Shown: positions 1-64,000, numbered from the stretch's first letter. The stretch is DNA of 64,000 nucleotides from a virus (IMGVR_UViG_3300032007_000060:1-64000), one strand, 5' to 3'. Numbers and translations: made by a program. Notes: generated by a model from the sequence alone, not told the origin.

Positions 1-381
1 TAATGTGACAATAGGTGTTCCTACACCAAAAATAGTTAACATAGTATTACGAAAACTATTAATACCACTTTTAAAATCAGTGAAACCTAATTTTAATGCA
101 CTTATTTCATCTTTTAAAGCTTTAATCTCATTATCATTATCTTTTCTTTCTTTTTGAGATTGTTCTAATAATGTTTTTAAAGCTGTTACTTCAGTTAGCA
201 ATTGTATTTGAGTCTCCCTGTCTCGTACCAATTCCTTATTGATACTATAGATATCATCTTTTTTTCCATCTAATCTTGCATTTAATTCTGCATTTTCAGC
301 TTTTAGATTGGTGATTTCTTTTTCTAATGTCAGTATTTTCTCATTTTGACAACAGGTATTGTCATTGTGTGAGGGGGACAT
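1..381 (-). CDS. Coiled-coil protein with a C-terminal hydrophobic segment, truncated by the window edge
   Basis: Manual translation MSPSHNDNTCCQNEKILTLEKEITNLKAENAEL...TMLTIFGVGTPIVTL; GGTGA RBS upstream; the frame is open to base 1. Confidence 0.7.
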   Translation of the reverse strand, partial: MSPSHNDNTCCQNEKILTLEKEITNLKAENAELNARLDGKKDDIYSINKELVRDRETQIQLLTEVTALKTLLEQSQKERKDNDNEIKALKDEISALKLGFTDFKSGINSFRNTMLTIFGVGTPIVTL

Positions 382-462
382 TAGTCATCACCTACTTGTT
401 TTTCATATTCTAAAGCAGGATCAATGTCTTCTATAATGTTTTCATCATCATTATAGTTGTTT

Positions 463-834
463 TTAGCATTCATCATCTTCACCAACTATTTCATCTTCAA
501 TTACTTCAGGTTCAATTTCAATAGCTGGATCATCATCTTCAAGTTTGGTTTCGATTATTTCTGGAATTTCATCATCATCTGTATTTTCATCTTCGATTTC
601 TTTATCAAATATTGATAATAGTTTTTTGAAGTGTGTCCACCTGTAATCATTTTTGAAGTATGAATCTAATACTGAATATATGAATCCTAAAAGTATACCC
701 AGATATCCTGCGAGTTCTACTTCATTGACTGGTAGGTTGATTCCTTTTGCTGCAAGTACTGCTAAGGTTTTTCCTGCAAACATGATTAGTAGGAATTTTC
801 CTATTGTAGTTCCGTTTCCTTTTATATTTGCCAT
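463..834 (-). CDS. Membrane protein, holin-like (two hydrophobic helices, acidic tail)
   Basis: Hydrophobic segments FLLIMFAGKTLAVLAA and LAGYLGILLGFIYSVL; D/E-rich C-terminus; AGGAGG RBS. The holin role is inference. Confidence 0.5.
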   Translation of the reverse strand: MANIKGNGTTIGKFLLIMFAGKTLAVLAAKGINLPVNEVELAGYLGILLGFIYSVLDSYFKNDYRWTHFKKLLSIFDKEIEDENTDDDEIPEIIETKLEDDDPAIEIEPEVIEDEIVGEDDEC

Positions 835-973
835 AATTTGATTCCCTCCTAAAATAAATAGAGTTGTAAATTAATATAAAAAAAGAAAAGTTTTTTCTTC
901 TTTTTTTTAGGAAAATAAAAATTAAAAAAAATAGTATTTTTATAGATGAAATTTTAGGTAATTTTAGTTTTTT

Positions 974-1162
974 TTATAATATTAGTATACCGTATGGGAG
1001 ATCGAGTCTTAGGCCAGCTGCATAGGCCGTACTTGCCCTTGTGATTAATCCACATTGAGTACAGTATTCATATGATTTGTCTTCACTTAATTTGATTGTG
1101 AGTGTTTGACATTCTGGGCATTTTTCAATATTCTCATAAAATTCTTCGTCTTCCTCGCACAT
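974..1162 (-). CDS. TFIIB-type zinc-ribbon protein
   Basis: CPECQ...YEYCTQCGLI matches the TFB N-terminal Zn ribbon; likely start MCEEDEE at 1162 rather than 1270. Confidence 0.75.
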   Translation of the reverse strand: MCEEDEEFYENIEKCPECQTLTIKLSEDKSYEYCTQCGLITRASTAYAAGLRLDLPYGILIL

Positions 1163-1378
1163 ATCTAATCTAAAAAAAAACTGAAAAAATAGTTTATCCT
1201 TTTCTATATTAGTAAGATGTGCCGTAGTGGAAACATAAAAAAAAGAGGAAAAAGAAGAAAAAAATATCAAGACTAGTCCTGACTAGAAAATAATATATAT
1301 TTATATACTAGTTAATATAGAAAACATATCAACTAAAAACTTTTTTTGTTTCTTTTTTAAAAAAAGAAAAATGGCAAA

Positions 1379-1723
1379 TTAAAACCAATCATCAGCATTC
1401 TTAGACGGAACAATCTTAATTTTAACACAATCCTCAAAATAACCAATCTCTAACTTAAAAACCATAGTAAACATGCTAGTCATATTAATAACCAACTCAT
1501 CAGTCACCAAACCCTCCTTAAAGAAATTAAAGAAACTTGGCCTTCTCTCCATCTCCAACCTACCATCAGGATAAACAATTAAACCATCAGGAAACAACAT
1601 CTGCAAATGAATATGACACTTCTCACCAGTATCCTTCTTAATAAACTCAACATAACCATCATTACGATTATCCTCAATCTCTTTACAAATTATTTTAATC
1701 ATAATACGCACGCTCCCATTCAA
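1379..1723 (-). CDS. Hypothetical protein
   Basis: ORF overlapping its neighbour in a minus-strand operon. Confidence 0.6.
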   Translation of the reverse strand: MNGSVRIMIKIICKEIEDNRNDGYVEFIKKDTGEKCHIHLQMLFPDGLIVYPDGRLEMERRPSFFNFFKEGLVTDELVINMTSMFTMVFKLEIGYFEDCVKIKIVPSKNADDWF

Positions 1724-2054
1724 AAAAGTAAAAAAATCTTTTATTCAGTTTAACACGATGAACAACATCGTCTACTAAAGTGAAAACTAAACAATCCTCA
1801 TAAACATCTAATTTCTTCAAACTATTCAAAGGAAATGTAATATCTTTCCTTTTTTTACCAATATTTTCACCAAACCGGTTTTTAACAACTTCCCATTCAT
1901 TAGAAGAAACAGTTAAATCAGCCAAATACACCACATTTGTTTGACTGAAAAATTCTGTTAAACAATTTATTAAACTTGTAACTTCTTCATTAACAATACT
2001 ACCATGCAAATATAGCATTGGAGGTGTTAAAGTAACATTATCTGCAGCAATCAT
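1695..2054 (-). CDS. Hypothetical protein
   Basis: ATGA-type overlap with the upstream gene. Confidence 0.6.
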   Translation of the reverse strand: MIAADNVTLTPPMLYLHGSIVNEEVTSLINCLTEFFSQTNVVYLADLTVSSNEWEVVKNRFGENIGKKRKDITFPLNSLKKLDVYEDCLVFTLVDDVVHRVKLNKRFFYFFEWERAYYD

Positions 2055-2542
2055 CTTTTACCCTCCCTCACTAATATTTCATGGTCTCCTTTACCGTATT
2101 CTCTGGGTACAATAGGACATCTTTCCATGAATCCTAATGTTAATCTGCATAATATTATTTCAAAAACATGATCTGTTAATCCATATTCTTTGCAGACTTT
2201 CCAATTTGTGACTTTGGTTCTGCTGTCTTCAACTTTTTTCACAAAGAAAATAAATGCTAATATTATTGTTTCTTCGCTTGCTTGTTTGTGCAGTTCTTTA
2301 AATCTGTTGTTGAAATCATAGATTAAATCTTTAACTAGTCTGTATTGATTTGGAGTTAATGTTAATGGTTTGGATTCGTATAATAGTTCATCTAATAGTA
2401 AATAGCGGTTTTTGAGTTTTCGGTTTTGTTTCATTTTCCTATTTCTTTCTCGACTTCTTCTTTCTCCTTTAACATAATTATTATCATATGATGGGTTGTT
2501 TTCGTATAAGTCTAATAGGAATTCTATTCCACGGTCTCCCAT
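2051..2542 (-). CDS. Putative TFB core (cyclin-fold) single-repeat protein
   Basis: RERN...LTPNQYRLVKDLI...ASEETIILAFIFF...KVCKEYGLTDHVFEII resembles the helical pattern of TFB cyclin repeat 1. Confidence 0.45.
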   Translation of the reverse strand: MGDRGIEFLLDLYENNPSYDNNYVKGERRSRERNRKMKQNRKLKNRYLLLDELLYESKPLTLTPNQYRLVKDLIYDFNNRFKELHKQASEETIILAFIFFVKKVEDSRTKVTNWKVCKEYGLTDHVFEIILCRLTLGFMERCPIVPREYGKGDHEILVREGKR

Positions 2543-2566
2543 GTTCCATTTTCCCTCCTTCTTTTT

Positions 2567-3217
2567 TTAATCTATTTTTTGTATTTTCCATAGGTCATTG
2601 TTTGTATCAAGTTTGCTTTGGTATAGGTCCATGTTGTCATTGCATTTGGTGGAGTGTGCTGCACATGCATTGATAGCATTGACCACTTTAAATTTTGGTA
2701 ATATTTTACGACAATTTTCTTCATGAGCTGTTAGAATCATATGTGATGTGTGCAGGCTTCCGTATGCTATATCCCTTGCAGTTCCACTTGCAAAATAATC
2801 ACTTGTTATTTCAATAATACCTAAATTAAATTCAACAGTATACATTTTGTCCTGATACACTATTAGCAATTCCCATTCGACCCCATCAATCCCGTTATAG
2901 TCTTGAATAAAATTATATTGTCTAAGATAAGTGTTTAATGATGGAATTAATTCCTTGTATAAATATTCAAAGAATGTGTTTTTATTATTCATCACTGGTG
3001 CTTGGAATGTTTTAAGTAGTTCAAATAGACTATATACTCCGCTAAATGCTATTAAGAATTCACTAATAATAATGGGTTTATCATATTCACTTATTTTGAA
3101 TTTTTTTATCAGTATTTTTGATGAATTTTCATCCAATACCATATCTTCAGATGTAACTCTTTTATCTGCACCTACAGTTATTCCGTTTTCATCTTTAACT
3201 GCAACTATAATTGTCAT
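2567..3217 (-). CDS. Ntn-hydrolase, proteasome beta/HslV-like peptidase
   Basis: MTIIVAV..GITVGADKRVT (N-terminal Thr nucleophile, ADxR motif) and FASGTARDIAYGSL. Confidence 0.8.
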   Translation of the reverse strand: MTIIVAVKDENGITVGADKRVTSEDMVLDENSSKILIKKFKISEYDKPIIISEFLIAFSGVYSLFELLKTFQAPVMNNKNTFFEYLYKELIPSLNTYLRQYNFIQDYNGIDGVEWELLIVYQDKMYTVEFNLGIIEITSDYFASGTARDIAYGSLHTSHMILTAHEENCRKILPKFKVVNAINACAAHSTKCNDNMDLYQSKLDTNNDLWKIQKID

Positions 3218-3234
3218 AAAATTCACCATTTAAT

Positions 3235-3528
3235 TTATTTTAGGTTTAATTGTGACCTTATCCTATTGTTTAACATGTTTTTGAGTTCTATTGCTAATTG
3301 TTTGCAATCTTTTTCATTGAATATTTCATTTGGGTATATGTGTATGAATGGAGCATCAAGACATTCCAATTCTTGTACTGGACCATCATTATCTGTTATA
3401 TCAACACATATATCATTGTAAAGGTCATTTATTAGTTTTTCACCATCTATTTTTAAAGTTACACTTTCATTGGTTATTTTTTTAACATCTATGTATTTTT
3501 TTATCTTTGCGGAATCTAAATACACCAT
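3235..3528 (-). CDS. Hypothetical protein
   Basis: ORF track and operon context. Confidence 0.55.
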   Translation of the reverse strand: MVYLDSAKIKKYIDVKKITNESVTLKIDGEKLINDLYNDICVDITDNDGPVQELECLDAPFIHIYPNEIFNEKDCKQLAIELKNMLNNRIRSQLNLK

Positions 3529-3704
3529 TTATAATTCCCCCATGCAGCGTCTTTTTGCAAGAACTCCAAGTTTAACATAATTATCCTTAAGATGTGGATT
3601 TTCATCCACAACTTCTCGAATAATTCTTTTCACTTCATCTTTATCAGCACATCGATAATGGTCCCAGCAGGTAGCAACGTACCATAAAACTTTATCATGC
3701 AACA

Positions 3705-4028
3705 TTATGAATCATCTACAATTTCAAATCTGTAATAATAAATACGAGTCATAGAATCCAAAAGAGGATAAATTTCAAGCAATGCTTCCTTTAACTCACT
3801 TAAATTATTATATCCTTCAAGAGCAGCATCTTCCTCATTCAAATATTTGAATTGCTTATATCCAGTATCAGTGATTTTTATTAATACTTCCTTTTCAGTT
3901 CCTGGGAAGATAGCTTTTACAATTTCATCAACATGTAATCTTTTATTGCTTTTACGGATTGTTTGAGTTTTAACTCCATCAACAATCGGTTGATAGTATT
4001 CCTTGTTGAATTTAATTAAGTTTAACAT
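3705..4028 (-). CDS. ASCH domain protein
   Basis: IKFNKEYYQPIVDGVKTQTIR...DAALEGYNNLSELKEAL: GxKxxTxR ASCH signature. Confidence 0.85.
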   Translation of the reverse strand: MLNLIKFNKEYYQPIVDGVKTQTIRKSNKRLHVDEIVKAIFPGTEKEVLIKITDTGYKQFKYLNEEDAALEGYNNLSELKEALLEIYPLLDSMTRIYYYRFEIVDDS

Positions 4029-4030
4029 TT

Positions 4031-4243
4031 TTAGCGTCCTCTCCTTTTTTTAAAGTATTGGCAAATTGTATCATTGAATTTTACTTTAAGTGTTTGTGCA
4101 GTATTAGTGACTGGTTCATTAGTATCTGATGCTGGTTCAGGTGGGAATAGTTCATCAACTTTTCCACAGTAATGATAGTAATTTCCTTCTTGATCCATTT
4201 CGGTTGACATGTAATATTCACATTTTCCGCAAACATTTACCAT
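4031..4243 (-). CDS. Small Cys-rich (zinc-binding) protein
   Basis: CGKCEYY...YCG...CQYF. Confidence 0.55.
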   Translation of the reverse strand: MVNVCGKCEYYMSTEMDQEGNYYHYCGKVDELFPPEPASDTNEPVTNTAQTLKVKFNDTICQYFKKRRGR

Positions 4244-4728
4244 TATTTTTCCTCCTCTTTTACATCCTGATCTTCTAATTCTTTAAACATTAATTCTTGT
4301 TTTAATAATTGATGATTTCTTTCAATATCATCTAATGCTTCAGATGTTTCTTTTTTATCTGTTTTTAATTCTGCAAGTTCCTCTTCAGTCATAGTGAAGA
4401 GTTCTAAGTAAAAGTTAATATAAGATTTTGCTTTAAGCAAATCTTTTACTGGGTTTTCTTTGTGTTCTGCACGAACAACATATTTAAGGATATTTCCTTT
4501 AAGAAATCCTATATACTCTTCTTTACTTATTAGACCTTGTTTCATTGCACCTATTGGTGATAATCCGTTACCTGCATAGTAATCTGGTTCATTCATTATA
4601 TGTTCCTCCATATGTTTAATTGAATAATTAAGAGCATCCAGTAAATGGTCTTCATTTACTGGTGGGAAAGGTATGCATCTGCAACGCCCTACTGGTTCAA
4701 ATGATAATCCACTGAATTTATCTATCAT
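4243..4728 (-). CDS. DUF3310-like phage protein
   Basis: PDYY...GFLKGNILKYVVRAEHKENPVKDLLKAKSY. Confidence 0.8.
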   Translation of the reverse strand: MIDKFSGLSFEPVGRCRCIPFPPVNEDHLLDALNYSIKHMEEHIMNEPDYYAGNGLSPIGAMKQGLISKEEYIGFLKGNILKYVVRAEHKENPVKDLLKAKSYINFYLELFTMTEEELAELKTDKKETSEALDDIERNHQLLKQELMFKELEDQDVKEEEK

Positions 4729-4731
4729 TTT

Positions 4732-5019
4732 TTAGATTGCCTCCAATTCAATTACATCTTCCTTATTAATAATAGAATACTCCAAAATGTTTTCAATCTT
4801 GAAAAATACATGAGTATTGTTCTTATAGATAATTTCCATTAAATCATCCGTGAAATTAATCTTATCCAATTGGTCTAAATTGAATATACTGTTAGCGTCA
4901 CGATAATCTAATTGTAAGCTTAAAACATAATCCTTTGGATTTTCTAAGTTAGTAATTATTTTCTTTAGTTCTTCTCCAATATCTGAAGAATTTAAAAAAT
5001 CAACTTTAATATCTACCAT
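4732..5019 (-). CDS. Hypothetical protein
   Basis: ORF track and operon context. Confidence 0.55.
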   Translation of the reverse strand: MVDIKVDFLNSSDIGEELKKIITNLENPKDYVLSLQLDYRDANSIFNLDQLDKINFTDDLMEIIYKNNTHVFFKIENILEYSIINKEDVIELEAI

Positions 5020-5051
5020 AATTATTCATACTTCCTTTTTAATCTTTTTTT

Positions 5052-5561
5052 TCATCTTTTTTTGGACAATACGGTTCCTTTGCTGTTTTGATAATGACTA
5101 TTCAATCCACTACTACCATAAGGCCGGTTTACTGGACTTGTTAATGTGTGGAATACTATTTGTGCTATTTGCATATCTTTCTGTAATCTGAAAGGTTCAT
5201 CACTAAGATTAGCTATTTCTAATGTGATGTTTCCATGAAAACCAGCATCAATATAACCAGCAGTTACATGTGCAGTTATTCCAAGACGGCCAAGGCTGCT
5301 TTTACCATCCACTACTGCAACAAGATCATCAGGTATTACAACATATTCCCTTGTACTTCCAAGTATAAAGTCACCTGGTTCCAATAATAGACAACTGCAT
5401 GGTTTTAAATGGTATTCTTGGCCTTGTATTGTTTTCAATTCTTCAGATAGATGTAAATCAATACTGCAAGGTTGAATATCATTATCATCTAACGGTTCTA
5501 TGATTAAATCTTTTTGTAATCGTATTCTTTCCAAAATTGTTTTATCAGATAATATGCTCAT
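5052..5561 (-). CDS. dcd: dCTP deaminase (trimeric dUTPase fold)
   Basis: IQPCSIDLHL, DGKSSLGRLG, AGYIDAGFHGNITLEIAN, YGSSGLNSHYQ. Confidence 0.92.
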   Translation of the reverse strand: MSILSDKTILERIRLQKDLIIEPLDDNDIQPCSIDLHLSEELKTIQGQEYHLKPCSCLLLEPGDFILGSTREYVVIPDDLVAVVDGKSSLGRLGITAHVTAGYIDAGFHGNITLEIANLSDEPFRLQKDMQIAQIVFHTLTSPVNRPYGSSGLNSHYQNSKGTVLSKKR

Positions 5562-6238
5562 GCTTTTTTCCCCTTTCTTTTTATTGCTCTCATCACTATG
5601 CCTGCGGTTTTACTTCCAATTCCTTTAATTTCTTGTAATTTATTATTATTTAAATTTAAAAGGTCATCTAAGTCATAAACATCAAGAGCATTTACAATTA
5701 ATTCTGCTGTATCATCACCAATGTGCTTAACACCCATTAAATAGTTGAATGCAGGATTATCTGTTTTTTGAGGTAATCTTTTCACAACACGTTTGTTATC
5801 TAAGCATTTGCGAGCTTGTATTCTCATGAACATGATTGCTTGATGTTCTGTACTGGCTTCAATAACTGTGGTGTATGTGTTTAACCTTGCGATTGCTCCT
5901 TTGTATTGTTGCCATGTGAATTCTGGCCATTCTGCATCATGGAATTGGTCATATAATTCTTTTTCGCTTGCAACAATTATTACAAAATGATAAGGGAAAG
6001 CTTTTGTTTGGTCGATTGCTTGGTTGAACACTCTTGATTCTTTAACTGATTTAATGAAATCTTCTAATGTCTTATACTCGAATACTACTTGATTATTGAA
6101 GATATAATCGCCAATGAGTAGTTCTTTTATTTGGACATTATCTCCTTGGTTTTTGTAGTATTGTTTTGCTTCTTCTAATCGTGGAGTGTTTTCACGATGA
6201 TCCATTAGAATGTTAAAGTTTTTTATTTTCATCTGCAT
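5558..6238 (-). CDS. ERCC4/XPF-family nuclease with C-terminal HhH motifs
   Basis: MDHRE, LLIGDYI..VVFEYKTLEDFIKSV..SRVFNQA; GVKHIGDDTA and IKGIGSKTA HhH motifs. Confidence 0.88.
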   Translation of the reverse strand: MQMKIKNFNILMDHRENTPRLEEAKQYYKNQGDNVQIKELLIGDYIFNNQVVFEYKTLEDFIKSVKESRVFNQAIDQTKAFPYHFVIIVASEKELYDQFHDAEWPEFTWQQYKGAIARLNTYTTVIEASTEHQAIMFMRIQARKCLDNKRVVKRLPQKTDNPAFNYLMGVKHIGDDTAELIVNALDVYDLDDLLNLNNNKLQEIKGIGSKTAGIVMRAIKRKGKKA

Positions 6239-6397
6239 ACTCCTGTAATTCTTTCATCATTTTATCATGGTCGTATTGGATTAATTGTTTTGATAAGTCT
6301 AGTTCAAATAGTTCATATGCCATGAAAAAACCGGTTACTAATGATATTAATGCTATTAGTATTGTTTCAAGAAATCCAATTAGTATTATCATAGTAT

Positions 6398-7132
6398 TTA
6401 TCCCTCTTCAAGGCGTGGTGCTAGTAAGTATTCCAGATTCCCGTCTCCGGTTACTAATGTGAAATTTATCTTTAATGGCATATCGTTACCAAGATAAATG
6501 TTGCATTGTTCGCTGAATTTATGTGCTTTCATGATTTCCTGTAGTTTTGGTATGCTGTAACCTGATTTTACGACTTCAAGTATGTTTTCTCCGTGCAGGT
6601 ATTCTGTTTCTGCATCTCCTTTTTGACCGGATGTTTTTACTTTGAAGTAGTTTTCGTCAATGAGGAAATCTAATTTGTCACTGAAGAATCCCATGTCATC
6701 AATATAGTTTTTCAAGAGTGTACTTGGTATTGTTATTTTACAAGGAAGGACAATATTTGGAGGGGTTGGATTATCATACTCCATATCAATGAAAGGTAAT
6801 TTGAATTTCCTTCGAGCATCACCATCAAAAATAATTAATATACTACTCTCATCTACACTAAGTTTCAAAATATCATCATTCTTGCACTTTTTCAATATGG
6901 TGTTGAAGTCATTACAATCAATAGCCATCTTTTCAGGAACATCACATTCATACTCATCAAACAAAGTCTTATCCAAATCCAATGTAATGAAAGTTATATG
7001 ACTACGGTCCAATGCTCTTAAATGCATTCCTTCACTATCTGCAGTTAATGTAATTTCATCAACAATTTTACTAATACTTTCAAAAGAATTTTTTATTACA
7101 CTATTGTTACTTAACTCTACTTTAAAGGCCAT
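6398..7132 (-). CDS. pcn: PCNA sliding clamp
   Basis: LRALDRSHITFITLDL..LFDEY, ILKKCKNDD, DMPLKINF, EYLLAPRLE. Confidence 0.96.
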   Translation of the reverse strand: MAFKVELSNNSVIKNSFESISKIVDEITLTADSEGMHLRALDRSHITFITLDLDKTLFDEYECDVPEKMAIDCNDFNTILKKCKNDDILKLSVDESSILIIFDGDARRKFKLPFIDMEYDNPTPPNIVLPCKITIPSTLLKNYIDDMGFFSDKLDFLIDENYFKVKTSGQKGDAETEYLHGENILEVVKSGYSIPKLQEIMKAHKFSEQCNIYLGNDMPLKINFTLVTGDGNLEYLLAPRLEEG

Positions 7133-7371
7133 TTTTCCAGCTCCTCAATACTTGTTATAACATGATCCACATCATTATCTATTATTTGTGCTGCACCAAT
7201 ACTATCCAAACTAATTATCATATCATCCAATACAATATCCTCTTTGTTCAAATCAACATTCTTGTCAGGCCCTATGAAATATGATGGTCGTGAGGATTTA
7301 GGTATCAGTTCCACAGTATTGTTCTCTTTTTTTGCTTTGAATAATAATTGACTGAGTAAATTATAATCCAT
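7117..7371 (-). CDS. Hypothetical protein
   Basis: ORF track and coupled stop/start. Confidence 0.55.
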   Translation of the reverse strand: MDYNLLSQLLFKAKKENNTVELIPKSSRPSYFIGPDKNVDLNKEDIVLDDMIISLDSIGAAQIIDNDVDHVITSIEELEKWPLK

Positions 7372-7811
7372 TATCTAATTCCACCTTTTTCTTTATTAAC
7401 CGTAGTTGTGAATAGGTATCCTGTTTTGATTGTTGTTGAATTTGCCATATAGTCTTCAGCAATATTTCTGTTAGTAATTAATAACTCTAATCCAAAGACA
7501 TCACAGAATCCACCTATTTGCTCCAAGTCTAATAGATCACCATTACAGTATAATGTCACTTCTCCGAATTCCTGATAGGTTAAACTAAAATCTTCACTTT
7601 CAGCAACACTTTTAATATAATTAATCATTGCATCCTGAATATCTATTTGCATACTGATTGTTTCAGTTCTCTGTTTTTGATGTTCTTTTATACGATTTTT
7701 CCAGTAATCTGCATTAGCCATTTTTTTATTCCACCTTTTCATATGTTTCTTTGAATATATCTGGTTTGCAAGGGTATTTTTCACCATGTACTCCTGTGAT
7801 AATATAATCAC
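7371..7811 (-). CDS. Hypothetical protein
   Basis: ORF track; the true start may be internal. Confidence 0.55.
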
Positions 7812-8106
7812 CTGGACTGGCTTTCATTACCCCTTCAAGGGTTTCGATTTCCAATTCCTTATCTGTTTGATAAGCTTCTACAATAATTGGTTTTTTACGA
7901 TATTTTTTAGATTTGGAATCTTCATTATAAATGTCGTTGATTGGAACATCGTTGAATTGTTCTAACCATTCACGTTCTTCTTTTTCAAGGATTTCCATAT
8001 CTTTTCGATAGCATTCGTTAATATAAGCAACACTTTCATCACGTTCTTTTGTTAGTAATGCTTTCCTGTTTCGGATTGCACATAAGTTTTCGTTAGCAGA
8101 ATTCAT
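7726..8106 (-). CDS. PGDYG-motif phage protein
   Basis: [14 protein letters not shown]...[36 protein letters not shown]; start reassigned to MNSANEN at 8106. Confidence 0.75.
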
Positions 8107-8133
8107 AAAATAATATATTCGTATGATTTTATT

Positions 8134-8146
8134 GTATTGTAACAAA
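8134..8146 (-). promoter_or_regulatory. Conserved virus promoter motif TTTGTTACAATAC (copy 1)
   Basis: Exact 13-mer also at 17468 and 45381; 28 nt upstream of the ATG at 8106. Confidence 0.65.
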
Positions 8147-8179
8147 AAAGAAAAGATATATAAAAAAATAGTAAAAATA

Positions 8180-9850
8180 TTATTCATCAAACATTAATAG
8201 ATACATTAAGTTCTGATATAACTTTAAATCTTCAACAGGGTTTTGTATAACATAATTACCATGTCCTAACACATGTTCGTGACCCATTAAGTTCTCTAAA
8301 CGAAAATAATCCATATGTGGGGCAACGATTGTAGCAAAAGCATCTCGAAAACCATGAAAATGAATCTTATTAACTTTAGAATTATATGCATAATCATATC
8401 CCAATTCTTCACGGATTTCAATCAACATTCTTTCAGCTGTAGTATACCTTAATTTTTTACCAGTTTTACTAACAAATAATGGAGAATTATTAGTTAACTT
8501 TTTATCATGATTTAATAAAGATAAAACAATCCATCGGACCGCTTGAGGACTAAAAAAAGTATAATGTGATTTTTTAGTTTTCATGGTGATATTATGAACT
8601 ACTGCAACAAGAGTATTATCATGTATTCGTGGTTGTAAATCATCTAAAAGTTTGTTGATTTCTGTTTCATTGCTGAAGTATTTCATTGATTTTATAAAGT
8701 CTTTGCAATCCATTTTTAATAAATCATTAATTCTTAATCCAGAACTAAAAAGACATAATATTACTGGTTTAAAATTAATTGGAGATTCATAAAATACTCT
8801 TTCAACATCATGAACAGTTATAACATCTTCTAAAGATTTTTTCAAACGATGTTCTTTCTCACGAGCAATTCGAGGATTTACAGGTATGAAAAATGATTTA
8901 TAAAAAGTTTTTACTTTTGCAAGTATCCCTGAACGTGTTGTACCTACCAATCCTTCTTCGATAAGATACATTTGAAATGTTGTTAAATATTTATAGACAG
9001 ATCCGTCATCAGGAAAAACTTTATTCTCATAATCATCTTTTGCTTCCTGTAAAATTTCACTTAAAGATTTACCAACAAATTGTGTGAATTTATTTAATGA
9101 ATAAATGTATTGATTAATTGTATTTTGATTAGTAACTTTGTTTCGTATCATTAATTCTTGAAATAATGAGTCTTCATATCTTAATTTTTGCCTTGATGTT
9201 AATTGTCTGTTTAAATCTCTTTTTGATAATTCTTCACAATATTCTTTATAAATTTCATCTTTTCTTATAGGTATTTCATATTTAAGGCAACCCTGATAAT
9301 AAGCATGAGCTGCCTGATATTCATCATCAAAAATTCCAAGATAATATTCTTCACCGTTTTTCTTAATGCAGGATTGCCATTTTACTTGTTTACCATTTTT
9401 TGTTTGAATATTTTTAATACTTACTCCAGGAAATCTGCTTGCTCCCCAATTATATTTTTGCATTAATTCACTTTTAGTTAGTCTTTCAAGATTATCAAGA
9501 CTAAAATTAATAATATTTCCATCAACAGGGGATATTACTTCATTTGACCCTCTATGGAAGAAATAAGTGATTTGTCTATGGCGACCATCTATTCTACGAG
9601 TTGTGTAAATCTCATGTCTTTTTTTATGAATATCAACATTCCATTTATAGGATTCAACAATGTTTCGATTACCTTTGCAATAAATAAATTTGATTTCTCT
9701 TCCTGATTTTAAAACACGTTTATAAATTAATTTTGTGCAGGAATCACAATTTTTACAAAGCAACATTTCTCTAAAAAATAGTAAAAGTATGAGAGTTGAC
9801 CTGAGATAGATCAACTCTAAATGATTCGAGTGTACCATCTTGTGGTACAC
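8180..9850 (-). CDS. Tyrosine recombinase fused to an N-terminal degenerate HNH plus AP2 domain
   Basis: C-terminus: [25 protein letters not shown]-terminus: [13 protein letters not shown] and [28 protein letters not shown]. The start may be MLLCKNC. Confidence 0.85.
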
Positions 9851-9852
9851 TA

Positions 9853-10371
9853 TTATATTTTATCTAATAGTTTTTTAAATTTTTCCTTGTTTGTCTTTCC
9901 TGTGATTGATTGGAATTTTTCCATTTCAGAAGGAGTTAATTTGAAAGATAATCTTTCTGTTGCATATTCATATTTTGATATTTCTTCATTGTATATTTTG
10001 AAAATCTTAAGAAACATACATTTAACTTGCTCTGTTTCATCATCAAGAAATGTAGATTTAAGTTTATTCATGTAATCAATTAAATCATACTCTAATTGTT
10101 CTTCTTTGAAGTACATTTCTGTTGATGCTGAAATTCCCATTCCACTCATGAAAAGACTGACAATATAACTGAATGATGTAGCTTTGACTACATCAAAATT
10201 ACGCATATGCGCATAGCATTGTGCAAAAGCACACCATCTAGTCGGATTATCAACAATTTGTAAACCAATATCATTTTCTTTGAGGAATTGTTGAAGTTCT
10301 TCATCACTTACATTATAACCAATATCGCTTGGTTGATATTCTTTTTCCCAAAACATAGTTACACCGTTCAA
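9853..10371 (-). CDS. Hypothetical protein
   Basis: ORF track. Confidence 0.6.
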   Translation of the reverse strand: MNGVTMFWEKEYQPSDIGYNVSDEELQQFLKENDIGLQIVDNPTRWCAFAQCYAHMRNFDVVKATSFSYIVSLFMSGMGISASTEMYFKEEQLEYDLIDYMNKLKSTFLDDETEQVKCMFLKIFKIYNEEISKYEYATERLSFKLTPSEMEKFQSITGKTNKEKFKKLLDKI

Positions 10372-10377
10372 AAAAAA

Positions 10378-11166
10378 TTATTCGAGAAGCTCAAGAGCTT
10401 CATCGAGATTATAGTTATATAATGCATTTGCAACTTTTGATGCAAGTGCTTTTTCATTAGAAGTAGAATTAAAATCATCATTTACAATAGCATCGAAATA
10501 ACTAGCAATATGGTCAACATCACCAGATAGAAATTCTTTTGCAGATACAAGAATGAATTCAGAATCAATTGCCATGTCCACAAGTTCATCAAGAACATTC
10601 ATTTCATAATTGTTATTCATTAACTCTTGTTCGTATTGAACAACAGAATTGAATATTCTATATTTTTCAAGTCTGATTTTATCAAGTTTTTGTAGATCAT
10701 CAGAAATAACTTGTGAGATTAAATCTCTAACTTGTTGTTCTACTGATTCTCTCACTTCTTCTTCAAAATCAAAGTCTTCAAGGCAACCTTGAATACAACA
10801 GTTGATACGATTGTCTCCGTATTCATCAACCATTTCTTCATCAAAGTGTCCACCACAGCGGTCATCTTCTGATTCAATCCAGAATGGGCAGTCACCATTT
10901 TCATGACATTTGCAGTCAATTTGACCGCTTTCACCTTGAGGTAATCTGTAGATTTCAATTAAGTGGTTTTCAGGGTTTTCAATAGTTCCAGTAGTATATG
11001 AACCAGTAACCATTTTTCCGTTGTCTGCATCCCATAATGCGCAACCATCTGTCATTTGACTTTGACCTGCTACTGCAAGTTGTAATATTTTTGAGTTTTC
11101 TGTATTAAATATCATTTTTATACCTCGAATCATTTTTTTGATGAGATGAGTTTTCATCTCAGTCAT
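10378..11166 (-). CDS. Hypothetical acidic protein with a Cys cluster
   Basis: ORF track; CKCH..CPF..CGG..CCIQGC; TATA-like TTTATAT upstream at about 11187-11193. Confidence 0.65.
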   Translation of the reverse strand: MTEMKTHLIKKMIRGIKMIFNTENSKILQLAVAGQSQMTDGCALWDADNGKMVTGSYTTGTIENPENHLIEIYRLPQGESGQIDCKCHENGDCPFWIESEDDRCGGHFDEEMVDEYGDNRINCCIQGCLEDFDFEEEVRESVEQQVRDLISQVISDDLQKLDKIRLEKYRIFNSVVQYEQELMNNNYEMNVLDELVDMAIDSEFILVSAKEFLSGDVDHIASYFDAIVNDDFNSTSNEKALASKVANALYNYNLDEALELLE

Positions 11167-11211
11167 ACTTATATTAGTCTTACTCCTATATAAACTTAAC
11201 TGTTTGGATAT

Positions 11212-11247
11212 AAAAAAAATAAAAAAAGATTAGTTAAAAACTAATCT
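11212..11247 (-). terminator. Hairpin plus T-tract closing the Cas operon
   Basis: 8-bp stem AGATTAGT/ACTAATCT followed on the minus strand by a long T run. Confidence 0.65.
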
Positions 11248-12050
11248 TTACCTTTACTATCCATAGTATCACCTCCCTTTAATTTATCAATCCTAGTCCA
11301 CCATTTTTCACCCACATAAGACTGTTCATTAGCTTCATCAGATAAAATAATTTTATCAAAAAAATATGATCCACCAACATCAAGATTATTCTCATTAAAC
11401 AAACTAGTAAAACGAGCATTCTCATAACCATAAATCTTTGCATATTCATCATAATGACTAATGTAATACAAATCATTTGTAATAATATAACTCCAAATAT
11501 CATCAACAGTCAAATGTCTAATTGGAAATGCCACTCTTCTTTGACCTTCAATTCTAATCAAAGGCCCTTTCACACGATGTTTACGAGTAATAGATTCGGA
11601 ACCACGTATACCTAATAATTCTAAATCACAATCCTTTTTTTTCATGAAATCAAATAGCATTGGAAAATAATCCCCAATCAAATATTTTTCACCATTCCAA
11701 AAAGGAGTATTAACAACAGTTAAATCCATTGCTCCAGCTATTTCCGCACTTCTCATTAATTCATTATGAGTTTTTTGAGTACGATACTGCTGCTTACAAT
11801 ACTTCCCATAACCAGGATGAAAATTAAAAATAGGAATAGTATTATCCTGCTGCATAACCATATGCAACAAAACAAGACTATCTTTCCCTCCAGAATATTC
11901 AATTACAGGATTATATTTTGAATTAATGATCTCAGAAACATTCTCTTTAGCTAATTTAATATTATCATTATACGATTTATGTTTACTATGCATTTCATAT
12001 GTTCTGCGAGTTCTACGAGGCATATTATTATCAGGATGCAAAATTATCAC
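11241..12050 (-). CDS. cysH: CysH/PAPS-reductase-like PP-loop protein (type IV-B accessory)
   Basis: EYSGGKDSLVLLHM, LGIRGSESITRKHR, FPIRHLTVDDIWSYI. Confidence 0.88.
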   Translation of the reverse strand: MIILHPDNNMPRRTRRTYEMHSKHKSYNDNIKLAKENVSEIINSKYNPVIEYSGGKDSLVLLHMVMQQDNTIPIFNFHPGYGKYCKQQYRTQKTHNELMRSAEIAGAMDLTVVNTPFWNGEKYLIGDYFPMLFDFMKKKDCDLELLGIRGSESITRKHRVKGPLIRIEGQRRVAFPIRHLTVDDIWSYIITNDLYYISHYDEYAKIYGYENARFTSLFNENNLDVGGSYFFDKIILSDEANEQSYVGEKWWTRIDKLKGGDTMDSKGKD

Positions 12051-12745
12051 CTTACATTATTCAAGAAACCCATACCAGTACTGTTCTTTTCACCCAAACC
12101 AGATTCATAAATGAATTCATAAAATTTACGATTATCTTTAGTAATATTGCAAGTTAAATTACTCCATAAACTACCTATAAGTAGAAATTTATGATTATAT
12201 CTTTCAAAATTCATAGCAACTTCACGTTTGAAACTAAATGAATCAAATAATGGTTCTTCAAGGTAATATTCATCATCATAAAAAGCATTATATTTTTTTA
12301 ATGCATTTTCTTTCAATCGATTGAAAAACCAATTATAATTGATATCATCATTTTTAAAACTATAACAATGATTATTCATTGTTTGATTATGAAATAAAAT
12401 AATAGGTGTACTTGTTTTAAAATAATTAAATTTTTTAGGAATATTAATTAATTTAGAATTTATTAAAACATACTTTTCATCACCTAATCTTAGATTATCA
12501 ATTGTTTTCAATTTATAATATATTGTTTTAATTAATTTAGGATTAGGAGAGCTTACTATTAAGTTATACTCATTATTGCTCATGAAAACATTACTAAAAC
12601 AAAAGAATTTAAACCCTTTTGTATCATGCAAATAATGAAAACGTGAGTCTTTTAATAAAGAATAAATAAACCCTTGGATTTCAAATTTACCAATTTTAAA
12701 AGGATTTAAATTTTTACTATTGTGGAATTTTAATAATAATCTCAT
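12047..12745 (-). CDS. cas6: Cas6 crRNA-processing endoribonuclease
   Basis: QGFIYSLL..LHDTKGFKFFCFS, TSTPII, C-terminal G-rich loop SGLGEKNSTGMGF. Confidence 0.9.
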   Translation of the reverse strand: MRLLLKFHNSKNLNPFKIGKFEIQGFIYSLLKDSRFHYLHDTKGFKFFCFSNVFMSNNEYNLIVSSPNPKLIKTIYYKLKTIDNLRLGDEKYVLINSKLINIPKKFNYFKTSTPIILFHNQTMNNHCYSFKNDDINYNWFFNRLKENALKKYNAFYDDEYYLEEPLFDSFSFKREVAMNFERYNHKFLLIGSLWSNLTCNITKDNRKFYEFIYESGLGEKNSTGMGFLNNVR

Positions 12746-12751
12746 AAAAAA

Positions 12752-13480
12752 TCACAATTTAATCTGATTTTCTGGAACAATACACATACAAACATTATTT
12801 TTATCCCAATATGGTGGTTTGTATGGTTGCTTTTGGAATATCATACCTTCAAATACTGGAACATCCATTGTTGCAGGGATAGGCCTCATTATGTGATTTT
12901 CTTTGAAGAAACTATAATCTTCATTTGTTTCAGTAATAGTGATGTTTCTAATACGGCCACTACCAATACTTGTTTTCTTACCAATACTTGTTAAATGGGA
13001 TAATAATCTTTCTAATTCTTTCTTATCTCCGTTACAGTAAAAAGTAATTGTATCAGTTATAAGTATTGGCAGATTTATCATGAAATCTTTGAAATGACCT
13101 TGATTTGTTTTTATCCTACCTTTTTGTTGCCTATGAGTTAATTTATGAGTTTCTTTGTCAGTAAATCGTTTGTAAATAGTATCACGATATAATTTTACAT
13201 TATCTGCGTATATTCCTACACTTGAATGATAAACATCACTTGTTCTTTTCAAAGGCAGATCCAACAATGAAACATCTATAGTTTCCTCAGTGGGCATGCA
13301 GTAAAACAAATCACCTACTGCATCACGTAAACATAAATAACTTAATATACTATCTAAATGCAGCCAAGGACTTGCAATATAAATTGGAGGGATTACATCC
13401 ATTACAATTTGTAATGGAGTATAATCATCCCCAGTTTCATAATCCAATATTCTTTGAAGGATTTGTTTTTTTATTTCCAT
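12752..13480 (-). CDS. csf3: Csf3 (Cas5 family), type IV
   Basis: LHLDSILSY, LPLKR, QGHFK..INLP, FYCNGDKKELERLL..LTSIGKKTSIGSGRI. Confidence 0.85.
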   Translation of the reverse strand: MEIKKQILQRILDYETGDDYTPLQIVMDVIPPIYIASPWLHLDSILSYLCLRDAVGDLFYCMPTEETIDVSLLDLPLKRTSDVYHSSVGIYADNVKLYRDTIYKRFTDKETHKLTHRQQKGRIKTNQGHFKDFMINLPILITDTITFYCNGDKKELERLLSHLTSIGKKTSIGSGRIRNITITETNEDYSFFKENHIMRPIPATMDVPVFEGMIFQKQPYKPPYWDKNNVCMCIVPENQIKL

Positions 13481-14319
13481 ATTTTCACTAACTCATCAAG
13501 CAAATTACACATTTCTTCCTTGCGTTCATGAATATAATCAAGATAAGCAGTATCAGTTAACTCCTCAACACCCGGATAATCTAATTTAACTTTACCATAT
13601 CCAGTACCAGATTTTCCCCCAAGATAAGGTCTTTCCTCCCATAAACTAATCATTCTACGGAAGCAAGCCTTTTCAATACTATTACAGTCTTCTAAAATAA
13701 ACTCATGAGTAAATTTGGTACCTCTAATCAATGTTTCAAATTCATATTTCATCTGATGTGCCTGTTCATCATCATCACTCTTACCTTCTTTCAGATCATC
13801 TAACCTTGTTCCAAAATCACTACCTTTAAGATTATATGCACTAAAATCATAATCACTATATTCTTCAATGTAATGTTTTGTTTCAGCACATACAATATCT
13901 CCCATTCCGACTTTTAGTTTTCCTTGAATCATCTGATTTCCTAAAGCAGAACCAACAAGACTGATTGGTGGGATTAATTCACGGATTTGTTTTTTTAGAG
14001 TTAAGTTAATAGCGCCTTTATCTTTACTATCCAATGCTTCAAGAATTCCTCCAGTAAATAAAAAATGATAAACCTTTTTTGAGTCTAATTCATAATCCAA
14101 TAATGTTAAATAATCATCCATAACCAATCTACGAAGATATCCTCTTATAGCATTACCATGTATTGCAGGAATGTTATCTATTTCCTCATTATTAGTTAAA
14201 GGATTAATAATTACTGTTGGTAAAGTTAAAATTAATTTTGTAGTTCCATAATCTTCGCTACCTCCATGATGTATTGGAGATAAAGCAGTTAAATTTCCTT
14301 TAAATCTTAAAGTTTCCAT
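13471..14319 (-). CDS. csf2: Csf2 (Cas7 family) backbone, type IV
   Basis: TALSPIHHG, PAIHGNAIRGYLRR, FLFTGG, PPISLVGSA, GKLKVG, LGGKSGTGYGKV. Confidence 0.93.
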   Translation of the reverse strand: METLRFKGNLTALSPIHHGGSEDYGTTKLILTLPTVIINPLTNNEEIDNIPAIHGNAIRGYLRRLVMDDYLTLLDYELDSKKVYHFLFTGGILEALDSKDKGAINLTLKKQIRELIPPISLVGSALGNQMIQGKLKVGMGDIVCAETKHYIEEYSDYDFSAYNLKGSDFGTRLDDLKEGKSDDDEQAHQMKYEFETLIRGTKFTHEFILEDCNSIEKACFRRMISLWEERPYLGGKSGTGYGKVKLDYPGVEELTDTAYLDYIHERKEEMCNLLDELVKIWK

Positions 14320-14336
14320 TTTAAATACGCTCCATA

Positions 14337-14756
14337 TTACATTAATGTTTTTTGACCTGTTTTAGCTAATTTTTCTTGTTTTTTAATTTCATCTACTGTT
14401 TCTAATGCAAAATTTGCAAGATATGTTGATTCTTTACGAAGTAACATCATAGTAATATTAAGATGATCTTCTAAAAATTGAACAATTTCTGTTTCAATAT
14501 TTACAAATTCAACATTTAATTTCTTTGTGAACACATCTAAAAATTCTTTGAAGTTTCTAGCATTACTACTTGCACGTATTCTATCAACAAAGAATTTATG
14601 TGCAGATTTTACACCCATCTTCCGCCATGGAATTCTCATATAACATTTAGCTAAACAATAAGCTAATTTATTTTCAACTTCCATTTCTAATTGTTCTTGT
14701 TCAGAATATTCTTCTTTCAATTTTATCAATCCTCCAAATATAATGCTAAATCCCAT
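14337..14756 (-). CDS. cas11: Cas11-like small subunit (type IV-B)
   Basis: Small all-helical protein between csf1 and csf2, the canonical IV-B position. Confidence 0.7.
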   Translation of the reverse strand: MGFSIIFGGLIKLKEEYSEQEQLEMEVENKLAYCLAKCYMRIPWRKMGVKSAHKFFVDRIRASSNARNFKEFLDVFTKKLNVEFVNIETEIVQFLEDHLNITMMLLRKESTYLANFALETVDEIKKQEKLAKTGQKTLM

Positions 14757-15370
14757 ATTGGATTATTTGCATTATTTTTTATAGATTTTACATAATTTCT
14801 GGCAATATGTTTATTGAATGTTGAAGTTAATTTACGATAATGGTGCATTTCTAATTGACCAGTTTCTAAAACAGTTTTAGGGATTTTTAAATCTCTTAAT
14901 TGTTTTATAAACTTCATTATTTCAGTTAATGTATTTAAATTAACTCTCACAATATCATAATCAATTAAAAAGTTAATTTCACCTTTATTGTTTTCATTAT
15001 ACACTTCATTCATTCTTATCCAACCAATTTTTTGCCAAGTTTTAGTTAGATAAATATAAAATGGTTTGTTCGGTAAATTCAATACAATATCTTTTGCTTC
15101 TTTCTTTTTGAATTTAATTAATTCATCTTCTGTTAAAAGGAACATTGTTCTACGATATTCATTACTATTTTTGACAAGGTAATTACATTCAGGGCAAATT
15201 ACTTCCCCATGACTTATATAATCTGCACATGTAAAATTTCCACTAAATTTCTTCTTAAAACCAGTTGTTGTATGTTTTTGACATATACAACAATCCCCTT
15301 CTAATTCTCCAAGGTCAGGAGTAATTTCTAATGTTTTACATAACATTTCACTGAAATTCATTTTCATCAC
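14726..15370 (-). CDS. csf1: Csf1 (Cas8-like, Zn finger) large subunit
   Basis: CCICQ...FTCADY..ICPEC; PNKPFYIYLT..QK; first gene of the effector operon. Confidence 0.78.
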   Translation of the reverse strand: MMKMNFSEMLCKTLEITPDLGELEGDCCICQKHTTTGFKKKFSGNFTCADYISHGEVICPECNYLVKNSNEYRRTMFLLTEDELIKFKKKEAKDIVLNLPNKPFYIYLTKTWQKIGWIRMNEVYNENNKGEINFLIDYDIVRVNLNTLTEIMKFIKQLRDLKIPKTVLETGQLEMHHYRKLTSTFNKHIARNYVKSIKNNANNPIWDLALYLED

Positions 15371-15392
15371 ATTTTTATGAATAAATTATTCA

Positions 15393-15477
15393 CGGAAGGT
15401 GAGGGATTTGAACCCTCGAGTGTTTTACCACACAGGATTAGCAGTCCTGCTCTCTAACCAGACTAAGACAACCCTCC
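15393..15477 (-). tRNA. tRNA-Ser(GCT)
   Basis: Acceptor GGAGGGT/ACCTTCC, anticodon arm CAGGA-CTGCTAA-TCCTG, long variable arm, T arm GAGGGTTCAAATCCCTC, G73; CCA not encoded. Confidence 0.93.
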
Positions 15478-15490
15478 AGTTGAAATTAAA

Positions 15491-15567
15491 AGGTTGGTAA
15501 GGGATTTGAACCCTTGTTTTGAGGCTTACAAGACCCCCGCCTTAAACCCAGACTAGACTAACCAACC
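15491..15567 (-). tRNA. tRNA-Thr(TGT)
   Basis: Acceptor GGTTGGT/ACCAACC, anticodon arm GGGGT-CTTGTAA-GCCTC, T arm AAGGGTTCAAATCCCTT, U73. Confidence 0.85.
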
Positions 15568-15583
15568 ATAAAAAATATAAAAA

Positions 15584-16021
15584 TTAGGATAATGTTTTAA
15601 CCATTTTAACATTATCCAAATTAATAGATTTCTCAGTAACAAAAACTTTTTTCTTTTTAAATTCCTCTTCATTAATAATTAAAATATAATTATCATCAAT
15701 CGTACACATATCATCTTTTTTAACTGTATAACTTGAATCATCCAAGAATATGAATTCAGTATCACATTTACCATGATTTACGTTTAAAATTTCAAAAGCA
15801 GGATGTTCTTTAAATTGGATTAAATTAAACAATTGCTTATTTAATTCAGATAAACATTCCACATAATGTTCATATTTGTCCAATACTTCTCTTACATAGT
15901 CATCTTGTTTATTTTGTTCTAATTCAGAGATTATTTTTTCATAATCTTCAATTTTATTCTGAATTACTCTATGAACTTCTTTTATATCCATTTTAGAATC
16001 CTCCATTATAATTTTTTCCAA
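15584..16021 (-). CDS. Hypothetical protein (N-terminal coiled coil)
   Basis: ORF track. Confidence 0.6.
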   Translation of the reverse strand: MEKIIMEDSKMDIKEVHRVIQNKIEDYEKIISELEQNKQDDYVREVLDKYEHYVECLSELNKQLFNLIQFKEHPAFEILNVNHGKCDTEFIFLDDSSYTVKKDDMCTIDDNYILIINEEEFKKKKVFVTEKSINLDNVKMVKTLS

Positions 16022-16662
16022 ATTAAACCCTTTTCTTCAACCTTTCGTTGTAACTCATTAATATCTTTACTTGCAATACTGACTCGTTTACCATCTTCAT
16101 TATAATACTGATATCTCCACAGAAAACCTTGTTCAACCTTTTTTGATTTCTGTTTATTGACCCTGAAGTAACCAGAACTATTTCTATCTAAAGACATTTC
16201 CATTTTCTTTTCTAAGGAATGACGTCGCCCATACATTGGATTATTTTCACCAGAGCAATCATAATGATTTTTAGACATTAATCTTTTACTATTAACTGTA
16301 CGTTTTTGTCCTTTATTGGCTTTAGATATTTTTTTTCTAGTTTCTTCTGAAACTAGGTGCCCTTTTCTCATTTTACTAAAATTTTTTTTAGTTTCATCAG
16401 AATGTTTCATTCCTATATGATGCAATGTTGAATGTTCTCCTCGAGACATTAATATTAAATTATCAATATCATTATTGAGTTTATTCCCATCTTTATGATG
16501 GATAATACTGTCTTCTGGAATCTCAATATTATGATGATCTTCAAAAATCAATCTATGTAGCATTTTTCCATGGTTACCTTCTTTTTTTGAAGAAATCCTG
16601 TAATATCCTGAATTACATATTTTTGCATTTCCGAATTTAGTTTTCAGAACACCAACGGTCAT
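16006..16662 (-). CDS. HNH endonuclease with NUMOD3 repeats
   Basis: MLHRLIF..IIHHKDGNKLNNDIDNLILM..EHSTLH; HSDETKKNFS, VSEETRKKIS, NPMYGRRHS. Confidence 0.88.
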   Translation of the reverse strand: MTVGVLKTKFGNAKICNSGYYRISSKKEGNHGKMLHRLIFEDHHNIEIPEDSIIHHKDGNKLNNDIDNLILMSRGEHSTLHHIGMKHSDETKKNFSKMRKGHLVSEETRKKISKANKGQKRTVNSKRLMSKNHYDCSGENNPMYGRRHSLEKKMEMSLDRNSSGYFRVNKQKSKKVEQGFLWRYQYYNEDGKRVSIASKDINELQRKVEEKGLIWKKL

Positions 16663-16686
16663 TTTTTTAACCCCTTTTGTTACTTT

Positions 16687-16929
16687 TTATTCTACATCCT
16701 CTTTATCAGGATTATTTAATAATTTAATGTATTCTTCATTTGTGTTGAGTGATTCAAAGATGGAATTTATTATTTTTTCGTCTAATTCACTATTTCCAGT
16801 TGAGACAGTTATGAGAGTAAGCCATTCTGGGAATGATCTCTTATAAGTTCCATCAATGTCAATTATAGATAATCCATCCTTCCTATAATTTGGAACAATT
16901 TTAAGTCTATCTATTTTCATAGTTTCCAT
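16687..16929 (-). CDS. Hypothetical protein
   Basis: ORF track. Confidence 0.5.
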   Translation of the reverse strand: METMKIDRLKIVPNYRKDGLSIIDIDGTYKRSFPEWLTLITVSTGNSELDEKIINSIFESLNTNEEYIKLLNNPDKEDVE

Positions 16930-16933
16930 ACTT

Positions 16934-17440
16934 TTATTCCTCCGTATTTAATTCCTCAGCATTTGATACTTCAACAATATCATCCAACATTTTCACAGTA
17001 TTAAAATAAGCTCTGATGAGAATAGATGGGTCACTTAAATTCAAATATTCTGGAGTTACTCTTCCAAAACGACCTTTTCCAGCCATAACACAATCTGCTA
17101 TCATTTCAAAAACATCAATTAATGTTACATCTAATGGGCAATCTGCATTTAAATGATGTCTTTCTTCATAGATGTGTTTCTGATACCATGGTCTTTTTTT
17201 GAAGTCTTCATCTGTGTGTTCTGATAGAACGTCTTCAGCGTATTGGTCAAAATAGGATATTTTTGTCCAATCATGTTTTAAACCGGCTTCATGAAGTTTT
17301 TCTGCAAAAAAATCCATTCCTTTTTGAACATCTTTAAGATGTTCTTCGGTATCGTCGTATAGTTTGTCTTTGGTTAGGTCATCCGGTGCTGTTCTTGAAT
17401 CAGCATATTGCGTATTTTTGATGATTATTTTATCTGTCAT
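16934..17440 (-). CDS. HD-superfamily-like protein (DUF5662-like)
   Basis: H...KHDWTK...H...RHH...DVFEMIADCVMAG metal-binding pattern. Confidence 0.6.
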   Translation of the reverse strand: MTDKIIIKNTQYADSRTAPDDLTKDKLYDDTEEHLKDVQKGMDFFAEKLHEAGLKHDWTKISYFDQYAEDVLSEHTDEDFKKRPWYQKHIYEERHHLNADCPLDVTLIDVFEMIADCVMAGKGRFGRVTPEYLNLSDPSILIRAYFNTVKMLDDIVEVSNAEELNTEE

Positions 17441-17467
17441 AGATTATTCTATGGTGCTGGTTTTATG

Positions 17468-17480
17468 GTATTGTAACAAA
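17468..17480 (-). promoter_or_regulatory. Conserved virus promoter motif TTTGTTACAATAC (copy 2), heading the tRNA/Cas operon
   Basis: Exact 13-mer, 28 nt upstream of the ATG at 17440. Confidence 0.65.
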
Positions 17481-17531
17481 AAAAGTAGGGTTTTAGATGA
17501 ATGGATCATTATCCATTCAATTCAGAAATTC

Positions 17532-19564
17532 TCATAAAAAAATCTCCACCTTAAAATCATCAGGAACCTCATTATCCCAATCCTCCTTAAAATTATCAAA
17601 CCAAGTTGAATTAAAACCTTTAATAACATCACACATATACAAATCATTACACATATCCATTACTTGGTAAAGTTTTAAACCATTTAAACCCACATCAATT
17701 AAACTATAATAATCATTCCAACATTTATTACACACTAGCTCATAATACTTTGAATATAATACAAATAAATCCCAATATTCATAATTTACACAAGACTCAT
17801 TACTCATTTCTTCAAAATGATTATTCATTGTTAAATAGAAAGGACAATGATAATATATTAACTCATCAGTATAACGATTAAACTCTGCTCTATGCAACCT
17901 ATCATCAGCTTGACCCAATAACTTTAACACTCCCTCCAAACAAGAAAGAATATTCTTACACATAGAATGATTTAGTAATTGCTTTTTCTTAATATCAACA
18001 AGACCTTTTGGAATATTATTCAAAGTTAATCTATTGAATATTTCATTAACTTTCTGAGTATAATCCCCAGTATCCTTGGGTTCTTCCTTAACGTATACTC
18101 TTTGATAATCATCATTCATTCTTAATCATCACTCCAAAAATTTTCTCTATATTTTCTTCTAAATTCAATACATGCTTGATCTATTAAATATTCTAAATGT
18201 TCTTGTTTGAAATATTCCAAGTCTCTGATAAACTTTTCAACAGGACTATTGTTGACTGTTATTGTTATCTGCATATATTTCATCTCGGAATTCTTCTAAA
18301 GCTGTTTTTTTAATCCAATTATGTTTGCTTCCACAACCGCATGCTGATAATTCATATTCTTCAGATTTGGTTTCGTATTCTTTGATTTTACCTTCAAGTT
18401 TTGCTTTGATGTCAATGTAATTATCAATTAGCTCTTGTTGTTTTTCAATAGTTTCTTTTTGCCTGTTGTTCCGTTCTTGTAAGTTATTATTTTCAAATTT
18501 TAAATCTTTAATATCTTGATGTAATGCCTTAATATGATTATTTAAATAGTTTATTTCACTGATAGCATCGTCTCTTCTTTTTTTAAGTTGGTTTGTTTGT
18601 CTTTGATAATATTCAAGTTTTTCTTCACAATTCATTTCATCTATATTCATTTAAATAACTCCATTCCATACCTATGATGATTTTTTTATGGATAAACCTT
18701 TTTTTCTAAACATTCTTTATATTGACTTACATTATGAAATCCAAATTGAAAAAAGAGTAAGCACATGTCATTCATACTGACATAATGCTCACAATCTTCA
18801 TGAACATTATTTTTCCCCATAATATTCCTTCCTCATTCTTTCCATATCATTTAAAATTCTTTGATTTGATGCTTCTGGACTTAAATCTTTTTTAAAATCT
18901 GCACAATTTAACTGATAATTCCTTTCATGTTCCAATGCTTTTCTAAAAAAATCTGGTGAAATATTATCATATTTTTTGTAAGGTATGTTTTTAATAATCC
19001 ATTCAATAGCCATTTTTGGAGTAATTGTATTGGCGGTATCAGGTCCTATTTCATCTGCAGCTATAATGCATACTCTTCCATCGAACATATCGTCCGCATG
19101 ATATTTGACTATGTCTAAAAAATTATTAAATGTAGATTTTGATACGTGTCCTCCGCAGTTAATTTCTAATAATACTTTTTTGAAGCTCATAATAAGTCTC
19201 CGTTATATTCACCGAGTTTTTTTAATTTTTGTTTTAATTCAAAGTTTTCTTTTTCAAAATTATGAATATAGTTACTTGCTTTGTCAGGTGATCTGCATAG
19301 TTCAGTGACTTCTTTTTCAATATCAGCATAATTTAAATTCATACTTTTCCATGTTAATTCTGTTAATTTCATGGTTAGTACACGATTTTCCATTTTTAAA
19401 TGTCTGTTCACTGCTTTTAATTCTATGCTATGGATTAAATCGTTTTGTGTTCTTGTTGCTTCTATTTCCAGCATGTTTAGGATGCCACATATTTCTTCTA
19501 ATGAGCATGTTTTGTCTGTGAATCTGTTTTTAATTTCGTTATTTTCAACATAATATTGGTTCAT
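17532..19564 (-). other. Cluster of small hypothetical genes (17532-18119, 18246-18650, 18807-19190, 19187-19564)
   Basis: Co-oriented, tightly packed ORFs with RBS-like GGAG/GGTG; no recognisable domains. Confidence 0.6.
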
Positions 19565-20253
19565 TCTAATTCAACTCCCAATTCCTCTGCAATATCCTTA
19601 ATACTTATTCTTAATACATCATATGCTTCATATACTATTATATCATCTATATTTTCATTCATTTGTTGTATTGCATAATTGTAATGTTTTTTCAATTGTT
19701 CAGCAGTATCTAAACGATACTGAGCATCTCCATCCATAACTTCTTTGAGTAAATCACTTCTATCATGTAATCTGTTAAATTCATTGCACACTTCCTTTGC
19801 CTGAGGATATGTTTCAATCCAAATAGGTTCCAGGATATTTAGATTATCATGAATATGCTCATCATCAATGTAAAATCTATTTTTAGTTTTATCGGGTTCA
19901 TCCAAATAGATTATGTGAACTCCATATGCTTTTGCAATATTATACTCTAATCTACAGCCTCTTGCATTTTCCCAACCGAAACCCATAGCAAGAACATCTG
20001 CCATACTCATAAAGAATATTGATTCGCTGAAACATTCTAATTCAGATTTTTCTTCAGGATTTTCAATAACGGAAGATATTATTTCACAATTATCTTCGTA
20101 TTTGTCAAATAATAGGTTTACCATTTCTTTTTCTTCTTTTTCAATTTCTTCTCTTGTTTTTCCTTTCATTGGTCTTGAAAGCATTATTTTTATTTTTTCA
20201 GTCATAATCCCAATCCTCCCATATATATTCTCTCGCATGTCTTCTTCTTTCAT
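19561..20253 (-). CDS. DUF4406-like (nucleoside deoxyribosyltransferase fold) protein
   Basis: IMLSRPMKG...ADVLAMGFGWENARGCRLEYNIAK; likely start MTEKIK at 20205. Confidence 0.7.
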   Translation of the reverse strand: MKEEDMRENIYGRIGIMTEKIKIMLSRPMKGKTREEIEKEEKEMVNLLFDKYEDNCEIISSVIENPEEKSELECFSESIFFMSMADVLAMGFGWENARGCRLEYNIAKAYGVHIIYLDEPDKTKNRFYIDDEHIHDNLNILEPIWIETYPQAKEVCNEFNRLHDRSDLLKEVMDGDAQYRLDTAEQLKKHYNYAIQQMNENIDDIIVYEAYDVLRISIKDIAEELGVELE

Positions 20254-21556
20254 TAGCTCTTACACGATTAATCATCTTAAATACATTATTATTCCTTATA
20301 GGATATTTACTCTTTTTACTAACTCTTTTTTTTACAGATGAGGATGTACTACGTAATTTTACACTATTGATTCTGTTTCGATGGAAATAATCATTAACAA
20401 CAAAAGACGGATATGTCCGGTATTTCATTTTTTGAAATCCATGACTTTTAAAACGACTACAGTCATTTAATAATTTATAGTAACCTCTACTTTGTAAATA
20501 ATAGATACTATGGGTTTTCCAGTATTCATGACTAAATATTTCCAATTCACTCATTCAACTTCACCTTCTAAAACATATTTTTTTATGACCCATTCTACGA
20601 AATCATCAATTGGAATAACCATACTCCAATCATCATACATTGATGGGTATGAGAATTGGATTTTTTCTTTTTTTAAGAATTCGGTTAATGTATCCCATTC
20701 TTTTTCTAATATTTCAAGATAATCTTCCATTGAAGTATCATACTGTAATGTTAGGATTAACCAATCATTATTAGCGTCAATACCAATATTAACATAAGCA
20801 GGGAGAATATATTTCTCGAATACTGCTAATGCTCCACTGAAGTTTCTTTTAAAATTAATGTATTGAACATAACCATTCATCACATCATCTTTAAAAATTA
20901 ATTTAGTTTTCTCCATCATTTCACATCACCACTTTATCCCATATTATGCTCCAAACAATAGTTATAATACCCGCAGATAATGCTGCACCAACATAAAAAT
21001 CAGGAATCATTCCATTTTGTGATGCACCAACTAATATGCAACCTATACATAACATAATATAATTAGTCATTTTACCTAGTCCTTTCACCTATAAGAAAAC
21101 CCATATATGCTGCCATTGCACCTAATAAGAAAAATACAACCCATTCTACTTCAATCATTCTTTTAACTCCTTTTTCAGTTCATTTAATATACTAATTGCA
21201 AATTGCCTATTACTCATATCTAAAACTTTACCTTGTCTCGCATATGGATCATATTCCTGATTTATTTCTGTAATTTTTTTATCAATTAAATTAATAATAT
21301 TGTCCATTAGTTTACAGGTTTCAACTTCTACAGCAACGGTTATGTCATCAACTTTTGATTTTAATTGTTTATTTTCTTTTTTAAGGTCAGTTAATTTAGA
21401 TTTGTATTCTAATTTTTTAGTTAATTCATATGTGTGTTGTTTTTTCAAGGTGTCTTTTTCAATTTGTAGCTGCTCATTCTCTTCATATAAACGAATTAGT
21501 TCCTCACGAACAAACAAATCTTCAATCAAATCAATATTTAATCGTTTTTCAGTCAT
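20198..21556 (-). other. Small hypothetical genes (20198-20554, 20551-20919, 21155-21556)
   Basis: Coupled ORFs with no recognisable domains. Confidence 0.55.
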
Positions 21557-21891
21557 TCTTTCACCAACATTCTTATTCTTTTTTTCAAATCACTATTTTG
21601 TTTATGTAATTTCCCATTTTCTTTTTTTAATTTAGGGCAATATTTTTTCCAGTAATCTTTTTGAAATTGAAGTAATGTCTTAAAACTTAAATCATAATGA
21701 TATTTCTGATGGTAATTATGATGACAATTATGACACATTACTATGAGATTTTCAATACTGTTATGCAACTCATCATATTTTGTAGTGTGGAGTATATGAT
21801 GAGGTTCAAGATTTTTCTTGCTTTCGCAGATACAACATTTATCTTCCTTTTTTAGAATTTCTTCACCAACAGTAAATCGTTTTTCAGTCAT
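21553..21891 (-). CDS. HNH endonuclease (Zn-finger type)
   Basis: CCICESKKNLEPHHI...NLIVMCHNCHHNYH. Confidence 0.85.
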   Translation of the reverse strand: MTEKRFTVGEEILKKEDKCCICESKKNLEPHHILHTTKYDELHNSIENLIVMCHNCHHNYHQKYHYDLSFKTLLQFQKDYWKKYCPKLKKENGKLHKQNSDLKKRIRMLVKE

Positions 21892-21906
21892 TACACATCA
21901 CCATCA

Positions 21907-24432
21907 TTATACCACTTCAACATCATCTAATATATTATCAAAAATTTGCTTTAAAACTGTTTTGTCTTCTTTTATTAATTCGTACAATTCTGATGAAATT
22001 AATATAATAATACCATCGACACAATTGTTTTCTTGAACATTTAGTTTAACATCTACTTTTTCAGTCATTCTCTCACCTCTTCCAAAGGGCAAAATTTGAA
22101 TAAATGTTCTTTTGGATGGGGTAGGTAGGTTTTATTTGCTTCAACGCAAATTTTTAATTTGTTGCATTTGTAGAATTCTGCTCCTATAATCAGAGGGTTG
22201 TTTTTAGATGTTTCTGTTATTCTTATTTCTTCGAAGTAAGGGCAGTATTCACATTCTTCGATTGTGCATAATTTTTTTGCAGTCATTCTATTCTCCTTAA
22301 ATTTTGTAAATATTCAAATTCGCTACCATTAAATTCGCACTGAGGACAAGTATAATATTTTTCAAGTGTCTGAAGTTTAAAATCATTTTCACGGTGTTCT
22401 TCTGATTGCTTCTTTAACTCTCTTGATAACTCAGATATTCTTGAATGTAGTTTGCTAATTTGTTCAATAGCATCATCAAGATTAGAGTTTAAACTTTCAT
22501 TCTCTTTTATCATTTGATTTACATAATCAATAAATCCCTGCATGTATTTTTTATTATCACCAGAAGTGCTAAATCTTCCATAATAAATATAAGGGTTATC
22601 TAAATCTTTAATAACAAATTCACATAGGTTATCTAAACCTATTATATGAAATTCACTCATTCCAAATCCTCCCTAAATTCTGTTATTCTCTTAAAACAAG
22701 GTATGCATAATGTTTCTTCATCATACACTACGAAGTGAGCAGTATGTTCTATTGGCATTCCACAGATTGCACATTCATTCATTCCAAATCCCTCAATGTT
22801 ATTTCCAACTCTCTTTTACCAAACGGTGCTATTAATTCAAATACAATACTTCTTTCGGATTCAATACTTAGTTTATTTTCACATAACATTTTAGCAAAAT
22901 CCTCTCCATTTTCAGTAAGGATTTCACCTAAATACTTTTTAAAACTAATTCCATTACCCATTGGTTTAATTTCAACATCAGTCATTCTTCTAACTCCTTT
23001 TCATATATACAATTCTTTTTTTTAAATCCGTCATTAAAAATCAAACAGAAAAATAAATACTTGCACCATCTACAAGTCATTCTTTCAACTCCTTTTCATA
23101 AGTACAGAGGTTTCCTTGTCGAAAAGGACATTTTGGACAACCAATATTAATACAATACCAATTCATAGTATGAGTCCAAGTTTCAGTCATTCTATCTCCT
23201 CTTCAATCGTTTAATATGTTCCTACAATCAGTAATTTTCTCATGCATTCGCCAAATATTAAGATTTTGTGATTCTACTTCTTCTTTTAACTCCTCTACCT
23301 CTTTATTTGCCCAAAACAAATCATGAGACAACTTACTATTCTTCAACCTTAACTGTCTATTCTCTTCATACATCCTATTCAATTCTTCACAAATAGTTAT
23401 TGCATCTTTACGAGTATCCGCAAACGCAAAATGATGATTCTCCTTTTGAATTTCACCACGATAATTCACAAACAGATCAGTCATCAATAATACCTCCACA
23501 TTACTATAAGAATATTAATGAGGAATAATGCTAATATTATCCTCATTATCATTCTTTTAACTCCATATTCATATTTTGTAACATGTCTTTAGAAACATGA
23601 ATTAACTGAATCACTTCATCAAAATTATCCAACTTTGAAAGTCCAATATCTTTATGAAGAAAACCTATAAGTTCATTTAAAACATTCATAAAATCAGTTA
23701 AAACATTCTCAGCATTTATTTTACCAATATTCAAATCATTTAAAACTTTTAACAATTTATCCGCTGACTCTACATTAACTATGAATAGAAATTCACCATC
23801 TGGTTTAAAAATATTCACATAATGATAATCATCTGTTGATTGTCCGTAAAACATAGCCTCCGCATTATCAGTCATGAACTCAACTCCTTCTTCAATTCAA
23901 CTATCTTCTGAATAGCATCCTGCACATCAGAATTATCCTTATACTCATCCCGAACAGTTTCAATTGCATTCTCAAGATTATTCAAATCCTCCAGATACCC
24001 ACCACCAATTAAAACATCACAGGTATACTCTTCAATATCATCCAAACTCATATCATTCCAATCAAAATCCCTACAACCAACAACTTCAATTTTACCCTCA
24101 TCAGTTAAATGAAAACTTACTATCCCATTCTTAAATCTTCGTTCATACACTTCACCAGTATTGTACCAGTTCTTGTCCCCAAACATTTCCAAACTTTCTT
24201 CAGATAATATATCATCTAAAGTTAAACCAAAGAATGGGTCAAATGGTTCTATCTGAACAAAAGCATAACTGTAGCTTGGCATTTCAAAATCACTTTCACT
24301 GGTTTGGAAAACTCCTTTTATTGAATAATATTCTTCACCACTACCATCACCTACGCTGATTTCCCATGATTGCGGGAATGTTTTCAATACTTCAATAAAA
24401 TCTTTAACAGTTAATTTATTCCTTATATTCAT
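21907..24432 (-). other. Array of small hypothetical genes, most starting MTE/MTD/MTA
   Basis: ORFs 21907-22068, 22065-22286, 22283-22660, 22779-22985, 23203-23484, 23549-23875, 23872-24432. Confidence 0.55.
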
Positions 24433-24582
24433 TCTGAATCACCATCCACAATTCTGAAATATAATTCATTATCGTTACTCATGTCAAATTCAAGGTCATG
24501 AGTAGTTACTCCTTTAACTTCATCATAGCAAGATAATCTTATTTTTAACTTATTATCAAACTCACGGGACAATGTTCTAAAT

Positions 24583-24996
24583 TCACCTAATCTCATTTTC
24601 CCTCATCTCCACAATATATGGTTCTTTCTTTTCCGGACAATTATCAGCTAAACCTTCTTTTATTCCACTATGATGACCATCAACATGACACATATACGGT
24701 TCAGGACTATTCATATCTAAAACACAAGAAGGACAACATTCACAAGGATAAATAATTCTGATTGCGGGTACTTTTCTGAATTTGTCTTTACTTGGAACAA
24801 TAGCTAAACTGCTACGGTAATTTAAATAGTCACAATGGATTTGACCGCCATCATCGATATGGTTGACAATTCCGTATGTTCCTGGTGGAACTGGTGTTGG
24901 ATCATCCATTTTGAGTAATTTTATAATTGTGCCTTTAGGGTATTTTTTACGAATTTCAGCTACTTCTTCTTTAGTTGGCCAGAATTCACTATTCAT
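24583..24996 (-). CDS. DUF4314-like SH3-fold protein
   Basis: YPKGTIIKLLKMDDP.PVPPGTYGIVNHIDDGGQIH...SSLAIVP..DKF. Confidence 0.8.
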   Translation of the reverse strand: MNSEFWPTKEEVAEIRKKYPKGTIIKLLKMDDPTPVPPGTYGIVNHIDDGGQIHCDYLNYRSSLAIVPSKDKFRKVPAIRIIYPCECCPSCVLDMNSPEPYMCHVDGHHSGIKEGLADNCPEKKEPYIVEMRENEIR

Positions 24997-27083
24997 CAGG
25001 AATCCTCCTTTTTCATTATTAAATGAGGATTGGTATCATGGATTTTGTCCATGAACTCAACAACCAAATGTTCCTTACCAACATCTTCCAATAACTCCAA
25101 CAACACATTAATTTTATCCATATAAGTATCTCCCATTAGTAAACCCTCTTGTTCGGATTTTAACTTGAGATTTTTATCCAATAAATCTAATATGCTGTCT
25201 ACATAATCATCCTCAATATCTTGTATGAGCTCTTCTTTTTTATTCAAGTGGTCTGCTAATTGTTCAGCATCTTCCACAGTTTCAAAGTACCATTCAGGGA
25301 ATTCATCTAACTTATCAGTCATAAGAACATGTACATCGTTCCCATCTTCCCATTTTACTTGGTATCTTTTGTTTTCATATTTTTCGGCTAGATGATTGTA
25401 CTCATAAGATTCACAGGTAACTGGGTTATCATTGCAACTTATTCCTGCGGTATTATGGAAACAGTATTTGCATTTATTCTCCTTCATTCTAAATCACCGT
25501 ATTTTCCTTTTTTATGGAATTTATAATGCATATATCTAAATAAACTAATCGTTAATCCAGTCTTTTTCATAATTTGGCATATAATATCCGAATTTATCGC
25601 AGAACTCCATTATTAACTTGGGAGATATTGGATGTTCATAATATCCACGTACTTTAACAATATTACGTTCAACATCAAATTCCACCATATCCGCTTCTTT
25701 TCCAAAGAATTCTCGTATTTTCTCTTCATATCTTTTAATGTCTTTTTCGTATCGTTCCTTACTATTTTGAATCTGATAATACCAGTTCTCCTCCATTGTT
25801 GTATCTTCGTTTTCATGGAATACTTGGAAGTCTTTTAATAATTCATCAATGTCCAAGTTGAACATTTCACTTAATTGTTGTTTTTCTTCTTCTGTGGGTA
25901 CTTTTCGGATTGTTACTCTTATATCAGATTCAAAGAAACCATTACCTATTCCGGCATAATAATAATCGTCAACTTCTCCTCCAATACTTAATCTTCCGAA
26001 ATAGAGTACCCATAATAAACCTGCAAAGGCCATTCCATTATTTGTTTCCGATAACTTCATAATGTCCCCATCCATATTCTGGTCTTTCAGTCATTTTTCT
26101 TTCTGAATCATGTATTCTTATTAAATCAGGAACCCTTTTACATATTTCAAAGATTTCACGATTTCCAATTCTCAAAGCATAGCATATTACTCCATTAAGG
26201 ATCCGCCCAGCTTCAATTTCATCCTTAACAAATTTCCTATTTGTAAGTTTCATGTTCATATTGCATACCCCATTATTTCCATTGCTTTTTCTGCAATTTT
26301 CCGGTCTATTTGTTTGTTGTTGGTGTTGATTTCCACAACAACCTTATCAAGTAGTGAATCGTAGATTTCAACACCCGGAGTGAATTTTGAATCAATAATT
26401 TTATGCCTCGGACTCCTCATCTTCAATCAACTCGTCATCTTCAAAAGCATCTTCATCATATTTTAAACGGTTGAGAATGCGAATTTTTTTATCAGGTTCA
26501 ACTAGTTCCATACCTAATGGATATACTGCATAATTTTCATATTCGCTTGTTTTGATTGATTCTCCTAATTTTTGTGTTATTTCATCAATGTTTTTGTAGA
26601 TTTTACTTCCTCTTTCGTCAGGTATTCTTAATATTACTGCGAATAATACATCATAATTATTACTCATTTTTTAAACTCCTCTAATTCTTTTTCTAACCAT
26701 TCTTTAAATTCATTAATACAAGATTCATCACCTAAACTACTTAACACATGATTACCGGTGTTATCATAGATGCTGTAGTTCATGCCATAATCTGGATTGC
26801 CTAACCATCTCTCTGATGTGATTATGAATCTGGTTACTGGTTGGATTAATGGTCTTTGATACCCAAACAGGCTTTCATAATATTCCTGCTGTTCTTTTGC
26901 TCTTTCCATATCCATACAGATTAGTCCATGAACATAACAAATCTTATCAATTATCATGGTTAATGGCATTCTTTTCAATGTATCTAATAATAATACAGCA
27001 TCGATTACTTTACAGTATTTAATGATAAATCTTTGTTTCATTTCTTTGCCTCTTTGAATATGCTGCCTATTGGTGCAAAACAC
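24996..27083 (-). other. Small hypothetical genes (24996-25487, 25545-26075, 26038-26259, 26401-26667, 26664-27083)
   Basis: Co-oriented packed ORFs. Confidence 0.55.
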
Positions 27084-27213
27084 TCAACAAAAGCTGGTTC
27101 GGTATCCTCCCATAATTCTCCCCAATTGGTACATTCATATTCCTTATGGTCATACCAGTCACAGTCTTTATGCTGCTTGGTCGGGTGAATATGAAGATCA
27201 TCTGGGTTGAGTT

Positions 27214-27990
27214 TCATTCTATCACTTTTTTAGCTGCTTCCATGTCCCCCTCATAAATATGGAGACTGCTTGAATTGTAGTTTATTCCCTCGAATTCAAG
27301 AGTAGGATAATTTTCTTTCAATGCTTCAACCAGTTTGATTCCGATGTAGCTGATGAAAAGCATATTTGATGGGAATGCACTGTAACAATCATTTGACCGG
27401 AATATCACGTGCAAGATTAACTTATTATTCCTTATGGTTGCTTGAACCCAATTCAAACAAGGAATGTGTTGTTCTGTTGCATCTAATCCGCAGTTATATA
27501 ATGTTGCTACAGCTCGATTGCTTCCAGCATGTTCAAGTAATCTGTACTCCATGATTTCTAATTGGTTTGCATCTATTTCTTCATCAAATCTGTCAATAGC
27601 AGGATAACAGCATAATCTCTGAGGGTATGTATAGACGAAATCTCCTCCATCAATCATGTATGGATCATCAAGACTTTCCACATATTCAGCAAGTGCAAGG
27701 TCCTTAATTGGATATCCATTTATATTAAAAACCCCTTTACGAATCATACTGATAAACATTTTACTGTTAATATTTTGACCGCCGAATTGTTTTAATGGAC
27801 TGTCAATAAAACAATGATTGATTAATGATTCTACGAGTACATCACCATCGTCTTTTTCATGTTCTTCTCCAGTTTCAATTATTTTCTTCAAAAATTTTTT
27901 CCATGCATCTTCAAGTTTCATTTGTCTCATCTCTCTTTTTCTCTTAATTCCTTTCCTGCAAGCAATCCTAAATATAAAAACATAAACCAC
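27214..27990 (-). CDS. thyA: Thymidylate synthase, archaeal type
   Basis: YTYPQRL, SNRAVATL, HIPCLNWVQ (catalytic Cys), FRSNDCYSAFPSN, SLHIY; likely start MKLEDAWK at 27920. Confidence 0.88.
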   Translation of the reverse strand: MVYVFIFRIACRKGIKRKREMRQMKLEDAWKKFLKKIIETGEEHEKDDGDVLVESLINHCFIDSPLKQFGGQNINSKMFISMIRKGVFNINGYPIKDLALAEYVESLDDPYMIDGGDFVYTYPQRLCCYPAIDRFDEEIDANQLEIMEYRLLEHAGSNRAVATLYNCGLDATEQHIPCLNWVQATIRNNKLILHVIFRSNDCYSAFPSNMLFISYIGIKLVEALKENYPTLEFEGINYNSSSLHIYEGDMEAAKKVIE

Positions 27991-28102
27991 ATTGAAATCA
28001 TACTAAACATATTCCTATTAACAGTCCAATCAACTAAATAAGAACAAATAACAGATATGCCCATACCTATGACACATATCAACATTATTTTAGAAATATC
28101 AT

Positions 28103-28468
28103 TCATTTTCCATCACTTCCATAGATATGATTATTTCTTTTATTAGGAATCCTCTTAACACCTAATTTTTTACAGATTTCATCAACTTTATTCTGTTTCC
28201 AACCGGTGCGAACTAATTCATTCCTTACTTTCTGTGCATCTTCTAAAGTAGCATATTTTCCAAAATAATATGTTGAACGCATTCTTTTCTTTTTAATATA
28301 GAATCCATTTGATTTTTCTTCAATGTATTTACGTTCACTATCTGGATTAATGGTTTCAGGATAATTACTTTTGAATAGGGATTGGAGGTTGGTGCCATGT
28401 TTAACAAGACACTCTTCTAATCCCATTCCATCTCGTAAATCTTCTGTTATTTCAATTGGAATCATCAT
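28103..28468 (-). CDS. AP2-like DNA-binding domain protein
   Basis: FYIKKK..STYYFGKYATLEDAQKVRNEL. Confidence 0.55.
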   Translation of the reverse strand: MMIPIEITEDLRDGMGLEECLVKHGTNLQSLFKSNYPETINPDSERKYIEEKSNGFYIKKKRMRSTYYFGKYATLEDAQKVRNELVRTGWKQNKVDEICKKLGVKRIPNKRNNHIYGSDGK

Positions 28469-29489
28469 TCTAAATCCCTATCCATCCAATCATCACAGTA
28501 TCCAGTTAAACTAACAGTATCTTCATATACCCTACAGAATCCTTCAGTTTTATTATCCGAATCATTTTCACAATGCAAACATGTTTCACAGCAAGGCACA
28601 TTACTTCTTGCAGCTTCTAAATGCAATGGATATTTTGTCATAGGAATCTGCCCATAACTGCAATCTTTATGATTATCACAGAATATTTGTGCTAATGTTT
28701 CATCATCAACAAATGCAACATGTTCCTCAGTTTCATCTAATTTTCTGGTGATCTCAAAAACTGGTACTTTTTTAGCTTCTTTAATGTTTCTGTTTTCTGC
28801 TCTTAATCTTCTGATTATTTTAACATAATTGTTCATTTTACGTGTTAAAGTGTTAGCAACGTCTTTTGCAGGACAATAGTATGTTCTATCATTGATACTG
28901 TCCACTATGATATAGTGGTGGTTGTTTTCTAATTCAACCCAGTATTCTCCGCTCATTTTATCTCCTCTCCATATTTTGCTAATGTTTTCTCTACTTCTTC
29001 TTGTGTTGTTAAACCAAAGTGTTCATTATACTTTATTTGTGCATCAATAAAGTTTCTTAACTCCAGTAATCTGATATCGTATAATTCTTTTGGCAATCCA
29101 TAATGTGCATCAGTCATTAACTTTATTAAGGTTTGTAGTGTTATTTTAAGAGTAATATTCTGAACTTTGATTTCAGTAGGTTTTATTCCGGAAATATTTT
29201 CACCTATAACTAATTTTATTGGTAAAGTCATTCCCGCAAATCCATGAACATGCAATATATCACTAGCCATTGAATCTGCATCACTCCAATTAAATTTACC
29301 TGCTTTAACATATTTTTCATAATTACTTGCATAACATAAATGTGATACAAATTGGAATGGTTTCAGGATTAGATCATCACAATGATTATTCATACATTGA
29401 ACAATATCTCCATGCTTTAAACATTTCATATCACATTTATTCTTGTCTATAATTTCAGAATAAACACAATCATTACAACGATAAGTCAT
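28465..29489 (-). other. Two hypothetical genes with Cys clusters (28465-28956, 28953-29489)
   Basis: CxxC..C..C motifs; coupled ORFs. Confidence 0.55.
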
Positions 29490-29817
29490 TCAACTCACTT
29501 CCTGCACATCCCTTTAAATTAAGCAAAATTGGATAAACCTTTTTACCCATATCAGTTAATTTATATAATCTACCTTTACGTGCTTCCTCATTAATACAAA
29601 CAACAAGTTCTTTCTCTTTTAATTCACCTAAAACTTTACTAACATGATTCTGTCTAAATCCAGCATGATATGCAATGAATTTAGGAGTCATTGCATTATT
29701 CTTAAACAATAATGCAAGTGTTCTTTCACGATAACTTGAAATTAAAACATATGCTGCTAAACTCATTAACTCATCACTTGAATTATAATTCTGATTCAAA
29801 AATTCTGTTTTATTCAT
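29473..29817 (-). CDS. Winged-helix (ArsR/MarR-like) transcription regulator
   Basis: SSYRERTL..MTPKFIA..NHVSKVLGELKEKELVVCINEEARKGRLYKLTDMG. Confidence 0.85.
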   Translation of the reverse strand: MNKTEFLNQNYNSSDELMSLAAYVLISSYRERTLALLFKNNAMTPKFIAYHAGFRQNHVSKVLGELKEKELVVCINEEARKGRLYKLTDMGKKVYPILLNLKGCAGSELNDLSL

Positions 29818-30194
29818 GCTTCCATCTCTACTATTAAATCATAATCCCAATTACAAGCTAAACAGATATCTCTTTCATGTTGTGCATCTTTGAGTTTATC
29901 AAATGAACCGAAGTATTGTTGTTTACCATCAATCTCTTTAATAACAAGGAATTTCCCTCCTTGTCTGCGGATATATTCTGTTGCTCTGAAACTTGGATTT
30001 GCATTCCAATTTTTACCCATGTAGTATGCTCTCCACATTCGTGCTTCTTCAAGTGTGATGAAACTACCCCAATATTGGAGCATTCCACCGATTCTTTTTC
30101 TTATTTCAAATCTCCTGTTCTTGTTATTTTGATAAATGTATGATGGGAGTTTTGTGAAAACTCCATCATAGTAAATGTATTTCACCATTCCCAT
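29814..30194 (-). CDS. Tandem AP2-like DNA-binding domain protein
   Basis: Two repeats: FEIRKRI..QYWGSFITLEEAR and FLVIKEI..QYFGSFDKLKDAQ. Confidence 0.6.
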   Translation of the reverse strand: MGMVKYIYYDGVFTKLPSYIYQNNKNRRFEIRKRIGGMLQYWGSFITLEEARMWRAYYMGKNWNANPSFRATEYIRRQGGKFLVIKEIDGKQQYFGSFDKLKDAQHERDICLACNWDYDLIVEMEA

Positions 30195-33100
30195 AACCCC
30201 ACTGTTATTGTGACTATTGGCAATATTTCACCATCATTTACAATATATTTGGATTTGTGTTTTGGACGAGGCAAATTAGAATTCATTAATTCTTTCATAT
30301 TAACGTAGTAATCCTCATTTATCTCATCAGTAATGTTATTGTTCTTTAAAATGGAATTTCCAATATTCCTTAGATTCTTCATTTGGAATAATGACTTCCT
30401 TATGAAAGATACGAATACATTTGATACCAAATTCATTTTCAAAATCTCCTAAATATTTCTCAAATTCTTTTGTAGTTGAAATAATAACTAAATCTAATGT
30501 TATACTGTCACTTAATTCAACTGGTTGTAATAAACGGAGATTATGTTTATCAAACCATTCAGTTACTGCTGTTTTGAATTTTAATTCTTTACTGAATACT
30601 TCAGTTTTACTATTTAAGTAGTCATGATATAAACTCATAAAATAACATTCCTCCTTTCCTTTTATCGTCTGTGTTTTTTAAATTTAATCACATCATCAAT
30701 TGCAAGTAATTCCATTAACCCTTTTTCACGATCACCAATTGCAGCTTCACTTAATTTCTGATGAACCTCCCGTGTAATTCTTACATGTGAATTGTTCGGA
30801 CTGCAATCTTTCAAAGCATTATAAAATTTAACAGTACAAGGTAATGTATCTGTGAAACAATGCTCTCTGATAGTTACATCTAACCAGATAGTGTTCATTT
30901 TACCTGTACTTGTAAATTCAACAACTTTCATATCATCATATTCCAAATTACGGTAATCTTTCCATCCAGCAGGTTTGTAAATATAAATCCATTTTTCATT
31001 AAACCCATCACCATAATTATTCTCAGTTTTAACACTTCTTTTTTGAATGCAATCTAATACTCCATTAAATTTTTTACAGAACTTGTCATGCCATTCACGT
31101 GTCCAGCTATTTTCTCCAGGAATTTCAACTTCCAAATAGAAATTATAACCATGATACGCTGCTCTTGCTTGAATTGTTATGGAAATACAAGTTGGTTCAG
31201 CATCAATTGCATTCCAAAATTCATGTTCAAAACTTTGAACTTCATCATGCAATTTCCTGATTAGATCATTAAGATTAGTGAGAGTCATTTCTTTTCTCCA
31301 TTATCATACATGCCACAGTTATCAAGAGGTTCTACTAATTCATCCATTAATATACAATATTTCGGATTTTGATAGTGTCCACAAGTTTCGCAACATTCAA
31401 TCATTCTTTCACTTCCTTAAGAATGGTTTTAGTATGAATTAACTGTTTCAAAAAAGATATTCTTCGTTTAATATAATCAATACTCCATTCTAATTTTTTA
31501 AGTTCAAGAGATTCATCTGCCAAAGAATCTTTAACATATTTCTTACGGGTTTTATCATTGTTGCCACCGTATTTTTCTTTAATGACATCATAGTCAGTTT
31601 CAGCTTTTTCCTTTGCTGCATCTTCCAATAATTTTTCAGAAGATGTATTATAAGCTTCTTTTTTATTGTACAATTCAATTTCTTTACGGGATAATTCTGT
31701 GACAAGTCTGCTCCATTCATTTAAGTTTTCCATGATTGGAGCATATTCATCACTTAATCCATCAAAGAGTATTGTTACATGTTTTACCATGTTGCCGTTA
31801 TTGTCTTCGATATAATCTACTTTAACGCTGCTTGCTTCGTCTTGATAGTATGGGTTTTGAACCCATACCATTACATCATCGCATTTACTGTCAAGTAATG
31901 CGTCTTTTAAAACTTCAAAACTCATAGTTTTATACTCCTTTTTCCTCTTCTTTTTTAGGTTCAGATTCAAATAGATTGATTCTGCGACCAAAGTATTTTC
32001 CATTATCTAATTCAAACCAAGGGTCTGATGGTTTGGCCATGATTGGTTTGATGAAATTCGGCCTTTCATTTCCTTTAAATTTAACCTGCACATATTCTGT
32101 TTCAAGTATATTAAACCCAGGCACATCTAATAATTCTAACAATCTTGGAATTTTCACTGGATTCATATCAACAACGGCAACTCCGCCAGTAGCTAATTTT
32201 AATTCCATTCTTACAATGAAATTAGGCATATCTGCAGCAATTGTGAAAAATCCAAGTAAACAACTTTCTATTCTTGCATTACAAATTGTTTCATTTTCCA
32301 TTAGTTAACATCCTCCTTTTTACTTCAGTATCTGCTAATAATGTGCCGATTGTTTCCCTTTCAAAAATATCCTCAGGATACACGTAGATATCAAGGAATA
32401 ATTTTTGCAATGCTTTTGCAATTTTTTCATCAGCAGCATTATTGATATGAACAAGAATTGTTCTTTTAATATCTACTTCGTTAATTTTCCTTTCAAAGTT
32501 TAATTTCTGTTTTAAATAGGAAATTTCATCTTTTTGACTCATAGTAATCCCCCAATATGTAAAATATTCAAAATACAGATAATTATTAACATAGCAGTAA
32601 CGCACAAAAAGATAGTGGCAAATATATCCGCATACCTATTGAAAAATGAATTTTCATGTTTCATTTCCATTCTTTCAATACATAACTCCACTTTTTCTTT
32701 TAAGGTACGTTCATCATCTTTTGTGATTATTTCACGAAACTCTTTTGGTGTTTCATCTCCTAAAATGACTAATAATTCTCTTGGAGCATTTTCCATGTAT
32801 TTTTTAGCATCACGTGCAAATACTATGAAACTTCTGCAACCTAAACCATCAAATAAATCAAAATTATTGTCTTTATCAGGTGAAACTAATACTACTTCTT
32901 CAAGGTCGTTTGTTGGGTTATAGCTGATGATTCCGTAGTATCCTGTTGTGAATTTTACCATTTTGAATGTTAGTTCAGGGTCCATGTTTTGTGTTTCAAC
33001 AACTTCATAATCTGTCGGATCATATTCAATATTCTCAATTTGATTCATAGTCATATGGATCAACTCCTTTAACATGATACTTCGGAACTTCTTTTAATTC

Positions 33101-35391
33101 AAAAAAGTCATAATCCTTGATTAAAACTTCTTTAATAGCTTTGAGTAAATCATCATCGATTGCATATTCCCATATGCTTTTAACTCCATCAACAGTATCC
33201 ATAACTTCATGGTTTTGGCTTGTTGACCTGATTAAGTCACGTCTTATTCTATAACATAGCTCATCAAATTCGTCTTCTGTGATTTTTGTTTTGTGTCCGA
33301 GCAGGTGTCTTCTGTTTTCATAGAAATCACCACTCCACAAACAATAAATGAACATTTTCAATCACCTCAAAAAGCAGAAGATTATTTAGCTTCCTCCAAT
33401 AATTCTTCAAAAATGTTTTCCCTGGGTTTAACTGGTTGCCAGTTTAATCTTTCGTGGAGAATTCTGATTTCATTATTTTTCTTTTCAATGGTTTCATCCA
33501 TTAGAGATACTCTTTTATGTAACGCTTTGTTATCTCGTTTAAGCTCACGATTTTCTTTTTCGAGTTCCCTATTTTCAACTACAATCTCTTCTTTTTTAAT
33601 ATTAAGTTGTTTATTTTTTGAAATGTTTAATTTAGCAATTTCCTCTTGAAGTTTTGATTGCTCATTATGATGTTTTAATTGCAATACTGAAATCTCATGG
33701 TCTTTATCTTTAATCACTTTATTTAATGACTTAATTTGACCATTCTTCTTGTTGATAGTATTGTTCATTTTTTGGATTGTTTTGTCTTGTCGGTTTACTG
33801 TAAATTTCAATGAAGAAATTTCATTTTCTAAAGGAGATATGTCTTGTTTAGGATTAAACTCTGCAGAATTCATATATTCAAAGCATTTATCAATTTCCTT
33901 GTTAATACCTTGTAATGTAAGTTTTGCAGTGACATAACTAGCAGTAGCTTCCTTTTTCCTTTGTTCTAACTCTTTTAATCGGTCATCAAAATACCCTTGT
34001 TGCATCATATTATTCCTCTTGATATTCTTTTGATTCAGAAAATTTGTCATAAGCTTTATGTAACCTTTCGAAATATTTTTCAGTATATGAATAATCCACA
34101 TTATTTTCAATTAAAACAATTACTTGAGATGCAATCTCACAACACTCTTCAATATCCCTTGCATCAATTTCTAATTGTATCACAGAACTTTTCCAAAAGA
34201 TACACCTAACATAAGGATAACCATGGTTACATTCCTCCACAGTAATATCATAATCCCATTCAGGATGTTTTTGTTGAAATTTTTCTTCAATCATTTTTAA
34301 AATCCTCCTTTTTAAAAAAAATAATGAAGAAATTTTATAATTTCTCCAATTCATCAACAAAATAATCCACAAAATCAAATAACTCCTTTTTTAAATCTTC
34401 AATAGACTTGTTATCCAATTTTGGAATTTCACAAATTTCATGAGGCAATCTTATTTTAGGTTTACGAGTTAAACTTAATCTCACATAATTACCCCATTTA
34501 TCATATGCCCTGATAGTATTCCTTGCCACTTTCATTGCAGATTCAACATCAATAAAAGTTCTACCTAAATCTGCAATCACTCCATTATCATTAATAGGAA
34601 CATAAATCCCTTTTTCAGATTTAATACATCTAACTTCTGCAGTAACTTTTCCATCTTTAGAAGTAAATTTCATTTCAGTGTCCACTTCATTAGATTCATT
34701 TATTTTAAAATATTTTTCTGCATCTGCAATATTTAAAATAAAATACTCATTTTCAAAAGCTTTTTCAAATTCTTCTTGAGTATCATACTGCCCTTTGAAA
34801 AAAGATTTTTTATATCCTTTGTGAGATATTTCAATTCTAAATTTTCCGTTTTTTTCTTCTAAACCATATAATCTGAATCCATTAATATATTCAGTAATGG
34901 TTTTTCTTTTACTGTCAGTCCTTACAGATTTATAATTAAATTCCATTTTTTTCACCTCAATTTGTATAATGTTTAGACTTCTCTAAACTAAATTAAAATC
35001 CTCCTTTTTTTGTTTTTAACTCATGTAAATCCCTATAAGATTTACTAATACTCTTCTTAATCACCGCTCTTCTAACCCTATTCTCCTTAGGATTAAAACC
35101 AACATAAAACTCCGAATAATCCTTATCTGGAAACTCCTTCTTTAACTCCATTGCATCATCATAAATCCTTTCCAACTTATTCACATAATCACGCTCCCAC
35201 CTGATTTTACCTTTCAAATATTGGAAATCTTCATTTAACACACAATGATCCGGATGTGTGCAGAGGTCATGACCACTTCCAGGACAATAATAACAAGTGA
35301 ACTCATCAACATGTTTATTGTGAATCCTATCCCATTTGCTCTGGGAAATTTCCTTGTTAATTTTTTTGTAGTCAATCATGCTGCATACCAT
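30182..35391 (-). other. Run of hypothetical early genes, including coiled-coil protein 33382-34110 and membrane-tailed 32539-33075
   Basis: Packed co-oriented ORFs from the track with no recognisable catalytic motifs. Confidence 0.55.
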
Positions 35392-35404
35392 CCTAAAAAA
35401 AATT

Positions 35405-35885
35405 TCATTGCCAGTTCATTGCCAAAAAAATTTGGCAATAAGAATCTCTCTTTAAATTGTTTAGTTTTGCAAAATAAGCCCAATGAAACCTTGTTTAAAA
35501 ATTGGTAATTTTTCATTGCCAAAATGAATTTTTCATTGCCAAAATAAAACCAAGACTTCACAAGACATTACAAGCCAAACCAAACATTCACAAAGCTTAT
35601 TCAAATTTTGATTGCCACATTGCCAAAAACATGTACATGAAATAAAAGAAGTTAATTCAAATTCATTAGCTTCCAAAATTCAATGACATTTTGGCAATGA
35701 AAAAAATATCAAAAATTGAATAAACTCATATCACTCCCCTTTCACAAAATAAACCATTTTCCATGCTTTTCTTTATTGCCATTTTTAATTGGCAATGAAA
35801 AACAGGTTTTGGCAATTTGGCAATGAAACAAAAAAACCATGAAAACAATACTAAAATTCATCATAAACCCCTCGTTTATTGCCAC
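35405..35885. repeat. Iteron-like cluster: 13 copies of ATTGCC/GGCAAT (consensus TTCATTGCCAAAA) in both orientations; putative replication origin
   Basis: Copies at 35407, 35418, 35434, 35515, 35535, 35611, 35619, 35693, 35775, 35791, 35811, 35819, 35878; immediately downstream of the helicase gene. Confidence 0.75.
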
Positions 35886-35893
35886 TACCAAAA

Positions 35894-37642
35894 CTACTCC
35901 TTATCATAATCCAACCAAAAAGGTTTAAGAACATCATCACTCTGATTTAAAATACTACACTCCTCATCAACAATAACATCATTTAAAACAATATAATCCA
36001 CAATATCAGATGGATATTCATACTCTAAACGACGCTTACCAGCATCAGATAAAACCAGCATCTCATTCTGATGAACCTCATCAACATGTTCCACCAGAGC
36101 ATACATGTTACTCTTACCATGTTTACCAACAACTTTCAAAAAACCTTCCTGATTTAACTCAGTGAAATAACGATACAATGATCTCTTGGCAATATTGACA
36201 TTACCCTCTTCAATATAATCATTAATAGTAAATCCAAAATCTTCACCAGAATCAAACTTATAACTTGAATCTGCTTGATAAATCCATTCATGACTATTTT
36301 CAACAATATCATCAAGTAATTCAGCTGCTTTCTTAGATAAATTCCTTGTAATACTAGCCATATACGGCCTAAGTAATGTAACAAAGTACTGTAAATCTTC
36401 AGGACTAGTGAAAATAACTTTTTCACCATTAATCTCATGAACTTCACGATTAGTACTATTAAAAGCAGTAATAACTTTCAATATCCCATTATACTTATCA
36501 TAATCCCTTTTATAATATTCAGATGCGCCAATCAAATTCAATATAGCATCAGAATAAGGATTAACAATATTAATATCACTAAATTTATATCTTAAACCAA
36601 GAACCATTTTTTGAATATCTGTTTTAAAACTAAGCATAGATTGATATATTTGTTCTGTTTTACCCCCTTTTAACTCCAAATAAGATTTACGAGCATTAAA
36701 CACTGCTCTATTATCAGTTCTAGGTGTGAAAATAAAACTACGAGATAACTCCTGACTATCAAAGTTATAATTTGGAACAGTAGTGTAAGTTAAACAAGGA
36801 AAACCTTTCAATATTAGATCAACAACTTGGAATTCCCCATCCACTTTTATTGTAATAGGCCTTGCCAAGTAACCGTCAGTCTGTAACTCTTTCAGAAGAT
36901 TTTTTGTATCTTCAACCTCATCCTGGTCACTATTACCTCCAAGGTCCCCATATACTACAATTTTACCATCATAATATCTTTGATTTTCTTCAGCACGACG
37001 GAACATAGAAGCCATAGTAGGTTTCTTCTCATATCTAATGAAATCTTCAGGAATCATAGATAAAGCTACATTCTCAATATGAGTTTTCCCACTACTACCA
37101 TCACCTAAACCAATAACACTAATCGGATTTTTTAGGATAACTTGACTACAATAACATAAGAAAGTAATCATGATATTAGTTCTTTCACCAGCAGTATACC
37201 AGTCAACTAATGACGCTGTATAAATCAAAGGCCTATATTGCTTATTGAAGATTTCTAAACCTTCCTCATAAGCTTGTTTGTTCTGAGCTAACTCTTCTTG
37301 TTCATTCTGTTTTTGAGTTTCAATTTCAACTTCAACATATTCATCAACAAAACTGTTCATTGCAACTTTCAGATCATCAAACAATTTGGTGACACCCAAT
37401 TTGTTTAATGTTCCATCAGGGTTTAAGTGTTTCTTGATTTCAACTCCAACAGTTGACCTTTCAGTTATGCTTAATGGTGTTTCACCTTTTAATTCATTGA
37501 TTAACTTCTTATCCTCATTAAAAAAGTCATATATACATCCTTTCTTAAAAGGAACTGGTTTAACTGTAAAACCATCAGCTAATTTAATCCCATAGTCAAG
37601 ACTCCATAATGATTCAACTTCAGGTGCAGCTCCTAATCCCAT
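35894..37642 (-). CDS. AAA+ replicative helicase-like ATPase with C-terminal winged helix
   Basis: Walker A GDGSSGKT, Walker B-like VVYGDLG, ELSRSF arginine finger-like motif, C-terminal SLYRYFTELNQEGFL wHTH. Confidence 0.72.
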   Translation of the reverse strand: MGLGAAPEVESLWSLDYGIKLADGFTVKPVPFKKGCIYDFFNEDKKLINELKGETPLSITERSTVGVEIKKHLNPDGTLNKLGVTKLFDDLKVAMNSFVDEYVEVEIETQKQNEQEELAQNKQAYEEGLEIFNKQYRPLIYTASLVDWYTAGERTNIMITFLCYCSQVILKNPISVIGLGDGSSGKTHIENVALSMIPEDFIRYEKKPTMASMFRRAEENQRYYDGKIVVYGDLGGNSDQDEVEDTKNLLKELQTDGYLARPITIKVDGEFQVVDLILKGFPCLTYTTVPNYNFDSQELSRSFIFTPRTDNRAVFNARKSYLELKGGKTEQIYQSMLSFKTDIQKMVLGLRYKFSDINIVNPYSDAILNLIGASEYYKRDYDKYNGILKVITAFNSTNREVHEINGEKVIFTSPEDLQYFVTLLRPYMASITRNLSKKAAELLDDIVENSHEWIYQADSSYKFDSGEDFGFTINDYIEEGNVNIAKRSLYRYFTELNQEGFLKVVGKHGKSNMYALVEHVDEVHQNEMLVLSDAGKRRLEYEYPSDIVDYIVLNDVIVDEECSILNQSDDVLKPFWLDYDKE

Positions 37643-37691
37643 AGTTTTTCACCCCCTGGTCCAGTTGATAAAAAATGTTAATCACCAACAT

Positions 37692-38252
37692 TTATTGAAT
37701 GCTGGTGATTTTGAAAGTAGGATACTCACTATCAGGAACCTCAACCTGTTCAACACTAACCCTTTTACCTTCAATGAATTCTGCAACATTTTTCAAGTTA
37801 ATTTTCTTAATAATGTTAATTTCATTACCAGTTTTAGGGTCGATGAGACTTTTAGGGTCAACAATCATCATAATGCCGGTTACAAAATTCCAGCAGTTAC
37901 GGTGGAAGTCAAATCTTTCATTTGGTTTTTGAATACGTGTGCAAATACCATTGTCTGAAAATTTAGGACAGTTTAAGTAAATGTCTAAGAATTCTCCAAC
38001 TTCCACTTCATCATCAACCATTTTTGGTTCAACATGTTCATCAATTAAACGTACTCTGATTTGACTGTATTTTTTGACTACCTCTTTTCCATTGTTGTCT
38101 GTTTTAGTGACTACTGGGAAAAATTCAATATCTGCTTCACCGCTGAATGATTGTCCTTCTACCATATCAGAGAGGTAGTATCTTTTGTAGTCTTCTAAGT
38201 CATTTTCTTCTGTTCCTGTTTCCATTCCAAACATTTTGTTTAAGTCTGTCAT
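37692..38252 (-). CDS. Hypothetical protein, possible ssDNA-binding protein
   Basis: Beta-rich with aromatic residues; sits between the annealing protein and the helicase (context inference). Confidence 0.4.
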   Translation of the reverse strand: MTDLNKMFGMETGTEENDLEDYKRYYLSDMVEGQSFSGEADIEFFPVVTKTDNNGKEVVKKYSQIRVRLIDEHVEPKMVDDEVEVGEFLDIYLNCPKFSDNGICTRIQKPNERFDFHRNCWNFVTGIMMIVDPKSLIDPKTGNEINIIKKINLKNVAEFIEGKRVSVEQVEVPDSEYPTFKITSIQ

Positions 38253-38285
38253 TTTAAATCATCTCATTTTTTATTTAATTTTTTT

Positions 38286-39044
38286 TTAATTTGTCATACT
38301 TTCAGGCATTTCTTCATAAGGAGTACTGGAATAGCCTGCTAATTCCATAATCCATGCTAATGATAATCTGAAGGCTTTACCAGTTGCTCTGGTAATTGCC
38401 ATACTGTATACAGCATGTTCTTCTTTCTGTCTACCGGCTGAAGTTGCAATAGCTTCACCTTCACCAACTTTATTTCCACGTCCATCAACTAATTCAACTT
38501 TGGCTTTGTAACCGTAACGTGATTTAGTTGGGAATGGTTCCACGCTAATGATATCTACTCTGATACCAATCATTGTACCAAGTGTACTCCAACCTGATAC
38601 AGTAACGTAATTATTGTCACCAATGCGTTGAATCAAATGTTGTGATTCAAGTACTGATTTTAATGCATCTGCTACACGTGTAGCAATAACTACACGGTCT
38701 GCAACACTAATCATAGGATTTAAAACATCCGCATCAATCAGTTGATTTTTCCTTTCTGGGACTTGGATCAACTCACCCTGTTCATCAAGGTTGTTTTTAA
38801 CATGTTCTTCAATACTGTCATCAAGAACAGCATCAAATATTTCCTCATCAGACGGGTCATGTTCTGTGATTACTTCAACTTTTGCCCCACCAGTCTCACT
38901 AAAATCAATTGTGTCTTTATGCAATTGTTTTTCCTCTTTAACTTCTTCGACAATGATTTCATTGTCAGATTTTTCATCTACAGTAAAATCACCCATTTCT
39001 TCAAGGGTGTTTTGTACAGTTGTTGGTTCTTCTCCCATACCCAT
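38286..39044 (-). CDS. Single-strand annealing recombinase (Rad52/Sak-like)
   Basis: YVTVSGW, YKAKVELVD, GEGEA, SMAITRATGKAFRL..LAGYSSTPYEEM. Confidence 0.65.
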   Translation of the reverse strand: MGMGEEPTTVQNTLEEMGDFTVDEKSDNEIIVEEVKEEKQLHKDTIDFSETGGAKVEVITEHDPSDEEIFDAVLDDSIEEHVKNNLDEQGELIQVPERKNQLIDADVLNPMISVADRVVIATRVADALKSVLESQHLIQRIGDNNYVTVSGWSTLGTMIGIRVDIISVEPFPTKSRYGYKAKVELVDGRGNKVGEGEAIATSAGRQKEEHAVYSMAITRATGKAFRLSLAWIMELAGYSSTPYEEMPESMTN

Positions 39045-39047
39045 GAT

Positions 39048-39413
39048 TTATTCCTCCATTAAAATTTCTTCCTCTTCACGAATCAAAGGAGTTTCAGACT
39101 CCAAAATTTGATAACAATAAAATTCTAATACGATTCCTTGCGGTAACTCTTCCACATCATCTGCTAATCTCATTTTACCTTTGAGATGAGCTACAAGCAA
39201 TACATCATTTGGTCTTAAACTAATATGCTCAGGATTATAATCAACTCCAAGAATCTTTGCAAGATTCTCTTGATTGATGCAGGAATGAGCGTCATAACAT
39301 AAGAATTTAAATTCTTCTTCAGTTAATTGATGACAACGCATATCCCAATCCTTAATTGATACCATATTAGGAGACCATGAAGTTCCTATAAATTTCATAA
39401 AAAAATTCACCAT
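39048..39413 (-). CDS. DUF1874 / AcrIII-1-like protein, apparently lacking canonical catalytic residues
   Basis: SWSPNM, EEEFK, SCINQ..LAKILG, YNPEHISLRPNDVLLV, RL pattern parallels the STIV B116/SIRV1 gp29 family. Confidence 0.55.
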   Translation of the reverse strand: MVNFFMKFIGTSWSPNMVSIKDWDMRCHQLTEEEFKFLCYDAHSCINQENLAKILGVDYNPEHISLRPNDVLLVAHLKGKMRLADDVEELPQGIVLEFYCYQILESETPLIREEEEILMEE

Positions 39414-41945
39414 CCTATAACTTGATCCATAACAAGTTTCTCTTCACCTTTGAGATTAGCAGTTTTTGCTGCTAATCTTTCATCAAAGGTTAACCCATCT
39501 ACTGGGTTTCCGTTTTCATCGAGTTCCTGGTTACTGTCCCAGCAACTGATAATCAGTTCAGTCATGTCATCGCATGCCTTTTTAAATTTGTCACTCATAT
39601 TAATCACTCAATTAAAATCATATTATCTTGTCCATATGATTATAGACAAGACCACTGTCCACAGCTGAAGGGCCAATGCTGACTATGGCCACTACAAGTA
39701 CAATAATGAATAATCCTAAAAAGAATAATCCTAAAAAAATGTAGGAATATTTCTTTAAAGTACAATTCAGTTTCTTAAGATGATCTTCACGTGTTGGTTT
39801 TTTCCTGAGGTCATGAACTGGTTGTACAGTTCTTGCACCTACAAGTAACACAATTAACATTTGGATAAATTGGAATATTGGGTTCATACTTCCACCTCTT
39901 TACAGTAATCCATCATTACAAGATGACCGGATACAGATTTGCATAATGCAAAATCCCCATTACCTGCATTGTTGCAGAAATTATTCTGTTTTTTTGCAGC
40001 TTCAATTCCTCTGTCTGTTTTCACACAGACAAAGGATTTTTCTGTTCTGACAATTGGTAACCATTTCATATTACCACCATACCTGTGGATTTGACCTTAT
40101 AATTTCAAGGTTTTCCTCAAAATTAGTCATGTCATCTAAGAGACTAGGACATAAAAGTACGGATTCTGTTAAAGATGTTGTTGATACGCTGTATCTTTGT
40201 AAGAATTCAATTTGATTCTTATCATTACCCATTCCACGTAAAAATTCGTATACTTTAACTTTGGCTTCATGTCTTGGTAGTTCTCCATCACGGATTGCTT
40301 CAAGTCTGTCGACTTCCCATGTGAGTTTGCTGATTTTTTCTTCCAATCGGAAGAATTCATCTTTAATGTCAGCAATTCGTGGGTCATCGAAGTTGACTTG
40401 ATCCATTATCCATCTTGGGTAACTGCTGATTGTATCTTGGACTCTGTATCCTATTTCTGCAGCTAAGTTATCTCTTTTGAGATTTAATGCTTTGAGAGTG
40501 GAACGTTTTTGTTCTAACTCTGAAACTTTACGGATACTTGCGGTTTCCATTTCAAAAATAGTGTTGAGGGATGACATTTTTAGTCATCCTCCAGGTAACT
40601 GCCCATTGCATTTACAAGTTCGTTTTCATATTTTTCACTTGCTGATTCTGCTGCTAAGAATTCACGTAGTTCCTTGTCGATTGGTTCCATGGTGTAGCCA
40701 AGGAAATGTACATTGTCGTCAAAGAGTTTTGTGACTTTCATGCCTGCGAGTTCTGCTAACATTGCCATGAAGTTTTCAGTATCGGCTTCAGCATCGTCAG
40801 GTTTTTCCGCTACGCATAATCTGGAGAAACCAGCATATGAATCTTCAATGTCGATTGGTGCATTGCTTACTTTTCTTGCTTCTTTGATTGCGTCTGGTAT
40901 TTCGTATGCTGCACCGATGGTTTGATCTTGTTCATCAACAACATGGAATTTGCTATCGTTTTGGAATTTTAAAAAGAGTTTGGAGGACATTTATTGTTCC
41001 TCCTTAAAGTAAGTGGTTCTGCCAAGTGTTGTTACAGGTTGAATTCCTGGGATAATTGTTAATCCCATTTGTTCTGCTAAATGACACATTCCATTAAGAC
41101 AGGTGTCCCAGTCAATTTCAATAGTTCCAGTTACAACATTGTCTTCACCAACAATAAATCCGATTTGTTTGTTAAATTTGAACATATTGGTTGGTTTGAA
41201 TTTGTTGCAAACTCTGTATACTATGAAGTCTGCTCCTTTAATGTTAACATCAAAGGAACGAATAGTGCCGTCTTCGTTAAAATTAGTACCTGTTACTTGG
41301 TAGTCTTCAGGGTGGTAATTCATGTTTAAGCACCACCTAATAAAGATTTAGCTAATGCATGTCCTGCTTCTTCTTGAGCTTCAGGAGATAAGTCCCAAAG
41401 TGTTACGTTTTGTAACTTTTTAGTTAAAGCAAGGTTTTTAGCTTTGAATCTACGGTTTTCTTCTTTTAGTTCTTCAAAAATAGATTTACATTCATCATAT
41501 TTGATTGCTTTATCAAATAGGTGGAGTAATCTTTCTTCGTCTCCGATGGCTTTGCCATCTATATATAATTTCTGATTTTTTATTTCTAACAATTTTATCA
41601 CCTTGTGAATATTCAAGGCGAGTAAAAACGGTTTTTTTATTGAGATAATTTTTCTTTTAATTCAGCAATTTCCTTTTTAAGTTTAATGTTTTCTTCAACA
41701 ATTGAATCAAAAGAAGTAATATCTCTGTTCAGATTGTGTCTAAATCTACTTTCCCTATGGAATCTATTAGCATTAACCTCAGATTGAAGTTGTCTGTTCT
41801 TTCCAGATAATCTATAAATAGAATGTTGTAAATCTTCAATATGTTGATTTAAAAGAGACACTTCATGTTTTAATGCTGCATTATCGTCGCATAGTTTAAT
41901 GAAAGATTCTGTATCAATTTGAACATATTTAGTATCTTTGACCAT
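39407..41945 (-). other. Earliest leftward genes: small hypothetical proteins, one membrane protein (39618-39887) and coiled coils
   Basis: Packed ORFs downstream of the divergent promoter at about 42.0 kb. Confidence 0.55.
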
Positions 41946-42092
41946 TTTATACTTCCTTGTAGGTTTTCAAGAATTTCAATCGTACTGGGAATACGAATGC
42001 AATTCTAATAATAGATTAGATTTAATAGTATATAAATGTAACTACTGTAACTATCATAACTATTATAACTATGAAAGAACAAATAGTATACT
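41946..42092. promoter_or_regulatory. Divergent promoter/operator with four 9-bp-periodic TAACTA repeats
   Basis: TAACTA at 42039, 42048, 42057, 42066 next to TATATAAA (42029-42036). Confidence 0.6.
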
Positions 42093-42266
42093 ATGAAATA
42101 TACTAGTAAAGTTAATTATGCCAACAAGAATAACACTACTCTTAAAGCAGTCATTCCCGCCGAGATTGCAGAAACATTAGGGTTATCTGCAAATGATACT
42201 ATAAAATGGATTGTAAAAAAAAATGAAGAAAATCCAATAGTAATTATTGAAAAATTAATATTGTAA
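42093..42266 (+). CDS. AbrB/MazE/SpoVT-family DNA-binding protein (57 aa, missed by the track)
   Basis: Manual translation MKYTSKVNYANKNNTTLKAVIPAEIAETLGLSANDTIKWIVKKNEENPIVIIEKLIL. Confidence 0.8.
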   Translation: MKYTSKVNYANKNNTTLKAVIPAEIAETLGLSANDTIKWIVKKNEENPIVIIEKLIL

Positions 42267-42305
42267 TATGATTATTCTAACACCTTTTTTAATTAATCCT
42301 TTTTG

Positions 42306-42491
42306 AAAAAACAAGTTAATTTAGTTCAGATAGCTATCGCTAACATTGTAAAACTTCGCATTCTGTCTGCGACTATTTTAAATTTTCTTATATATCTTTT
42401 GAAAGATAAACAAATATTTAAATAGTATTTGAAACATAAATATCTATTGGTTATAAGAATCATTTTATCCTTGTAGGTTAACTTGTTTTTT
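42306..42491. other. Structured non-coding element closed by a 14-bp inverted repeat
   Basis: AAAAAACAAGTTAA / TTAACTTGTTTTTT with internal hairpins (TCGCA/TGCGA, TTCTTATA/TATAAGAA, TATCTTT/AAAGATA, CAAATA/TATTTG). Confidence 0.45.
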
Positions 42492-42910
42492 AATAACCAG
42501 TGAAATAAGATATTGAGGTGCTGGGAACGCCTATGAAATATCTTTGTTTCACGAATTATGTATTTATTAAATTTATTTTTTCCAACATTTATAATTTTGT
42601 TTTACAATATATTTTCATGAAATTCTATTGTAAAATTTCACCACTGGTGAATGGTGATCTATATTCTGTGAGATGATTTCATTAGTGGTTAATAATAGAT
42701 TAGTCAAATGAATATATAAACCTTTTTATTTAATTAAAATAAACAATATTTAATAAAATTTATTATAAAATAGTTAATTGTCTACTGAAAATCGAAAAAA
42801 CACATGGCTTATAGATACAAAAAATCCATGAAAAAATAGTAAAATGTATAAAAAAAAATTTACAAAAAAAATAGTGAAAAAATAAAGAAAAGATGAAAAT
42901 AAGAAACTAA

Positions 42911-44008
42911 TCATTCCATCTTTAAATATTCATTTACAACACTTAAAATACGTTCTTTATGATTATAAATTTCAGAAACATTTTCAATATCTACCTTCTC
43001 ACCTTTCTTACCGCCGTTAGATGTAAGAGTAATTTCATCGTAGAATTCAACACGTAGATGATCTTCATTATTGAAATAAAATCTCACAATTGGATATCTT
43101 TGATTGTTGTCGTATAAGATATTGCAGTAATGTTTCCTGTCACGAATTGCTACTTTATCCGGATCAACAATTTCAGAAGCAATAGACCTGACAATGAAAT
43201 AACCTTCCTTCTCAATATCAGTAGTGATAATTCCATCTTCAGAAATAATTTCTTCTTCAGCTTCGATATTATTATTGTCTTCCTGCTCTTCCTCATTACT
43301 TGCCACAGCATTTGCTAATGTTTTGTTGACTCTTTCGTTAATGATTTCATTAATTGCAATGCTAATGATATTTCCGAATTTTTCTTTTATTCCAGGAGTT
43401 AGCTTTCCATCGTAAACTTGGCGCCCTATTGCTTTTATGAAATCATCGGTTGGATTTTCAAATTCTGACAATAAAGTTTTTTTAATTGAGTTACGATATT
43501 TAAGGTTGTCTGCTCTGGAAACAACTTCATCAATGTCAAAGTTAACTTTTTTGAATTTTTCAAGTTCTTTCATATCTTTTTTGGTTAGGTTTAACAGATC
43601 AATGTCGAGGAATGGTTTTTCATCCATTCTGTTGTTGTCTTCTCCGGTTGTGAAGAATTTGTATTCTACTCCATTTGTGAGGATTCCTATTTGGATGTCT
43701 GTTATGCTGAAGTATCTGTATAGTTGTGAGATGTTGTCTGTGGTTAGTTCATTGGATGCTGATTTGCATTCGATGAATACTAATGGTTCTCCGTCTTGGA
43801 GGATTGCAAAGTCTACTTTTTCTCCTTGTTTTGTTCCAACGTCTGCGGTGTATTCGGCTTTTACTTCTGCAGGATTTGTTGTATCATAACCCATTAATCG
43901 TAAGAATGGAGTTATTAATGCGATTTTACTTGTTTCTTCACTGTCTATGTGTTCCAGTTTGTTTGGAATTGTTTTTGAGAATTCTTTTATTTCATCTTCA
44001 AAAGTCAT
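42911..44008 (-). CDS. HsdR N-terminal (type I restriction R-like) PD-(D/E)xK nuclease domain protein
   Basis: EETSKIALITPFLRLMGYD, EKVDFAIL..FIECK, QLYRYF, GILTNGVEYKFF. Confidence 0.85.
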   Translation of the reverse strand: MTFEDEIKEFSKTIPNKLEHIDSEETSKIALITPFLRLMGYDTTNPAEVKAEYTADVGTKQGEKVDFAILQDGEPLVFIECKSASNELTTDNISQLYRYFSITDIQIGILTNGVEYKFFTTGEDNNRMDEKPFLDIDLLNLTKKDMKELEKFKKVNFDIDEVVSRADNLKYRNSIKKTLLSEFENPTDDFIKAIGRQVYDGKLTPGIKEKFGNIISIAINEIINERVNKTLANAVASNEEEQEDNNNIEAEEEIISEDGIITTDIEKEGYFIVRSIASEIVDPDKVAIRDRKHYCNILYDNNQRYPIVRFYFNNEDHLRVEFYDEITLTSNGGKKGEKVDIENVSEIYNHKERILSVVNEYLKME

Positions 44009-44196
44009 AGTTTCACTCCATGAATTTTTTTTATTGTATCAGTATGTATTATGTTTATTGTTTGTGAGTATAAATAGTTAATAGAATTTTCTATTGGATG
44101 TGATGCTGCATTGTTGTTGAATAGAATAATATTAATTATAGTATAAAAAGTATTACTCTATTTTTGAAAAAAAATAATTAGAAGAAAAAAATAACA

Positions 44197-45012
44197 CTAT
44201 TTCTTCTTAACAACAATCTTAGATGACTTCTTAATCAAATACTTACTATCAGCACTACTAATCTTAACTTTATGAGTACCAACTTTCAAGGATTTTGTAC
44301 TTAACTTCGCAACACCTTTTTTGTTAGTAGTTAACCTATATGTCTTAACCTTTTTACCAGTCCAAACCTTAACATTCAACTTCAAACCTTTCACCAATTT
44401 ATTACCATTTTTCACAGTAACCTTGAAAAACTTCTTGGCCTTAAATTTCACCTTAACAACAGGTGCTTTCACAATAGGTTTGATAACTTTTGAGGTCCCA
44501 CTACCTGAAGTGGATGGAATATTTTTTTCCTGAACAGTAATTTGAGTATACTTACTAGTTACACTATCACCATACACATCAATTTCAACACCATGAACAC
44601 CAACAGGAATAACAGGATTATTAATCTTAACAACACCCATACCATTACTGTCAGTTGTACCATAATATGAACCAATAAAATCTTCACCAGCTTGATAACC
44701 AATAATTACCTGAAAACTAGCGCCACTAACAGGTTGATTGTTATTGTGAACCTTGAAAGTATACTCATATTCCTGAGTAGTATACTCCTTAGTAACCGGA
44801 TCAACCACAATAGTATTCTCATCATCACCAATTATTTCAGATTCACTTTCACTTATTACACTATTATCCTCTGCAGAGAGTATGTTCTCATTAACTTCTT
44901 GATTAGTTACCACATCATCAGCGATATTTTCACTTGCAGCAACTTGACAAACTCCTAATGTTAAAATAAACAACGATAAAATTAATAATAATATCTTCTT
45001 ATCATGTTTCAT
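44197..45012 (-). CDS. Secreted Ig-like/adhesin-like protein
   Basis: Signal peptide MKHDKKILLLILSLFILTLGVCQVAASE; two Big-like domains; basic C-terminal domain typical of Methanobrevibacter adhesin-like proteins. Confidence 0.75.
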   Translation of the reverse strand: MKHDKKILLLILSLFILTLGVCQVAASENIADDVVTNQEVNENILSAEDNSVISESESEIIGDDENTIVVDPVTKEYTTQEYEYTFKVHNNNQPVSGASFQVIIGYQAGEDFIGSYYGTTDSNGMGVVKINNPVIPVGVHGVEIDVYGDSVTSKYTQITVQEKNIPSTSGSGTSKVIKPIVKAPVVKVKFKAKKFFKVTVKNGNKLVKGLKLNVKVWTGKKVKTYRLTTNKKGVAKLSTKSLKVGTHKVKISSADSKYLIKKSSKIVVKKK

Positions 45013-45093
45013 TTTTAATCACCACTAATATACTATTCTGATGAAGATATTATATTAAATTTATTCATAAAAAAACGTTAAAAAAAAGGGGTA

Positions 45094-45356
45094 GTTTAAC
45101 CAGGAAAATAGGGCATTAAAATAATTTTTTATTCTTTTATTTTTAAATTAAATGGAGAGAATATTCTATTTTTTTCTGTATATTTATTCATGTGATTTTT
45201 GAGTGAAACTATAATAAAAAACACAGATTTACAGTTCTCTCTGAGTATAAAGAAGAGCTTTATTAAGAAAAAAAAATATTTTATTTCCTCCATTTAGATA
45301 AAAAAATAAAGAATTTTATTATTTTTTTTCATAACATCTTCTTTTCCTGGTTAAAC
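45094..45356 (-). ncRNA. Candidate 263-nt rod-shaped ncRNA
   Basis: Perfect 15-bp terminal IR GTTTAACCAGGAAAA, nested IRs, promoter motif 25 nt upstream and a T-tract downstream. Confidence 0.5.
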
Positions 45357-45380
45357 ATTAATTTTATTATTTCTTTTACT

Positions 45381-45393
45381 GTATTGTAACAAA
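45381..45393 (-). promoter_or_regulatory. Conserved virus promoter motif TTTGTTACAATAC (copy 3)
   Basis: Exact 13-mer pointing into the 45094-45356 hairpin. Confidence 0.6.
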
Positions 45394-45400
45394 TGAAATT

Positions 45401-46591
45401 TTATTTTTCACTTATCCTTTCAAGAATACTTTCACGAGTAACTGGTTTGTCATCTATCTCATCCAATCTTTTTTCAATAACATTCATACGAGATTCCATT
45501 TCCTTAACTTCAGACTCTTTCTCATGATACTTAACTTCCAACTCTTGATATTCTGGACTCTTAATATCAATATTATTAACATTTTTCTCAATAAGCAAAC
45601 ATGGGAAATGCTCAACATATTTTTTCAAAAGTACAGTTGGATCATCTAAAAAATAAGCTGCTCTTGTAGTTGACTTGGTTCTGCCTTGCAGCGCATCAAT
45701 ATCAGATTCACTCATACCAGATTTCCTGAGATGATTTGAATGAAATTTACGCATCATGTGACTGCGGAAACGATTAAAACCATCACTTGCTTGACCAAAG
45801 TTAAACTGGTCATTGTACCGGTAATATGCAACTGGAATGTAGTTTTCTTCTTTGTCAAACAATTTATCATCGTCTGATAAATTAATAAGTTTCAAGGTTC
45901 CGTCTTCAAGTGTTTCTACACGGTCTGTTAAAAGATATTCAACAATTTTATCAACTGCTTCTGGAGTGCAGAAAGTGTAATAATATTTATTGGTTTTTTC
46001 TCTTTTCAGTTTAAAAGTAGGAATAACATTGTCTAAATCTTTTAAGATTAGTAATGCTTCGATTATATCGTTTTTTCTATGGAATGGGTAGGTTGCTTTT
46101 TTGAATTGACCTATAGTCATTTCGATTGTTTCTTTTCTTGCGCATCCGGTTGATATTTGGAATATTAATACTGCTTGGAACCATAGTGGTGCAACGTGTA
46201 ATACTTGGCTTATTTCTTTGTGTGTTAATAGTTCGTCGAAAGTTACTTCCCCGGGGATGTGGAATCCCCGTGGGTTAACTTTTGTTAAGTCTCCTATTTC
46301 GATTTCAAAGTATTTGTATACTGCAATTACTTGTGTGAAATATGTTGATACTGTATTTTTTTTGTAGTTTTGTATTAGGTAGTTTCTGAATTGCAGTAGT
46401 CTTTTTTTTAGTGTTCTACGTTTCCATCTTACTCCTTTTTCTTCTTCTGTTTCTGCTTCGTCTATTAATTCTTCCATTGTTAAACCATGGAATTTTGAGT
46501 ATTTGTTTATTGCTCTGGTGTAGATTTCACGTGTTTTTGGATCATGGTTTTTTACTAGGAAGAATTCTTCGAGCAATTCTTCGTTTCTCAT
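45401..46591 (-). CDS. Tyrosine recombinase/integrase
   Basis: N-terminal SAM-like domain; STGCARKE, KREKT, FRSHMMRKF, LQGR, AAYF. Confidence 0.88.
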   Translation of the reverse strand: MRNEELLEEFFLVKNHDPKTREIYTRAINKYSKFHGLTMEELIDEAETEEEKGVRWKRRTLKKRLLQFRNYLIQNYKKNTVSTYFTQVIAVYKYFEIEIGDLTKVNPRGFHIPGEVTFDELLTHKEISQVLHVAPLWFQAVLIFQISTGCARKETIEMTIGQFKKATYPFHRKNDIIEALLILKDLDNVIPTFKLKREKTNKYYYTFCTPEAVDKIVEYLLTDRVETLEDGTLKLINLSDDDKLFDKEENYIPVAYYRYNDQFNFGQASDGFNRFRSHMMRKFHSNHLRKSGMSESDIDALQGRTKSTTRAAYFLDDPTVLLKKYVEHFPCLLIEKNVNNIDIKSPEYQELEVKYHEKESEVKEMESRMNVIEKRLDEIDDKPVTRESILERISEK

Positions 46592-46627
46592 GTTTTATCT
46601 CTCTATGTGTTATATTTATATAAAGTA

Positions 46628-46792
46628 TTAGAGAGAGCATTTGATAAGTAATGTTTATCATATTTTTGGACATATGGTATATATATTATTGGGAATATGA
46701 TAAACTATTGTATGTGCTTTTTTTGTTTATCATATTCGTGGTAGTATAGTATAAATATTGTTCGAAATATGATTAACTTTGCTTCTCTCTAA
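46628..46792. repeat. Two tandem 72-bp-period units, each a 12-bp IR around a 29-nt TATA-containing core, enclosed by an outer IR
   Basis: GTTTATCATATT at 46653 and 46725; AATATGATAAAC at 46694 and AATATGATTAAC at 46766; TTAGAGAGAGC (46628) / GCTTCTCTCTAA (46781). Confidence 0.75.
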
Positions 46793-46923
46793 CGGTTGTA
46801 TTTTTTGTGTTTTGAGAGATAAATAGGTAATTATACAGTGATGTACTTTTTTGTACATCATTGTTTATCATTAACAATTGTTATACTACGCATTAGAAAT
46901 ATATAACACATGATATAAAAACA

Positions 46924-47079
46924 TTATGATTTCAAAATCAACATCTTACCCGAAAGATCAACTTCCAACTTATCAACAATAACATGAGAAATACCATCCT
47001 TATCATGATACTCCACACTAAAATCATCAGGCAACTTATCAACAAAATCCTTTAAATCTCCAATAGTCAAAACTGTCAT
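46924..47079 (-). CDS. Small hypothetical protein (51 aa, missed by the track)
   Basis: Manual translation MTVLTIGDLKDFVDKLPDDFSVEYHDKDGISHVIVDKLEVDLSGKMLILKS. Confidence 0.6.
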   Translation of the reverse strand: MTVLTIGDLKDFVDKLPDDFSVEYHDKDGISHVIVDKLEVDLSGKMLILKS

Positions 47080-47322
47080 GTATTATATATTATAAAAATA
47101 ATCCTAATAAACATGTTGAAAAACCATCATGAGGATTAAAAAAAAAGTAAAGTTTAAGACCTAAATATACCTCATGATGAAAATTCAACTTTAAACCATC
47201 ACCAAATAGAATTCAACCTACGTACCAGGTAGGTTGACAATTAATACTATCCTCCTTAACCTATATAAATAAAGTGAGAGAGAGCATTTGAAAAGTATTC
47301 ATAAACAATAAATAATAATATT

Positions 47323-48360
47323 ATGTATCACAGTAAACTATTCACAAAATTTTGTAAAGACCGAAACGTTAAAAAAAGCACCAAAAAAGGTTATGAATCC
47401 GCATTAAAAAATTATACCCGATACCATAACCAAACAATTGAAGAACTAATACAAGAAGCCCAAACTGATGAAAAAAACAAAATAATCCTAAAAGATAGAA
47501 AAATCAAAAAAAGATTACTCAAATACAGGACCTATTTATTCAGCAGCAACAAATCACCAAACACAATTAAAACATACTTCACTAGGGTAAAAACATTCTA
47601 TGCTCATTTTGAAATTGAAATCCCAAAGTTACCTGATGCAAAATATGATAAAATCTATGAAACCAACTACATGGACCTACCTACAAAAGAAGATATCCGC
47701 AAAGTATTAGATTTGGTAACAGTAGACCTCCGCAGCATAATATTATTCATGTCATCTTCAGGAACTGCCAAGGCAGAAACATTAAGCATTACCATAGAAC
47801 AATTCATCAATGGAACACGTGACTACCACAATGGTGGAACCATCCAACAAATACTAGAAACATTATCAAAAAAGAATAATATAATTCCAACATTCTATTT
47901 GAAAAGAATCAAGACAGATAAATACTATTACACTTTCTGTTCCCCTGAAGCTGCATCCGAAATCGTCAAATATCTTCAAGTCAGAAGTGACTTGAAACTT
48001 GATGATCCACTTTTCAACTTCACACCAGGAACATTATTAACTCGATTCCAAGAAATAAATGACCAACTCGGATGGGGATTTAAAGGCAGTTATAGGTTCT
48101 TTAGAAGTCATACCTTACGGAAATTTCATGCAAGTAATATAGGATTATCTGCTGAATATATTGACAGTTTACAGGGCCGTAGTAAAAATGAGATACATGA
48201 AACATATATTAAAACCAATCCTGAAAAGTTAAAGGAAATCTACCAATCCGCAATGCATAATGTAATGATATATAACAAACCACGTGAAGAACATGTTACT
48301 CAAGAATTCACAATAGTGATTAATGTATTCTTATCAGGTAAAGAGTATAATATAATTTAA
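47323..48360 (+). CDS. Tyrosine recombinase, candidate invertase for the tail shufflons
   Basis: SSGTAKAE, KRIKT, FRSHTLRKFH, LQGR, HETY; nearest recombinase to the invertible cassettes. Confidence 0.88.
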   Translation: MYHSKLFTKFCKDRNVKKSTKKGYESALKNYTRYHNQTIEELIQEAQTDEKNKIILKDRKIKKRLLKYRTYLFSSNKSPNTIKTYFTRVKTFYAHFEIEIPKLPDAKYDKIYETNYMDLPTKEDIRKVLDLVTVDLRSIILFMSSSGTAKAETLSITIEQFINGTRDYHNGGTIQQILETLSKKNNIIPTFYLKRIKTDKYYYTFCSPEAASEIVKYLQVRSDLKLDDPLFNFTPGTLLTRFQEINDQLGWGFKGSYRFFRSHTLRKFHASNIGLSAEYIDSLQGRSKNEIHETYIKTNPEKLKEIYQSAMHNVMIYNKPREEHVTQEFTIVINVFLSGKEYNII

Positions 48361-48370
48361 AAAAAAATAA

Positions 48371-48407
48371 GGGCCAACCATACGAACTTAATCGTACAGT
48401 TGACCCC
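48371..48407 (+). terminator. Hairpin after the recombinase stop
   Basis: GGGCCAAC..TACGA/TCGTA..GTTGACCC imperfect stem. Confidence 0.45.
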
Positions 48408-48861
48408 TAATTTATATAAATTCTTCAAAAAAAAAGAAATTGGATAGTTAAGAGATTACTCTCATTTTTTTTATGGAATAATAATATTATCGTTCTTTTT
48501 TAAATAAACTAGGTAATTTCATAGTTTCAAAAAAATATTTAGTTTTACATCTCGTATTCTTTTCGTATTCTCTACTACTTATAATACAGATGAATCCAAA
48601 AAGTTTCTTTTTTTTGTTGAATTTACATTTATAATATTAGAAATTCATTTTATCTTATTGTAACTTTTTTAAATCGGCTTCTAGTAATGCAATTTCCTCT
48701 TCAATCTCAGCATGTTCCTTATCAGAAGTACATACAATTAATCTATGATTCAAAGCTTTGATTTGAGCACGAATTATATTTCGTTGAGAGGTTTTATTCA
48801 GTACTTTGGTTTCCATATCACTCAACATAATATTTAATCTCCTTTCCTCTAAAACAATATT

Positions 48862-49050
48862 TTATTGAACATAGTTTTTATATACTCTTTCGGTTCTATC
48901 TGAAATATCATGCTTATGTCTTTCTATATTTAATGCGACTTGAGCATCTAATACTTCATCAGTTAAACCTTCCTTTTCGTATTGTTTATTAATTTTTCTT
49001 TGTCTATTTCTAAATTGAACTCTTTTCACAAATTTTGATAACTTGTTCAT
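48862..49050 (-). CDS. Small basic hypothetical protein next to the lysin
   Basis: ORF track; GGAGGG RBS. Confidence 0.6.
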   Translation of the reverse strand: MNKLSKFVKRVQFRNRQRKINKQYEKEGLTDEVLDAQVALNIERHKHDISDRTERVYKNYVQ

Positions 49051-49075
49051 TTATTTTCCCTCCATAGAAAACTAA

Positions 49076-49960
49076 TTAACCATTATACAGATATGCTACA
49101 CTTTTCTGACTAATACCATTAATATATCTTTTCTGTGTACTTTTTGTTCTGGTTTCAATATAACCACAATATGTGCCTGAGCCGCAGCTGTCTCCCAGAC
49201 TGTTTAAGATTTTTAAATCATCACTAACAGTTTTAATGACTTCATAATGACCCCATTGGTCACGATAGAGCAAATGGAAAAATACTGCTCCTTTACTTAT
49301 CATGGTTTTGATTTTATCCCATGATAATTCAGAGAAGTTGTACCAACTGATCTTAACATTTTTACTGTATTTTTTGTTGAACATTGCAACTGCAGTATTA
49401 ATACCTTGATGTCCGGTGCCGTCACTGGTAGTTGAGGCCCATCCTGCGATTGTTTTTTCGGATACTTTTATTCCAGTTAGGCGATAGAATGCTTGTTGTA
49501 GACTGTTACATGCACAGTAGTATCCAGTGCATTGGCCCATTCCTGAACAACCATGTTCTGTTAAATATTCATGTAATTTAGGTATTTTTTCATATGAAAC
49601 TTTTATTTTACTTGGATTTTTTCCATGTTGTTTTCTGTAAGAAGTTAATGTTTTTGCAATGTTTCGGTATGATGCTCTGTTGTATTTGTTAACTCCGCTT
49701 GAACCCATGACATAACCAGGTAAATTTTCTTTAGCAGTTTTGCTAATAACATCTTCCATGAAACGGCTGATATATTCATCATGACCGTAATCTGTACCGT
49801 TCTTTTTGATTAATGCTATAATGTCTTTGTAACTTTTTTTCTTTCCGTTAATGGTTATACTATCTGAATGTTTGAATGATTTGCCGGATTTAATTAATTT
49901 GTAGGCTACTCTGCATAATACATTCTTACAACCTTTGTAGCTTAGTTCTTTTGTTGCCAT
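49076..49960 (-). CDS. Endolysin: pseudomurein endopeptidase with a C39-like catalytic domain
   Basis: GQCTGYYCACNS (Gln...Cys), SEKTIA, GTG, GHYEVI, ILNS; N-terminal pseudomurein-binding-repeat-like region. Confidence 0.8.
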   Translation of the reverse strand: MATKELSYKGCKNVLCRVAYKLIKSGKSFKHSDSITINGKKKSYKDIIALIKKNGTDYGHDEYISRFMEDVISKTAKENLPGYVMGSSGVNKYNRASYRNIAKTLTSYRKQHGKNPSKIKVSYEKIPKLHEYLTEHGCSGMGQCTGYYCACNSLQQAFYRLTGIKVSEKTIAGWASTTSDGTGHQGINTAVAMFNKKYSKNVKISWYNFSELSWDKIKTMISKGAVFFHLLYRDQWGHYEVIKTVSDDLKILNSLGDSCGSGTYCGYIETRTKSTQKRYINGISQKSVAYLYNG

Positions 49961-50050
49961 AGTTTATCACATCCTTTTTTTAAATTTTTAAATATTATTT
50001 CTTCCAAAAAAAATGAATTTTCTATTTTTTATGTTTTATTCATGGAATCA

Positions 50051-52090
50051 TCAGCAAATACCTCCTCAATACAGATTAAAGTTAAAGGAAAAAAACTTGT
50101 TGAACAATTAAACAATAATAAAATAAAAGTATATGTTATAGATGGAACTCATGTTTGTATTGGAATATATGGTGATTCATTTACTTTAACTGGTCAAAAT
50201 ACCACGATTGGTACGGTAAGTAATCTATACAAACCATTAGCAAGACAAGTAGTACTTGCACATAACTCCATTAATTCAGATAAGTTGTTCTTTTATGAAA
50301 CAGGTGAGATCATATATGTGAGACTTACTGGAAGTGCTACAACTGGTACTGTGAATAGTGGATTTTATTGTCCTTTGTTAAATCCATTGTATTAACGTAC
50401 ATATTCAGCAAGTACTCAGAATACACAGGTTAATGTTACTGGATGGAAAAGAGTAGTGTATTACAGTAACAATAATAATAATTTTGAAATTTGGACTGAC
50501 GGAAGATTAGCCACATATATTGTGAATACAAATAATTTCTCTGTATCTGCTAACGTTTCTCAAACATTAACTTCCTTTGATAATAAATATGCTCCAATAT
50601 ATGTAGTTGGAATAAAAACAATTAATAATCATCAAAAAACTGCAGTAATAGTTGATAATCAAGTGTATATACAATCTACAGATACTGATGGTAATATGTG
50701 GGGTACTGCAACAGTACTATTAAAAAAGTCACTATATTAACAATATTATTCAGCAAATAATTCATCTATCCAAGTAAAAGTAGGAGGATGGCAATCCCGA
50801 GGAACCATTGCAACTGGTGTCAAATTATATGTAAATGGAGAAACAAGAACTGCAATGGTAACGGGAGTTAATATATCTCTTTCTGCAGGTGCTGAGGAAC
50901 AGACTATTGCTGAAATTCCATCTGCATATGCTCCTATTGAAAGTACAGTTACAGGAACTGCATTTAATTATGAAAGAGTAATGGTTAGAACTAATAATCG
51001 AGCGGTTAATGTTTATAATTTTAATAAGAGTATTACAGGATTATCATTTACTATTCTATATCCTTATTAAAATAAAGAATCTCTTCAGCAAATACTGCAT
51101 CCATTCAAATTAAAGCGGATGGATGGAGAACCATCTCTACTGCTAAAGGAACATTAGAAGTTAATGAAGCATTACAATTAGCTCATTTTACATGCAGTGA
51201 AAATGTTAGCTTCCCTACCACTTCATGGCAGTTTATTGAAAAAAATAATATCCCTTCACAATATAAACCATCAAGATACATAAATGATGTTAATTTTATA
51301 GGTAGTGGCAATCAGGTATATGCTGCGCAAATCACTAAACAAGGTCATGTAATGGGATACTCCAATTATGGGAACGCTCTTATTACAATGGATGTAACTT
51401 GGAAATATTAAAACTAAACTTCTATATTCTATTGAATTATTCAGCAAATACCCACAACACAATACAAATCCTTGTAACTGGATTTAAACAAGTACAATCA
51501 CTTGAAAATGATAAAATTAAAGTATACTTCAACGGAAGAACAGTATATATTGATATATGGGGAACATTCAACATGACAAGTGGAAGTGTGGGTACAATAA
51601 CCACAATATCTAAAGAATATGCTCCAAAAGGTAAAGGAGGTGTTTATTCAAGTCCTTATCCTGCAGGTTCTGAAAAAGTATTTATCAATTCAGATGGTCA
51701 GATACAATATTATCCTGGTGGATCAAACAAAAGCATTTATGCAACATTACAATATACAATAAGTTAATATTTCCATTGTAACGTAGCATAAACCCCCACA
51801 TTAGTTATTGCAGATCCAGTATAACTATATCTAGATACTTTCCCATTCTCGTTGACTTGAACAATTGCTCTATTCCCTACAAATATATGACTAACAACGG
51901 GGGTAGCTGGTCGGTATCCTGCAGGCACTACAAATCCTCCGAACTCTTCGGGGTTTGCAGTAATAATTGTTGATGCAATATGAATTCGGAGTTCACATAA
52001 TTCATGATTATATGAGAAAGTATAATCAGAATTGTTTGTTGGTGTTTTCCAACCTTTAACATTAATTTGAGTTTGAGAATTATTTGCTGA
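50051..52090. mobile_element. Shufflon: five silent inverted C-terminal cassettes plus one expressed cassette of the tail-fibre gene
   Basis: TCAGCAAATA crossover at 50051, 50405 (TCAGCAAGTA), 50750, 51085, 51441 on + and 52081-52090 on -; each starts SA(N/S)..Q....G(W/F/K) in frame. Confidence 0.9.
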
Positions 52091-52651
52091 AAACGTGGTT
52101 AATCCCCAAGTGTCTGCAGTATAACTCAATTGAAAAGTACCATTAACACCAGTTGTTCCAGACTTCCAAGTCGAGTTATTCTTCAAGACAGGAACAGTCA
52201 CACCAGTCACTGGTCGACCTGTGGCCCTGTTAGTAACTTTCACTGTAATATTAACACTACTGTCAATATTCACATTATATGCTGAAGCTGTGATTTGATA
52301 ATCATATAAATTAATAATCTGACTTACCGGATGAGTGTGACTTGCTGGAGCATAAGCGGATAACTGTGAGACTTTTGCAAAATCAGAAGATACGAAACCG
52401 GATAGTTTAGTTGCATTAATTTCTTTAGATTCATTAATATTCTCAAGTATTTCCTCTAATCTTTCCTCTGTGAAATATGTTTCATCAATTACTGCTAATT
52501 GTGCCTGCATTTCTGCTAATGTTTCAGCATTTGCTACACTAATACTTCCGAGATTATCTCCGCTTGTTGAGATAACAGTTACTTCTGCTCCGATGATTCT
52601 TCCATCATCTTCGCTATATGTTCTTACATTAAAATCAACCATTGTTACCAC
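51764..52651 (-). CDS. Tail fibre/receptor-binding protein (constant 187 aa plus variable 108 aa)
   Basis: HTH collar-like motif, Ig-like domain, then FSANNSQTQINVKGW at the crossover. Confidence 0.82.
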   Translation of the reverse strand: MVTMVDFNVRTYSEDDGRIIGAEVTVISTSGDNLGSISVANAETLAEMQAQLAVIDETYFTEERLEEILENINESKEINATKLSGFVSSDFAKVSQLSAYAPASHTHPVSQIINLYDYQITASAYNVNIDSSVNITVKVTNRATGRPVTGVTVPVLKNNSTWKSGTTGVNGTFQLSYTADTWGLTTFSANNSQTQINVKGWKTPTNNSDYTFSYNHELCELRIHIASTIITANPEEFGGFVVPAGYRPATPVVSHIFVGNRAIVQVNENGKVSRYSYTGSAITNVGVYATLQWKY

Positions 52652-52653
52652 CT

Positions 52654-55080
52654 TTATACTTTGTATTCTATCCAGTTTTGTTTAATTCTTACTTGTTTAT
52701 CCGTATTCTCTCCTCTTGTTGCAGTATAACCAATAGCAATACCTACATCTTCAAGGTTTGGAGTATAGATTACTTCCAAAGTATCATTTGGGTTTAGTAT
52801 TGTACTGTAATCATTATCATTGATTATGTCAAAGATTATTATTCCTTTTGTATAATCTACTGTGAAATCAGTATCCTCTACAAGTTCTATTTCATTATCA
52901 GTATCCTTATTCAGGATGACGCTACGGATAGGGTCGACTGGTGAAACACGTAACGGTACTTGACGAGTTTCAAGTATTGAGTCACCAACTATGAAATCCT
53001 GTTTGAAATAATCAATAACTAATGGATTGTTAATATACTTACCAGTACTGCTATTGTATACTTGACCTATTTCTGATTGTACAAGGTCTTGTATGAATAC
53101 TGGATTATAACTGAATGTTATACTTCCTACTGGTAATTTAGCGATTACTGCTTCATCTAATACTATAGTGTCATTGGTATAATCTACATTATAATCGTAC
53201 CATTCACCAAGGTTCCATGAGCCCTCGTCTCCTCTTGGTTGGAGTGAACATTCAAGGATTGGATATGCTGGACTATTCTTAAGATGGAATGGAGTGTATA
53301 CTTTATTATCTTCTTCATCTAATGTCCAGAAGCTCATACCATGCTCTTCCTCAAGGTCATCTTCCCATGGTAATACATATACTCTTTGTTCCCTTAGTAA
53401 TTCAATAGCGGAAGGATTATCAATGAGATACTGGTAACGTACATCCAAATCATCATCAGTAATCTTATCCTCATCTAAACCAGTAATCCAAGTATACTCA
53501 TCTAATTCCTCTGCAGTGATTACTATGAAATGGTCAATTACTTGTTTTTCCTGGATGACTTCAATCTTACAATCAGTACTTGGATCAATGTTGACTGGTG
53601 CGAAAATACGGCCCCAATGTGACGCTCCTAACATGGCACCAGTTTTTGGGTAATAGTATTTAGTACGCACATACATTTGTTTTGGTAATCCACTGGTGAA
53701 GCTTGCTGTAATCTCTTGTATTGCAGGGGATTTAGTGTTATTAGTAGTCCACATTTTCACTCGGATAAATAATGTTCTTGGGTAGTTTCCTTCACTATCT
53801 GGACTGAATGCTTTCTTATGATTAGTTAATGTACTCCATGTTCGACCGTCTACAGATACTTCATATTGTAGTTTTCCAGGATAACTTGAAGAATCCCCAC
53901 TATCAGTACAGCTCAATGTGACTTCACTAAATGGATTGGTGTGTATTGGTTTCAAGTATAACCAATGGTCTCCAGTTACATATGTTGATGAGTCTTGTCT
54001 GATATTTAATTGGAATGCAAAATCAGATGGTGTTAAACGGCCGAGATAATAATCTACTTTTAAGTCATTACGTCCGTATCTTTCCCATGTTCTTCCATTA
54101 TTGTTACTGAGGAATGCATCTCCACCCATATACTTTGAGTTTTCACAGTTACGACCCCATCCACCAACACGAGGACATTTACTCCAATTACTTAATGGGG
54201 ACATAAAGACAAGGGCATATGATTCTCCAGCTTCAACTCTTGGAGGTTGAGGGAACGCAATGCTTACGAAACCTGGTTCAACAATACTTGGGTCAAATGC
54301 AGTTTCAGCAATACAATTATAAGGGTCACCATCAGGCCAAGCAATAGTTTCAGTTTCACCAGCAACAGGAGTATTAGTTTGAGTTTTAGGGTCCCAAGTC
54401 ATTTTAGGAACAGTAATTTCTTTTGTTTTCCATAACTGAACAATCAATGGACTTCCCCAATTACCATTATTACTACCATTATTAGCAATATGTAACGCTA
54501 CCGCTTCTAATTTACCTCCTTTCCCTGAAGGCACAGTGAATGTTTGAGCACGGCAAACACTTGGGATTCCTTCAAGTTTATTATCCATAATCCAATCACT
54601 ACGAAGAGTATAGGTTTCATTTTTATCAAAACCCACATACCAATGAGTGTTGATTTGACCTTCCGCCCAATTCTTAACTGACTGGTCTAATGTACCTGGA
54701 GTATTCGGCAATACAACCTGATCCACTATGGTACCGGTAGTGTCATCAACATAATGGTCAATAACTGCAGTGGATTTATCACGGTCAACTACAGTATCAT
54801 CATCAAAAGTAATAGTCCTTGATTTATTGGTATCAGTATCAAAGATGATTTCATTCTCAGTTGTTTGCATAAATCCATAACTGACTGTAGCATCTATTGG
54901 TATTGGATTAAATCGTTTACGTACTGCTGGTGGAGTGAGATATTCCACTTCATCTAATTTTTGTTTTAAGTATTCATCGTTTTGACAAATCTGCCTGAAT
55001 AATTCTACTGTAGGATACATTTGCTCGCTGAAGGATTGTATCCTATTCAAATTCCTATATCGTGGTTCACAATTAACCAT
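52654..55080 (-). CDS. Large virion baseplate/tail protein
   Basis: 808-aa beta-rich protein in the tail module. Confidence 0.65.
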   Translation of the reverse strand: MVNCEPRYRNLNRIQSFSEQMYPTVELFRQICQNDEYLKQKLDEVEYLTPPAVRKRFNPIPIDATVSYGFMQTTENEIIFDTDTNKSRTITFDDDTVVDRDKSTAVIDHYVDDTTGTIVDQVVLPNTPGTLDQSVKNWAEGQINTHWYVGFDKNETYTLRSDWIMDNKLEGIPSVCRAQTFTVPSGKGGKLEAVALHIANNGSNNGNWGSPLIVQLWKTKEITVPKMTWDPKTQTNTPVAGETETIAWPDGDPYNCIAETAFDPSIVEPGFVSIAFPQPPRVEAGESYALVFMSPLSNWSKCPRVGGWGRNCENSKYMGGDAFLSNNNGRTWERYGRNDLKVDYYLGRLTPSDFAFQLNIRQDSSTYVTGDHWLYLKPIHTNPFSEVTLSCTDSGDSSSYPGKLQYEVSVDGRTWSTLTNHKKAFSPDSEGNYPRTLFIRVKMWTTNNTKSPAIQEITASFTSGLPKQMYVRTKYYYPKTGAMLGASHWGRIFAPVNIDPSTDCKIEVIQEKQVIDHFIVITAEELDEYTWITGLDEDKITDDDLDVRYQYLIDNPSAIELLREQRVYVLPWEDDLEEEHGMSFWTLDEEDNKVYTPFHLKNSPAYPILECSLQPRGDEGSWNLGEWYDYNVDYTNDTIVLDEAVIAKLPVGSITFSYNPVFIQDLVQSEIGQVYNSSTGKYINNPLVIDYFKQDFIVGDSILETRQVPLRVSPVDPIRSVILNKDTDNEIELVEDTDFTVDYTKGIIIFDIINDNDYSTILNPNDTLEVIYTPNLEDVGIAIGYTATRGENTDKQVRIKQNWIEYKV

Positions 55081-55107
55081 AATTATACACCATTATATTA
55101 TTTTTTT

Positions 55108-55770
55108 TTATTTTGTTTCTATGATAATATTCTCCAAATTCGGATTACTATTACGTGTAGTATGAATATATAAGTTTTTAGTTTGAATTGAATAATAATA
55201 AGAACCGACTGTTGATTCAACATCTTCAATACTGGACACAACTCTCAAACCACTGTTAGTATCCTTCTCCGTGACACCTACAACCAGTGCAGGTTCCGCT
55301 ATCCAGTATGTATAATTCTTATCTGCTACTTTGTTGAAATCTTTCCTGATGCTGCCTGTTGTTATTTCAAAAGTATAAGTCACATCTACTTCACCTATAC
55401 TATCTTCCAGGAATGAGCTTGTCATTTTCTCATAAATATCATGACTGATTAATACATCATCATTAGCAACACCAATTTCACAGGTACCTAATACTTCACC
55501 GGCCTCGAATGTGGCCTCAAGTATGATCCGTTTATTGTTCAAATCAACACTTGATGTAACTTGTTTTTTGACAGTTAAATTACCAAGATTTACATCTGAT
55601 TTTTTCGGCCTCGCATTGGATGAACCTAACATTATATATTTAATTGGTTCAAAATGTTGATTCACTGCTCGATTCATAAAAAAAGACTCACCTAATAGAG
55701 TAATAAGATTATTACCTTCAAGGATTATCTTATCTTTTTGTTTAAAAATATAACTTCCTTTTATTTTCAT
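55108..55770 (-). CDS. Tail-collar fibre/baseplate protein
   Basis: NLITLLG...IKYIMLGS...EATF...EIGV pattern of myovirus gpH-like N-termini. Confidence 0.55.
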   Translation of the reverse strand: MKIKGSYIFKQKDKIILEGNNLITLLGESFFMNRAVNQHFEPIKYIMLGSSNARPKKSDVNLGNLTVKKQVTSSVDLNNKRIILEATFEAGEVLGTCEIGVANDDVLISHDIYEKMTSSFLEDSIGEVDVTYTFEITTGSIRKDFNKVADKNYTYWIAEPALVVGVTEKDTNSGLRVVSSIEDVESTVGSYYYSIQTKNLYIHTTRNSNPNLENIIIETK

Positions 55771-56042
55771 AATAGTTTCACATCCTTACCTTTTATCTTT
55801 AAACAGGTATGAATTTCCAAATCATTCTTCTCAGACATTTCCTCTGTAGCTAAATTCACATGAATACGAGTTGATAAAGGCATTAATTTCTGTAATCTTT
55901 TCTGCAAACTATCTGCCGTTTCGGTTTGTATATTCGACGGAATATCAGAGGGGTTAAAACTGATTTCGTAATTGTTTGGTGTCCAATCTGGTTCATGTCT
56001 TATTATTTTACAATTAGGATTTCGTGGCAAAAATATCACCAA
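55767..56042 (-). CDS. Hypothetical tail-region protein
   Basis: Coupled ORF. Confidence 0.55.
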   Translation of the reverse strand: MVIFLPRNPNCKIIRHEPDWTPNNYEISFNPSDIPSNIQTETADSLQKRLQKLMPLSTRIHVNLATEEMSEKNDLEIHTCLKIKGKDVKLL

Positions 56043-56284
56043 TTATTTTTTTATTATTTTTTCTTGTTATTCTTCTTCTAATGCACATTTGTTTTTCACT
56101 AGGTAGCAGCATTTTTCTAAGTCATGGTCGCAGGTTCGTCTGTAACAGCAGCCGTCACAGAATTCTTCTTTTTTCATTTTAATCAACTCCATTGAGAATT
56201 TTTTTGATGAATTATTATAAGTATGAATATTTCTTGGGAAATGGTGTTGGTGATTTAAATATAAAAGCTGAATGTAACTTAGTA

Positions 56285-57250
56285 ACAGAAATATTCGCTC
56301 TTCAAGATTGTTGGGATTACGATACCACTACCCGTAACCTTGCACCAAACAGTAGTCTAAGCCAAATTGACAGTTTCGCATTCACTAATACTGGTGATTG
56401 GGAAGTGGAATGGATAATGAGATTACCATCTGGTAAAAGTAGGGTAGTATTATACAATCCAAGCAATGCCAATGTCTTTTTAGGAGTGGGAGCAAGTGAA
56501 AACAATAACCGTGTTATTTACTGGTATGGTCATGAAGATGGAGAAACTCCTTATTCATACAATACCGATTACACTATAAAAATCCAAAAAGATGGCAGTA
56601 ACTTTAAAATATACTCACAAGGGTCATTATTAAAGACTATGACTTATAGTGATTTACTGAATACTTCTACCATCAATTTAGGTTTAAGGAATTGGGGTAG
56701 TGGAACTGGAACAATCCGTAATGTAAAGATTAAACCATTATAATGATTTGAATTTTACATTCTTGATTTTTGAAGTTCCACTTGCACCCCATCTCATCAT
56801 AGACATACAGTAATCAGTATAATTATCAATCCAAGACAATATGAATGAGCCTATTAAATTATCATCAACATAAACACTTATGCTTGTTTCATCTTTAACA
56901 AATTTGACAGTATGATAAGTTCCTGATGTGGCAGTAACCGATGGGAAACCTACACTTTGACTGCTATTGTTCTCCCTTTTACCGAAAGCCATTTGATTAT
57001 TTCTTAACATATCCAAGTAAATCGCATATTGTGGTTGTGTTGTACCACTACTGTATTGTGTCTTTGGCATAATGAAGAAACGATGTTCCCCAGTACTAGT
57101 GTTATCAGACCATATATCAAAACTTATTTCACATTTGCTTGGTAATGATTGGCTTAAACTGTTATCATAGATTGTTGAACCATTGGTGGAACTTCGAGTA
57201 ACTTCGGCAGTATTATAGTAACTGCAATCTTGAAGAGCGAATATTTCTGT
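56285..57250. mobile_element. Two-state invertible segment swapping the C-terminal domain of the 1062-aa protein
   Basis: Perfect 26-bp IR ACAGAAATATTCGCTCTTCAAGATTG at 56285-56310 and 57225-57250; both read TEIFALQDC in frame. Confidence 0.9.
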
Positions 57251-59926
57251 GAATATTATTCCGCAATTTGCTTTTATATATAAATCTCCTGTACCTTTTC
57301 CCAAGTAAGATACGCTTGCCTCTCCAGAACTATCAGTAACATCAGAACCAAGACTTTCACCATTCACAACTTCAAAACTTACAGTTTCACCAACACAAGG
57401 ATTACCATTAGAATCCAATACTTTCGCAGTAATAGTGGCAGTTTCACCTTTCATCATAATTGGCTTGTCAGATGAAACTGTGATGCTTGCAGGTGCCGGA
57501 CGGTCACTTACAACAACATTAACAATACTTGATTCAACATTATTATAAGTGGCATCTCCTTCATATACTACTTTATAACTGAATGTTCCTGCGACAGATG
57601 AAGTGATTGATTTGCTGAATGTTCCATCATTACCAGTGGTTAATTGAGGGTCTATGAGTGTATTACCATCATATAATTTGATATTTACACTTCCTAATCC
57701 TGAACCGTTATATAATAATGCACCAGATAAAGTGTAGGAGTCACCAGTGGTGACACTTGCACTGCTGGTGACTAAGCTGATTGTTGGTGTGCGTTTTACA
57801 ATAGTTACATTTACATCAGAAGAGGTTGCACTATCATAAGTGCCGTCTCCTTCGTATACGGCCTTGTATGTTTTACTGGATACAATGGAAGCGGTTAATG
57901 TTTTACTGAATGTTCCATTGTCTGTTGTTACTGTGTGGAGTAATGTTTCACCGTCATAGATTTTTACATCAACATCATCCATTCCTGTTGTACCAGTTTT
58001 TAATGTTCCTGATAATGTGATTGTTTCTCCAAGGTCATAACTGGATTTATCTGCATTGAATGTTATTGTTGTTGGTTTCTTATTCACAGTTATGTTTTCA
58101 GTTGCATTATTACTGTAATAATCTTCATCACCTTCAAATACTGCTTTAATGCTAACTGCTCCACTAATATTTGCAGTTATATCTTTACTGAAGTTTCCTG
58201 CATTGCCTTGTGTTGTCACAGTATCCACCAACGTGTTATTCACATAAATTTTTATACTTTTACCTGTTAAAGCTGTGAGTTCATCATCAGTTAATGATCC
58301 TCTTATCTCGATTGTTTCCCCGATAGTGTAGGTTGATTTATCTGTAGATAATGTGAGTATTGTACTTGTTTTACCTGCTCCTTCACTAATCACTACATAT
58401 AATGGATTAGTATTCTTATTATTGTTAATCCAGTTACTGTTACTTACTAATGTGCTGCTGGTGTCATGTGTTAATGTTATATCTTGCAGGTTCAATGATT
58501 GGTTTTGATATACTCTGAAGAATTTTAATCCTACACTATTATTGATTGTAGGGTTTCCGCAGCCGAGTATTGTGCAAGTGTAGGGTACGTTATAGATATG
58601 GTCTGTTGAATGTGTACCTGAAGTTAATACGATGAGGTTTTCTTCACCATTCACCATTGACAGGGCCTTATCTAATGTAGCGAATGGGTCATCAATTTTA
58701 CCAGTATTATTATCATTTCCTGAAGTGGAAACATACCAGTTACCCGTATTACATCCACGGACAGTGACTTCAAGAGTTTCCGTTTCAAAAATAGTAGGTC
58801 CTTCATAGGCCTCGAATTTAAAAACATTAGGAGCATCATCACTGATTAAATCACTGGTTACTGTATATTGTTCTCCAGTATAATTTTCGACGAGGACTGT
58901 ATCTTCTTCATCACCCAATAATGTGATTGTTACACTGTAATCCCCAGTTAATTTCTCAGCAAGACTATTCAAGAATTGGAAATTAAATATTACATTCTGA
59001 TTCTTAACAGGTATTAAAGTATTAGCTGATACAAAGAAGAATCTTCCATTATCCGATGTTAATTCGCATAATTTGTCTTTATGTTCCCATGGCATTGGTG
59101 TCCAGTCACCGACAAGGCCTGTTTCTTCATCGTATGGGTGCATATGTTCATCGAACATCTTTAAGAGGTATTCTTCTCTGTTTATCATGTCGCTGAAGAT
59201 GCCGTATTCTTTCCATATTTCTAATACGGGTAATGCTGTGTTATGTATTCTGAGATTGTATTCTATGATACGGTTCATGTAATGATAATCATCTTCACTT
59301 AACCTGTTGTTGTATGGTGGTTCGGTATGTTCATAATCTTCAGTACTTTTATATGTTTTTCTTTGTATGCCGTTTAATGCTCCGATTTCATCTAAACTGT
59401 AATCATGGTCGAATTCATTTCCCAATTCCTCATCGTTTTCAGGGAATCCTTTTTCAATAATGATTTCATCATATGCTTCGGCTATAATCTTAAAAGTATC
59501 ATCAGGAATTATAGGAATTTCAATCTCACTATCCTCTACTTCATTTTCTTCCTCATTATCTTCAACATTCTCATCAACAATTGTATTTTCCTCACTACTA
59601 TCATAAGAATAAATGAAAGAATTAACATTATCCTCTTCTAAGTATTCTTCCATATAGAGCAGAGTATCATTTTTATAACATTTCACACTTTTCAACTGAG
59701 GATAATTCACAACAAAATTAATAACATAATCATAAGGCACACTTTGCTCCTTCCAAATACAACAACGCTTCCTTAACCTCAAACTATCAGAAACATCACT
59801 AATACTTTGAAAAATACCCTTCAAAAGATTATTAGTAACACTCTGAGATTTAAAGAAATTACTTGTCTCCGACTTATCAAAAAAATGAGGAAACATCTTA
59901 ATTAAACTTTGCATACTCCTTTTCAT
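56738..59926 (-). CDS. Baseplate-anchored adhesin with Ig-like repeats and a variable beta-sandwich tip
   Basis: N-terminal baseplate-wedge-like region, WYVSTSGND..G..DPFAT motif, tandem Big domains, terminal lectin-like domain. Confidence 0.78.
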   Translation of the reverse strand: MKRSMQSLIKMFPHFFDKSETSNFFKSQSVTNNLLKGIFQSISDVSDSLRLRKRCCIWKEQSVPYDYVINFVVNYPQLKSVKCYKNDTLLYMEEYLEEDNVNSFIYSYDSSEENTIVDENVEDNEEENEVEDSEIEIPIIPDDTFKIIAEAYDEIIIEKGFPENDEELGNEFDHDYSLDEIGALNGIQRKTYKSTEDYEHTEPPYNNRLSEDDYHYMNRIIEYNLRIHNTALPVLEIWKEYGIFSDMINREEYLLKMFDEHMHPYDEETGLVGDWTPMPWEHKDKLCELTSDNGRFFFVSANTLIPVKNQNVIFNFQFLNSLAEKLTGDYSVTITLLGDEEDTVLVENYTGEQYTVTSDLISDDAPNVFKFEAYEGPTIFETETLEVTVRGCNTGNWYVSTSGNDNNTGKIDDPFATLDKALSMVNGEENLIVLTSGTHSTDHIYNVPYTCTILGCGNPTINNSVGLKFFRVYQNQSLNLQDITLTHDTSSTLVSNSNWINNNKNTNPLYVVISEGAGKTSTILTLSTDKSTYTIGETIEIRGSLTDDELTALTGKSIKIYVNNTLVDTVTTQGNAGNFSKDITANISGAVSIKAVFEGDEDYYSNNATENITVNKKPTTITFNADKSSYDLGETITLSGTLKTGTTGMDDVDVKIYDGETLLHTVTTDNGTFSKTLTASIVSSKTYKAVYEGDGTYDSATSSDVNVTIVKRTPTISLVTSSASVTTGDSYTLSGALLYNGSGLGSVNIKLYDGNTLIDPQLTTGNDGTFSKSITSSVAGTFSYKVVYEGDATYNNVESSIVNVVVSDRPAPASITVSSDKPIMMKGETATITAKVLDSNGNPCVGETVSFEVVNGESLGSDVTDSSGEASVSYLGKGTGDLYIKANCGIIFTEIFALQDCSYYNTAEVTRSSTNGSTIYDNSLSQSLPSKCEISFDIWSDNTSTGEHRFFIMPKTQYSSGTTQPQYAIYLDMLRNNQMAFGKRENNSSQSVGFPSVTATSGTYHTVKFVKDETSISVYVDDNLIGSFILSWIDNYTDYCMSMMRWGASGTSKIKNVKFKSL

Positions 59927-59927
59927 A

Positions 59928-61079
59928 TTAAATCATCTCAATTGTAATATCATTACTAACCCCAATTTCCTCATCAAGAATAGGAACATAATCCAAAGGA
60001 TAATTAAAATTAATATTCTTTAACTCAGGAATCTCATCATCCAAAAACACAGCCAATTTATGCGGAATAAAATCCTCACCCAATAACAATCCCGGATAAT
60101 AAGTATCATCAGTAGTGTATCCACCATCAATGAAAACTTTAATACTAGATATGATTCTTGCTTTGATTTTCTCTTTCTCAACATCACTATAAGGATTCAG
60201 TTGATCTATATCAACATTAACCACCGCATAAATATCAATAGGTTTACTGACCGGTGCGAACATTGTAATATCTTCTTTTGCCTGAGTAACTTTACTCTGC
60301 AAATCCGCGTAAGCACGATTCAATTGTTCCGGTGTGCCTGGATCAAGTATGACTTTTATTGTACCAGTGCCATTCCAGAATGGAACAATCTTATAACTGT
60401 CTATACCGTCGAAGTTGGCGAAATATTCCTCGTAAGCTTCCAATGAACCTTTCAAGTTAACTTCCTTCCAATGCATCAACAAATAACGATATTCATCATC
60501 AGTATATTCCTCAGTACCACCAGTACTGGCCTTATCATTATTACATGAAAAATTAATTTCCAATTCAGTTTCAATATTAACCAAAGTATTTTCAACAATC
60601 TTACTAGCCACACCCGGCTCAACAGCCATACATGAAACAGTAGTGCTGGTTTCACCTGCAGGAATAAAAATATTCTCCAACGTACGATATTCAATACCAG
60701 TATCAGTTGACAAGACCACTTCTTGACTAATATTCACATCTTCTTCAAGAACAACATCCAAAGTAAAAGTAACATCAACATAAGCATAAGTAGCTTCAGG
60801 TCTAGGAATACCTACCACATCACCAATATTCTCATCCAAATCATCATTCTCCGCATACTCAACTTTTGCAGATTCATAAACTGGAGTTATTGCTTCCTGA
60901 TAAATTCGTTCACCAAATAATGCAAGAACAGACTTATCCATCACATAATAATTACTGATATCTTCCTGATTCTCAATATAAGAAGGAAACTCTTCAGCAT
61001 GACTTATCAATCCTTTTTCAAGACTGTCCTGCAACACTTCTTCAAAAAGCTCAGCATAATCTTTTTCCGTATAATTCAT
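59928..61079 (-). CDS. Baseplate J-like protein
   Basis: VGIPRPEATYA.V.VTF, VSCMAVEPG..S, TGGTEEYTDDEYRYLL, GTGTIKVILD. Confidence 0.88.
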   Translation of the reverse strand: MNYTEKDYAELFEEVLQDSLEKGLISHAEEFPSYIENQEDISNYYVMDKSVLALFGERIYQEAITPVYESAKVEYAENDDLDENIGDVVGIPRPEATYAYVDVTFTLDVVLEEDVNISQEVVLSTDTGIEYRTLENIFIPAGETSTTVSCMAVEPGVASKIVENTLVNIETELEINFSCNNDKASTGGTEEYTDDEYRYLLMHWKEVNLKGSLEAYEEYFANFDGIDSYKIVPFWNGTGTIKVILDPGTPEQLNRAYADLQSKVTQAKEDITMFAPVSKPIDIYAVVNVDIDQLNPYSDVEKEKIKARIISSIKVFIDGGYTTDDTYYPGLLLGEDFIPHKLAVFLDDEIPELKNINFNYPLDYVPILDEEIGVSNDITIEMI

Positions 61080-61510
61080 AAAACAACACTACCTTTAACT
61101 ATTTCATCATTAATGCTTGTAATATCAAATTCAACTTTAAACTTATAAACATCAGTTTGAAGGATATTCACCGAATTAACAGTTTTAACCCTCCTCATAT
61201 TGTTTAAAGTATCAGTAATATAAGTTTCAAGTTTAAAAAAGAACATTTTATTCTGATTATCTTTTATTAACTCATGAACATGACAACCAAAACCTTGATA
61301 AGTAGGATTTTTATTTAATTCATCATATCTTGTCATGATTGCAATTATACATGCGTTCAACAATGATTTATGACCTGTAACATTAACATAATCCCCATTT
61401 TCCATATGTATATCAAAGGCCCCATATTCATCACTAATTAATTCAACATCTTCATTCAAAGTTTTATTAAATTTATAATCAATGCTGGATGTGTCTACGG
61501 GTAGTGTCAT
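61076..61510 (-). CDS. Baseplate wedge protein (gp25/gpW-like)
   Basis: GDYVNVTG..L..I...L.T.......FG..VHELI; position next to baseplate J. Confidence 0.65.
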   Translation of the reverse strand: MTLPVDTSSIDYKFNKTLNEDVELISDEYGAFDIHMENGDYVNVTGHKSLLNACIIAIMTRYDELNKNPTYQGFGCHVHELIKDNQNKMFFFKLETYITDTLNNMRRVKTVNSVNILQTDVYKFKVEFDITSINDEIVKGSVVL

Positions 61511-61512
61511 TT

Positions 61513-62181
61513 TTATTCATCTCCTAAAGCTTCAGCTATCTTTTGTGCTATTAATTCATCAACTTCTTCTTTCGTATACACTTCATCTTTAGTATACACG
61601 TTCGTGGAGTCAGCATAATCCACTTCTTCCATGTTCTTATCCATATCCCCCACATTTAGTGTAGCTGCTTTGGGTAATCTTAAATCCAATCCATCTGCAC
61701 CAAATTTTATCCAGAACTGATTTGTTCCACCAATACTTATAATTTTGAAATTGCCTGGGCTTGCAGGATTCAATCCTACAAACTCTTCATTCTGATAATA
61801 CCCTAACAACAAATATTCTTCACTGTCACTATCATGAATGTTTATAATAAGACAGTTCAAATCACCTCTTGGAATTATGCATGGTTCATGTAGATCATCA
61901 CAATAATCAATTGTATCTGCACTTGGTGTGTATAAGTCTATTAATGCTCCACCGAAACGATGGAGTATTTTGCATAATACTGTTTCATCAGTGTTGTCTA
62001 ATTCAACTAATGCTTTATCAAGATAATGGTAGAATTTAACAACTCTTCCGGTTCTGATTTTTTCTTCATCAACAGTGGTTTCAATTTGACGATTGATTTG
62101 TGGTAATGCTCTGTTAGTTACTGCATTGTCTAATGCTTCTTTTAACCGACCACGTGTAGGTGTGATGTCATTAGTGTTCAT
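61513..62181 (-). CDS. Baseplate spike/assembly protein
   Basis: RTGRVVK OB-fold-like start, C-terminal YTKDEV repeats; tail context. Confidence 0.5.
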   Translation of the reverse strand: MNTNDITPTRGRLKEALDNAVTNRALPQINRQIETTVDEEKIRTGRVVKFYHYLDKALVELDNTDETVLCKILHRFGGALIDLYTPSADTIDYCDDLHEPCIIPRGDLNCLIINIHDSDSEEYLLLGYYQNEEFVGLNPASPGNFKIISIGGTNQFWIKFGADGLDLRLPKAATLNVGDMDKNMEEVDYADSTNVYTKDEVYTKEEVDELIAQKIAEALGDE

Positions 62182-63341
62182 TTGTTACCACTACTCTTTG
62201 ATTTAGTTTTAGATTTAGATTTGGATTTGCTGGATGATTTATCACTATTACTTGAACTATTATCTGCTCCAAAACTTGGAGGATAATCAACCAAAGTCAA
62301 ACTAGCAGTCCAAGGACCATTCGCATCCTCATCATGAGAACATTTGCTAATATACATATAATCATCAATAAAATAAGAAGGTAAAAATACTCTAACCCAA
62401 ACACCTTCTCTCCATTTTGTATCTCCTACCAGTTTACATTCAACACTTCGACCATCATTACGCCTAATCTTATTGAATTCTCGTTGTAAAAAAGCTTCCG
62501 CTTCTTTTAAAGATTTGATACTTGAGGGACAGGCGATTTTCTTTTTGATTTTACCAAATCTTTTTATTAGCAGATCATCTTTTAATGTTAAATCATAATT
62601 TTTATAGGTGCAGGTTAGATGATTAATTGTTCCGGGATTAATATCTGTAACATTAATATTATCATATAATGCATTGTCATTTTCATTTATGACAAGTTTA
62701 GTGGTTGTTGGGTCTTTAATCTTATTAACATGTACTGTATCTCCAATTAATCGGATTTCCACATCTCCATCCCATTTACTAGTAGCTTTTTTCAAAGCTT
62801 CTTTAATAGTTGAACCACTTGAACTTGCAGAATTGGATTTTGATGAAGATGACGATGTACTAGTGTCTCCACCCATGGCTTTGATTAACTCATCAGCCAT
62901 TTCTTTACCGTTTCGACCAAAAACAACCCAACATTTCTTTTTCACTATCTTATTTATCTCAGGGAAACTTTTACCTTGAATTTTAGCACAGATTCCTTTA
63001 CAATCAGGGTCCGCACCTATCGGTCTTGTTTCAAAATCTTTACGAGTCTTCATCCTTGGACGGCCAAGGTCTCCTCTTATAATAAAATAAGCATATTTAA
63101 AACCGCCACTATTACTATAACGGTCAGCGATAGAGTATATTCCATCTGCAATAATATATACTCCTATCTTACCACGAGGATTTCTCCCACGTTCACCCCA
63201 ATCATAGGTAGCAAACTCATTCGAATCCACAGGCAGTTTTTCAACTTTATGACCTGCTTTCTCTAATGCTTTGCAGACAGTATTCTGGACTTTATGGTCA
63301 TTACCATTATTTAAATCACAACCAACTACAACAGTAGACAA
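62178..63341 (-). CDS. Baseplate hub (XkdQ/gpD-like) protein
   Basis: C-terminal LIKRFG..EAEAFL..VECKL..GVWVRV..YISKCSH..WTASLTLV. Confidence 0.55.
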   Translation of the reverse strand: MSTVVVGCDLNNGNDHKVQNTVCKALEKAGHKVEKLPVDSNEFATYDWGERGRNPRGKIGVYIIADGIYSIADRYSNSGGFKYAYFIIRGDLGRPRMKTRKDFETRPIGADPDCKGICAKIQGKSFPEINKIVKKKCWVVFGRNGKEMADELIKAMGGDTSTSSSSSKSNSASSSGSTIKEALKKATSKWDGDVEIRLIGDTVHVNKIKDPTTTKLVINENDNALYDNINVTDINPGTINHLTCTYKNYDLTLKDDLLIKRFGKIKKKIACPSSIKSLKEAEAFLQREFNKIRRNDGRSVECKLVGDTKWREGVWVRVFLPSYFIDDYMYISKCSHDEDANGPWTASLTLVDYPPSFGADNSSSNSDKSSSKSKSKSKTKSKSSGNK

Positions 63342-63358
63342 TCAAATAACCTCCTTTT

Positions 63359-63991
63359 TTAACAATCTGGTTTTTTACCATTTTTAACATCCCAGTTCCC
63401 ACCACGGGAATTACATGCTCTGCGGTCTCCTTCAGCATACCATATTGTATTCCAATCTGAACCAGACCCTGTTTGGTCACTCGCATAGATTTTACCATCA
63501 ATTTCAATAAGAGTCCAGAAATGGCCGTTAGCATGAGACCTATGTACAACATAACATTTCAATCCTGCAGATGCCATCATTGCACGGGTTAATCTTGCAG
63601 TATCAGCACAATTAATAGCATGTTTGTGTTTTAAACATTCCTCAGCAGAATGATATCTTGAACATGGATATCCTTCGTATCTGACATTCGCTTTTAACCA
63701 TTCGTGAACGAGTTTTGCTTTCTCTAACTCATTGGTTTCACTACCCACAATATTAGCAACGAGCTCATCAATTGTTTTACCTTCCCCTCCAGCAAGGCCA
63801 CTATTACTGCCTGTTTTTTTATTACTGCTTCCACTACTGGAAATATTGCTAAAGTCACATACATCATCAACAAGACCAGTTACATCAACTTTAGCTTTTA
63901 AACCACTTGCTTTAATAATTTCTTTAATGATTTTAGAGCGTTTGGTTTTTTTAAAACTGAATTTCTTTTCCACATCAAGCAAGACATTCAT
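63359..63991 (-). CDS. Transglutaminase-like (PeiW/PeiP-type) cysteine peptidase, likely tail-associated; 5' end may lie outside the window
   Basis: VHEWLKANVRY, INCADTARL (Cys), GHFW (His), ASD (Asp); the frame stays open to the window edge. Confidence 0.8.
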   Translation of the reverse strand: MNVLLDVEKKFSFKKTKRSKIIKEIIKASGLKAKVDVTGLVDDVCDFSNISSSGSSNKKTGSNSGLAGGEGKTIDELVANIVGSETNELEKAKLVHEWLKANVRYEGYPCSRYHSAEECLKHKHAINCADTARLTRAMMASAGLKCYVVHRSHANGHFWTLIEIDGKIYASDQTGSGSDWNTIWYAEGDRRACNSRGGNWDVKNGKKPDC

Positions 63992-64000
63992 TCCACTAAT

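Follow-up and report, generated by a model that had tools for sequence, protein, structure and literature searches.

What does a crRNA-processing enzyme act on when the virus that encodes it has no CRISPR array? The question is raised by a metagenomic virus contig of 82,228 bases (G000), whose first 64,000 nt form the window analysed here. An earlier note had described in it a six-gene operon, csf1-cas11-csf2-csf3-cas6-cysH, and indeed all six genes are in place on the minus strand, at 11241-15370 (Table 1). Their reading frames are all open; neighbouring genes overlap by 31, 10 or 4 nt and are otherwise separated by gaps of 6-17 nt. The neighbours of the operon have no Pfam match. Two tRNA genes lie upstream, of which tRNA-Thr is the first gene past the stop of the upstream ORF, with an AT-rich, TATA-like stretch immediately 5' of it.

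Table 1. Position and supporting evidence of the cassette, its genes and nearby features in the window.
Feature	Position (nt)	Strand	Evidence
tRNA-Thr (anticodon TGT)	15491-15563	-	ARAGORN; Rfam RF00005 56.3 bits
tRNA-Ser (anticodon GCT), end 22 nt ahead of csf1	15392-15478	-	ARAGORN; Rfam 56.8 bits
csf1 (type IV large subunit, Cas8-like), 214 aa	14726-15370	-	PADLOC Csf1_0_IV 2.8e-32, almost full length
cas11 (type IV small subunit), 139 aa, 31-nt overlap with csf1	14337-14756	-	PADLOC Cas11_0_IV 1.1e-24
csf2 (Cas7 backbone subunit), 282 aa	13471-14319	-	PADLOC Csf2_0_IV 1.3e-65; Pfam RAMPs above cut-off
csf3 (Cas5), 242 aa, 10-nt overlap with csf2	12752-13480	-	PADLOC Csf3_0_IV 3.6e-58
cas6, archaeal type I-B (Cas6b) family, 232 aa	12047-12745	-	TIGR01877, PF01881, PADLOC Cas6b
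cysH-like (CasCysH), 269 aa, 4-nt overlap with cas6	11241-12050	-	PF01507 2.1e-11, 44.6 bits (cut-off 22.5)
Tyrosine integrase, 1.4 kb beyond cysH	8180-9850	-	PF00589 1.4e-13
Mobile unit, 4.1-kb block, 79.5% nucleotide identity to G001	11242-15355		blastn, G000 against G001

NCBIfam type IV models match csf1, csf2 and csf3, in each case under the equivalog cut-off (csf1 against TIGR03114, 7e-05; csf3 against TIGR03116, 8.9e-24), implying that these are divergent type IV members. The cysH-like protein contains the SGGKDS PP-loop and, as read from its sequence, has no C-terminal catalytic cysteine motif, matching the published description of CasCysH (PMC8175902). Profiles and searches together show csf1, csf2 and csf3, cas11 and an adjacent cysH-like gene, with no DinG, no adaptation genes and no array. 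This is the gene content of type IV-B, a class defined in addition by having no crRNA-processing enzyme (Cas6/Csf5); because the operon has an intact Cas6 between csf3 and cysH, we file the locus as a IV-B variant rather than a plain member. Type IV-A was rejected, since DinG and an array are absent and cas11 and cysH are present. The viral copy is not a type I-B locus either: its cas6 sits in a csf operon without cas8b-cas7-cas5-cas3-cas4-cas1-cas2 or an array. We conclude that csf1, cas11, csf2, csf3 and the cysH-like gene form a type IV-B effector cassette, which temperate tailed viruses of Methanobacteriaceae carry close to their integrase as a mobile accessory module.

The mobility of the cassette is apparent from a comparison with a second virus, G001, which has the same Cas6 family (Cas6-A). 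Only about 9 kb are common to the two genomes by blastn, and within them no block exceeds the cassette in size or similarity; it ends where the operon does, and its orientation is reversed with respect to a neighbouring gene that both viruses carry. That the top shared block of two otherwise dissimilar viruses is the cassette implies that it moves as a unit. Csf2 is 89% identical to that of L006, the locus in G001, and five of the 314 Methanobacteriaceae genomes contain relatives with 63-76% identity, in one case inside a 191-kb contig beside an integrase. In an integrated provirus (L078) csf3 abuts an integrase, and at another locus (L067) the cassette has a neighbourhood with an integrase like that of G000. 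G000 is a temperate tailed virus of gut and rumen methanogens, with Methanobacteriaceae as hosts, and its cassette is located at the integrase end of the genome.

The earlier note had named a cognate array elsewhere in the viral genome as evidence against its proposal. No array, mini-array or solitary repeat was found in the 82,228 bases of G000 (79% complete) by TRF, direct-repeat search, k-mer chaining or a mismatch-tolerant pair scan, and Rfam, including its CRISPR-DR models, returned the two tRNAs and nothing else. Cas1, Cas2, Cas4 and the DinG DEAD_2 domain were likewise not found across the 82-kb record, in searches that detected the positive controls. The reported absence of an array and of cas1, cas2 and dinG thus extends beyond the 64-kb window to the whole 82 kb. 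An array might still lie in the part of the genome not covered by the contig, about 20% by the CheckV estimate, or on a different replicon in the same host: CheckV rates G000 79% complete and "linear", and a published IV-B archaeal virus has a two-repeat mini-array (PMC10848311). However, a mismatch-tolerant de novo scan of G001 and of a third virus, G002, which carries a second Cas6 family (Cas6-B), found no array or mini-array; neither genome has a host-type repeat, and both are rated 100% complete. Moreover, the first 126 bases of G000 are seen again 143 bases from its end, suggesting that the contig is almost closed. We therefore regard a hidden array as very unlikely.

Is the enzyme itself functional? 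Cas6 clears the curated thresholds of both TIGR01877 (93.3 bits against 58.65) and PF01881 (53.1 against 23), and PADLOC assigns it to Cas6b (1.3e-74) rather than to typeIV_Cas6 (1.3e-09). In an alignment, its Y28, H40 and K46 line up with Y31, H46 and K52, the Tyr/His/Lys triad of Pyrococcus furiosus Cas6 (PMC3652601); across 16 viral and host Cas6 sequences, Y28 and H40 never vary and K46 hardly does. The glycine-rich loop GLGEKNSTGMG is intact and likewise invariant in viral and host proteins. An AlphaFold model (pLDDT 75.6) predicts a double ferredoxin-like (RRM) fold with the glycine-rich loop at the C terminus, and its best hits in Foldseek are Cas6 without exception (5yi6, 3i4h, 3pkm; E about 1e-11, TM about 0.6). 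For cas6, dN/dS comes to 0.06 in comparison with a 94%-identical copy and to 0.19 with L006, near the values for csf2, csf3 and cysH (0.06-0.11). A catalytically dead Cas6 had been named as a refuting result; with triad and loop in place, the viral enzyme is instead predicted to be catalytically intact, and it evolves under purifying selection. It is fair, then, to argue that an intact and selected Cas6 has a defined RNA substrate.

These data also bear on the suggestion of decay, with the cassette or its Cas6 as a functionless remnant. The lack of an array, of adaptation genes and of a nuclease would fit such decay, but the six open frames and the low dN/dS throughout do not. Nor does the finding that the cassette is the best-conserved DNA of two otherwise divergent viruses, or the presence of viral-type Cas6-A in metagenomes as at least 24 clusters with 56-94% identity. 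This explanation, already disfavoured, is barely credible.

The ancestry of Cas6 points to the host. Its closest cellular homologs are the Cas6 proteins of Methanobrevibacter, Methanosphaera and Methanothermobacter (45-52% identity over the full length), each the first gene of a cas6-cas8b-cas7-cas5-cas3-cas4-cas1-cas2 operon with arrays. Viral and Methanobacteriaceae I-B Cas6 have in common the triad, the loop and an invariant KxNAxKKYN helix. The viral copies differ in sitting in a csf operon without an array, in a 5-residue deletion right after the FSN motif, common to the viral clade, and in their position in the tree: no viral Cas6-A exceeds 52% identity to any cellular Cas6, and they form a clade of their own beside, not within, the cellular one. 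Specificity may consequently have drifted from the host repeat. Among sister IV-B loci, as placed by a Csf2 tree built from relatives of this clade, some took up a second, unrelated Cas6 family (B), which is resident in 81 of 314 Methanobacteriaceae genomes (38-46% identity), and other close sisters have no Cas6, implying that the enzyme is optional for IV-B. Its host I-B family and patchy spread among sister loci indicate that Cas6 was gained, so the earlier wording that this operon "keeps" Cas6 needs revision: the enzyme belongs to a host type I-B family, not to type IV Cas6/Csf5, and was acquired. Cas6 was recruited twice independently, each time into a IV-B operon.

What, then, is the substrate? 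One possibility is that Cas6 trims a non-CRISPR RNA encoded by the virus, either the tRNA-Thr/tRNA-Ser precursor fused to the 5' end of the operon or an element at 45.1 kb, and that the Csf complex assembles on the trimmed product. The tRNA genes, only 22 nt ahead of csf1, are probably co-transcribed with it; the 45.1-kb hairpin folds far better than shuffled sequences (z -5.1); and IV-B complexes are able to load non-CRISPR RNA (PMC7937560). Against this, G001, whose cassette is 79.5% identical, has neither tRNAs upstream of csf1 (at L006, the nearest relative to carry this cassette) nor a homolog of the 45.1-kb hairpin, and among the relatives surveyed only this window has tRNAs linked to the cassette. 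G000 and G001 have no conserved intergenic stretch in common, and no common short motifs or dispersed repeats; the sole dispersed repeat of G000, TTTTGGCAATGAAAA at about 35.5-35.8 kb, is absent from G001. A viral RNA as the substrate is thus fairly unlikely. Of the options offered in the earlier note, the virus-encoded RNAs are unsupported, neither being conserved with the cassette in G001, and host crRNA fits the data best.

The host I-B repeat family is GTTTAAAATAGACTTWATAGTATGGAAAY. Its best match in G000 is 20/29, the same as in shuffled sequence, whereas host loci score 24-29/29; eight further repeat families, like the B-type repeat, do no better than background in the viral genome. At sister IV-B loci with Cas6-B, too, the cognate host repeat is absent, at background. 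An RNA anti-CRISPR consisting of a solitary repeat unit, or a viral mini-array, was rejected on the same shuffle-level match. Since the virus itself encodes no repeat, Cas6 most likely acts on repeat RNA supplied in trans. I-B arrays of the GTTTAAAATAGACTTWATAGTATGGAAAY family are directed at a virus from this group, one of their spacers matching G002 (27/29 aligned bases, E 2.7e-6).

The best reading, which we put a little short of an even chance, is that the virus uses its Cas6 in trans on host pre-crRNA to supply the Csf complex. The enzyme would recognise and cut repeat-containing RNA from the host, the products would be assembled into nuclease-free Csf1-Cas11-Csf2-Csf3 complexes, and the CysH-like PP-loop enzyme would be the output of the complex. 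The outcome might be that host guides are diverted from Cascade/Cas3, an anti-CRISPR effect by sequestration that would shield the virus or prophage; or host spacer memory might be reused against rival mobile elements. The data fit either outcome. Several observations count against host crRNA as the cargo. The Cas6-A family is found in only 23 of 314 Methanobacteriaceae genomes and arrays of the matching repeat in about 35 of the 314, and only one of the five genomes with related IV-B proviruses has an array of the Cas6-A-linked repeat family. In addition, there are the sister loci without Cas6, and a sample of 545 host spacers contained no match to G000, which is about 79% complete. The possible drift in Cas6 specificity, the heterogeneous RNA on the purified IV-B complex (PMC7937560) and the negative IV-B/I-B correlation reported in PMC7038947 count on the same side.

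Cas6 might alternatively act alone, serving as a decoy through binding or mis-processing of host pre-crRNA or through titration of host Cascade subunits, and riding in the IV-B operon without feeding Csf. Such a role would suit an enzyme that is optional in sister loci, where its position varies (csf3-cas6-cysH or csf3-cysH-cas6), and that bears the deletion after the FSN motif. However, cas6 lies inside the operon, 6 nt past csf3 and overlapping cysH by 4 nt, a placement that implies co-expression, and in every viral context examined it adjoins csf/cysH genes and is found nowhere else. The catalytic triad, needless for a pure binder, is kept, and both independent recruitments entered IV-B operons. 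We consider a free-standing decoy unlikely. The gain of Cas6 suggests that IV-B works on the host's own CRISPR RNAs.

Guide sharing of this kind is familiar from other systems. Type III systems share type I Cas6 and arrays. CASTs bind host crRNAs via Cas6 (PMC11656645), a precedent in which an array-poor effector draws guides from host arrays by Cas6-repeat recognition, as we infer here; unlike in CASTs, the downstream component would be a CysH-like enzyme, with no transposase or nuclease. By extension, viral IV-B modules with a host-type Cas6 are possibly crRNA-hijacking devices that cut host CRISPR transcripts, load a nuclease-free Csf/CysH complex, and disarm I-B immunity or redirect spacer memory, having evolved at least twice in methanogen viruses from two host Cas6 families; we advance this broader proposal tentatively, as somewhat short of an even chance.

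How does the locus compare with known IV-B systems? The sole purified IV-B complex, from Mycobacterium sp. JS623, assembled on heterogeneous non-CRISPR RNA (PMC7937560), whereas a processing enzyme here would imply a defined one. The JS623 system likewise has csf1-cas11-csf2-csf3 with a PP-loop cysH-like protein without the catalytic C-terminal cysteine, and is carried on a mobile element without array, adaptation genes, helicase or nuclease (PMC7937560, PMC8175902). It resides on an actinobacterial plasmid; the present cassette is in a tailed archaeal virus, with Cas6 in the operon and two tRNA genes upstream. IV-B in archaeal viruses has also been published: the Fuxiviridae of Bathyarchaeia (PMC10848311) and a Methanoperedens virus (bioRxiv 10.1101/2023.08.02.551345) carry csf1-cas11-csf2-csf3-cysH, with a proposed counter-defence role. 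The Fuxivirus has a two-repeat mini-array, and the paper does not mention Cas6; in the Methanoperedens virus both the array and Cas6 are absent. The lineage described here infects Methanobacteriaceae and carries Cas6 but no array. IV-B loci with Cas6 and no array were listed, without analysis, as rare exceptions ("only 12 instances") by Pinilla-Redondo et al. (PMC7038947), with which we compare by description and which may overlap the present locus. The same paper discussed the crRNA-sponge idea and called it unlikely; it also reported that IV-B and I-B are negatively correlated. The combination is consequently not the undescribed system it had been taken for. What is new is the Methanobacteriaceae host, an intact, selected Cas6 of the host I-B family, the two recruitments from different Cas6 families, and a cassette moving between viruses.

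The one purified IV-B complex, on random RNA, left no experimental handle. The recruited Cas6 names a candidate cargo, host I-B repeat RNA, and the natural Cas6-plus and Cas6-minus sister loci are built-in controls; together these make the question of IV-B cargo testable. Overall, the little-studied viruses of gut and rumen methanogens join the carriers of CRISPR-derived modules for counter-defence or competition.

The genes csf1, cas11, csf2, csf3, cas6 and cysH overlap their neighbors (by 31, 10 or 4 nt) or are separated from them by 6-17 nt, and therefore form one operon. The type IV profile matches are strong, and Cas6 and the CysH-like protein score above curated cut-offs, upholding the six-gene IV-B operon described in the earlier note. 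Csf1, Csf2 and Csf3 also matched NCBI equivalog models, but at scores below the cut-offs, so we regard them as divergent members. By gene content the cassette is type IV-B, although that subtype is also characterized by having no crRNA-processing enzyme and here Cas6 is present in the operon.

Positions of the features discussed (unprefixed coordinates refer to the viral record, G000)
Feature	Position	Strand	Remark
csf1	15370-14726	minus	PADLOC type IV profile, 2.8e-32
cas11	14756-14337	minus	PADLOC type IV profile, 1.1e-24
csf2	14319-13471	minus	PADLOC type IV profile, 1.3e-65
csf3	13480-12752	minus	PADLOC type IV profile, 3.6e-58
cas6	12745-12047	minus	above curated cut-offs of TIGR01877 and PF01881
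cysH-like	12050-11241	minus	above PF01507 cut-off
tRNA-Thr(TGT), then tRNA-Ser(GCT)	directly upstream of csf1	minus
Operon block shared with G001	11242-15355		79.5% identity
HNH/NUMOD3 homing endonuclease	16006-16662		just upstream of cassette
Iteron-like cluster	35404-35832	both orientations
Rod-like RNA fold (45.1-kb element)	45090-45360	minus	-56.9 kcal/mol; z -5.1 against shuffles
126-base recurrence	1-126; 82086-82211
Cas6-less locus L001	L001:11609-13971
HNH-like fragments	L077:9723-10370		adjoining csf1
Run of ~36-nt units	L009:2800-3444
Csf2-like locus L082	G050:C20:2301-5131
Spacer 76 match in csf3	L080:2040-2071		28/32
Spacer 76 match in csf3	L079:4552-4577		24/26
Single perfect I-B repeat	G016:C44:19470-19497
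Single perfect I-B repeat	G040:C119:2988-3015
Single perfect I-B repeat	G109:C62:53232-53259

The operon had been said to "keep" its Cas6, a wording that must be given up: the best profile for the viral protein is type I-B Cas6b (1.3e-74, versus 1.3e-09 for the type IV Cas6 model), implying that a Cas6 of the host type I-B family was gained. Its host homologs, at 45-52% identity, head cas6-cas8b-cas7-cas5-cas3-cas4-cas1-cas2 operons with arrays. In a tree, the viral copies of this lineage (Cas6-A) form a single clade outside the cellular archaeal I-B Cas6 clade; because they lie beside rather than within it, we conclude that the capture is old. The catalytically dead Cas6 that the earlier note had allowed for was not what we found. 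The catalytic triad of P. furiosus Cas6, Y31/H46/K52 (PMC3652601), aligns with viral Y28, H40 and K46. Viral and host proteins share Y28, H40, a glycine-rich loop and a basic KxNAxKKYN helix without exception, and K46 with almost none. Solved Cas6 proteins exclusively occupy the top of the match list for the predicted structure. Compared with a 94%-identical copy, cas6 has a dN/dS of 0.06, and compared with the copy in G001, a virus with the same cassette (locus L006), one of 0.19; these values resemble those of csf2, csf3 and cysH. Judged by such comparisons, the viral Cas6 is intact, selected and host-derived, and it is scarcely credible that the locus is a decaying remnant.

No array accompanies this enzyme. 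Across the whole 82,228-bp record, of which the window makes up the first 64 kb, Tandem Repeats Finder (TRF), a direct-repeat search, k-mer chaining and a mismatch-tolerant scan for as few as two repeats returned nothing CRISPR-like; Rfam, CRISPR repeat families included, matched the two tRNAs alone; and family searches that were positive in control genomes found no Cas1, Cas2, Cas4 or DinG-type DEAD_2 domain. The record is a metagenomic virus contig rated 79% complete, a caveat that we answered with two relatives rated 100% complete: G001 and G002, the latter carrying a distant second Cas6 family (Cas6-B; locus L004). Neither has an array or mini-array. The contig is itself nearly closed, since its first 126 bases recur close to its end (the second copy starts 143 bases from the end and stops 17 bases short of it). 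This recurrence has the look of a terminal repeat or of an imperfect assembly overlap, and suggests that the record is nearer completeness than its rating. The claimed lack of array, Cas1, Cas2 and DinG thus holds over the full record, and the lack of an array also over two relatives rated complete, which, with the nearly closed contig, makes an array that is present yet unseen very unlikely.

Isolated host repeats were also sought. The host I-B repeat linked to Cas6-A (A-type, GTTTAAAATAGACTT[A/T]ATAGTATGGAAA[C/T]) is matched in the record at 20 of 29 positions at best, the level of shuffled sequence, versus 24-29 of 29 in host loci. No match better than in shuffled sequence was obtained, in G000, G001, G002 or any flank, for nine repeat families taken from archaeal loci whose Cas6 is related, for the Methanosphaera/Methanobrevibacter I-B repeat (GTTTAAAATAGACTTWATAGTATGGAAAY) or for the B-type repeat linked to Cas6-B (starting GTTAAAATCAGACTATTTTAGGATTGAA), and the Cas6-B viruses contain no B-type repeat. 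In several Methanobacteriaceae genomes, single perfect I-B repeats lie outside arrays, perhaps left over from arrays or carried by mobile elements as solitary repeat units.

Might Cas6 instead cut a viral RNA? The candidates put forward earlier were the tRNA precursor, in which the tRNA-Ser 3' end lies 22 nt from csf1, and the hairpin at 45.1 kb. A survey of homologous loci found no tRNAs before csf1 in G001, where that stretch is an ordinary promoter region; because the tRNAs do not travel with the cassette, we also set aside modification of the adjacent tRNAs by the CysH-like protein. The 45.1-kb element looks, from its computed fold, like a real structured element, yet it has no homolog in G001, and relatives with the same cassette are without it. 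Both candidates thus fail the conservation test. G000 and G001 share no conserved intergenic segment, short noncoding motif or dispersed repeat, and no mini-array or dispersed motif common to the two Cas6-A genomes emerged from de novo scans. That the substrate is a viral RNA is, in the light of this poor conservation, unlikely. With no repeat in cis and the viral candidates unconserved, elimination makes supply in trans the most likely source of the substrate, and by its ancestry Cas6 points to host pre-crRNA.

Two other repeats were noticed. The sole dispersed repeat in the record, TTTTGGCAATGAAAA, forms an iteron-like cluster upstream of a 582-aa gene of no assigned family; it is absent from G001 and could be a replication origin. 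In a distant IV-B relative without Cas6 (L009; Csf2 41%) and the near-identical L008 and L010, ~36-nt units run ~1 kb upstream of csf1, each comprising TTCGAGGCA, ~9-10 variable bases, TGTTMYCC and a variable tail (TRF periods 36 and 72). Their spacing is not CRISPR-like and they are not coding-like; they could be iterons or a short-RNA source for that array-less system.

Csf2 of the same clade is carried by 11 viral contigs, several metagenomic contigs and 5 host genomes, and these loci differ in their Cas6. Cas6-A occurs as csf3-cas6-cysH in our virus, L006/G001 and L067 and as csf3-cysH-cas6 in L068, and the very distant Cas6-B follows cysH in L004/G002, L005 and L081. Cas6 is missing from L003, L078, L079 and L008-L010, and from L001, L002 and L077 (G189:C72), where csf3 and the cysH-like gene are separated by genes for an IbrA-like protein (a PAPS reductase with DUF3440), a GNAT acetyltransferase and a ParB-N protein, giving two PAPS-reductase-fold genes (IbrA-like and cysH-like) per locus. 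In the Csf2 tree, Cas6-B loci are sister to Cas6-less loci with full support, implying that Cas6 was gained or lost among close relatives. A genome search found cellular counterparts of Cas6-B in 81 of 314 host-family genomes (38-46% identity); a homolog search with the B-type Cas6 matched metagenomic proteins only. Because Cas6-A and Cas6-B both have host-family counterparts, we conclude that a host-family Cas6 entered the array-less viral IV-B module on at least two occasions. One host genome, G050, which also carries a IV-B provirus, has two more loci, L082 and one on contig C5, at which a Cas6-B-like gene comes after a very distant Csf2-like gene (~30% identity); these may be a further type IV-like variant.

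The virus codes almost wholly on one strand, at a G+C content of ~31%, and its baseplate J protein, Ig-domain fibre proteins and tyrosine recombinases mark it as a temperate tailed virus. Three observations place its host in the Methanobacteriaceae: its Cas6 has its nearest cellular homologs exclusively in Methanobrevibacter, Methanosphaera, Methanothermobacter and Methanobacterium; 5 of 314 species genomes of the family carry Csf2 homologs (63-76% identity); and one of these loci, L078, is an integrated provirus, since it lies ~175 kb into a 191-kb contig with an integrase directly after csf3. GenBank phage records contained no close relative of Csf2 (the sole match, at 25%, is from an actinophage) or of Cas6. 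G000 and G001 have ~9 kb of alignable DNA in common out of 82-87 kb, and the operon is the largest and most similar block, bounded by the operon's own borders and inverted relative to the adjoining shared gene. From these alignments we conclude that the cassette moves as a unit. In our virus, L067 and the provirus it adjoins an integrase, a position that is typical accessory-gene territory. Homing-endonuclease genes or fragments also lie beside it here and in L077, and co-conversion could be its route between viruses.

The first 117 host spacers gave no meaningful match. Among 545 unique sampled spacers, one (E 2.7e-6) agrees with G002 at 27 of the 29 bases aligned, which shows that A-type I-B systems do target this virus group; none matches our virus. 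Spacer 76 of a G031 I-B array (L083) partially matches csf3 in two relatives; the match is weak (E 0.003) and does not survive correction for multiple testing, but it recalls published host targeting of viral IV-B cas7.

In the model we favor, the viral Cas6 would cut host pre-crRNA and the products would assemble into Csf1-Cas11-Csf2-Csf3 complexes, either sequestering host guides from Cascade/Cas3 or reusing host spacers against rival elements; the PP-loop CysH-like enzyme would provide the output of the complex. We give the whole chain slightly less than an even chance, and beyond an intact, selected, host-derived Cas6 without a repeat in cis, every step is what we infer. Cas6-mediated use of host crRNAs has a precedent in CASTs (PMC11656645). 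Against the model, no host Cas6 exceeds 52% identity to Cas6-A, a matching I-B system or repeats occur in only 7-11% of host-family species (A-type arrays in ~35 of 314 genomes), Cas6 is optional among sister loci, and our virus has no match among the sampled spacers. Moreover, the sole purified IV-B complex (JS623) carried heterogeneous RNA (PMC7937560), and IV-B correlates negatively with I-B, the sponge idea being called unlikely (PMC7038947). That Cas6 acts alone, as a decoy, is distinctly unlikely; mechanisms beyond those considered here take the remaining probability.

Overall, the earlier reading is partly supported: its intact Cas6 stands and host crRNA is the best-fitting of its options, whereas its viral RNA candidates, its retained Cas6 and its "undescribed system" are not supported. 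As to the last, 12 IV-B loci with Cas6 are already published (PMC7038947), as is IV-B in archaeal viruses. Among the latter, Fuxiviridae have a mini-array (PMC10848311), unlike our virus, and a Methanoperedens virus lacks both array and Cas6 (bioRxiv 10.1101/2023.08.02.551345). The locus nonetheless gives the question of type IV-B function a concrete candidate RNA, and its sister loci provide natural plus- and minus-Cas6 controls.
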